The translations under genes were made by a program, and so were the position numbers. Under the pieces are notes generated by a model. The model saw nothing but the letters and a program-made list of their open reading frames with translations, ran no database searches and was not told where the DNA came from. A stretch of DNA of 53,445 nt, counting the filler, from Thelocarpon superellum (taxonomy: Eukaryota), in NCBI GenBank assembly GCA_026025795.1. It is 2 parts of 2 records of this genome, joined end to end, with 100 filler letters (N's around TTAATTAATTAA, not from the genome) between each part and the next. Parts side by side here need not be neighbours in the genome. Positions count along the whole stretch, not along the records: positions 26,826 to 53,445 come from JAPEUG010000256.1; 1 more part is not named here. One strand, 5' to 3'. The stretch's first letter is position 1, and each line of letters opens with the position of its first letter. Positions 1 to 53,445 of this stretch are shown here, piece by piece.

Positions 1-249
1 ATTATATGGGAAACTTCTAAAGCGGCATTTCCCGCTGCGCTCTCCCATGATCAATCACTGCTTATGTCATCTTCCAACGAGTTGAATTCCTCGATAACAT
101 AACATATCATAGTGTCAGGCCACCGCTTACCGCGGTGACGGACACTACCTCAGGCGGTTTGCCAATTTTGACCTTCTGCCTGCATCTGAGTGAAACGGCC
201 TGATTCTTCGACACTCCTATCCTTCTGGGATCGTCAATTCATTGCCTCG

Positions 250-1356
250 ATGGGATTCAAAGCCGCGATCCGGGATGATCAGATTATAATCACGGACGGC
301 CAAGAAATCCTGTCGCAGGAACCTCTTCCGACGTTCGAGGAGCTGATGGAGGACATGATCTATCAAGCTCCTCCGGGCTGGGACTACGTGGAGTCAGTGG
401 TACCGCCGTGCGATCGGCTTCTATCTTGATATCTGACTGAATCATAGACTTGCCGTATCCCGAAACGTGCGATTTAGCTATCCCACAGGTGAAGAAGTGG
501 AAGGACACTGTCACCAGCAGGCACCGGCTACTGAAAGTGATTCAAGTGTGCAAAAGAGACATAAACCTCAGTGTCACGCCGGGCGTCCATTCATTTCGAA
601 GTCAGGAAAGAGGGCATGGGTCAGAAAAAGCTTCATCGCCTCTGTTCACTGGCACGGCTACCGCAACAAAACGCTAGATGAGCTTCATGAGGAATTGCAG
701 TCGGTCAAACGGCAGTGGAGCAGAAGCGAGGAGTACAAAGCGTTGACTCGTCAAGTCAAGCAACTTACAACGAGGCTGCCTATTACCAACGTGGTTGCCT
801 TAGGCATAGGTAGTCTTCATGAGACCTACGAGGACGGAATACCAGTTCGAACCGGACAGCAGCTATTGGCAGTCCTGGAGATCAGAGACATGTTAAGTGG
901 TACGATAATCTGGAGGCCTTGGGCACTAGTATCTCATCTAAATGTTGGTGATAATACGTACTAATTGCATCGATAGAGACGGGGTCACCAGCCTGCGTGA
1001 TACAAGATCCTTCCTACTCGACACTCGAAAAAGACTATTTACGCTCATTGAGCCTCGAAGTGGTCGATGATCCTGATGCCTTCTCTCGTATCAATGCGGA
1101 AACGCTTGTTATCAACGTGAATACCTATTTTGAAACCATCTGGTGGATCGCCGACGGTGTTCGACCTGCCGCTATGGTCACGAACAACTGGACGAATCCG
1201 AGTTCTCCATTTATAGGGCGGTATCCTCAATCTTATACAGATGATGTACGGCGCATGCTACAAGACTACGAGACTGAGCCGTTTTTGGCCCTGGCCAGTC
1301 ACGCTAGTCGGCCGCAAAGTAGCATAGTCCTATATTCATGGAAGCCTGTGCTTTGA
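250..1356 (+). CDS. SRR1-like domain protein (3 exons; start codon uncertain)
   Basis: ORFs 190-429, 467-964 and 997-1356 join through introns 393-447 (GTCAGT..CTGAC..TAG) and 900-976 (GTACGA..CTAAT..TAG). Motifs NVVALGIGSL...QQLLAVLEI and IQDPSYSTLEKDYLRSLSLEVVDDPDAFSRINAETLV match the fungal SRR1-domain pattern. Confidence 0.65.
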
Positions 1357-1393
1357 TCAGAGGACTCCCCAGTTTTCCTAGACTCCTGCTAGC

Positions 1394-1648
1394 TGTGACG
1401 ACGAGGCCTACAGCTAGGCAGAAACAGTAGACATCGTCAATAGGAGTTGACTCTGTGGCTCCTAGGGCTCATGGACCTATGACTAGCCTCCTTGTGTTAC
1501 TCAAGTTGAACACGAGCTCTGCTAGCTCACAGCGGGACTCGGTTTATATACAGCGTGCCAGGTCACATGCTGTATCATGTGATCATCACGTGGCCATCAC
1601 ATGATCACTCCTATCCTTGTGGCGAGGCGTGGAGCTCCCGGCCTCACA
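1394..1648. mobile_element. probable solo LTR of an LTR retrotransposon
   Basis: 255-bp segment bounded by inverted TGTGA...TCACA ends, with a TATA-like TTTATATA (~1543) and a cluster of CACATG/CACGTG boxes (1564-1603). The flanks (CTAGC vs TGAAC) give no target-site duplication. Confidence 0.45.
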
Positions 1649-3952
1649 TGAACTACGCCGGCAGCGTATTCTTAGAATCAGCGTCATCGGATAGAGAAGG
1701 TTGATCTTTCTGTTTCGTCCGCGATTTCGCTCCACAGCGTTCCCACTGCCTATCATTCTTTAATTGTCGCTCCACGGCGAAACCTGTGGGGCCGTGATAG
1801 GACCAAGCCGTAGGCGTGTCGCCAAACCTGAGAGTGAAAGGAGAACCAACAACTTGCTCCAACGGCGCTTGAGAAATAACCGAGACCACCACTTCGGCAA
1901 CGATCGCTAATACTGATGCAACACACTATTTTTCGTAACCGCTGGAGCCGAGTTACTGAGGCTCGGCGACACCCCTACCGCATACGACGTTTCGTCACGC
2001 TACTCTAAACGCGGCGCTTATGCTGTCTCGCTCCTGTCTGCAACTGAGTCTACATGCAGTACTCAAAGATCGAGTCTACCAGAAATGGCAGGCGTTTCGA
2101 GCTTCTCTCGCGGACCTATTTTAGTAGTGGGCGGAGTTGAGGCGCCTCTGCCCAATTTCCCACCGAAGAGTTCGGCTGGCTGACGCGGCGGTACGAAGTA
2201 CAGGCCCGTCTTCGTGGGCCGGTCTACGCAGGACCCCGGACAACGTTCAACCCCGCCTGGTCTGCTACGAGCGAATTCTTCTTGTTCTCTCCTTCTTCCT
2301 CCTGCCATTTCAGCCCAATCTTCTTGCGCGCTAGCCTTCGAAGAGGCCGTTGGTAATTCAGCATGTCGTCGACAGATCCTCCTCCCGGTGAAGTTGCTGC
2401 ATGGCATCTCGCTTCAGTATTGGAGCTGGGATGTACACCTGAGGTTGCTGACGAGAGCATATCCGTCTCGGGCATCACTCACGCTGTGGCAATTGTGACC
2501 AACGAAGAGATTCACGCCATGGGACAATCGGCTGGACTGGCGCCCGATGTGAACGTCCTTTATGTTGTCTGGGATGCCATCGCCATTGCATTGTCCAAGT
2601 CGTTACTCAACGGCCAGGTCCCGTTCCGGGTCAATTGGCGAGGTTCGACCAGCACAGGACGAAGAAGGTATGTATAGGATTTGTTGTCGTCGGAATGCCT
2701 CGATACCGCACAAAGTCGAGACAATACATCCTCCACCCGCTTCAAACTCCAGTTTCAATCCTTCTTTGCCAAATCCGCCAAGTTCCTTTCGTACGCCATT
2801 GGGTTCACCTGATACATTCACTCACATCGTCCCGCAGATACCTTGTCTGCGAGCGAGTCGGATTTGCCCCGGTCGATCGTGCAAGGCTGTCCATCATAGA
2901 AGTCCACGTGGGAGAGCAGCAAGGTGGGGGGAAATACCAATGTCGCTGGAAACCTGCGCGACCAGCGGTCGTCAATCGCGTTCGGGATTGTAGGGCTCGG
3001 TCTTCCGATCGTGCGACCAGCTGTCCGGGGATCGCTAACGTTCTCTCAGTTGTCCAGGATGAATGCGAGCATGTTGACTATTGGGCAAAGTTCAAATCTG
3101 GCGTGCAACCGGATCGTCTAACGATGATTACTTATTTCGAGAAAGGTGACAATTCTGACCTTGTCATTTTGGTCTACGCTCCGTTGGTTTCGCTGATTCT
3201 GTCATAGCACTCCAGCTTGCCCTCACCACTGGCTTTGACCCTTCTCGACCAAAGCCAAAGTATGCTAGTCGGAAGAAAGATCCAGGAGTCTACAGACTCT
3301 TCAACGAAGGTAAGCGGAGACGCAGTACGTCTCGTTCATGCAAGCTTTCGCTCACAGTTCGGTAGGTTTCTTGTATCGCCCAAGTAACTGCTCAGAGGAG
3401 GAGGAGGATGAGATATACAACCGCTTTCGTGCCCTACTGTAAGTACATTGCTCTCATCATGATGATAGTCGGTTCGGGGGTCTGACGCGTACTGCAGTGA
3501 ACAAAAGGCTTCCAAATGGGACGCTCCCATTGGGAAAGATACCGCGCTCGACGGCGAAGGCTAAGCGGTCAAGGCCAACAGAATATGGAGCGCTCATCCG
3601 GCACCGCCTGTGGAAGCATCTCAGGTTGAGAAGAAGGTGTGCTGTAAGGCTTGAGAGATATACTGCATATTACCACAATCTTGTTCCCACCATATGAACG
3701 GACGACGTTTCTCCTGGCAGGTACTCCCAATGTCTATGGTGATTGCCCTCGGCTGCTCGTGGAAAACCAGCGGCCACGTTCCCTGGACTGATGTCCCGGT
3801 CAACCGGTGAGTCGCCTGGGTCGCCCATCACTCCCAGCTAGAGCGGCGACGCCCGGGTGAGGCAAGAGCGAGGGCGTCGTAGGTCTTTCAACCATCTAAC
3901 TACGTACATACATCTGTATGCCACCACTCGTCTCGTTGATGCTGCAACATGC

Positions 3953-5310
3953 TCAAACAGCAGTCATCCCTGGCATCGAACCCGGCATGACGTGTCTCGA
4001 AGGTGAAGAGAAAGGTGACGGGTCGTCAGGCCTCCTCTCGGCATCATGGGTATGACTCTGTGCTCGTCGTCGCAGACCGCCGGTTTCAGTGTGCGCTGGC
4101 GGTGATGCGGCTTCCGTGCGTGGCTCTGCGCTGGCCGCATCCAAGCCTTCATCTGCTCCGTCCACCCCACCTGCACCGGAGACATCCCTCCCCTCGTCCA
4201 ACTCCGCCTCCACATCCACCTCGCCACCCCGCGTGTTCTTCCGCCGCGGCCACAGGCTAGGCAGGGCGATCTGCTGGAAGCGAGGCTCGACGCAGCGGTC
4301 GTCGAACCAAGCATGAAGCCGGGCCTCGACCAGCTGCGTGATCTTCGGCACGTCTTGCAGTCGGCTGCGCGAGCCGACCAAAGACCGGATTGATAGATCT
4401 AGTCTGTAGTCGTCGAGAAAGGAGAAGGCGAGGGTGGTGGGCGACGGGCCGTCTTTCGGTAAGGAGGGGATGAAGGAGATGGACAGCTATTGCGTGTCAG
4501 CGGTGGTGTAGGTAGAGCGAAAGCCGGAGAAGGGCTGGATGTCTGAGGTGGACTCACCGTCCCGCTGAAGCGCACCACCGACACGGTCAATGCCACGGGC
4601 AAGATGGCCACCATGGGTTGGGGGTGGTTGAGGATGAGCTTCGTCTCGATGCCGATGGTCAGAAGGTCGCCGAGGTCCACGTCCATACGGGCCTCGAGCC
4701 GTCCGCCCTCTGTTCGCCCCGCCGATGCCCCCGTCGAGCCATCGCCCCCCTCGACATCGTCGCCCACGGGCCCCACGCGGCAGTTGCTGAAGATGGGGAA
4801 CTCCTCGCCGAGACTGAGCTCCGTGACGCGAATCTCATCGACATAATCCGGCTTCGAGTCGCCGTTCAGCGCGCGCGTGAGGCTGGTCAGGACGGCGTCG
4901 TCGTGTTGCGCCTCGCTCCGCAGCTGCGCGATCGTCTGGGCCACCAGCACGTTGAACCAGTCCACGCTCTCGGGCGGGTGGGCGTCGACATTGTAGTAGG
5001 TCTTGCGCAGGATGGTGGCCGTCGTCAGGGGCACCGCGTTGCGGAGGATGCTGCTTCCCTTGCGTCGCAGCGACCGCTGCTTGCGGGAGGAGGACGAGGA
5101 CGAGATCGAGGCCGAGGCCGAGGCCGAGGCTGATCGTGACCGTCGGTGCGCGAGCGTGCGTTCGCGACGGGCAGTGGCGCGTGCGGTCGCGGTGCTGTCG
5201 GCCGACGGGAGGTCGCCGAAGATGAAGAATTTGATAAAGGCCCCGATCAAGACGACAATCGACAGCTGCCCGAGCAGGAAGCCTTGGGTGAAGGAGAGGT
5301 TGTACAGCAT
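3953..5310 (-). CDS. MMM1: ERMES subunit Mmm1 (SMP domain)
   Basis: [27 protein letters not shown] transmembrane segment, [33 protein letters not shown] and [15 protein letters not shown]...[16 protein letters not shown]. Intron 4487-4557 (GTGAGT..CTGAC..TAG). The N-terminus is uncertain. Confidence 0.95.
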
Positions 5311-5982
5311 CGAGTGCGGCCGTGGAGGCAAGGCTCCCTCACCGATGAAGATGATGGGCACGGCGTGGGAGGGTCATGGTTCCCGGCTACACCATGCTAC
5401 CATGACCCGAAGATAGTGGTGCTTGATTCATCACGTCCATCTCGTCGCGTTACCATCGAATCCGATCTTACGCCTTTCGTCGTCGTCCGTGGCGATCGTC
5501 GCGTCGGGCGATTGATAGTCACGTTCGCGTGTCCAATCAACCCCCGGATCATTTTGATGGCACGGTGCGAGCCTGCCCCAACATCTCTGTGATCCTACGA
5601 AGAGGACCGTCATCCTCGTACCGTTCGTTCATCGGTAATCGATAGCCAGAGATTTCGTGCTACAGATCTGACGACACGTCGTGCCTTACCGGAACGACCT
5701 ACCGGCCACATTCGCAGAGGGATAGAGAATAGATGCAAGGGATGAGAAGAGGAGGAAGTGAAGAAGAGACGGCCGACTGGACACGAAAACAGACCCGAGA
5801 TGCTCGTCAGGAAGATGGGCAGAGGGGTCCGCGGTGCGGTTGGTGGGATCCTGTCCGCCCACCACGCTACCCCGTCATCTATCGTCTCTATGGAACGCCG
5901 CGATTCGCCTAAGACCGCGGAGCCGGGAGGACGACCGGCTCCGCACGAAGGGGGAGGAGCAGAGCGCAGGCACAGCCAGGTC

Positions 5983-7315
5983 TCACGACTTCAGGCCGTC
6001 GCGCACGCTCTGGCTGCTGGCGCTCATGGGCGCGTTGGTCGTGGGCAAGCTCACGCTCTTGGCCTTGGCCGACTGCTTGACCTTGGCCAAGGCGTACACG
6101 ATGCCACTGACGAAGCCCACGAAGATGGCCGAGACGCTGGGGAAGGTGACGGGCGCATCGAAGAAGATCAGCCCGCTGACGGCGATGGGCAGCTTGTTGA
6201 GCGCGCCCACCATCGAGTACGTCGTCGACGACGTCACCCGCACACACCACGCCGACGTATACGAGATGAAGACGGACGACAGACCGGAGAAGACCATGGC
6301 GAGGATGAGGTTGTTTCGCTCGGCGGGGGGGAAGTTGCGCGAGATGTTGTCGCTCGACCAGTCCTCGAGCAACACTGAGCACACCAGCAGGATGGGGATG
6401 GACAGCAGATTGTTGTAGAACATGGCTGCTCGCGGTCAGCATGGCTCATCCAGACCCTCGGCCTCATCGCGGCGCTCACTGTCAAAGTCCTTGAAGTTGG
6501 TGAGCTTGATGCGCTTGCGCATCCCGAGCACGTAGGTGGCGCTGCAGATGCAGTTGAACATCATCCACACGTATCCCGCGTTGAGCGTCGAGATCTTGGC
6601 CGAGGCCTCGGTGCTCAGGTGCCCATAGCTCTGCAGCGCGTGCTGGATGTCGGCCCACGCCGCGATGACCGAGCTCATCACCATCAGACCGAAGGAGAAG
6701 AGGGCCATGCCCGTCACCGACCCGCCGAACCACAGCACCTCGCCGTACGCGATCAAGATGATCGTCAGGTTCTTGAAGATGGTGTACACGGGAATCGACA
6801 GGAATTGAAGCGCTTTGGTGCTGGTGTAGATCATGCCGATTAACAGCACCGAAATGGGAAACCCTGCCTCGGCCTGCATCAGCATGCACGTCGACTTCGA
6901 CGTCGACGTCAGCCTCGCCGGGGGGAGGCGACTCACATTTCTTGGCTTCGTCGGAATTAAAGTCACGATAGTTGATAACCCCCGCGCTTTTGCAGGCCTG
7001 AATCGCCATGACGCACACGACCGACTACGCCGGTTAGCCCGCAGTGCACGGCCGAGATAGTGGCCTACATACCTGCACACAGAGGAGGAAGAAGTTGAGG
7101 TTAAAGTCGTGGCCCGACAAGACATATTTGTTGGTCACGGTCATCAGGATGGATGAGCCACAATAGCTCAGCACGGGCAGAATTGGATTGTTGGCCACCG
7201 CGGCCACCGGGGCGTTGGCCGATCGCGGCGGCGGCGTGGGCTCCGACGCCCATTCCTTGTCCTTGCGCTCGCCCATCTCGATGGTATAATCATCGGTCTT
7301 CTTATCGTCGGCCAT
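5983..7315 (-). CDS. VRG4: Golgi GDP-mannose transporter
   Basis: [38 protein letters not shown] and the [16 protein letters not shown] (GALNK) motif. Introns 7025-7072, 6864-6936 and 6426-6479. Confidence 0.96.
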
Positions 7316-7357
7316 GATGGTGATGGTGATGGTGATGGTGATGGTGATGGTGATGGT
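7316..7357. repeat. (CCATCA)7 microsatellite directly upstream of the VRG4 ATG
   Basis: Tandem TGATGG on the + strand, abutting the start codon at 7315. Confidence 0.9.
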
Positions 7358-8121
7358 GGGCCCGGTCGGCGGTGCGGTGGTCGTGGCGGTGGGATCGTGA
7401 TGGGGTTAGGGAGATTCACGTCGTGACCGGCACCGTGGCCGTAGCGCTCGCTGACCCCCGGTAAAAAAGGTTCCGAGAAAAGGAGATGAGGGTGATACCA
7501 GTCGCGACGAGACCGAATCCGAAGAACGTGCCGGGGCGGTCCGTCGCAGCGCACCACGTTGATCAGCCCCAGAAGTCAGAGACGCTCAAAGGACTCGGCG
7601 GTGGAAGAAGAATCCGCGCAGGATCAAGATTGAGTGCCAGACGTCGTGGAAGGGTGTAGCCGGAGGTTGGACATCCTCGCTTTAGGCCTGTTTGATTAGG
7701 CCGGTGCCTCTCTGGACCCGGACGTTGACAGTCGAGGGCGAATCACGTTGGTGGCACGCACACCACGACAGGCTCGGACGCGTACCCGTCCCAGTGGCTA
7801 ATTGCCCACCTTACGGGTAAGGCACCTCACACGCTCGCTGAATCTTACGCCTGCCCGTACGGGTACGAGCACTCGTACCAGAACCTCCCACACAGCTTTT
7901 CGCCAGCTGCCAAGAATCGTGGGCTCGGCGAACCGACTCGTGCCCCTCCCAGGCCGATCCCAAATTAGCAACCAATCCTATGGTACGTGCTCGGTAGTCC
8001 GCCGTTCACAGCTTGTCGTCCCATCCCTCTTCCGGCGCCAGGCCCTACCTGACGACCGTTGTGACTTTCGGTGGCGAGCTGGTCGACGACGCCGAGCGTT
8101 CATCGACATGGGCTGACCAAC

Positions 8122-8824
8122 ATGTCTCAGCTCGATCCTACCGTGGCCAGTGTGGTCGATGCCCATGCCCAGGCCATCGCGCAGGACCAAGAAGACGCAG
8201 ACGCCCTCCTCTCCACACTCGAGGATGACGATCCGGCCTTCGCCGTCTTTCGCGAACAACGACTGCAACAGCTGCAGACAGAGCTCGCACGCGCCAAACG
8301 GCAGCGCGATGAGGGATACGGCTCCTATGTCGAGGTCAAGGAGGAAAAGGGCTTGATGGACATGACCACCGAGTCCAAGTGGGTCGTCGTGCATTTCTTC
8401 AAGCCCGACTTTGGTCGCTGCGGCGTCATGGACGCGCACCTCGAGGTGGGCCTCGGCTCGACCACAGTCACCGTCTCCTCGCACCCACGCTGACGACCAT
8501 CTCCCGCAGGAGCTAGCCGTGAGACATGTCGACACGAGATTCTTGAGGATCAACGTCGAGAATGCCCCCTTCCTCGTCACGAAGCTGAAGGTGCAGGTGC
8601 TCCCGTGCGTGCTGCCCTTTGTTCAAGGCATCTCCACCGACCGTATTGTTGGATTTGAGGGTCTTGGGGCCGGTGATGACTTTGCTACCAAGGACCTGGA
8701 AGCCAGATTGCTACAAGCCGGCGTGCTGAACCGAGCGACGACGACGCCGGGTGCTAACCCCAGCACGTCAAAGTACGCCCATGCCCGGACCGAAGACGAC
8801 GATGACGACGATGACTGGGACTAA
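8122..8824 (+). CDS. PLP1: phosducin-like / thioredoxin-fold protein (Plp1/TXNDC9 type)
   Basis: FREQRLQQL, VVVHFFKPDFGRCGVMDAHLE, HVDTRFLRINVENAPFLVTKLKVQVLPCV and DRIVGFEGLG. Intron 8446-8509; acidic C-terminal tail. Confidence 0.85.
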
Positions 8825-9841
8825 CGATCCTCTCGCATGCTCGCGGCGTTCGACATCTTGTGCGGTGTGGAAGCATATCTCTGTACTATCCATAGCATTC
8901 AAGTCTGGTTGGCCAAGGTGTTCTTGATCACGACGTGGGCGGGATTGGATGTGAGTGAATGAGGATGAGGCTATCTGAACTCGCGTACCATGAAATCTCT
9001 CGGAAAGCTACCCTTCGGCATATGCACTGCCATTCCACCTCTTTCTTCACGCAGGACAGCTAGCTCGGTGGAGAACAACCTACAGAGAAAGCCATCCTGT
9101 CGGTTGTGCCTTTTGCCACGATTCCTCGTCTCCAGTTCGAGTCCCAGCACTACCCATTCTTGGAATTCAAAGTGACTACAGCATCACATTGCGAATAATC
9201 TGTAGGGTGCTTTCATGGGATCCTTGGAGGACCTGATCTAAAATCTCCATCAAGTAACCAGGCTGGAGCAGCTGTTGTTCTCGCTTGTCGGCAAAGTCAA
9301 GACAGTCATACTACAGCCTGGAGCAGCGGGGGCAGCACTGGGCTGGGCCTGCAACTGACGGCCGTCAAGTTGTAGTTGTTACCCTTCGTGCTCTAACACA
9401 CGTACAAGAGGCCGGGATGCGGAGTAGATTTTGGGGGCGAGCATCGATGAAGTTGAGTATCTGAGCATGTGGGATCGGGGACAAGGGACAAGGACGGCAC
9501 AGGGGACGTGGCAGGGATCTGTGCCATTCACCCGCCATACATTTGTGACGAGGCGTGGAGCTATGAGCTCATCCAGATTCGGATAGCTACGATGCATCCA
9601 AGACATCGTCGACGTGACCCCCCAAGTCGAAGTTCGACCACTCGGCTCGGGGCTGCACATAACCGTCTATCGTCTAGATTACTTCCTGTCACGATCTGGT
9701 TGACCTTCCTCCCCCTAAACTGCCCGAGCTCCCCACGAGGCTGGTGGCCGCCGGCAACTCCGACGACGACCGACTCCATGGCCTGGCTCCCGTGACAGTG
9801 CAGTCCCCAAACTCCTGTCCTTCCATCGCATCGCCGCCAAG

Positions 9842-12576
9842 ATGAACCCCGAACCGTCCGACGCCGACGTGGAGTCCCTCGTCACCATGGGCATCTGTGC
9901 CAATCGGAAGGACGCCATTCTGAAGCTGAGGGTATCTTCACGATTCAGGCCCAGTGCAGCGAGAGACGTGCTGATGCGTTCATCCCCAGGCGAATGGAAA
10001 CGACATCCAACGCACGATCGAGGCCATTTTCGAGAATCCGTCGGGCGGATCGACGGGTGATCAGGTCAGACATCTGCAGCATACGTTGCGACCGAAACGT
10101 ATGACCGCTGGCTGATAACGTACCGCAGGCCGATACCGAGCGGGACAGAAGCTGGGACGAGAGCCACTTTCATACGGACAAGACACAATATCCCAACCAA
10201 AACGTGCCTTGTGAGTCGTCTCGAGAAGCTCAGAGGGGACGGGGTTGACCGAATCGGACACAGCCTTCAACATCCACCCGTCGGATGACCTCTCAGACAC
10301 TCTCCAACCCAATGTATTTGGGGCGCCGTCACGACCACCGTCGCGGGTCAACGACCGCGAGACGATCGATCTCACCCAGGCTCATGCTGCGGGTACGTGA
10401 CGAGATAGCGGTGTGCGAAACATTGTTGACCAATCTGCAGCGGATCCCAGCAAAAGCAGGAGCTTTGAGGACCGCGAGGATGAGGACCTACGGAAAGCCA
10501 TGGCACTATCCATGAGCGACCAGCACCCGCAGGAGAGCGGCGTGACCAACGCTTCCGGCTCGCATTTTGGCCCGGCCAGTCAAGATCACTATGACACGAG
10601 CAAGTGGTCCTTGACCGCCACGCGAGCGACGGCCCATGAGATTGTCTTGGATCCCGAACCGGCCGACCGTCGACGCCACGGCGACGAACCGGCGGTCTTG
10701 ATTCCGTCTCCCTCGGCTCCCTACCTTGCCTCTCTCCTCACCATCCTGCATGCCATTCCGCGAGCGAGAGAGGTACTGCTTGGTCGCGAGGCACTCCTCG
10801 GCGATTATGGGCGCGACAAAGAATGGTGGAAGGGGACCGCGGTCAAGGTGCCACGTGTGGTCGACGTCGCAACGCATCCTTCGGCGCTGGCGCAGGGTGA
10901 GATCCTCCACGAGACCCAGCGACTCATGGCCTTTCTCGATCGGACCTTACGTTCGTACGGCAGCGTTGACGTCTTGAGCGGCCTGATTCCGGACCGCACC
11001 CATACCATGGAAACGACGGTAGGCGACTTCTTCGATGGCTTGCAAGGAGACCTTGGCCTCAAAGACTCGAACTCCCCGTCCGCGGTCTTTTTCAAGTCCC
11101 GAGGTGTCAAGGTGTCGACCGTCACCGGCGACAAAGTGGGACAATCGAGCACCAGCGTGCTTGAGCTACATATCGATAACGAGATGGCGGAGTCGAACGC
11201 GACGCTGTACGAAGCTCTGGACGACATGATCTGGGATGGGATGGCGGGCGATGACGAGATGGAAGCGTATCTGGACAAGGTCGCCGACGTCTTTGTCATC
11301 GCCGTAAGTCGATTCGATACAAGTCGGCCCAGTCGTGGTATTCAGATGCCCGCCGTCTGGTACCCTGATCGATATCTCGAGCAATCAAAGCATCTGGCGG
11401 CCGAGATGCGGTTCAAGAAAGCGGCTATCTTGACGCAGGTGGAGGAAATGACCAAGATGGAGGCCCACATCGTCAGCTATCGATCAGGACCCAACAAAGC
11501 AGCGGTCGATCCGCGGGACCTGTTACGGGCCGCCATTGCACATTTCGAGAGTGGAACTAGCCGGATGAATGGGGTGCATGACGAGGCGGAGGCCATGAGC
11601 GGGCAGGAGCGAGCGCGTTTGGCGACGACCGAACAGTTACAGGCCACGCTGGATAGTGTGATGGAGAAGCTGAGGAGTGAGGGCGCCGATGTGACCACGG
11701 AGGCGGAGCTGATATCGGCCACAGTACTTCAAGAGCGGAAAGAACAAGCACGGGAGAGTTTGCGAGAACTGTCGGCTCTACTGACCAAACCATCTCCCCA
11801 TCCTGCTCTCAATCCGCAACATCGATACACCCTTCGAGGAGTCGGTACAGATCCACACATCACCTACGTCTTATATCCGGCATCGGAGTCGACCGGGACA
11901 TCTGGCAGGGCAGTACAGGAATATCAGTGGTGGAGATTGAGCTACTCGGCAACGGACTCGACGCCGGTGACGAAGGTGGTAAGCAAACGCAATCCGAAAG
12001 AGATGGAAGGTGCTGATGATGGGTAGAAAGTGGACGAGGATCTAGTCCTTCAGGCGGCCACGCAAGAAGGACGAGCTTGTCTGTTGGTGTACGCCAGCGA
12101 CAAAGCAATGGACGAGAGAAACAGCTACGCCTTGCCAGAGGCGCTACAAGTGCGACCTCTCCTTTCCCTACGCTGCTCTACCACCACTAACGAGCCAGAC
12201 CTTTGTACAAACCGACAACGCCGCTTTCCGAGCCGAGCTGTCAGGGGCCACGGCAGCTGGTATGGAGGCAGAGGACGGGGTGCCCTCATACAGCGGCGGC
12301 AGGAAGACGCAGGAATCACCGAGGCGCATGGCCTCAGAGGCGTCATCTCCATCGTCGACACAGATGAACCATTCGCCACTTCGGTCTAATCTACCTCGTC
12401 GGTCGTCTTCGCCACCTTCTCCTACCAGCGACACCGACCATGGGATGAAAGAGATGACGGAGCGGGCGGGAGGTGTTGTCCAGGGCAGTCTGATGGCTGC
12501 TGCGATGGGAGGGAAGGTTGTCGGTGATGGAAGTGGGAGTGGAAAGGATAGCGCGATGGAGGACGTAGCGGAGTGA
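9842..12576 (+). CDS. UBA-like + ubiquitin-interacting-motif protein (Rup1-like), multi-exon
   Basis: N-terminal UBA-like segment (SLVTMGICANRKDAILKLR|ANGNDIQRTIEAIF), UIM EDEDLRKAMALSMS, YLASLLTILHAIPRARE and YTLRGV...WWRLSY. About seven short GT..AG introns with branch sites join ORFs 9842, 10413, 12030 and 12262. Confidence 0.75.
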
Positions 12577-12838
12577 TGCCTTGTACTGTCTGAACACATG
12601 AATGGGTATCCAAGGTACTCATTTTGGACATGGTTATGGCATGAATATATGACTACATGACTTTGATCCGTTGTCGTGCACTCACGTATACTCTGGACGT
12701 TGGGGACGAAGAGCGAAGAGCGGAACAGACAAAGAGAGGGGTGGAACAACAAACCTATGGAGAAGAGGGGTATAGATACACCACATGCATATGCACAAAG
12801 ACAGAGAGGCACAGACGCCGAACCCAGGATTTCTTTCT

Positions 12839-15800
12839 TCACGAGAAGAGACTCCGCCCACTTGCCGCCATCGCAGCGGTGCGTGCACCCCAAGGGGAAG
12901 ACGACGATGATGCGTCGTCGTGGTCTCTCTGGTCTCTCTTCCTCCTCCTCTTCTCTTCCCCCGTCTCTCTTTCTCTTCCTTTTTCTCGTCCACGATCTCT
13001 CCCTCTCCCCATCTTTCTCATTTCCTCCATCTCCTTGTCCCTTTCCCTCCGGCCCCCATCGACACTGGCGCTCACACTCGCACTGACGCTGTGATCTCGA
13101 CTAGCTTCTTCCCTGTAGAAGTCTATCCCGTCCTCCATTGCTTTCTGCAGAGCGTGCAGTTTCGCAAAGAGAGATTCGTCATCGTCCTCATCCCCTTCCG
13201 CGTCGTCGTCGTCGTCCTTCTCCTCGAGTGCGTCTGCGTGCGCCAGCGCGGTAGCTGTTCTCCTGGAGCTGACTGTGGGGGGCGAGGCGTCGTCTGAGTC
13301 CGAGTCCAGTATCACCACGTCTGCTTCTTGCTTTGCATTGGCATTGGCATTGGCAGCAGGACCCTCCTCGTCCGAGTCATCGAGAGTTATGACGCTCTCA
13401 TTCGTAGACAGTGTATTTACCGGCTCGGACTTGAATGGAGGTGGAGGTGGACGTTGCGGTGCCGATGCAGGCGCTGAAGCAGGAATGTGGTTGAATGAAC
13501 TTCGGTGCACGTGTCCGTTCATGCCCGGCATCGTCGACGTCAATCGGACAGGCCGCGGAGGAGGCGACATGGAGTGCGAGTGAGATTTACTGAATGACGG
13601 CGTGAGACGTTTGATCGATCGCGGTCGGGACGGAGGCGACACTTCCTCCTCCTCGTCCTCATCCAGCGCCCGCTTTCTCCGTATACCCGTCTCCGTCTGC
13701 TCCGCGGAGGTCGGGACCGTGACGCCGTTCGCGAGAGTCTGGAGCCCGGCGGCTTTTAAACGCCAGTAATCCGAGCGGATCGTGTCCCGCACAGGGAGAG
13801 GTTTGCCAATCGCCGAGCGAGCATGAAAGAGGACGGAAGGGCTGAGGAGGCTCTTGCCGGAGAGATAAGATGACGATCGCATCGATGACGTGCTGCTTGC
13901 CGTTGATCCGCGGCTTTTCTTGGTGCGCCGAAGTGACGATTGAGGAGAGCCGCGGAGCGGAGGGCTCTGCTGAGGTGGACTGTTCTGGGCGGGGTTGGTC
14001 TGGAAGAGGCTGCTGACGTTGGGAACCGTCTTGGAGCGTTGATGATGGCTCGATCCGGGATGAGCGGGTGGAGGCTCGAGAAACGCCCGGCTCGTCGTCG
14101 ACTGAAGGAACAAAGAGGTGTCGTCGTCGCCCTTGCGCTTTTTCGATTGCTGCTGGCTGATCAGGAGACTCATGCGCTGTCGACTCCGTCGGCCTCGTTC
14201 TCTCATCCCCCGTCGCTGCGCCGCGTACTTCCATCGGTAAAAGTACCGCTCTTGCAACTTGCGCTGCCGGAACTCGACCGCCATCTGCTCGTCGTACTCT
14301 TCATACGCTGCCTGGACCAAGTCGGGGATGATGAACTCGATGAAGTTATCGAGAAGGCCTCCTTCTCCACTCACGAGCCAACGCGTGACTTGATCCGGCA
14401 CCGGCCGAGGCACCTTGACGGGTGGTGGGTTGGGTTTGGCAGGAGCGATGCTGACGGCCGGGCTACCGAACATTTGGCGTGTCGGCTGTCCTTGCGATGT
14501 CCCCGTGCTCGGGATCGTCTCATTCCGTGAGCTTGGTCGTTTAAGAATGCTCGGCAGCGGCATTGGATTTGACATGGCTTGCTTCGTCGACATTGCTTCA
14601 TCCTTGTCCTCATCCGAATCGCCACTGATGAACATCGGATTCCGTGGCGCCCGACTTTCAGGAGTACTCGTCTTCGCGTCAGAGGCGCCAGGTGGAGAGA
14701 AAGATGACGGAAACGAGCTCTTAGATGGCGCCTGTGAGGCTGGCGAGCCAAACTGGAATGGTGCAGGGCTTGCAGTCATGGTCCCCTCCTTGGCACTCAA
14801 GACGGATGGTTCCGCGACAGCTAGCACCGAGGGAGGTGTGTTCGCGGCGGGAAAGGAGAAAGTCGGTGCGGTGGGATTCAGTCCGGTTCCTGGAGACGTC
14901 GAGGGCACTGGCTGGGGCGTGTTCATGCTTCCAAAGTTGAACGAGGGCAAAGGCGTCAATGCTGCCGGAGGTGCCGTAGTCGAAGGATCGAGGTTGAGAG
15001 GGGCGGAGGCAGCAGGAGAAAGAGGTTTTAAAGGGGCTAGAAACCCAGCATGAGAACCGAAACTCACGGCCTTTGCTGGTGAAGACACTGTTCCACTCGT
15101 GTCTTTCGAGCTAGCCGCCGAGTCTTCCGTTGATGGCTGGCCGGGCGCTCCAAAAGGATAGGAAGATCCACCACTTACGGCTCCAGTACCGAAGCCACTT
15201 GGACGACCAAACCCGAACGTGTTTGACTGTGGAGCTGCGATCCCAGCTGGGGCAGCGGTGGCAGCTGTGACGCCAAACCCTAATTGCTGATTTGCACCCA
15301 AAGCCGCCGAGATGGTCGAGGGACCTCCGAAGGTGAAAGAGCCAGATGGAGCGGGTGGCTTGGTTTCGGTAGCGGGAGCAGGTTGTGCAAACGGATTGGC
15401 TTGGGGTGCGGCAGCCGGCTTTGCAAAGGGATTCGACGCCGGTTGGCCCGGCGCGGTGGAGGCGAAGGAAGGCTTCCCGAAGCTGGACGCGCCACTTTGA
15501 GCGGATCCGAAAGGATGCAAGGCCAAAGGGGTCATTGTGGCCACGGGAGCGACGGATGGAGCGCCGGTGGTAGTTGGTGCGGCTCCAAACGGCTGAAAGG
15601 TCGGTGCGGTCAGGGCCATCGGAGCTGCCGCAGCCAGCACAGGTGCGGCCGAGACAGGGGGAGTAACGTCGCTGGAGATCGCCCCAGCAGCTCGGGCCTG
15701 GCGGACGGTCAATCCGTTGATGACCGCGGGCAAGGTGCGGCCGTGACGTTTGAACTCCACGAGGCTTTGGGAAAAGGGCTGCCCCAAGGCGGAACTGGGG

Positions 15801-17334
15801 TCATCAAGATCCTCCGCTCCCGAATTCAGCACCAGGTACGGCTCTCCGTCCTTTCCTTCGTCCAGCTCCAGGCCACAGGCTTCGCAAAAGGCCCACGTCT
15901 GATCCTCGTTGTCGAATCCGAGCATGTCCGTCACGTGGCGTAGGGTGCAGTCTTGCATCGTCGCCGGTGATCGATAGCCGGTGCGGATGGCCATGAGCGC
16001 ATTCTTCCGGATGTGGTTGAAATGAATCTCCGCCACACAAGCCATGGTATATGCGACACGAGTGGACTTGATCAGGCGGAAAAATTTGCCGCAATTGTTC
16101 TGCGCGATGGAATTGTTACCCGTGGGCTTCAGGGGCCCGTGCAAGTCATTCGTATTCCCCGCTGCCGCGTACAGCTCGAGGGCGGTCCGCAGGCGCGGGT
16201 GGTGGAACAAGTCTGGGCGTCGCATGCCCAGGATCATGGCTTCGCGCTCAATGTCCTGGTCGTGGAAGTGCATGATGATGTTGTAGGCTCGAAACTCCGC
16301 TTCGTGCTCGCTCGTGAGCTTGCGCAAGGCGCAGAGATCGTAGAATTCCATCAAGGACAGCAGCGTCTTGTTGAGTTGTTCTCGCTCGTTGTGTGCCGTG
16401 AAGCCCTGGTCCTCCATGTCCGGTCGCGCGAAGGTGTGGAGCGAGTGGATGTGGAAGCGGGCGATGCGCTCGTAGCAGTCGATGGCGACGAGGAGGTCGG
16501 CAGTCTTGGCGCCCTGGACGTTTTGGATGGTGAAGTCGTTCCGGATGCTCCTGGTGCGGTCCCACAGGAAGGCGTGGGTGCGGCTCAGCGGCTTGGGTCC
16601 GCCGACGATGTCCTGAATCAAGTAGTCCAGCGTTTTCTGGAGACATCAGCAGTCGTACGCGAGGATGCGGACCAGGCGGCTGACCTTCAGGATGGGCGGC
16701 GGGCGCACGTCGGACGGCAGCTGTGCTTCGTCCCCCGCGGCCGATCGTCGAAAGCGTTTGACCATGAGCTCTTGCCTGGCCACCTCGAGTCCGTCCGGAC
16801 CGGCCGTCTTCTCACAGCCATCGACCGCCTTCTGCACGATCCGTTCGACCCGTTCGAACTCGGGACACATGTCCGGACACGTGCCGGTGAAGGTGATGGC
16901 ATCCTCCAAGCGCCGCTGCTTGTTCGCGTCGTCGACGAGATTGTTGGCCACGGCGTGGGCCCGTTCTTTCTCGCGGCTCTTCTTGAGCTGTGGCACCGTG
17001 CCGACGTTAGGAGAGATCCCGAGCCGTCGGAGAAGGACGGGCGACTCACCGTGGCGAAGTAGTCCGTCAGGTTGCTTTGCTTGGACGACCATCCATCCTC
17101 CCGCGCCACGCCAAACCCCGACGGTCGCGAGATGGATTTACCCGGGCCATCCGAGTCGCTCGAGTCCGTCGCGACCTGCTGGCTCAAGGGTGAGGCTTTC
17201 CTGGCTCCCGTGCCCCGTCCCCGGGAGCCGAAGCCACGGCCAACACCGTTGCTGTCTCGCCCCCGGGTCAGACTGCCGACACCGCTGGGCGCGCCGTTCC
17301 CTCTTCCCCCTCGTCCCCGACCGCGAGGCAGCAT
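12839..17334 (-). CDS. SAC3: TREX-2 scaffold Sac3/GANP
   Basis: GTCPDMCPEFERVER, VKRFRRSAAG...PSDVRPP, FLWDRTRSIRNDFTIQ and ERIARFHIHSLH, followed by an FG-rich region. Introns 16988-17049 and 16637-16684. Confidence 0.93.
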
Positions 17335-17802
17335 AGCTGCTATCTCTGGCTCGGGCGGTGGTGAGGCATCAAGCCGTGGGGGCTGACGTCGGCGTGAGTC
17401 GACCGGTGCGCGAGTGGTAGGCGCTGGATCAACATGGAGGCGTGCGGTGGGACCGGTGCATGGCACGAGGGTGAGGGTGAGGGTAAGGATGAGATGATGC
17501 TATCCTGCCACGCGCACGGGATCTAGCGCCAGGTCATCAGCATGAGGGCGAGCTCAATCTCCAGTTCTTTGTGTCATCAGGCCCGTCGCGCCGGATGGAT
17601 GTGTGTCAGAGAGCAACAGGGCCATTGATCAACAGACTCAGTTGGACGTAGTGATGCTCCCACTCTCCGGGCCCAGAGCTCTATATTACGTAAGCTACCG
17701 CCGTCGCTCGTTGTCAGGCTCTTGGCCTCTTGTCACTAGAAGCAGATTGATTGATTGTCCTCCTAGCCAGGCTAAGCTACGGCTGCTATATGTGGATGCT
17801 GC

Positions 17803-17829
17803 AGGGTCACGTGGACGCCACGTGACCCT
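17803..17829. promoter_or_regulatory. perfect inverted repeat holding two GTCACGTG (Cbf1/CDEI-type) sites in the SAC3-NTA1 divergent promoter
   Basis: AGGGTCACGTGG-acg-CCACGTGACCCT, with 12-bp perfect arms. Confidence 0.6.
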
Positions 17830-17995
17830 ACGGGTCCTCACATCCCTCACACTCGTCGTGACTCAATTGTCCCCCGTCACCCAGCGACGAGGGGGACGAC
17901 GAGGTGATCCATCTACGTGACCACAATGGTACATGCGGGAATTCCCATGCCTGACCAACATCAGATCAAGTGCATATTGCCTCCCGCTTTGTACC

Positions 17996-18945
17996 ATGCG
18001 ACTCGCGTGTCTGCAAATGGCAGGCGTGCTGGGGGATGTTGAGGGCAACATCTCACGGGCCAACGCCCTGCTCGAGGCGGCCAAGCCCACCGACCTGGAC
18101 CTGTTGATGCTACCCGAGCTGGCTTTCTCCGGTACCTTACGGCGTCCGTCGTGATCGATGATGGTGCTGGTCGTTGATCTCGTCAAGGCTACAACCACCC
18201 GTCTTTGGCCGCCATCACGCCTTATCTCGAGCCGACGTCGGCCGGTCCATCGACCCGATGGGCGGTGGATACGGCACGGCGACTGCGCTGCCACGTCTCC
18301 GTTGGCTACCCCGAGATTGTTGCCGCAGGAACATCGTCTACTGATGCACCAGTACACTACAACGCCGTCGTCCTCGTCTCGCCGGACGGGGCGGTGGTGA
18401 TGCACTACCGGAAGCGCTACCTGTACTACACGGACGAGACGTGGGCCAAGGAAGGGGACGCCGACTTCTCGACGCAGCGCGTCACGGGGCTGGATCACGA
18501 CGTGACCATGGGCATCTGCATGGACCTGAATACCTACCGCTTCGAGCCGCCCTACGATCGCTATGACTTCAGCACGCAGGCCACCATGAGCCACGCCTCC
18601 CTGGTGCTCATGACCATGGCCTGGCTCTCGCCGCGTGAAACGGCCTGGCCGGCCGACGAGGTGCCGCACCCGGACAACGACACCATCGCCTACTGGCTCT
18701 GGCGCTTGACGCCGTTGGCGCAGGCCCGGGGCCAAGACGAGGTCATCGTCGTGCTCTGCAACCGCAGTGGTATTGAGGGAGAGGCCCACTATGCCGGGAG
18801 CAGCGCGGTGATGGGGATGAAGGACGGAGAGGTGACGGTGTATGGAGTGCTGGGACGAGGCGTGGAGGAACTGCTGGTGGCAGATACTACGGTGAAAAGG
18901 GGCACGATTGTCAGAGAGGCCTTCACGGTGCCGGTTGGGGAGTGA
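17996..18945 (+). CDS. NTA1: protein N-terminal amidase (carbon-nitrogen hydrolase family)
   Basis: MRLACLQ, DLLMLPELAFSGYN, YRKRYLYYTDETWA, MGICMDLNTYRFE and NRSGIEGEAHYAGSS (E-K-C nitrilase triad). Intron 18132-18187. Confidence 0.92.
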
Positions 18946-19774
18946 GCTTGTCAATTGACTAGATGAGAGATGATAGGACGAAGGAAGATGGCATGATATC
19001 AATCCACTAAGGTTTCCACCCCCTTTACTTGAATCTTCCATTCATTAATTCTTTCCTGCTTTCTCTTGAGACTCCCCGATCGTACACATAACACCGCCGT
19101 GCCATTGCTATAGGCATTGCCACTGCCACCACCATTGAGATTTGAGATTTGAGACTTGAGAATCTTCATTCCATTCCATTGCCAGCACCGTGCCAGTACC
19201 GTACCGTGCCATAGCCCTTGTTGACTCCCTTCCAAGCAGTGGACTAGACCGTCCCGTGCACAGTCTATCCGCCATGTGCACTACATGGGTGAAGAAGGTA
19301 GGAAGCGCCGGGTGAGGGGGAAGGGGAAGGTGTGGGTGCCACGCGTGCAATACTCCGCCGCAACCGCAGCCGCAGATGGATTGGTGGGTGGAAGCAGCGG
19401 GCTGAGCCGCGAGGAGACAGACGGGCCCCCGCACGGGCACAGAAGCAGGCCCAGGATCGGGAATAGAAGCACAAACAGAAATAAACACCGGGAGTCGCAC
19501 GCAAAGGAAATCGTCTCTGTGGAGGAGGCCGGGCTGGACTAGAGGAATGCCATGGCTGTGGCCGTGGCCCTGGTCATGGCCGTAACACGGTTCGTCCATG
19601 ATCTCTTCCGCGCATGCACAGATGTTGAGCGTGCAGGGGTTGCGCGTCCGAGACGAGGTGTGAGGAGGGTGAGAAGGCGGGTGACGGTGAGGGGTGGAAG
19701 GTCCAGGCAGGTCGAGAGGAGGAGATGAGATGGAGATGGGCACGACACGGGGGCAACTATGATCGTCGGCCGAC

Positions 19775-20900
19775 CTAACTTTCCTCGGTGCCGTTTCCTC
19801 CGCTGGTGTTGCCGTCCTCACCCCGCGCCGTCAGGCCCGCGCTCTGGCACGTCTTCTTCCACGTCTCCGCCTCGCGCCACGCCCGCTCACACTCGTTCTT
19901 CAGCTTGTCGACGCTGGCGCTGAGCTCGGCGATAGCCTGCTCCGTCAACAGCTTCTCCAGCGTCCACTTCTCGATGTTCTGCGCCTCGTTCTCCTTCAGC
20001 TGCGTAATGAAGGCGACGGCGCGTTGCAAGATCGAGCCCTTGTTCTTCTCGCAACCCGGCACGATCTTCGCCAGCTCGTTGATGCCTTCATTGATCGTCT
20101 CACGCCGACGTCGCTCGACTGGGGTTTGTTAGCACGGCGTACGCGGGGCGTGTCAACAGACTTCACGGGGGACGCACCTTCTTTGTGATTGTCTCGCCGT
20201 ACACGATGCCATTCCTCCGAACCCACGGCCGGCTTCTGACCGCCGGTGGAGTCGCGGCCCGAGCCATCACGTAAGGCCTCGAGGTCAAAGTTCTGGCCGC
20301 TGGCGTGGCTGTCACCCTCGCCCAGGTTGAAGGACGGGTCCAGATTTCGATCGCCGTCGCCCGACGCGGTGCTCGCAAAGGAGAGATCCGTAGGCTGAGG
20401 CACCGTCATGGTGGGGAAGAGACCGGCCAGGGCCGCCACCGCGGTCGAGGTGGCATCCGAAGCATTCGATGCGCCATTCGATTGCGCCCCGCCTTCCGTG
20501 CCATGCTGTTGCGTCAACGCGTTGACGTCGGGCGCAGCGGTCGAAGAAGCAGTCGCGTCATCTGTCAGGCCACGCGGTCAGTCGAGGGTCTCGGCGCCAG
20601 GCGCATCTGTGAGGGGAACTGACTGGACGCCTCATTCGTCTTTTCGGCTTGGCCCTTGGGAGCCTCGGCGGTCGCAGCGACCGTGTTGGGCGACACTACT
20701 CGTTTGCTCGTCCGCCGTCCACTCGCGGCGGGGCTTCGCAGGTGGCCGTCATCTTGCTCGGCGGTCTCTCGTTTCCGCTTGTGGGTGGGGGAGGCATTCG
20801 TCGCCTTGCTCGTTTCTTCGTGAGCCGCCATTTCCGTAGGAAGATCGTGGTCGTTGACGGTCGGTAAGCTTGGTGGAGGCAGGACGGCAGCTTCGGACAT
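19775..20900 (-). CDS. CBF1: bHLH-zipper transcription factor Cbf1
   Basis: KPAVGSEEWHRVRRDNHKE|VERRRRETINEGINELAKIVPGCEKNKGSILQRAV...NIEKWTLEKLLTEQAI. Introns 20562-20623 and 20119-20177. Confidence 0.93.
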
Positions 20901-22213
20901 AGCACGGCCTCGTCGCTGAGTCACGAGCGGAGGAGGGCGGGCACCACAATAGCCCTGTCGCGACCCTATTCAGTCCTCGTCCGAGCGGATGCAGGGGACG
21001 GTGTAATTGATGGCAGTAGACTTCGTGGTAGATGGGGATCCGCGCGCGATGTCAGGTCGGAGGGTCGACGCAGGCGACTGCACAATGGGCACGACAGAAG
21101 CTGGTGCGACTAGTTCCGCGGCAATGCGCACTGCAGTCGACGAACAAGGTCCGGATTTCTCGAAGGATAGGAGGGTGCGGCGGGGCGATGCAACTGTTCG
21201 AGAGTGGGCTACTGCAGCAAGACGGGCCGCAGTATCGATGGGACTGCAGAGCCATGCTCGTCAGCACGTGTCCCCACGTCGCCGTCGACGTGTCGCGAGA
21301 GGTACATAGAGAGAGCAGGGTGTGGGGGGGGGGGAGGGGGGGACGGGAGAGCGGGAGAGCGGGAGCAAACGTGGGTGCGCCCAGTAGGTGATCCCACGAG
21401 GGAGACGGCAACGCCCATCCGACCTCGATGAGCGCACCACGAGTCACCGGGTGGACACCTGTCGAGGAGCAAACAATAGTGGCTTGTGGCCGGCTGCATC
21501 GCCAGGACCTGGTGAGCGTCCGGCCAACGTGCGCGACCACGGCCTGACGGGTGCTGCGGCGACAAGCCCCGCCGGAGTTGCAGACAAGCAAGCGGGTAGC
21601 ATGGAAGGCATCGCCCAGCAGCGAGGTCTCCAATCCAGGAAACTGCACGGTGTTCGCGCACACGTGGCGGCCAGCAGATCGCTGTGCGCAGAGTGCATTC
21701 CGACGAAGCTTGGAACAACAAGAGGGAAGTGAGGGGCTTACTTGGACGACGGACCTTTTACGACGCGTCGGGGTATACTTCAGGTCAAAGTGCGCGCAAC
21801 TCGCGACCGATGCAAGTTGGGCGATCACGAGCTGGTTCGCGACGCTGTGACAATCGCGAGAATTGTCGTGGTCGTGGTGGACAGGAAGATCTGGCTCGCG
21901 AGCTCGCGGAGTTGCGGTCGAGGACGATGATGAGGTGGTTGAAATGCCGTTGCGCAATGGCTGCGATTGGTCTTGTTGCGGCGGGTGAAATCGGTGATCG
22001 AAGATCGGTACCTTGGCCCAAGCTACAGACTCGGGAGTTATCAGTCGAATCGCCGTGCAGGCACGCAGCAGGGGCCGACGTGGGCGGCGCGACCGGAGCA
22101 CGGAGGACGGAGACCGGAGGTGGGATGGTAGCGATCAGATGACCAGTCTCGTGAGTGCGATCGTTGCGGCCGCTCACGTTATGAGCGGAGGGTTGACTCG
22201 AAGAAGTCGGAGA

Positions 22214-22255
22214 GCAGGTGACGAGAAGGCAGGTGACGAGGTGGCAGGTGACGAG
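22214..22255. repeat. three direct copies of GCAGGTGACGAG at a 15-bp period
   Basis: Copies at 22214, 22229 and 22244. Confidence 0.85.
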
Positions 22256-24102
22256 CGAGAGCGAGGAGCGAAGTGCGAGACGGGGGAGGTAGTCGGGAAA
22301 GAGCGAGAGGAAAAGCCTGCCGTTGGGTAAATGGTGGCACGCACTTTGGCACGGCGTTTGAGCGCCCTTCTCTCGTACCACTGCGGCGATTACAGTCGCG
22401 AGTATTTCGCAGATACGCGTATGAATACGAACAGCGACAGCCCCCATCAGTGCCGCCGTCCAGTAGCCGAGTCGAGCCAGTCACTCGTGCCTACGGGTCC
22501 TTTCGCTGTAACACCTATGCGCGCAAGGGCCCGCTGGTGGGAAGAGCAGGATTCGCGAGTCTCGGTGACGGTGAAACTAGCGCCACTCGTTCTCGAGCTA
22601 ACCGCTACCCTCTGCGTCAAAGGGTGGCGGGAGCCGAGGTTGGGGTCAGGTGACAACCTACATGTTCTTCGCTCGGATTACCTTACCAGGAGGAAAAAGA
22701 ATGTGTTGCTTACGAGTACAAGTACGCTACGAGACGACCCTACCAAACATCATGGACACAGTCGTTGCCGTGGTACCGCAGGTCAGGATGATCTGCTCGT
22801 AGACCATGCGGTGAATGATTCGCACGATGGCTGCCTGGGGTCTCTGTGGGAGCAAATTTACGGGTCGGAGGTTGCACGTGCACTCAAGCCTCCCACCAGC
22901 TCCCCCACCACCCAGCCCCCCCGACCGCCTCGAGTTATCGCGTAAGATACTACTCGCGCTGGGACTGGGCCCCCACCACATCTGTCATCAGGCGCGCTGT
23001 CACATGCCTCGGCGACTTACTCGTCCGCGCGCGCCACTTGCTGGCCCCTCGTACGCCCCGTACCTGAGCGTTTTGTTTTGCCAAGGGACCCTCGTCCCGC
23101 GCATAGCTCGCTGGCGGGACTGGTAACGACGGTACCGCGCCAAAGTTGCACTGAGCTCTCCTTTCTAATGTCGGCGATGCACAGAGGACGCTCGGCATAT
23201 CAGGATGGAAATAACATGCCCTGAGGAATGCCTCCCCACCTGCCGGCGGAGCGGCACTTGCCCGTCGACGCGGGCAGATAGTAGCTGCTCGCACCACGCG
23301 ACGGCAGTACGATGACAGTACTCCTAGAAGACGGCTCCGCAAGGCAGGTGAGGCAAGTGCCGACGTAGCGCAGATCACGGGCCCGCCTTGCCGACCCCGT
23401 GAAGGCCAATTTCCTCGACGAACACCGCCCACGCGTCCTCCAGTGCCGGATAGAGTAGTCCCCAGCAGCGGAGCTGCCACTTGCATCTGCTCACAAAGTC
23501 TCTGCAAACATCGAGGTCGAAGGAGGTTATTTTTTCGATCCCACCGACGAACCGCAGGGCTCGTGCAAATAAGGTGGGAGAGAATGGACGATTATGGCAG
23601 AAAGACGCCAGCGGGGGACCAAATGTCATCCCGACCGGGCACGACCCACCACGCGACCTACCGCAGTAGACCTAGGGAACGGTGCTGAGCGATGGCATAA
23701 GCTCCACTGCATGAGCCCCCTTGGGTGGGTCCGTGAAGAAGCTGGGCCCATCGCGCATTGCCTAGCTTTTGGCGGGCATGTTGACTGGGCTCCTTCCTCT
23801 AGCGTCCTTTGATGACCTATCCCTCCTGCCCTGCTCTACATCTCATCTTCACAAGAGGCATGAGCTCGCCCTGCAACATCTCCATCTCATCGTCTTCCCG
23901 AAGCCTGAACTTCCTCTATCGTCGTCGCGCGCCATGCTGCCACGGATCGAAGGGCCCGCATCGCGCTGCGATCGTGCTCCTCTCCCGAGACCCGGCACGG
24001 CCCACGGGCGCGCCAGTGCCAGTACCGGGGAGGGTGGGTGGGCCCATGTGAAGCGATGGAGCTTCACGATGCATTTTTCCCCCTGTCCGTCCATTGCACG
24101 TC

Positions 24103-24109
24103 TATAAAA
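24103..24109 (+). promoter_or_regulatory. TATA box of the secreted-protein gene
   Basis: TATAAAA in a GC-rich context, about 120 bp before ATG 24225 and followed by a CT-rich leader. Confidence 0.6.
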
Positions 24110-24224
24110 CCCCCTGGGCCGTCGCTCTCCTTCGTGCTTCGTCCCTGCTGTGTCGCAATCGCTCTCTCGATCGCTATCCGTGTCCTTGCCCTCCAGCCTC
24201 ATCCATTCCCTGTGATCCCTCAAC

Positions 24225-25795
24225 ATGGCTCCCGCCGGCATCTTCACGCTCCTGGCAGCGTGCCTGCTGTCCGCCTCGTCGGCGCAGGCGGCTACCCTGA
24301 CGACGCGGGGCGCCGACCACACCTGGACCGGCAACTCGACCACCGACGCCAACCCGGCCTTCGCTTCGGTCGCTGCGCCGCCCGTTCAGTCGCTGCCGCC
24401 GACGCTGCCCCCGAACCACGACGGTAGCCAGACCAGTCACCTCGAGCTTGCCCATGACGTGACCTTCTTCCATGGCCAGTTCACGAACCGCGGCTCGGGA
24501 CCCGTGGCGCATATCGGTAGGCGGTCCTCGCTCGTGCGCGGTGCACGACATGGGCTGCACTGACAGTAGCACTAGGCACGCCCGTCTCGACCGTTGCCAA
24601 CGTGACGATTCCACAGCTGAAGTACCCGGCGGTGATGCTGGAGAAGAGCTCATTGGTGGCGAACGTGAGCTGCACCGACGGCGAAGCCGACGTGACTTTC
24701 ACCGACGACACCGGCTTCAGCGTGGCAGTGGACAACTGGGGATCGATGGGCCCCATCTTCTTCCTCATCACCTACGCGCCGACGTGTGGCGACAAGCATG
24801 CGAGCGGCGAGCGGAGCTACCTGAACGTGAGCAGCTTCACCTCGGACGCGGGGACCAAGACGATCCACGCCAGCATCACCCACGTCGACTTCCAAGACTT
24901 GGTAGACGAGGATGCGGACGTCGAAATCACCATCGGCGACTGGAAGCCGACGTCGCAGAATACGTCGACGGGCCTCGGCCGGCGCGATCTGGACCAGCGC
25001 TGGTCGCACCAGGACACGTACAGCTTCAGCACCCCGACCGGCAACGTCGACACGCCCTGGGGCAAGGGCTTCGACCTCTGGCAAGGCAGCAAGGACGGCG
25101 GGGAGGCGCACGTCTACTGCGTCAACTGCGGCGTTCAGGGCTCCGTCACCTTCTCCACCTCGGTCACTTTCTCTCTGAGCCACGGCATCAAAGTCGGCGC
25201 GCTCCAAGGCAAGGGCCAGATGAAGGCCAGCATCGAGATGGGGGTGGTGACGAGCGCCGACGTGCAGCAGAGCTTCACCGCACCAATTGGCCAGGTCGGC
25301 CTCAGCCCCGTCTCGATCCCCGGCATCTTGTCGCTGGACGCCGACCTCGGCATGACGTCCGGCGCCACGCTCGATCTCGATACGGCGGGCAAGGTGCTTG
25401 GCGGCTTGATCCTCACCTGGGACCAGTTGCAAGCCAACCTCGACATCATGAACCCGCACGCGGCCTCGGTTTCAGGCTTCACCGATCCCCAACTGTCCAC
25501 GGTGTACCCTAATGGCACGGCCAACCTGAATGCGGATGCGTCGGCCTACCTGCAAGGCAGCCTGAGCGTCGGCTTCACCATTCTCCAAGGCCTGATCGCC
25601 AAGAAGTCGGTGTCGTTGATCGTCAAGCCACAGTCCGCCGTGTCAGCCAACTCGAGCTCGGTCGCGAACAGCAAGGCCTGCGGCGGGTTGGACTACTCTA
25701 TTGGTCTCAGCAATGACATCGAGATTGATGTCTCCGGGATGCAGCCGCTCAAGATCAACCACTGGGACGGGCCGCAGCTGAAGTGCAACGCCTGA
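24225..25795 (+). CDS. secreted, beta-rich, Cys-containing protein of unknown function
   Basis: Signal peptide MAPAGIFTLLAACLLSASSAQA, intron 24517-24575 and strong GC3 codon bias. Has KYPAVMLE, YCVNCGVQG, a dibasic LGRRD site and several N-x-S/T sites. Confidence 0.85.
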
Positions 25796-26725
25796 GTGAA
25801 TCTGCCAGGATGTAGACGCGGTGAGAGTGTCCGGGACCGGGCGAGCGAGATGTGCCCATCCTGCATTGACGCGGGTGGTCATGGCGGGTGTGGTGGGCGT
25901 GTGAGGCTTGGTGGACTATCGTGGCGTCGTGGATCTTCCTTTCCTCTCCTGTGTTTGTATCTGGCCCCGATGAGGTGGATCATCCCACATGTAGCAGACA
26001 TGTCAGGTGAATGCCACGTTGACAGGTAATCATACGAGACCGACGTATCGTAGCGGCGCAAGACTGAAGTGATTCCCGGTGCCAAATGATGGTCTGGTGG
26101 CGATGGGCCATTGGTCTTGGTGCTGGTGCCATCCCACGCTTAGCGTGGTGAGCGAGAGCCGAGCCCATTTCCATTGTCCGTGGTGCGACCAGTGACAGCG
26201 GCGCCCCCCCAAACGTTGCCGGCCGTCTCAAACACGACGGCCCCGGCTCCAGGCCCCCCGGTAGCGATAAGGTGGCGGTCGGGAGCTGCCTCGCAGCATC
26301 GGTGCCCGGGGCCGGCGCGTGCCTTGCATGTAGCCGCGAAACACCCCACCAACCAGCGACAAGAGATCCTCCGCCCGCCACTTGGCCCCCCCCCCTACCC
26401 GTACACATTCCTCCAAGCCTGCGATTGCCGACCGTGGTTCCACGGGGTCGATGTTGGCCCCGCCTTTGTCTCGGCCACTGGGTCGCGCCTTTACCCCTTG
26501 ACCCCATCGAGGTCGGGCCGCGACTGCGACCGTTTCTGCCCTCGTGTGCCACGGACCGTCCGTCTGGCCCCGGTCCGGTCCCACGACCGGTCGTTTCACG
26601 CGTCGGCTTAGACTCGGCCGTGAAAGAGCCAACGCGGGCGTCGAGTGGCGCCGACGCCGGATTCATGGAATTGCGCCGCTGGCACGTCGAAATGACTGGT
26701 GTGCAGACGATGATGGAGGAGCCGC

Positions 26726-26825
26726 NNNNNNNNNNNNNNNNNNNNNNNNNNNNNNNNNNNNNNNNNNNNTTAATTAATTAANNNNNNNNNNNNNNNNNNN
26801 NNNNNNNNNNNNNNNNNNNNNNNNN
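26726..26825. other. artificial contig-join spacer
   Basis: 44 N + TTAATTAATTAA (stop codons in all six frames) + 44 N, totalling exactly 100 bp. Confidence 0.97.
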
Positions 26826-26893
26826 GAGGGGGGGAGAGGGGGGGAGAGGGGGAGAGAGCGAGAGGGAGAGAGCGAGAGGGAGAGAGCGAGAGG
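26826..26893. repeat. GA-rich low-complexity repeat at the contig end
   Basis: GAGGGGGGA and GAGGGAGAGAGCGA units. Confidence 0.85.
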
Positions 26894-27688
26894 GTGTCGT
26901 GTATTCTTATCAGAAGGGCAACAGCGATAGCGGTAGGAATAGGAAGAGGAACAGGATAGGATAGCATTGAACGAACAGGGTGCGGGGCTGTGGCTTACAT
27001 ATTCTTCGGTGGGAAGCATTGTTTGAATTCCATGACTAACCCATTGACGTGCACCTCCACTTGGGTTTTCCCTCTAAGTCTCCCTCTCGCTACCGCCTGT
27101 CAGCTGCGGCGTCGAAGAAGGTCCCCCGGGTTGTTCGGGTGAAGGTGACCCTGTACGAAGCGCAATAGCCCCACCTTTCTCGTTACGCACCACTCATAGC
27201 CAACTGACGTCCTGACGCACGCCGAAAATCTAGGCTGGAATGGGTGGTTCATTCTATGGAAGCTCTCTGTTGTTCTGATATGCAGCTATGGTGGGTCACG
27301 TGCTGCAGCTTAGTCAAAAGCCTCGAGCTCCCGTACGGAGCCTCCACCGTACGACCGTACGCCATACGAATATGACAGTCCTCTCAGTCACCTTCTCACC
27401 AGACAGCAAGCTAGTGGCATCAGCCTCAGGGGACCAGACAGTCAGGCTCTCGGACACCAGCACAGGAGCGCTGCAGCAGACACTGGAGGGCCAATTAGAC
27501 TGGCTCACCTCAGTCACCTTCTCACCAGACGGCAAGCTAGTGGCATCAGCCTCAGGGGACCAGACAGTCAGGCTCTGGGACACCGGACCAGGAGCACTGC
27601 AGCAGACGCTCGATGTTGGCGTGTTTATCAGAACCCTTTCATTCTCTACTCGGGCCAGTATCTTAAAATAGATGGGGGAGTGTTGCAT

Positions 27689-30479
27689 TAGTGCTGGTAA
27701 CGGAATAAATTACCATTTTTTATGTAAGCGTATTAAATGTGTTTAATACAACACCAAATAGTAAAAAACCCCATACAAAATATTTCCCATACAAAATGTA
27801 TGGGGAATATTTAATTTGATATTTATTGATATTTTGTCTTGATTTTTGGATTGACTATGGTGATAGGCAGGAATCAAACCATAGATGCTATAGAATAGAG
27901 TAGGATATCTTACCATTGCACCATGTGGCTGCTAAGATCATGCACAGCTCAATGGAGGAACCATATTGCAGCAGAAGTGGCTCACCCTGTATTGACAGTA
28001 GGCCCCAAATTGCTAGGCCTACTACCATCAGTACCTGTTCTACAATTTTTATATTAGAAACAACAACTCAGGAGCAGCTTGTAAGAGGTCTTGTATTGCT
28101 AGCTAGTTGTATAGTCTAGTCTAGTCATCAGCGCTTCCTGGCACAGCCAGAAGCTTGTGGTAGACCCCCCCCCTCCTCCTGTTCCAACTCAATCAACAAG
28201 CTGGCAAGAGAGTCAGAGAGCTGAGTCTCTTGCTGTTGACTCAGCTCATAGTAAGAAGGCTCAGAAGAGCCTTCTTGATCAGCTGCAGTCTCCTGTGGCA
28301 AGCTACCACAGGAGACTGTGTTAGACCCCCCCCCCCCACTCCCCCCAATCCACCCAATTGCTGCCATAGCCACATCCCCCTCTTCCAATTTGTCCTCAGC
28401 TACTGCTCCACCTGCAACCATCGCCTCATCCTCAAGGTCCAGTATATCCACAGTTGTAAGGTCATTGAATCAAATAGGTGTATCACACCAGGGTCCAAGC
28501 ACTTGGTTGTTTGTATAGATATACTAGAGCATATCTACATGCTTTGTATCCAGGCTATTCCAAAGCTTTGTATAGGTGAGGTTCTGTGTCAAAAAGGCAC
28601 ACTCCAAAGGCACTGAGTTTGCTAGTGTTTTGATTAGTTGTATGGCAAGGCAAGCCAGCACAGGCGTCTGGCTCCAGCACATCTGCTAGAACAGCCAGGG
28701 CTTCTACTGGTCTTTCCAGTAGTCAGAGTCTGCACAGAAGGTGTCCTCCTGGTACTAGAAGGAGAGGAACTGGCCTCAGATATTGTTGTATTGGTCAGGA
28801 TCCACATATTGCTAGAAGATGTCAAGCACTTGGTTTTGTCACTTCAAGTCAAGAGGTTGTGATATCAAGGCTAGATCCATGGCATAGGCAGCCTAGTGGA
28901 GAGGTTGGACCTGCTTCTTGAATTGAAGAGGCTACAAGGAATCTAGGAATTGACAGAGGTGAGGCTAGAGGACAATGCTCAACCAGTTGACTGTCATCTA
29001 GAGGTGTTCCTCAATTGACAGCCAGCGAGGAACAACATTGTGGAGATAGGCTTGTTCACCTTTAGAGCAGACCTGCACAACATGGATAGGGTGGAGGATG
29101 ACCTACAAGTCATCCAATATGCCCCAGAACAGTGGATCAACAATTGTTGAGCACACAATGTTGTTGATCTTCAACACAGGATCTGCAGCAAAGTCCTTCA
29201 ACACCTGGTGATTCTTGTTGAGGCTCTTGATCATCTGTATCTGCAAGCCCCAACAAGTGATGACAGAAGCTAGTAGCACTTGTTGTTTTCTGTAGAGGAG
29301 GACCTGCTTCTCACAAAGAAGCTCATATTGCTGTGGGGCACAGCAGAGGGTGGCAACTATCACAGAGGTGCAGCAGTGGATCAAATGGAGGAAGGGGAGT
29401 TCTAGAAGATCTTTAATTAGCAGCTGCAACCTATGGCTATCACAGGGAACAAAGAAGATGTGATGTAGATCCTTGCAAGATCCAAGCAATCTCCAGATCT
29501 TCTGCATGAGGCCACACATATCTGTAGCCATTGAATTGACTCAATCAAGTCTCCTGTTCATAATGTGTTATAGTTCATTGTGAAGCCACAAGGCATAGTT
29601 GGTTGTGTCCATCTTCTTTACACCAATCACCTCTGATTTCAGGTGGTAGACTCTGCCTAGTGTATGCAGGCAGAGGTTGACAATCTGTTGGAAGTGGACA
29701 TTGGTTGACTTGTCTGTAACAAAGTTGAGTAGGTCTGCTGTCTGGATGCACTTGTCAACTCACAGCTTCGTCTTGTTGTAGTATTGATCCAGGAGTCACA
29801 TTGAAAGTGTGTGCTGGTCTAGAGGGTTGTAAGCTGCATTGAGGGCTGTCAAGAAGGTCTGCATGCTGGGCTTGTGATATAGGGCAAACAGGTGTGTGCC
29901 ACAGTAGACAGCCATTGCTGCAAGACAATCCAGACACTGTTTTGTGGTAGGGGAAATCAATTGAACCACTAGGTGTAGCTGTTGTCCTATAGTACACACT
30001 GCTTCCTCTGTAATGTTGTTCTGTACCTCCTTCTGGGCCATTGCTCAGAGGTAGGCACCACAGCTCTCCAGGTGACATTGTTGACAATCCATATTCTGAG
30101 CCAGCGAATAGGGGCAGAATTTGCATTTGACACACAAGCACTATTTCACCTGATTAGTGTACTGTAACAGGGCTCAGGAAGACCTCACCTTATCACTAGG
30201 AACTCATAGGATAACTGAGAATTTGTTAGAGACATCAGTTGTGCATGGACAGCCCATAGTGGCTTGGAATATTATAGGAATAGTCATGGTGTTGAGGTCA
30301 GGAAGCTCGCTGCTTCAACCCAAGCATAAGAGCCTAACCATAAGTAGTAACTGACTAGCCAAATAGAGCTAGATATCACATGATCTTGGCCAAGTAAAAT
30401 ACCACTAAAATAGGTTTATTACTACACTAGTGGTTTAATACCACGGGCCCGAGTAAATTACGGTAATTTACCAGCACTA
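27689..30479 (-). mobile_element. hAT-superfamily DNA transposon, full length (2791 bp), inactivated
   Basis: 12-bp TIR TAGTGCTGGTAA / TTACCAGCACTA and 8-bp TSD TGTTGCAT (27681-27688 and 30480-30487). AT-rich subterminal repeats (CCATACAAAAT x2). Confidence 0.93.
28128..30287 (-). pseudogene. degenerate hAT transposase
   Basis: BED-finger-like VKCKFCPY...HLESC, FVPCDSHRLQLLIKDLL (CxxH), VITCWG (TRW motif) and ANSVPLECAFL (SERAFS dimerisation motif), with many stops and frameshifts. Confidence 0.85.
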
Positions 30480-31656
30480 TGTTGCATGTGGGCTCTCTTG
30501 AGAGCTCTTGTGAGTCGTTACTGGATTTTCAGAGCAGGTGCGTCTTCTCTTTGTGTCAGATGATTGGATAATGGAGGATGGCATGAGTGTTCTTTAGCCT
30601 CCTCCTGACTTTCGAGCGACTTGCATGGCTAAGTGGAATGGGATGGTTGCGTTGGGACATTCATCGGGAGGTGTTTCGTTTCTCGAATGTGAGGAGGGGT
30701 CAAAGACCTTGTAATCTGGAAGTAGGTAGATGATTTGCGGTGAGATTGTGACAGTTTCCATACGATATAAGAAGAGGAGTGTACACTAGGTAATATATGA
30801 GACAAGAATGATCTATATACACCATACCACGACCCTCATCGTCGTTGTGGTCCTCCACCTCCTCCGTCTCTCCTCCTCGTCTCCATGTCTTCTCGGTTCT
30901 CCTCTTTTCCCTTCCCCTCCCTTTGCTTCGCTTCACTTCACCCCACTCCGTCAATGCTAGGCATCATCGATCATGTCGTCGATCGTGAATTGTTGATCGT
31001 AGAAAAGGGTCATGGAGAGGATATCGTCATCGCATGGTCTTCGTCGTCGTTGCTGCTATTGTTTTCCGTTGATGTTGTTGGTGTTGTAGTAAGTGGTTTT
31101 GGAGATTCGGCTTTGGGGTGTCAGCATCTGTGGCGGTGGCGGCAGCGGCGGTCTGGTCTTCGCGTTGAGATTGTCTCTCCTCTCCTCCTCTCCACCTGCC
31201 TTGTTTTCCTCGCCTGTCCTCGCCTTTCTTGTTATGCTTGGCACGCTTCTTCTCTTTTGATGTGTCTCACTCCATCCAATGAACGCTTCCCAACCAGACC
31301 GATCAACCGAGTAATGAGGTAATCCGACAATCAAACAGCCACCCAGTCAATCAATCAATCACGCCGTCAATTACTCCGTCGTTCGGCGAGTTGGTCATGT
31401 GTACAAACGAATCGGTGCATGCCACCGTACGGATCGTAATCTCCTTTCCTTCTGGACGCTCGGTGAGCGCAGTCAGGGTCGTGCAGAAACCCTGGTGCTT
31501 AGTCCATCGTGAATCTCGTCTCTCCGTCGCTCCATGTGCTTGGATATGCAGGGAAACGTCGTGATTCACGCTCGTCGACGGTCGAAGCGTGGGAAGATGT
31601 GACACCGTTGGTGGATCCGTGCTCAGGTAGATTGAGTATCATTTCAGTGGACGTCC

Positions 31657-34355
31657 TCACGCTTTGATGCTCTGGTTGAGGTTACTTCGCCCCGGACTAT
31701 TTGCCGACTGCTCCTTGCGCAGACTCCGCACCAAGGATTCAAGTCGCCGTCGTTCTTCTTGTTCCGCCTGTCATCGCCATGAGTCAGTGAATTGCCTACT
31801 CAGGAAAGAAAGGGGAGCGGTCGCACCCGTAACGCCTTTACGTTCTCCGCCCGCGTATCGCGCATCATCTTCTTGAACTCGTTCTTCAACACCGTCGTGC
31901 TGGTGCTTTGCGCCGGCGGTCCACCGACGTCGACGCCGTCAACGCCAGGGCTCTTGATGCCCATCCACTTGACGCGCTCGTCGCTGAGTTCCGCCTCGAG
32001 GGTCTCGCATCGGTCGCGGAGGCCGTCGACCGTGCTCTCCAGGGACTCGCGCTCCTTTTCAAACTCGATGATCTGCTTCGTCATGGCCTCGTAGTCGGTG
32101 ATCGTGTCGGAGAGCTCCTGTTGCAGCGTCTGCACGCGTCGCTGTAGATCCGAGCTTCCAGATCCGACGGCGTCGTGGGCGGATTTCAAGGCGGCCACCT
32201 CGGCCGCCAGCGACGCATTGCGCGACCCCAGCTCCTCGAGCTCCTTCTGCATGGCCGGATTGGCGGCCACTTCGGCCGCTCGTTGGGCCCGCGTGCCGTA
32301 CGCGCCGTCCAGCTCGGCCCGGGCCACGGTGACCTCGGTCTGAAGCCGGACGAGCTCGCCCTCGAGCGACTCCATCTCCTTCTGCGTGTCCTGTAGCTGG
32401 CGCGTCTTGTCGTCCAGGGCCTCGCGCAGTTGGCTCTCGTTGTCTCGTGCCTGATGGGCCGATTGAAGATCCCGCTCCAACGACTGGATCTTGGCGCCAT
32501 GCTGCCCCTGCTCATTCCGGGTCTGATCAAGGGCCGCTTGCACGCGTCGCAGCTCCTCCTGGCTCTGCTTCAACTGATTCACGGCGTTGGAGTCATCTTC
32601 GCTGCGGAGCTTCTCCCGTTGCGTCCAGTCACGTCGTGCCGTCTCCAGCCGTTGCATGACCAGACTCAGCTCCTGCCGTGCGTTCATCGCCTCGCGATGC
32701 GACTCATCCAAGGATTGAGCGGAGCGCTCCAGCTCGCGCTCGAGTTCCGTCGCCCGTCCGTCGCGCGCGGCGTCGGACTTGGAGTTCAATTGGCGCTGCT
32801 GCTTGATCTGGCGTCGGAGGATGGCCTTCTGCTCGCGCATCGACGTGGCGCGGGCGTACAGCCATTGGATCTTGGCGGAGAAGGCCTGCAAGGAGTATTG
32901 TTCGTTGGGAATGGGCTCCTCGTCGGGCGACAGATCGCTGTCATCGCCGCGGGGGTCGGGGTTCATCACGCGCGCTTGCCGTTGCTGTCGCTTGCGGGCT
33001 CGGGCTTCTTCCTCGCCCGAGAGGATGATCTCCCACAAGCCGTAGAGGACCGTCTCATACTGATCGGCCTTGACCTGGTGCTCACTGTTCTGGCTGGCGG
33101 CGCTCAGCTGCTGTTCCACCACGGCGACGGTGTCCTTCAGGTACGCCAGATGGGCCGGCAGGGGCTGATCGGACGAGGGCGGCGTTGGCAGTGGCCCTCG
33201 TGATGAGCCGCCGCTTTGATTGATGACGTCGCGCAGCTGGAGGTTGAGCCCCTTGACGCGCTCTTTGGTGCTCTGCTCCGACTGCACCATGCCCACCACG
33301 GCCGTGCTCTGCTGTTTGTCGACCGTCGCCAGACTCTCCTCCAGATAGGCCAGGTGGGCGCGGATGGTGCTCCCCGGCCGCGGAGTCGCACCGTTGGGCT
33401 GCTGCGACGGAGGAGCTTGATAGCTCGACCGGAGCTGCGGGTTCATCTTGACGATCATGTCGCGCAAGCGACCGTTGGCCCGTTCCAACTGCTGCTCGGC
33501 CTCGCCCACCTGCTGGGTCAGCTCGGCCGTCTGTGGGTCGTCCATCGACCCATGTTCGATGTTCCGGTAGAGGCTCCGGTGATCAAAGACGTCCTCGTCG
33601 TGGAGCGGTGGACTCAAGCGAGCGTGGGAGTATGGATATCCGCCGGCGGCACCATCCAAGGGTGGGGGTTGCACGGCGCCATTCGGGTCGTCCTTGAGGA
33701 TGCCCCGGTGCGTCATCTGCAGAATGCCGGCGGTGTGTTGCAGGAGCCGGCGTTGCAGGTCGTTGGCCCGCTTCTCCAGCCTCCACAGCTCCTGGGCCAG
33801 CTCTTCACACTTGCGCTCGCTCGTCAGGAATTCCTCTTCGGCGGAGGAGTCGCTCTTGCGATGGCCGAGGAAGCTTCGACGATGTCTCTGGGGCGAGTCG
33901 GGACCATCGCCGCGGCCCTTCTTGTTGAGGCGGCCGAGCGACTGGGCGGCGTCGCGGACCTTGGACTCCAAGGCCAGCTTGCGATGGGAGGCTTCGATAC
34001 GGTTGTTGAGGAGCGACAGCTCTTTTTTCATCTCGTCGACCTCCTCGTAGGACAGGACCTCGCAGTCTTGTCCGTCGCCCAGGGCCGTCTCGACCAACAG
34101 GTGCATGGCGACCGGGTCGTTGACGTTCAGGAGCGCGGAACTCCGGGGGCGGTTCTTGTTGAAGGGATTGTAGCGGGCGCGATCCTCTTGGGGGGTGCGG
34201 TAGGCGTCCTGATAGCCGTCCAGCAGCACTCTGGTCGGCGGCGGCGGGCTGCTTGGCATGGCGGGTTGGGCCGGGGCCGGAGTCGGGGCCGCAGCGGCAT
34301 ATCGCGACGGGGTCCCATTGCGGTCGGGGCCCCGAAAACCGTTTCCGTTCATCAT
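31657..34355 (-). CDS. Uds1 (up-regulated during septation) domain coiled-coil protein, SPZ-1/UDS1-like
   Basis: DPVAMHLLVETALGD...LSYEEVDEMKKE...LALESKVRDAAQSL...RLLQHTAGILQMTH, long coiled coils, AELDGAYGTRAQRA and LKNEFKKMMRD. Intron 31768-31826 precedes the last exon AEQEERRRLE. Confidence 0.85.
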
Positions 34356-35329
34356 GGTGATGGCGATGACGGGGACGAGGATAAGCGGTGATCCACGCGG
34401 GTCAAGGCTGGTCGGTCGAGCGTGGTGAGTGAGGTCATGGACGCGACCTCACGGCCAGGATCACGGTGGTGCGGCGGTCAGGCGGTCAAGGGCAAGGGGC
34501 AAGGGGGACGAGATGGACGCCCATGGACCGGCAGTGACCAGCAGCGTGTGGAGGGTCATAACAGGATGCACCAGGCGGCGTGCGGATTACGATGGGCGAA
34601 GGACGAGTACAGACTCGAGATGCTTGATCAGTCGTTTTTCGTCGGATCAGGCTGACCGCAGCGCGCGCAGCATTTAATGATGGTTGGGGCTCGCCAGAGT
34701 CAAATTCAGCCCAAAGACAAGCGGCAGCGCACCGCCGTACCACCGCGGTTGGCAGCTGCTAAGTGGTAGCTGAATGCGTGGGCGTGGGCGTGGGCGTGGG
34801 CATATGGCACTAGTACGAGTGCTGTACGGTCACCGTATCGGACTCCGCCGCGGCCACATTGCGTGCAAGAGCGCGTGGGTGCGAGGGGCCTGGCTGAAGC
34901 GAACGGGGGGCCAGGCGCGTCGACTTGCTGCCCGTATGTTACTCAAACTCGTACCGTAACATCGTAGTTGCTGGTTCGCCTCGCTCGCCTCACGCTTCTC
35001 TCTCGTTTCTCTCTCGTTTCTCTCTCGTTACCCTTTTCGTACCTGGCGCGTCGAGAGGACGGGCGCGAGGCGATTGGCCGAGAGGCACGGACAGGCCCGG
35101 GGCCACGGATACCCGGCTCCAGGGGCGATGGTACTCATTACCCGTACTCCGGTGCGGCTCCCACTTCACCCTCTTAGCGCTATCCGTCGAACATTCGACC
35201 TTCTGCCCCGTCTTCTAGTTACGAACGCGGCTGATAGATCGATAAGAGATCGTCGCGATGGATTGTTAGCATCTTCATCTCCAACCCGTCTTCCATCATC
35301 GGCCGCATCCCATTGCCTTTATCTTCTGT

Positions 35330-36904
35330 ATGCACAGGGGAATCTGCCCCGCTTTAACCGCCAACCTTGGCCTCTGGAGGGCGTGGTCGAGGTTACGCTC
35401 GCGGCCAACTCCGTCCCATCTGGCAGCGCGTGTCTCGTCTTTTTCGACGTCGCCGCCCACGCCAAATGGCGATGTTGGCCCAAGCACCGAAGCACCCGTT
35501 GCAAAGTCAGAGGCGAAGGATGCGGCCCACGAGGAGACTCGCAGGGCCATGTCCCAGCGTCTGGAGCAGTTGACCGATGAGTCGCTCGAGCAGGGCGGGC
35601 GCCGTGCGCAACACACGCTCGATGAATCTGGCTTCTCTGACGCATTGAAGAAGCGCCTCGAGGAACGCATCGAAGCATCGCGCTTCAGATCCGATCATGC
35701 CGCCGCCTTCGCCGAGGTAGACATGCCCGAAAGTGCCGGGCGAGGCACTCGTGATCTTGCGGCGGCACCGGCATGGAGTGGCACAGAGAGCACGGAGGAC
35801 TCGGCCCTTCGCATGTTAGTCGACAGCCATCCGCCTGCCAAAGGGACGCGTTCATCGACGGCATCCACTCCAAGCCCGCGCCCCGTTCTAAACGTGCAAG
35901 CGTCTTCCAAGCGCTCTTCAGGTCTTCGTCTAGCCAACGCGCGCGACCGCTCGTCTATCTACGCTCTAGCCAAGGACGCAAGCCTTTCCGACAAGGAACG
36001 AGAGCAGATGAGACGAGACCTGAAGGAGAGATTCGCACCGGGGGCGCGGCCCATGCCCACCACCGTGCAGGGGCTCGCGTCCCTGGCGAACGAGCGCATC
36101 GAGCATGCCATTGCGCGCGGGCAGTTCAAGAATCTTCCGCGCGGCAAGCAGATCGAGCGGGACTACAACGCCAGCAGCCCGTTCCTTGACACGACCGAGT
36201 ACTTTATGAACAAGATCATCCAGAAGCAGGAGATTGTGCCGCCGTGGATCGAGAAGCAGCAGGAACTGGTCCGTGCAGCCAACGTCTTCCGGGGCCGCCT
36301 CCGAGCGGACTGGAAGCGGCATGCTGCCCGGACGATCGCCAGCCGAGGGGGGACCCTACGTGATCAGATGCACAAGGCCGAAGCATACGCCGTGGCCGAG
36401 CGACTTCTCTCTCCCAAATCACACGACCCTGCCGCAACTACTACCACCATGATCACCGCGGTGCCTGACGCCGTCGCTGAACCCACCTCCACCATTCCCT
36501 CCGCCTCCACCTCCACCTCCACCTCTCCGCACACACCCCACCCACCGTTCCGCGACCCAACCTGGGAAACCACCGAACGCTCATATCACACCCTCGCCAT
36601 CAACGAGCTAAACAAGCTAACGCGATCCTACAATCTGATGGCGCCCGAGTTGGCCAAGAAGCCCTATTTCTCCTTGGAGCGCGAACTGCGCGCCTGCTTC
36701 GCCGATGTCGCGCCGCATTTGGCGCTCGAGATTCGTGAGCGTGCTCGCGCCCCGGCCCCACCCCGCCTGGCCGTCGACGAGCGCATCGGCCACAGGCTCG
36801 GCGGCATGCTGGATCGCTTCGCGGGCGATAAGAAGGTGCCGATCTATGAGTCGCCGAGGCCGCACTATGGATTGAAGGAGTTGTGGCGCGACTTTTGGAG
36901 GTGA
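35330..36904 (+). CDS. DUF1992 / DnaJ-C28-conserved-domain protein, probably mitochondrial
   Basis: LANERIEHAIARGQFKNLPRGK...DTTEYFMNKIIQKQEIVPPWIEKQ and LTRSYNLMAP, with an Arg/Ser-rich presequence-like N-terminus. Confidence 0.85.
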   Translation: MHRGICPALTANLGLWRAWSRLRSRPTPSHLAARVSSFSTSPPTPNGDVGPSTEAPVAKSEAKDAAHEETRRAMSQRLEQLTDESLEQGGRRAQHTLDESGFSDALKKRLEERIEASRFRSDHAAAFAEVDMPESAGRGTRDLAAAPAWSGTESTEDSALRMLVDSHPPAKGTRSSTASTPSPRPVLNVQASSKRSSGLRLANARDRSSIYALAKDASLSDKEREQMRRDLKERFAPGARPMPTTVQGLASLANERIEHAIARGQFKNLPRGKQIERDYNASSPFLDTTEYFMNKIIQKQEIVPPWIEKQQELVRAANVFRGRLRADWKRHAARTIASRGGTLRDQMHKAEAYAVAERLLSPKSHDPAATTTTMITAVPDAVAEPTSTIPSASTSTSTSPHTPHPPFRDPTWETTERSYHTLAINELNKLTRSYNLMAPELAKKPYFSLERELRACFADVAPHLALEIRERARAPAPPRLAVDERIGHRLGGMLDRFAGDKKVPIYESPRPHYGLKELWRDFWR

Positions 36905-37436
36905 GAGTGCTGTACATGTACTTCTTTTGTTGCCTCCCTAAGTCCCTGGTCCTTGGTCCCTGGAGCATTACACTTGCTGGCGCCGTGATTCAGACTGCAT
37001 GTTGGCATCCGGGGCGGCACTCGCGACGGTACATGATCAGTTTATAGATAGAGATGTAGATGAAGCCAACGTCGATTTACTCCAGCTGTTCCCGCATCTG
37101 TGTCTCACTCTGAACGCCAAGGGGGAGAGGACGAGGAAGCGAGAGAAGGACAAAGAGCGCGAACGTGGGGCGCCCTAGAGGCACATGAGAGAGAGGTAGG
37201 GAGTAGGTGGCGAGTCAGGAGGAACGAAGAAAGAAAGAGGCGGAGGGAACGTACGGGAACAGAATGTCAACGTCTCGGTCCATGCGAACACTGAAGTGAA
37301 GACGAAGACGAAACAAGCCCATTTTCAGCTGCCCATCATATCCATTTTGGTCGAGCAGCATCAAAATATACCAGTCCCATCCGTAACACGACCATCAGAC
37401 CGGTCATGAGCAGCGCCGACGCACGCGCAATCACCA

Positions 37437-39005
37437 TCACGACGCAAAGACCCGCACGTTGAGATCCACGCTCCCCGTCGCTATCACACAGCGAATGCTG
37501 GCCTTGGCCCCCGCATCGTCCTTCTTGCCGACGCCACTACCCGTCCCATTGACCGCGGTGGAAGCGGTAGCGCCGGCCGTGCCAGCGCCCGCGGCGTCGG
37601 CATGACCGTCGCCGTTGGGGAGGACGGGATCCTTGACGATGCTGGGCGCCCAGCGAATGGTGCTGATGAAGTGGCCGTGGGCGTCGTCGATGGTCTTGAC
37701 GCACTTGCCCTCCTGCGTCAGGTCCCAGCATCGGATGGTCTTGTCGTCGCTGACGCTGAGCAGATACTTGCCGCCGGGATGGAAGAGCAGGCTGCGTACC
37801 CAGTTGTCGTGCCCCACCAGCGTCTTGATCAGCGTGCCGCGCGCGTCCCAGAGCTTGATGCTCTTGTCCCGTGACCCCGTCGCCACAAATTCCGCCGAGC
37901 TGCTCGCCGGTGGAGCCTTCTTCAGCCCAGCCAGCGTGGCGAGATGAGGGTAGCTGCTGGCGGGGGCAAAGGCGCAGCATTCAATGACGTGCTCGTGCCC
38001 CAGAAAGGTGGCCCGGGCTTCGCCACTGCTGGCGTCCCACACACGCGCCGTTTGGTCGTTGCCCGCCGACAGCAACCATCGACCGTCAAAGGACGGCGCC
38101 ACATCCCGGACCCAGTCGGCGTGCCCGCGGATGGTCTTGAGGCAGTACCCCGTCGACACGTCCCAGATCCGTAGGGACTTGTCCCACGACGCCGAGACCA
38201 GGAGGTTGCCGCTGGATGGCGACCCGGCCGCACCACTCGGGATGAAGCGCACGGCGGAGACGGAGTGGTCGTGGCCCGGCAGGGTGCGGATGTTCTTGTA
38301 GTCGTCGCTGGGGTCCCACAGCTTGATGGTCAGGTCGCTCGAGCACGAGGCGAGCAAGGTGCCGCCGCGTGGCCCGCCAAAGTCGAGGTCGATGACGGCG
38401 CGAGTATGGCCCTTGATGGTCCGCTCGAGCTCGCCGAGCTCCCAGTCCCAAATCTTGATCGTCGCGTCCTCCGAGCCCGAGGCCAGGGAGGAGAAGATGG
38501 GATGGAAGGCGACGCAGGTGACGGGCGATCGATGTGACTGGAGGGTGTGTCGGGCGGGCGATCGTGGCAGCCAACTGACCGGATCTTGATTTCGTCGGGA
38601 GAGGGAGGTTGGCGTTGCGGAGTCCAGCTCAGCCTGCAGCGTGGTACACCGGTTCTCGAGGTCCATGATCTACGGAATCCCGTCAGCCCCGTGCCTGGTG
38701 CGCCCACGCCCACGCCCACGGCCACGCCCGCCATAAGCCCACCTTCTTTTGCAACCGCACGACACTGGTCCACTTCTTCTCCAACAATCCCTCGTATTTC
38801 TTTCTCGTGGCGTCGTCGAAGCCATCGCCCAGACTGAGTTCCTCTTGCAAGGCCGCGGCGCTGGTGGGGAGGTTGACCGAGGCCAGGTAGGCCACCATGG
38901 CCTTGTGTCTAGGGCCGTCAGCCGCATTCGTCACAGGCAGAGGAGCTGGCGTCAAGTCGGTACGTACAGTTCGTCGGCCTGCCGTGTGGTCAGGATCTGG
39001 CTCAT
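37437..39005 (-). CDS. nudF: dynein regulator LIS1/NudF/Pac1
   Basis: [21 protein letters not shown] (LisH), [24 protein letters not shown] and seven WD40 repeats. Introns 38909-38967 and 38670-38742. Confidence 0.96.
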
Positions 39006-39356
39006 GGTAGCGGTGGTGTGGTCTAGATGGTGGCGAGGCTGGGAGGGATTGCAGTGGGTACGTCGTCGTCGCCGGCGCCGGTGGAATTTCTTCTGGACCT
39101 CTGAGAGGCAGGTCCGTCGGACCAAGTCTTTCCTTTCTTTGTCCCACCGGCGATGGCGTGCAGCCCGTCTTCGCGGCCCTGGACCGAGGGCGCTGTCGTG
39201 AATCGAAGGCCAGGCAATTCACGCGAGCTGCCAGGTGCCAGGTGCCCGATGCCGCGTCCCAGATTTATTTGGGCCCAATCAGGCCAGGCTCACGTCTCCG
39301 GCACAGCAGATCTCTCGATCGAGTGATGATGCTCTGCAAGTCGGATCATTACTATC

Positions 39357-39392
39357 ATGAGCATGAGCATGAGCATGGGCATGGGCATGAGC
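39357..39392. repeat. (ATGAGC/ATGGGC)n hexamer repeat in the nudF-STU2 intergenic region
   Basis: Tandem ATGAGC x3, ATGGGC x2, ATGAGC. Confidence 0.8.
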
Positions 39393-40055
39393 GTTCCAGT
39401 GGCTCTGGCTCAGGCGGGCATGGTGTTGCTGATTACACGGCTGATGCCCCTGATCCCACCGGCATCTTTACATTCACGTTCACGTCCACCACAATCCTCA
39501 GACAGAACGCCAATCGCGAATCTGCCACTCGCGTCAAGGGCGACATGGGTCACCGTACTCGCCCCAGGCTGTCAGTCTCGTGTCGGTTACTGGAGAGACG
39601 GCCTACGGCGGAAGACAACCGAGGTGCAGGAGGGAGAGACCAGGTGAACGGGCGCCAGGGTCACCCCAGCCAAGCGAAGCTGCGCCCGACATGGATCTGC
39701 GTCGCCGTAATAACTTTGTTGACAGGCCTGCGATAGACATGGCACGAAGGTCAGAAGCCATCAGTGGCCATCGGTGGCCATCAATCACGCCACGCCACCA
39801 ATACCGACTCTGATATCACCTGACGGCCTTGACGAAGATACCCATCGGTTTCTTGCAGCCCCTTGACGACCAGGATCGCGAGTCTTCCTCCCTCCCCGCC
39901 GATACGTCGGACCCACACACCCGGCTCAGTTCGGTCCCAACGTAGCCGCCGAGTAATAGCGGTCACCAGGTCCAGTTGGCCCGCAGGCCATCGCGCTGCT
40001 TGTGTCCCTCATCACTTCTCTCCCCTCCCTTATTCTCTAGCGACAGCCCTACAAC

Positions 40056-42968
40056 ATGGCGGACGAGGAGCCCGACTACAGCTCTCTCCCCTTGACCGAG
40101 CGCTTCGTGCATAAGGTGCGTGCGCGACGTGGGGTGTCTGACGTGGGCCCGGACTGACCGCGTTAGGTGTGGAAAGTGCGCAAGCAAGCCTACGAAGACG
40201 CCGCGCGACAGTTCGAGGCCACTCCCGATGAAGCAGACCCCGCCTTCCGTCCCTTCCTCCAGGAGCCTGGACTATGGAAGGGCGCCGTCGCAGACTCCAA
40301 CGTGGCGGCCCAGCAAGATGGCATCAACGCCCTATGTGTCTTTCTCAAATTTGGCGGCCCGCAGGCATGCACCAGGTAGTCGCGCCAGCGCCCCCGCAGA
40401 TCGATGAGAGGATCATCACTGACGGGGACGCAGAACACGGAATCATACCGTCGCGCCCTTGGTGGAAAAGGGCTTGTCATCGACGCGAGCTGCCACGAAG
40501 AGCAGCGCGCTCGAAGCGTTGCTCCTGTACATCGAATTGGATGTGCCCGGCCCCATTGTCGACGACCTGCTTCCTCCCCTCTCCCACAAACAGCCCAAGA
40601 TCATCGCGGCCACCCTCGCCGCCTTGACGGCCATCTATCACGCGTACGGATGTCGCACGGCGGACCCGAAGCCCGTGCTGAAGACCCTACCCAAGATCTT
40701 CGGACACGCCGACAAGAACGTACGTGCCGAAGCGCAGAATCTCGTCGTCGAGCTCTATCGTTGGTTGCGCGAGGCGATGAAACCGACCTTCTGGAACGAC
40801 CTCAAGCCGGTGCAGCAGACCGATCTGGACGCGCTGTTTGAGAAGGTCAAGCAGGATCCCATGCCCAAGCAGGAGCGCTTGCTGCGGTCGCAGCAGGCTG
40901 TCGCCGCCGCCGCCGTCAGCTCGGGTCCTGCCGGCGATGCCGCGGGTGAGGAGGCGGACGAAGCCGAGGAAGAAGCCGAGGTCGAGGCCATTGACATCTT
41001 CGAGCCGGTGGACGTCATGCCGAAGGTGCCCAAGGATCTACACGAGAACCTGGCCTCGACCAAATGGAAGGACCGGAAGGACGGCCTGGACGGTTTGTAC
41101 GCGGCCGTCAACGTGCCGCGCATCAAGGACGGCGACTTTGCCGAGATCGTGCGCGCCTTGGCCAAGTGCATGAAGGACGCGAACATCGCCGTCGTCACTG
41201 TCGCTGCCAACTGTGTGGAGGTGCTGGCCAAGGGACTCCGCAAGGGCTTCAGCAAGTACCGCTCCACCGTCATGGCCCCGATGATGGAGCGACTGAAGGA
41301 GAAGAAGCAATCCGTCGCCGACGCCTTGGGTGCCGCCCTCGACGCCGTCTGCGCCTCGACGAGCCTGTCGGACTGTCTGGAAGAGACGCTGGGGTTCTTG
41401 AAGCACAAGAATCCGCAAGTCAAGGTGGAATCCGTACGCTTCCTGATCCGCAGCCTGCGCACCACCCGCGACGTGCCGTCCAAGGCCGAGGTCAAGCTCA
41501 TCTGTGACACGGTGACGAGCCTGCTGACGGAGTCGAGCGAGGTGTTGCGGGCCGCGGCGGCCGAGGTGTTGGGGACGTTGATGAAGATCCTGGGCGAGCG
41601 CGCCATGAATCCCTACCTGGACGGACTGGACGAGATTCGCAAGACCAAGATCAAGGAGTACTGCGAGTCGGCCCAGGTCAAGGCCAAGGACAAGCCCAAA
41701 CCGCCGCCGGCCGCTGCGCCGGCGAGGGTCTTTGCCTCGGGTCCCAGCAAGAAGGTCGTGGGCAAGAAGCCGGGTCCGGCAGTCAAGAAGGCGGCGCCCA
41801 GTCCTGCGCCCATCTTGGACGACACCCCGTTGAAGCCTCGGCCCACGGCAAGAGCCCCCGTATCCAAGCTGGTCGGTCCGCCCAAGTCGGGTCTTGCGGC
41901 GCCCAGCGGGGGATTGAAGCTACAACGAAAACTCGCGGGTCCTGGCGCCAGCACCCCTGGCATATCGACGCCCAAGCGACCCGTGTCACAGGTTTCGCTC
42001 CCGGATGAAGACGCTGCGCCGGCGCCGCCAAAGCTGGGACTGGGCGGACGAGGCCTGGCGGGCCGACCGCTCGGCAAGCCCGCGCTTCCCGCGAGCGCCT
42101 GTGAAACGGCGGTGCCGACGGCCGGCGCCTCCAACCTCAGCGTGCTCGAGCGGGCGGAGCTAGAGGAGTCGCGAGCGGAGAAGGAGCGCTTGCAGCGCGC
42201 GAACGAGGAGCTCCGAACGGAGCGATCGCGGCTCCACTCGCAGATCCACGAGCTACAGAACCAGAACGCGCAGCTGATCGAGGACCACACGCGCGACGTG
42301 CTCAGCATCAAGGCCAAGGAGACGCAGCTAGTGCGAGCACGTAGCGACGCCGAGGCCGCCGAGCAGATGTGCCAGAAGCAACAGCGCGAGATGGAGCGAC
42401 TGAAGCGAGAACTCAGCCGCGCCGTGCGCGCCACCAGCCCCGCCCCGGCGGACGTCAGCGAGCAGATCTACCGTGACGCCGGCGCCAACGCCGCACATGG
42501 CTACGCGCCGTCTTCGGGCCGACCCGGCGCCTCGTCCATCTCGTCGACGTCGCGACCCGCGGCCTTTTCCAGCCTCGGCGAGGAAAAGGAGAACGGCGAC
42601 CCCGACGCCCCGCACCCGCGCCGATCCAAGATGGCGTCGCCCCCGCCTAGCTTCTCGCGCCCGGTCTCTGGCATCATGGGTGGCCGTGGCAGCCCGACGG
42701 TCAGCGGGCGCGGTGACAGTCGGGAGAGTCGGGGCCGCCGCGACAGCCGCGATGGAGGGAGCGGCTCGGCCGGCGGCGAGGCGGCCAATGGTGGCGCGGG
42801 TATCGAGAGCTGGAAGCGCGCGGCAGAAGTGACGAGTCAACTCAAGGCGAGGATTGAGCAGATGAAGGTATGACGCCTTGTTTTCTTCCTGTGACCTTGT
42901 CCAGCGGCAGGAGACACCAAGGCTGACGATGGACGACGTAGGCACGTCAAGGGATTGCTCGGCCGTGA
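40056..42968 (+). CDS. STU2: XMAP215/Dis1 microtubule polymerase (TOG domains)
   Basis: SLPLTERFVHK|VWKVRKQAYE (TOG1), STKWKDRKDGL (TOG2), coiled coil and ESWKRAAEVTSQLKARIEQMK|ARQG. Introns 40116-40166, 40376-40433 and 42868-42941. Confidence 0.95.
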
Positions 42969-43395
42969 TGAATGAGGCATCGAGCAAGCTTAAGAAAGAC
43001 GTGACTTCGCCCCGTGCATCTGTGCGTTCTTGCTATCAGCGTTTCTTCTCCGTCTCTCTGTGGAGACTTCTTCAATTTCACGTCTTCTTCGCCTTTTCGC
43101 TACTACTGTGATGATTGTCGTATGTTACGTTGTTCGATTGATTGATTGATTGATTGATTCGGAGATTCCCAACCAAGACTAGTGGTAGTGATACATCCCG
43201 TCACAGTCCATGATTTACGATTCGCCATCCTTGTGCCCGCCGTCTCATGTAGATGCCTACCTTTATACTATACTGTATGTCGCCCGCAAGTCTACACACT
43301 CATCTCCGTACAAGCGAGAGGGTAGTGCAGGGATACAGTGAGCAATGCAGTAGGCGTGATGGATGGTTGTGCTGAAGTAGATGATGCTAGCTTGT

Positions 43396-43398
43396 CTG

Positions 43399-43442
<44 letters not shown>

Positions 43443-43471
43443 TCGCTCGCTCGCTCTCGCTCTCGCCCTCG
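43396..43471. repeat. (TC)n / (TCGC)n microsatellite between convergent genes
   Basis: Visible dinucleotide and tetranucleotide runs; a (GATT)n run also occurs at about 43137-43159. Confidence 0.9.
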
Positions 43472-43577
43472 CAATGGTGGCTAGTTGCTCACCCAATCTT
43501 CACATGTGAACCGGCTCTCTCTCCCTCCGCTTCTCTCCCCACCACTCAGCGAGTCACCGACCACCGTTCATCACCCC

Positions 43578-46434
43578 TCACCCCAATCCCTGGAAGAAAC
43601 GACACGCCTCCACGATATCGTCATCGCCATTGGCAAAGTCCCAGCCCATGATGTGCGGGTCCTGACTGCAGCAGATGACGCGACGGGCGTCAAACTGCAG
43701 CTTGAAGACGCGCGAGTTGCCGCCGTTGGGGCCCGGCGCGTGCAGCGCCGCGGGGGGATGATGCGCTGTTGCGGATCCAGCCCCGGCGGCGTGGGCAGCA
43801 GCCGGACCGGCCCCAGCCCCTGCGCCGGTAGCCGCACCAGCCCCCGTGCCCGCCGCAGCGGCGTGGTGATGGTGGTGGTGATGGTGATGATGCGCGGCCG
43901 CGTTGACGATGGCGTTCTGCGCTTGGGCCTGCTGATGCGCGCTGAGCTGCGCAAAGGCCTGCGCGAAGTTGACCGGCACGCCGCCCTGCGTGGCTGGGAA
44001 GGTCATCTGGAGCATTTGGTGCGTCTGCTGTGCCTGCACCATCTGTTGCTGGTGCGCCAGGAGTTGCTGTTGGAGTATCGGCGTGGGGGTTGGCTGGTGG
44101 TGTGGTGGGCTAGTCGGGGGGGGGCCCAGTGGCTGTGTGGTGGCGTTGGCGCCGGTGGCCGGAGGGCTCTGGTGGGCTGATGTAGATGCTGACGCTGGTG
44201 CTGGTGCGTGTCCTTGAGCCTGGTGTGACGGACCGGCCTGAGCGGGTGTCGGAGGTGGAGCAGCGGGAGCGGCGGCAGCTGCAGTAGCTGCTGCCGCCGC
44301 GAGTGAGAGATGGTGATGAGTGTGAGGTGCAGTCGCCGCATGCGCGGTGTGTCCCCGCGTGCTCCTCGTCGTGTCTTCTTGTCGTAAGCGATGGCCGACC
44401 ACCCACTTGCCCTCTTGATCCCGCTTCCAGATGATGACCGACTCGTCGTAGGAGCCGGACACGATCCGTCCCCACCGACTCCCCCCCCCACCAGGCGGCA
44501 AGGCCGCGCCCAGAGCCGTGATCTGCCGTGGGTCCCGCGAGCCAGCATTTCGCGCCCTGGCCGCCGCCGAGCCCACGGCGATCGGATCAAGCTCGCCCTT
44601 GTCGTGCGCGTCGAAGAAGGATTGATCCACCGCCCGTGCGTCCGCCCGGTCATCCTCTTCGCTGCCTGGAAGATCGCCAAAGCCCGCTTGCACCGTGCGC
44701 ACGAGATACTGATGTCCCAGGAGACATGCCACCTCGGCGCCCGTGACCCGATCAAAGATCTTGACGGTGTTGTCGCTGCTCCCGCTGACGATGCGGCGAC
44801 CGTCGAATTGGACGCACGCGATGCCTTTGTTGTGGCCGGGGATCGTCATGACGCACACGCCACTCTGCAGGTTCCAGATCTTGATGGTGCGGTCGCCCGA
44901 CGCCGACACAATCTGGTCGCCGTGCACTTGGATCGCATTGACCGCCGCGTTGTGTCCGTGGAGCGTCATCAGGTGGGAGAAGCGCGGGAGCGATGGGGGT
45001 CGCGGCGTGCTGCCCAAGTTTGCCTCGGCCGTCAGCGAGGGCCCGCCAACCATGCTGAGCACATGGGCCGGGAAGAAGGCGCCGCCATGTCCCGCCTGGG
45101 CCGCGCCGGCGGGGAAGTCGGGATCGGTGGCCGTCAGCTGCCGTCGGTTCCAGACGTTGACCGTCTTGTCCTTGGAGCAGGTGATGAGGTAGCGCTTATC
45201 GAAGCGGAGGTTGAGCACCGATTCAGTATGCGCCTGTCGGATCTTCTTGATCTTCTCGCCGGTGGAGAAGCGCCAGACAATGACGTCGGTGTCGCTGCTG
45301 CCGGAGATGATGAGGTCTTCGTCCTCGCTCGGGTCGAACTGCAGGCACAGCACAGAGCCGACGTGACCGAGCAACGGCTTCCGCACGAGCCGTCGCGTGT
45401 CCAGGTTCCAGATGCGCAAGCTCTTGTCGCGACTGCCGCTGACCAGATACTTGCCGCAGTACTGGATCGTGTACACGCACTCCACATGCCCTTCGTCCTC
45501 GTGATCCGGGTGCGGCAGTCGAAAGTTGACGAAGCGGCCGGCACTCCAGTTATCTTCCAATCGTCTCCGTTGCTTGTACAGATATTGCCATCCGAGCTTC
45601 CTCCGTCCCACCTCGGCCGCTACGGTCAGGGTCGGACGGATGGGAGTGGCCATGGACACGGCGGCGGCCATCGACGGATCCGGCGTGGCGTGAGTCGTCG
45701 CCGACGTCGACCGATCGCCCACATCCGTCATCTCTTGATCCTCGGGCGCGTCTGGAAGATTGGGGTCGCGACCCTCGGTAGGTCGCATCGGGCCCATCGC
45801 CCCCCCTCCACGTTGTAACTCCTCCTCGTACTGGCGCACCTCTCGGGCCTCGACCGCCCATCCTTCTCGACCATAGAGATCCTTCCACAGCCGTGAATCC
45901 ACCGCGCGTTCCCGCCAGGCCTTGGAGATGGCCGACGCAATGAGCAAGGCACGCGGCTCGAGGTAGGAGAAGATCTGAAACGTGAGCTCCGGAGGTAGAT
46001 AGTGGATCGGGTCGAGGTGCAGGATGGGATGCAGGCGTTCGATGATGGAGGTCATGGACGAGGCTCGAAGGGTCCGGAGGATGCTGTACGCCAATTCTAC
46101 CACCCGGCCTCCATTAGCCTGTAGTAGAGAGAGGAGGACGCGCGCCTGTGTCGAAATCGGGATCATGCTTACCGCTACGATCCGCCTCGGGCAAGGTGGT
46201 GATCCACGGGGGCAGCCCGACGTCCGTGGTGTCCATGGTCAGGTCGCCGGCGCGAGACGACGGGGTGAAGACGGCGGCATCGCTGCCGGCCTGACTCCGC
46301 GTCTCCTCGGAGTAGCCTTCGTCGACCTTGAAGGAGGTCTGCATGGGATCATGGGGGAGTGCGGAATGAAAGTGCGCGGCGCCGGCGGGAATGGTGCCGG
46401 CCGCGGAGACAGTTGGCAGGTTGGGGGGCATCAT
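43578..46434 (-). CDS. F-box/WD40 SCF substrate adaptor (FWD-1/Fbx23/Pof11-like)
   Basis: FKVDEGYSEETRS, F-box LDPIHYLPPELTFQIFSYL, WD40 repeats (GHVECVYTIQY, GHVGSVLCLQFD, GHNKGIACVQFD) and terminal RVFKLQFDARRVICCSQD. Intron 46097-46172. Confidence 0.9.
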
Positions 46435-48193
46435 GGTGGTGTTGTGCAGGCCGGCGCTTCCGCGAGGCGGTGATGATCCGCGTCGACGCAAGCACTCCAC
46501 CGAGGCCCGTCCAGAGTGGCGGCAGGCGGAAGACGCTCGTCGAGTGGACCGGATGGTCTAGTACATGCTGCCGGTATCGCCAGGCCGTCCCAATCGCTCT
46601 CCGAGCCCGGTGTCTCTGCCGTGATCGCGTCGGTCGTCGTGCACGCCGGACTCATCCTCATTCCAGGCAACCGCTCCATCACAACCATTAGGTAAGCGCG
46701 CATAATGCTCGTTTGTTGTTTGCGGGATGTCCTTAGCTAAGCAGTCGAGTGACGAGCGAGGGGCGAGGGGCGAACGAGCGCGAAGGTTATCTAACCTTTT
46801 CGCATGAATTCCACCTGGCCATTCATTCAGCCATTTCCCGCGGTCGGCGGTGTTAATTACGAGTGGCTAATCGGCCAGTGACGAGTCCTCTTTCCAAACC
46901 ATTATTGGTTTTTGGTCTTACGGCTCTCCTGTGTGGCTCTGGAATCCTTCACAGACGATGGGGACCGTAGAACCGATGCCTCATTGCGTATCTGTCTCGT
47001 CGCCGACCATCGAATCTGGTCGTCTTGGCGCACCTCGGGATCCCCCCACGCTCCAACCGGGCCGTGTGCACATTCACTGCGGACCGACGACTACATTTTC
47101 AGTCACCACGCGGTGATGAGCAGTTGGACCTACGTCCTTAGGCGAAACACCGGTGACGATGAGATCAAAGCACTCGCAACGGACTTTGTACCCGTCCAGG
47201 ACGTCCCATGTCCGTAAGGTCAGCTTGCATGGTACATGTACCTCCGCTCGATGGAGGCCGGAAGGCTCCGTAGGGTACTCGTACTTCACCTTCTCATACG
47301 CCCTTCCACGCGGCGCCACGCCGGACCCGACCCAAATCCCGAGTGTTTGAGACTAGACCGGAAGGGTTGACAGGCGTGAGACCAGTGCCGGCGTATCTGT
47401 TTCCACTCTTCCAGAAGCCACCCTCCACGTCTGGGTCGTCGGAGCCCCACCCCGCTTATGCGTCTCGCCGTCATGACAATTGGAGGGGTCGTGGAGGACG
47501 TTGATGACGTCCGTGGAGACGGAGCCAGAGGGTCTTGCGGGCGCGCGAGCATCGGTGCCGCCCGCGAGGAAGGACGGTGGCGGCCGTCACTACTGACTTC
47601 CCATGTCTCCCACCTCTCCCACGTTGTCTGGTGCGCGCCTCGTCGCTCGCCATTCGCGTTGGGGTTAAGCGCGCACGCCAACTGATCCGATCGGTGCAGG
47701 ACGCGGTGTAGGAGTAGCTTAGCGGAGGGTCAAGGACGGCGGACCCCGTAACGTAACTCGTCGTATCTTCCACTAGGCTGCCTGGGTCGTCGGAGGGGAA
47801 CAGCCGAGCGGTACAGCGGCGTCGGTGCGAAGCAGCAGCGCTAACATTGCCGCGTGGTACCTCTACCACGAGCGTGGGTACTCATGCCGGCACCGGCGTG
47901 GTACGAGGTACTTGCACCACCGTACCGCAGCGACTCCGGCGCCGCTGCATGGCCCTGCGCGCTCCCCTTGGGTGGTGCACGACAGACCCGATGGGCCTCA
48001 CGCCAGAGTCCACCACATTCACGTCCAGGCCCGTACCCATGTCCAGCCCTCACCTCACCTCCAGCCATCCACCTCACCCTCCTCACTCGTCTCATCCCAT
48101 CCGCCTCATCGGTACGCCTCCTGGGCTCACGGACCGTGCCCACGCCCGTCCGTCCCGGTCGGCCCATGCCCACGTAGGCTCGTCGCCGCCGTG

Positions 48194-51100
48194 ATGCGTG
48201 CGCAGACGGCCTCCTCGGCAGTGTACACGCGAGCGATGAACGCCGGCGGTCCCAGCCCTCTCGTCCAGACGCAGAGTCACCAGAGTATCGCGAGCCATCA
48301 CAGCATGCAGAGCCATCCGAGCCACCTCAGCGGCTACGCCCACACGTCCGCCCTCTCCGGCGCCAGCCTCGTCACCTCCCGTCCCGGCACCTTGCCCGCG
48401 CCGCCGCCCCACGTCAACGGCCACGCCGCGCCCGCGCCGCCGGCCAATGGCGCGCCTGTCATGGCCAGCGACAGCATCATCAATCAGGTGGCCGACTCGT
48501 CCAAGTCCCTCTACCAGATCTGCGTCAAGTTGCGCCAGCGGCTCAGCGAGGTGCCGGGCTTCCAGCAGCATCTCGAGGAGATGGAAGAGGACGATAGCGT
48601 CAGCGTCGACGAGCCCGTCGATCCGGTCGAGTCCATGTGGCGCTGCCTGCGGAAGGGATACCCGCTCATGACCGTCTACAACGCGCTCAACCCCCCGGCC
48701 CGGCTTGAGGTCGATCCCACCAAGGTGGCCGAGGCCAAACGCGCCAAGACGGCCTCCTTCAAGTTCGTGCAGGCCTGCCTCAGGGATCTCAACTTCCCGC
48801 CCGACGAGTGCTTCCTAATCATGGACCTGTACGGCGACGACACCACGGGCTTCGTCAAGGTCACCACCGTCGTCAACCGCGTGCTCGACATCCTGCAGCA
48901 GCGCAACCTGCTGATGCGGCCCGAGGTGCGCGACCCCACCACCGCCATCGAGCAGACGCAGAAGCGCACCCGGCGCGACTACGTCGTGAGCGAGCTGGTC
49001 AACACCGAGCGCAAGTACGTGCAGGACCTCGAGACGCTGCAGCAGTTCAAGAAGCTGGTCGAGGAGAAGGGCGAGGTGGCCGGCGACACCATCCACGCCA
49101 TCTTCCTCAATCTCAACGCCTTGCTCGATTTCCAGCGCCGCTTCCTCATCCGCATCGAGACCATGAACTCCCTCCCCGACGAGCAGCAGAACTGGGGCCA
49201 GCTCTTCACCCAGTACCACGACGCCTTTCGCGTCTACGAACCCTACATCGCCAACCAGCAGAACGCCGAGGAGCAGGCGATGCGCGAGTTCGACAAGCTG
49301 CAGAAGGTCGGCCACCGCATCACCAACGACCGCGCCACCTTGAGTGGCTTCCTGCTCAAGCCCTTCCAACGCCTCTCCAAATACCCGCTCTTGCTCAAGG
49401 TACTTGCCGAAGCCACGACCGCCGGCACCGCCGCGCCCCTGGCTCGCCCACTAACCCACGAGCAGGAGCTCCGCGACAAGTGCAATTCCGAAGAGCATCT
49501 CCGCGAAGACATCAGCAGCGGCATCGAGTCCGCCGCGGCCGTGCTGAAGCAAGCCAACGCGGCCATCGACAAGCAGCAACGCCAGCTGGCCGTCGACGAA
49601 TTGCGCACGCGCGTCGAGGAGTGGAAAGGCCACGACATCCAACAGTTTGGCGAGCTCCTGCTCTACGGCACCTTTACCGTCGTCAAGGGCGATGGCCGCA
49701 ATGACGTCGAGCGAGAGGTTCGTAACCCTTCCAGTCAGCGCACCTTCTTCCGCGCCCGGGGACGCCTGGTGTCCTGGCCCTTTTCCCGTGCCTCCTCCTC
49801 CTCCTCCTCCTCCCCCACGACGTCCACGTCCGAGGCCCTGCCCCAAGAGATGTCCGATCCCTTTGTCGTCCGCCCCGCACCTGGAGACCCGCCACTGCCG
49901 GAACGCCAAGGATCTGTGCCGGGGTCAAGCGCTTCGCTTGAGCCCACTTGCCCCGTTTTTGCTTCATCTTCATCTGCTTCACCGTGCCCCAGCCCCACGT
50001 CGCCCGACACACCCGACCTGATGTTGTCACCGACCGAGGAAGGGTTTCCCTCCGTCGGCCCCGACGCCCCTATCCCCACCGAGTCTTATGAGGGAGAGCC
50101 GCGCTCACCTGAAGACCCGTACCTGTCGCACCAGCTCACGCTGCAGCAAATCTTGGCGCAGGGTCCCCCGAGCGAGCCCTGCGGTTCCCCGCTCGTCAGC
50201 CCGGGCGAGCATGCCGCCGTGACCCTGGGCACGGGGATCTCGCCGTCGGACTCCAGCTGCACCATCACGCCCTCCACGGCGGGTTTGACGCGTGCGCCGG
50301 ACGCGGAGTCGACGGTGGACCCCGCCCCCAGCCTGGAGAGCCAGCCGGCCAAGGCGCGCGCCAGGAGTGCACCTACCACGCCGTCGTGGCGGCGCAAATT
50401 CTCCTGGACCTTTGGACCAGCCGAGGACGAGGAGGAGAAGCTGCAGCCCTTGCAGGACGGCACCGTACTCGTGGAGAAGCGTGCCGCGGACAACCCTGGC
50501 CTGGACCCATTGGAGAAGACGTATGCTAACGAGATCGGGGCGATTGCCCCGCGCTGCTACCAGTATAAGATCTTCCTCTTCGAACGTATCCTCCTCTGCT
50601 GCAAGGAGCAGAACCCGAACCGGCAGAAGAACAAGGTGATGAGCATGAACAAGCCAGCGCAGGACAAGAAGGGCAAGCCCAAGTTGCAGCTCAAGGGCCG
50701 CATCTTCATGCAGAATGTGACGGAGACCTTGTCCCTGCAGAAACCCGGTGCGTGGTCCATGCCGGGCGGCCCCGCCCTGGCCGCGTGCCGCGTGGCCATG
50801 TACTGATGCCCCTGCGTTGCTCTAGGCTCCTACACCATCCAGATCTTCTGGAAGGGCGACCCCGGCGTCGAGAACTTTGTCATCCGCTTCACCAACGAAG
50901 AGACGATGAAGAAGTGGTATGATCGGGTGGAGGAGCAGCGCAAGTTCTACACCGACGCATCCAAAGCCTCAGGCACGCGGATCGGCGGCGGCACGTCCGA
51001 CACCGAGTTTGCCTGGGTCAAGAACCAAGCCATCCCCAATCCGTATCAACAAGACGACGGCGACGATGACGACGAGGAAGACCTGCTGCCGGAGACTGGT

Positions 51101-52312
51101 TATCACGGCGGCAGCGCCAACGGCATCGCCGCCGCCAACGCCACGGCCAACCCCAACTCGGAATTCAACATGAGCCGGAATGCCTCCAACACCAGCCTGC
51201 GCTCGCGCTCGACCACGGGCGACAGCGGCGGCTCGGTGCTGACCAACGGCACGCGGGCGCCGCCGCCGCGCTTCCCCATGGGCTTCACGCCGCCGCCGGC
51301 GCTCACGCTGCACACGCAGATGTCGAGCAACATGCCGTCGCCCGGCGAGCAAGGCGGCGCGTCGTACTTTTCGCCCGCCGCCGAGTCGCCCGTGTCATCG
51401 CGGACCAGCTCGAGTAACGCGATGTATCCCTTCCCGCGTCAGGCGACGCCCAACGGCCACAACGGCTGGCCCGAGGAGCACAACCGCTTCACGGCGCCGG
51501 CCATGGGCCGGACGGCGATGCGGCCCTCGCTCCCGGCCATGGCGTCGCAGTCGGCCACGACGGCGCCGGTGACGCTGACGCAGCAGCGCTCGCGCTCGGC
51601 CAGCAGCCCGGACATTCACAATCGCATCATCTCCGGTCACCGGATGCCCAACGGGCAGGCGCAGCCGCCGGTGCCGGACGTGCCGATGCCGCCCTTGCCC
51701 GCGCACATCGCCTACATGAAGGGCCCGGTCAGCCGCAGCCCGAACCACTCGCCCACGAATCTGCCGAGCGGCCAGGCGCTCCCCAACCGCTCGTCGAATC
51801 ACTCGCCGGGGATGCCGCGCGACCGATCGCTGCAGCACCGCTACACGCAACCGCACGGCCACGAGCACGAGCGCCACGACGCGCCGCGCGCCTTCCTCCA
51901 GTCACGCAACACCACGCCCATCCCGGCGTCATCCATGGACAGCCGGCCGCCGACGTCGTCGGGCCCGATGGCCCCGCTGGCCCTGCCGCATGACCACCTG
52001 GCGGCGCCGACGCAGCTCAAGGTCAAGGTGTCGTTTGACAACAATTACGTGACGCTGGTGGTGGGCATGAACATCAGCTACCAGTCGCTGGTGGACCGGA
52101 TTGACGCCAAGCTGTCGCGCTTCACCACCCTGTCCATCGGCCGCGGCACCATCCGTTTGCGCTACCAGGACGAGGACGGAGACTTTGTGACGATCCGGTC
52201 GGACGAGGACATCCACATCGCCTTCACCGACTGGAAGGAGCAGCAACGCTCGCAGTTGATGCAGGGCCAACTGGGCGAGATCCAGCTCTACTGCCAAGGG
52301 CTGGAGACGTGA
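48194..52312 (+). CDS. CDC24: Cdc42/Rac GEF Cdc24/Scd1 (CH-DH-PH-PB1); exact start uncertain
   Basis: SKSLYQIC, LYGDDTTGFVKV, ELVNTERKYVQDLE (DH), LLKPFQRLSKYPLLL, YKIFLFERILLCCKE (PH) and LRYQDEDGDFVTI (PB1). Introns 49400-49465, 49718-50563 and 50748-50825. Confidence 0.96.
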
Positions 52313-52860
52313 TGGATCATTCCCCATCGGTCCGCTGCCGCTTGTGTCGCTTTGCACCGACCCAACGCGACCTCGACGACCTTTCCGATCTTCTCCAATC
52401 TCCCCCCATCCCTACCAGGGACCGTTCACCCCGCATTCCCCTGTGCGTGGTCGGACCATGTTCTCGAGCGCACTCGTACTCCCGTTATCATCGAAACTAC
52501 CACCAGACCATCGGTGCTACCTCTCGGCCACGCCCGGACTCCCTTCTCCTTACTCCTCATCTCCCTCCCTCAGCTCACGACCTACCAGCTGGGGGGTTCG
52601 TACTTCCCTTCTGCACCCTCCTTTCCTCGTCAGGCGAACGGAACCATCTGGCAGGGGTTGCGTCCGAGACGAGGTGGATCCGGACTCAGATTCGCATTCG
52701 GAATGGGTCTCGGGTGGACTTGGCGTTCTTCACTCTCATCTTCATTTCCCCCAAGACCATCTCCCATTTTCATTTCCCTCCATGACTGCGCGGACGGACC
52801 GAACATGAGCATGTGTGCATGTGGGGGGGGGTCTTCATCAGAAGGGTGACGATCAAGCGG

Positions 52861-52889
52861 TGGACTGGACTGGACTGGACTGGACTGGA
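52861..52889. repeat. (TGGAC)n pentanucleotide repeat downstream of CDC24
   Basis: Tandem TGGAC; a (TC)n run follows at about 53008-53030. Confidence 0.85.
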
Positions 52890-53445
52890 TGGCGGCCTTG
52901 ACATATTCTGCAGCGACACACCCCTCCACCCTGGAGATGAATGAACAGAGATGACATGATGTGACGGACATGACATGATGTGACACGCGTCTGATATTGG
53001 TCTCTCCTCTCTCTCTCTCTCTCTCTCTCTAGTAGTGCCCGGACTGTGATCTAGTGGGTGGTCCAGGAGCAACGATCCCCCAGGAAGATGCGACAAATAC
53101 CGTGGTACGTAAAAGAACAAGCGCCCGACAACCTTCCTTGCCCACGCGAACCACCACGATGCGCCATACTTGCCATGCACGAGTACCGCCGCCCCGGCAA
53201 CACGGGTGCCGTCGCATCACCGGCGCTTGAACGGACCTTTTAAATTCGGATATAATCTCGAGAGGTGGTAGTTGATGTTGTCCTTCGTGGTGACACGTTG
53301 GCTCTGAATCCGTAAGGGCGCCGTTAGCTGGCACGCCTAGATCGAGCGACAGATTGATGCGTAAAGAGGGCGGCATTCAAGAGATGCACCCACCGGCGTA
53401 TCCATGCACAACCGCAACTGCTGCTCGAGATTCGTACATCCCTGT

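What the first reader, a model, noticed from the sequence alone, without database searches (positions are those of the whole stretch)
49718..50563. CDC24 PH-domain intron is 846 nt, frame-preserving, stop-free and looks protein-coding (retained intron/exitron or internal-start isoform)
Seen: conserved PH sequence stops at GDGRNDVERE and resumes at YKIFLFERILLCCKE. The gap has a GTTCGT donor (49718), a GCTAAC branch (50525) and a CAG acceptor (50563), so it is spliceable. It is over ten times longer than the other introns resolved in the window (about 48-78 nt), is exactly 282 codons, has no in-frame stop, and its 3' part shows GC3-biased codons. It would encode a Ser/Pro-rich disordered segment with many SP/TP sites and an RRKFS PKA-like site, and has in-frame ATGs at 49850 and 50021. 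Inference: retention would split the PH fold of the polarity GEF with a phospho-regulatable insert. An internal start would instead give a GEF-less PH-half/PB1 isoform able to compete for Bem1. My rough estimate is that a stop-free run this long is unlikely by chance at this GC content (well under 1 in 100).
Basis: partly seen in the sequence, partly recalled or inferred. Interest (0 to 1): 0.75.

Follow-up and report, generated by a model that had tools for sequence, protein, structure and literature searches.

The report
Ancient translatable intron in fungal CDC24
The long "intron" inside the polarity gene CDC24 of this lichen fungus belongs to an old family of spliceable segments that many ascomycetes keep free of stop codons and in frame, so it probably gives two protein forms.

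Summary
Window 49718-50563 is 846 nt (282 codons) with no in-frame stop. It is bounded by the only GTNNGT donor and the only branch-plus-YAG acceptor in the region. The window is Thelocarpon superellum CDC24; the deposited model reads the segment as coding.

Chance is unlikely: 86 of 20,000 dinucleotide shuffles are stop-free. Codon periodicity (chi2 45.8) exceeds all 93 non-coding control windows.

The segment is not an orphan oddity. Of 165 orthologue models, 38 carry an in-frame insert of 108-375 aa at exactly this junction. In 80 metagenome loci read as DNA, all 8 distinct introns of 300 nt or more at this site are 3n and stop-free. None of the 6 of 111-299 nt is, and 3 of the 28 short ones are.

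A Letharia contig ORF lacks its 303-codon insert precisely, so the segment is spliced there.

Peptide constraint is weak. AlphaFold models keep the PH fold, with the insert as a disordered beta1/beta2 loop.

Best reading: an ancient exitron-like segment. No RNA data exist for Thelocarpon. The internal-start idea has no support.

The parts
48194..52312 (+). CDC24/Scd1-type Cdc42 GEF gene (my model: ATG 48194, TGA 52310-52312)
   Evidence: Pfam on deposited protein P0001: CDC24 calponin, RhoGEF, PH_10 and PB1, all above their cut-offs. P0001 matches the translation of 49718-50563 at 100% identity, and its printed sequence matches the window's exon frames.
49400..49465 (+). Intron 1, 66 nt, GTACTT..ACTAAC..CAG; also 3n and stop-free
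   Evidence: The deposited model reads it through, adding 22 aa inside the conserved KYPLLLK|ELRDK stretch, which is contiguous in orthologues.
49466..49717 (+). Exon 2: end of DH, linker helix, PH strand beta1 and first half of beta2 (ends ..GDGRNDVERE)
   Evidence: strand 64-74 of the model.
49718..50563 (+). The 846-nt spliceable, in-frame, stop-free segment (282 codons)
49718..49723 (+). Donor GTTCGT, read in frame as Val-Arg
   Evidence: 36 of 38 long inserts in orthologue models start V[CGRS], that is GTN NGN. The 8 distinct long DNA introns (7 lineages) start GTACGA, GTACGG, GTACGC, GTCGGT or GTTCGT.
50390..50404 (+). RRKFS basic Ser motif
   Evidence: It aligns with RLFSF of the Trizodia insert. 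Basic-x-S/T motifs recur in other inserts. Any kinase assignment would be recalled, not tested.
50495..50563 (+). Family motif at the 3' end (PGLDPLEKTYANEIGAIAPRCYQ); holds the branch GCTAAC (50525-50530, read Ala-Asn) and the acceptor CAG (50561-50563, read Gln)
   Evidence: A profile of the last 24 aa of 14 other inserts has its best hit in all six frames of the window here (score 5.2, next best -2.8). Codon alignment.
50564..50749 (+). Exon 3: rest of beta2 (YKIFLFE), beta3 and the basic loop
50750..50825 (+). Intron 3, 76 nt, GTGCGT..TAG, phase 1
   Evidence: spliced in the deposited model.
50826..52312 (+). Exon 4: rest of PH, long disordered region, PB1

Best explanation
The 846 nt are the Thelocarpon member of an old, exitron-like segment in CDC24. 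It is a stretch bounded by working splice signals at a conserved phase-0 intron position, inside strand beta2 of the PH domain, and it is also kept translatable.

Spliced out, it gives the canonical PH domain (VERE|YKIF). Left in, it gives a Cdc24 whose beta1/beta2 hairpin carries a disordered Ser/Pro-rich loop of about 280 aa, with a short conserved module just before beta2.

Shown:
- the signals, the open frame and the coding-like periodicity in Thelocarpon;
- preservation of the frame in every long version of this intron seen as DNA and in 38 orthologue models;
- fixation of splice-signal codons;
- a precisely spliced form in Letharia.

Inferred:
- that both forms are made in Thelocarpon;
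- that the long form is translated;
- that the loop tunes membrane or partner contact of the PH domain, for example by phosphorylation.
For: In Thelocarpon:
- 0 frame-0 stops against 3-6 in the other frames, with shuffle P = 0.0043.
- Base composition by codon position gives chi2 45.8 (p = 3e-8; 3' half 40.0, GC3 0.86). The median of 93 non-coding 846-nt control windows is 9.4 and the maximum 19.2.
- The donor and the branch/acceptor are unique in the region.
- The family's C-terminal motif sits at the expected place.
- Similarity to the Trizodia insert has z = 5.6 (0 of 300 shuffles reach it) and to Pycnora z = 3.1 (3 of 300).

Comparative, from gene models: of 165 orthologues, 38 have inserts of 108-375 aa at this exact junction, 11 have 12-30 aa, 112 have none and 4 are other or unresolved. 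36 of the 38 start V[CGRS] and all 38 end in Q.

Comparative, from DNA with no gene-model bias: 80 metagenome loci gave 42 distinct introns at this site.
- 8 of 8 of 300 nt or more (324-909 nt, 7 lineages) are 3n and stop-free.
- 0 of 6 of 111-299 nt are.
- 3 of 28 of 110 nt or less are.
- The long ones have 0 stops in frame 0 against 2-16 in each other frame.

Splice signals held within the reading frame: the branch Ala is GCT in 6 of 6 cases (GCT share in flanking exons is 0.18), and the last Gln is CAG in 7 of 7.

Protein level: 9 of 12 conserved residue columns use more than one codon. The 3 indels between L063 and L067 are all 6 nt. In 19 Teloschistaceae the frame stays open although insert identity is 0.36, against 0.80-0.86 in the flanks.

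Splicing: the Letharia lupina genome model P0142 and the contig ORF P0146 are 98-99% identical on both sides, and P0146 lacks the 303 aa precisely. The Xanthoria models also lack the insert.

Fold: the PH core stays confident with the insert as a loop.
Against: - No RNA exists for Thelocarpon, so neither splicing nor retention is seen in this organism.
- No transcript with a retained long insert was found anywhere. All seven long-insert loci still hold other introns, so they are genomic.
- Peptide constraint is weak. In the closest DNA pair, mismatches are 0.262/0.271/0.299 over codon positions, against 0.10/0.05/0.45 in the flanking exon. NG86 dN/dS is 0.63 (0.34-1.12). In the last 21 codons pN/pS is about 0.7.
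- Periodicity in the other long inserts is weak (chi2 7.6-18.8).
- The whole Thelocarpon insert finds no relative in 1.84 billion representatives.
- The nearest relatives' models (Sarcosagium, Piccolia) have no insert, and I could not see their DNA.
- That P0146 is a cDNA is inferred from its being one uninterrupted 993-aa ORF on a 5.9-kb contig. It is not known.
Confidence: 0.55

Rival explanations
1. Tolerated leak. The segment is an intron that is meant to be removed, but long fungal introns are spliced imperfectly. Versions with a stop would give a truncated protein (DH plus half a PH domain) that harms the cell, so only frame-preserving long versions persist. The inserted peptide has no function of its own.
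For: - Weak and nearly position-independent substitution pattern, with dN/dS not clearly below 1.
- Very fast evolution: identity 0.36 within one family.
- Weak periodicity in most long inserts.
- The insert is predicted disordered.
- Many lineages reduced it to a short intron or let it decay: 6 of 6 introns of 111-299 nt carry stops or are not 3n, and L070 keeps the TACGCTGAC motif beside 4 stops.
Against: - Residue islands are shared between classes with varying codons.
- GC3 of 0.86 in the Thelocarpon 3' half is exon-like rather than intergenic-like (0.53-0.63 per codon position in the two intergenic stretches).
- Persistence at 300-1100 nt in 7 or more lineages is not explained by mere tolerance.
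Confidence: 0.2
2. Plain coding insert. In Thelocarpon the segment is never spliced, the deposited model is right, and the splice-like ends are relics of the ancestral intron.
For: - The deposited model reads it through.
- Exon-like GC3 in the 3' half.
- The fold tolerates the loop.
Against: - The same model also reads through intron 1, inside a conserved DH helix, so it is an uncritical ab initio call.
- Donor, branch and CAG are intact and unique.
- The branch codon GCT and the final CAG are fixed across lineages, which only selection for splicing explains.
- The homologous segment is removed in Letharia.
Confidence: 0.12
3. Ordinary long intron, open by chance in this one species.
For: - P = 0.0043 is small but not negligible across a genome's introns.
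- GC-rich DNA has few stops: about 0.025 per codon in flanking non-coding DNA.
- The 139 codons upstream of the ATG are also open.
Against: - Periodicity is beyond all 93 control windows, while the upstream open stretch has none (chi2 6.3).
- The family motif is present.
- 8 of 8 long DNA versions elsewhere are also open.
Confidence: 0.05
4. Internal-start isoform. Transcription or translation starting at the ATG at 49850 or 50021 gives a GEF-less protein with the insert tail, a partial PH domain and PB1.
For: Only that two in-frame ATGs exist.
Against: No test was possible. Such a product would lack PH strand beta1. I did not test whether Met positions are conserved in other inserts.
Confidence: 0.03

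Closest known systems
Exitrons (exonic introns; defined in Arabidopsis and human by Marquez et al. 2015, recalled and not read here)
   Same: - Flanked by coding sequence on both sides.
- Canonical splice signals.
- Length a multiple of three, no in-frame stop, some coding-like composition.
- Encodes a disordered, phosphosite-rich stretch.
   Different: - Alternative use is not shown here by RNA.
- It sits at a position where relatives have an ordinary short intron.
- It is conserved across ascomycete classes, with weak peptide constraint.
- My searches found no paper describing exitrons in fungi: 15 of the 23 hits were listed and I judged them from the listing alone.
Ordinary fungal spliceosomal introns at the same CDC24 position
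   Same: Same phase-0 site between ..ERE and YKIY.., GT..CTRAC..YAG signals.
   Different: Ordinary ones are 48-100 nt, of any length class, often with stops, and end in CAG, TAG or AAG. The long class is 324-909 nt, always 3n and stop-free, and always ends in CAG.
Cdc24 (S. cerevisiae) / Scd1 (S. pombe) Cdc42 GEFs
   Same: CH, DH, PH_10 and PB1 architecture.
   Different: I know of no description of a long beta1/beta2 loop or of splice isoforms of the PH domain (searches; the statement about the yeast proteins is recalled).

Membership tests
CDC24/Scd1 family GEF | CDC24 calponin-like, RhoGEF (DH), PH_10 and PB1 domains in this order | tested here: met
   E = 3e-33, 2e-28, 5e-33 and 1e-9, all above the curated cut-offs. 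The PH_10 match starts at profile position 22, because the insert cuts off the first strand.
Exitron | Lies within coding sequence, with coding exons on both sides in one frame | tested here: met
Exitron | Canonical donor, branch and acceptor | tested here: met
   Signal codons are fixed across lineages.
Exitron | Length 3n and no in-frame stop, more than chance | tested here: met
   8 of 8 long DNA homologues and 38 orthologue models.
Exitron | Exon-like sequence evolution (codon periodicity, dN/dS < 1) | tested here: inconclusive
   Periodicity is significant in Thelocarpon but weak elsewhere. dN/dS is 0.63 (0.34-1.12), with even mismatches over codon positions in the closest pair. Conserved residues do show synonymous codon variation.
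Exitron | Both spliced and retained mRNAs exist | not testable with these tools
   No RNA run was listed. A spliced form was seen only for Letharia. No retained transcript was seen.
Exitron | Retained form is translated | not testable with these tools
   Only inferred from preservation of the frame.
Constitutive spliceosomal intron | No constraint on reading frame or stops | tested here: not met

The most novel reading that the evidence does not exclude
Filamentous ascomycetes, many lichen fungi among them, have kept for hundreds of millions of years a regulated splice switch in the master polarity GEF Cdc24. One form has the canonical PH domain. The other has a long phospho-regulated loop in the lipid-facing beta1/beta2 hairpin. 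Polarity signalling would then be tuned at the level of splicing. Several lineages later lost the long form and kept only a short intron.
Probability: 0.35. Interest if true: 0.75.

Novelty: new member of a known kind. Interest (0 to 1): 0.62.

Why it matters
Cdc24 is the central activator of Cdc42 in fungal polarity and hyphal growth. Its regulation is usually discussed in terms of phosphorylation and scaffolds, not splicing.

A class-spanning segment that is both intron and open reading frame would be a rare, datable example of a conserved protein-coding retained intron in fungi.

It also bears on annotation. Ab initio pipelines read it through, as in the deposited Thelocarpon model and 37 other models, while at least one RNA-trained pipeline removes it. 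CDC24 lengths in databases therefore differ by 100-375 aa for reasons that have nothing to do with biology.

Tried and rejected
- RNA evidence: the look-up of sequencing runs listed no RNA holder, so read laying could not be used.
- Own genome: not held, so there are no genome-wide intron or codon statistics and no search for paralogous copies. Within the window the segment has no second copy beyond short low-complexity matches. This argues weakly against a repeated element.
- Homologues of the whole insert: the word-indexed search found only the window's own protein, 1 of 8000 candidates scored. HMMER against 1.84 billion representatives gave 0 hits. Pfam gave 0 families for three inserts. 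The ESM Atlas gave best score 0.84, below the useful range.
- RNA structure between branch and acceptor: a GGGGC/GCCCC hairpin seen by eye is not supported. RNAalifold on 7 sequences gave -2.2 kcal/mol, 9 pairs and 1 compensatory change.
- cDNA/genomic pairs among the metagenome loci: the 18 loci without an intron are at most 79% identical to the long-insert loci, so they say nothing about splicing of those.
- 'Elasticomyces' P0152 (with insert) against P0103 (without): only 69% identical, so these are different genes or species, not two models of one locus.
- Earlier notes of this scan: none.
- Literature: three searches gave nothing on CDC24 splice isoforms or fungal exitrons. The passages of PMC12691695 that I read concern Cdc24 phosphorylation in Cryptococcus and are not relevant.
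- My first regex-based junction tables left up to 25 proteins unresolved. I replaced them with local alignment to two anchor peptides.

Full report
**What is there.** The window's + strand holds a CDC24/Scd1-type Cdc42 exchange factor. Pfam finds CDC24-calponin, RhoGEF, PH_10 and PB1 domains in the deposited protein. That protein, P0001, is labelled as a Thelocarpon superellum metagenome-assembled genome entry of 1346 aa, and it matches the translated segment at 100% identity (taxonomy). My gene model:
- ATG at 48194
- intron 1, 49400-49465 (66 nt)
- exon 2, 49466-49717
- the segment, 49718-50563
- exon 3, 50564-50749
- intron 3, 50750-50825 (76 nt)
- exon 4, to the TGA at 52310-52312.

The deposited model reads both intron 1 and the 846-nt segment as protein. 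Intron 1 lies inside the conserved KYPLLLK|ELRDK stretch, which is contiguous in orthologues. That model is therefore an uncritical ab initio call and is no evidence that the segment is coding.

- The segment is 846 nt, 282 codons, with 0 stops in the exon frame and 3-6 in each other frame.
- GTTCGT at 49718 is the only GTNNGT in 49650-50620. GCTAAC at 50525 is the only branch-like site followed by a YAG within 50 nt, and that YAG is the CAG ending at 50563.
- Only 86 of 20,000 dinucleotide-preserving shuffles have no frame-0 stop.
- Base composition depends on codon position: chi2 45.8, p = 3e-8. The 3' half gives 40.0 with GC3 0.86; the 5' half gives 16.7 with GC3 0.70. The 93 non-coding 846-nt control windows reach at most 19.2. 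The 139 open codons upstream of the ATG give 6.3.
- The peptide is 15.6% Ser and 15.6% Pro, with 12 [ST]P sites and one RRKFS.

**It is not a one-off.** Two searches with flanking DH/PH sequence gave 165 distinct orthologue models. I anchored each to the peptides on either side of the junction:
- 112 have no insert;
- 11 have 12-30 aa, which are short introns read through;
- 38 have 108-375 aa at exactly this junction;
- 4 are other or unresolved.

By their database labels the 38 come from Thelocarpon, Sarea, Pycnora, Trizodia, Vezdaea, four Geoglossaceae, a Mollisiaceae, about 23 Teloschistaceae, Dirinaria, Letharia, Psora, an unnamed Lecanoromycetidae and a Capnodiales-like 'Elasticomyces'. 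Of the 38, 36 begin V[CGRS] (GTN NGN) and all 38 end in Q.

Gene models carry a bias: a predictor can only read through what is already open. I therefore fetched DNA.

**DNA without gene models.** A scan of metagenome contigs with an alignment of insert-free orthologues returned 80 CDC24 loci. The junction was unresolved in 5. Eighteen have no intron there. The other 57 have one, giving 42 distinct sequences.

| Intron length | Distinct sequences | 3n and stop-free |
|---|---|---|
| 110 nt or less | 28 | 3 |
| 111-299 nt | 6 | 0 |
| 300 nt or more (324-909 nt; 7 lineages, since L064 and L065 are near-identical) | 8 | 8 |

The long ones have 0 stops in frame 0 against 2-16 in each of the other five frames. 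From those counts a Poisson estimate of the chance of an open frame runs from about 1e-2 for the shortest to below 1e-6 for the 909-nt one (my arithmetic). All long-insert loci still hold other introns, so they are genomic DNA.

**Both a splice unit and a reading frame.** In a codon alignment of the last 50 codons of six DNA inserts plus Thelocarpon:
- The Ala over the branch site is GCT in 6 of 6 cases, and the seventh sequence has ACT. GCT makes up 0.18 of Ala codons in the flanking exons.
- The final Gln is CAG in 7 of 7 cases (CAG share 0.65).
- 9 of 12 columns with a conserved residue use more than one codon. The three exceptions are Met, the branch Ala and the final Gln.

So splice signals are held inside the frame, and some residues are held through synonymous change.

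Shared residue islands link the lineages:
- V.[VT]IFD..P at the start in Lecanoromycetes;
- a hydrophobic F[LF].NM.FH or NF.G.F island;
- L[AE]..YA[ND]..G...P...Q at the end.

A profile of the last 24 aa of 14 other inserts, run against all six frames of the window, has its best hit at the C-terminus of the Thelocarpon segment (score 5.2; next best -2.8). The Thelocarpon insert aligns with the Trizodia insert at z = 5.6, with 0 of 300 composition-preserving shuffles reaching the score. It aligns with the Pycnora insert at z = 3.1, with 3 of 300. Similarity to eleven others is not significant; for one more (P0152) it is marginal, z = 2.1 with 6 of 300 shuffles.

**It is spliced, at least in Letharia.** The Letharia lupina genome model P0142 (1281 aa, 303-aa insert) and P0146 are 98-99% identical on both sides, and P0146 lacks the insert exactly at VERE|YKVY. 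P0146 is a single 993-aa ORF on a 5.9-kb contig of a run assembly. An uninterrupted full-length ORF implies cDNA; that is my inference.

The Xanthoria parietina and X. calcicola models also lack the insert, while about 23 other Teloschistaceae models carry it. A preprint describes training the X. parietina annotation on culture transcriptomes (passages read). I did not verify that P0135 comes from that annotation.

**How strongly is the peptide constrained? Weakly.**
- Closest DNA pair, L063 and L067: mismatches are 0.262/0.271/0.299 over codon positions, against 0.098/0.049/0.451 and 0.035/0.035/0.456 in the flanking exons. The three indels are all 6 nt.
- Nei-Gojobori dN/dS is 0.63 (bootstrap 0.34-1.12). 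More distant pairs give about 0.44, but those alignments were made on protein and lean that way.
- In the last 21 codons pN/pS is about 0.7.
- In 19 Teloschistaceae, insert identity averages 0.36, against 0.80 and 0.86 in the flanks and 0.74 in the C-terminal disordered region. The frame nevertheless stays open in all of them.

What is selected is chiefly an open frame with a few short islands. That fits a disordered regulatory loop, but it also fits mere tolerance of leaky retention.

**Structure.** AlphaFold2 was run with 40-row alignments. The Thelocarpon DH-end/PH piece with the insert gave mean pLDDT 59.3, and the locus L067 piece gave 66.6. Both models keep a confident PH core. Strand beta1 and the YKI.LFE part of beta2 flank the insert, nearly all of which scores below 50. 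A low-confidence helix lies over the conserved terminal motif. Retention therefore lengthens and loosens the beta1/beta2 hairpin rather than breaking the fold. In PH domains generally this hairpin faces the membrane (recalled).

**Losses.** The six medium-length introns carry stops or are not 3n. One of them, L070, still has TACGCTGAC where the family motif lies. Together with the many short introns, this suggests repeated loss of the long form. I built no tree, so direction and number of events remain inference.

**Verdict.** Its rivals and their confidences:
- a tolerated but functionless retained intron, 0.20;
- a never-spliced coding insert, 0.12;
- chance, 0.05;
- an internal-start isoform, 0.03.

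The missing piece is RNA or protein evidence for the long form. Three literature searches found no description of this feature.

Noticed in passing
window 49400-49465: Intron 1 of CDC24 (66 nt, GTACTT..ACTAAC..CAG) is also 3n and stop-free. The deposited protein reads it through, putting 22 extra residues into the conserved KYPLLLK|ELRDK stretch of the DH domain. This is probably an annotation error.
   Followed up: partly
window 47777-48193: 139 codons upstream of the CDC24 ATG are open in the gene's frame but show no codon periodicity (chi2 6.3, GC by position 0.70/0.64/0.71). This looks like a chance open stretch in GC-rich DNA, not an N-terminal extension.
   Followed up: partly
L074:6661-7314 (also L077, L078): This 654-nt Leotiomycete-type insert holds three tandem copies of a basic motif of about 25 aa ([KR]RKA[ST]..S..R..SFTN). 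One copy of a similar KRKAL motif is in L046, P0110 and Geoglossaceae. It may be a repeated kinase or docking site; I did not test this.
   Followed up: no
L070 (253-nt intron at the same junction): A medium-length intron that is not 3n and has 4 stops still carries TACGCTGAC at the place of the family's YA[ND] motif. It looks like a decayed former long version.
   Followed up: no
L063:3163-3242 versus L067:2518-2597: The last 70 nt or so of the two inserts differ at only 5 positions. Four of these change the residue, although third codon positions of the flanking exons differ at 45%. This points to nucleotide-level constraint near the branch and acceptor that a simple hairpin does not explain.
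   Followed up: partly
window 26726-26769 and 26782-26825: Two runs of N (assembly gaps or masked stretches).
   Followed up: no
window 43578-46238, minus strand: Long open frame that reads like an F-box/WD40-repeat protein, with long Ala/Gln/His tracts at its C-terminus. This is by eye from the translation; no search was run.
   Followed up: no
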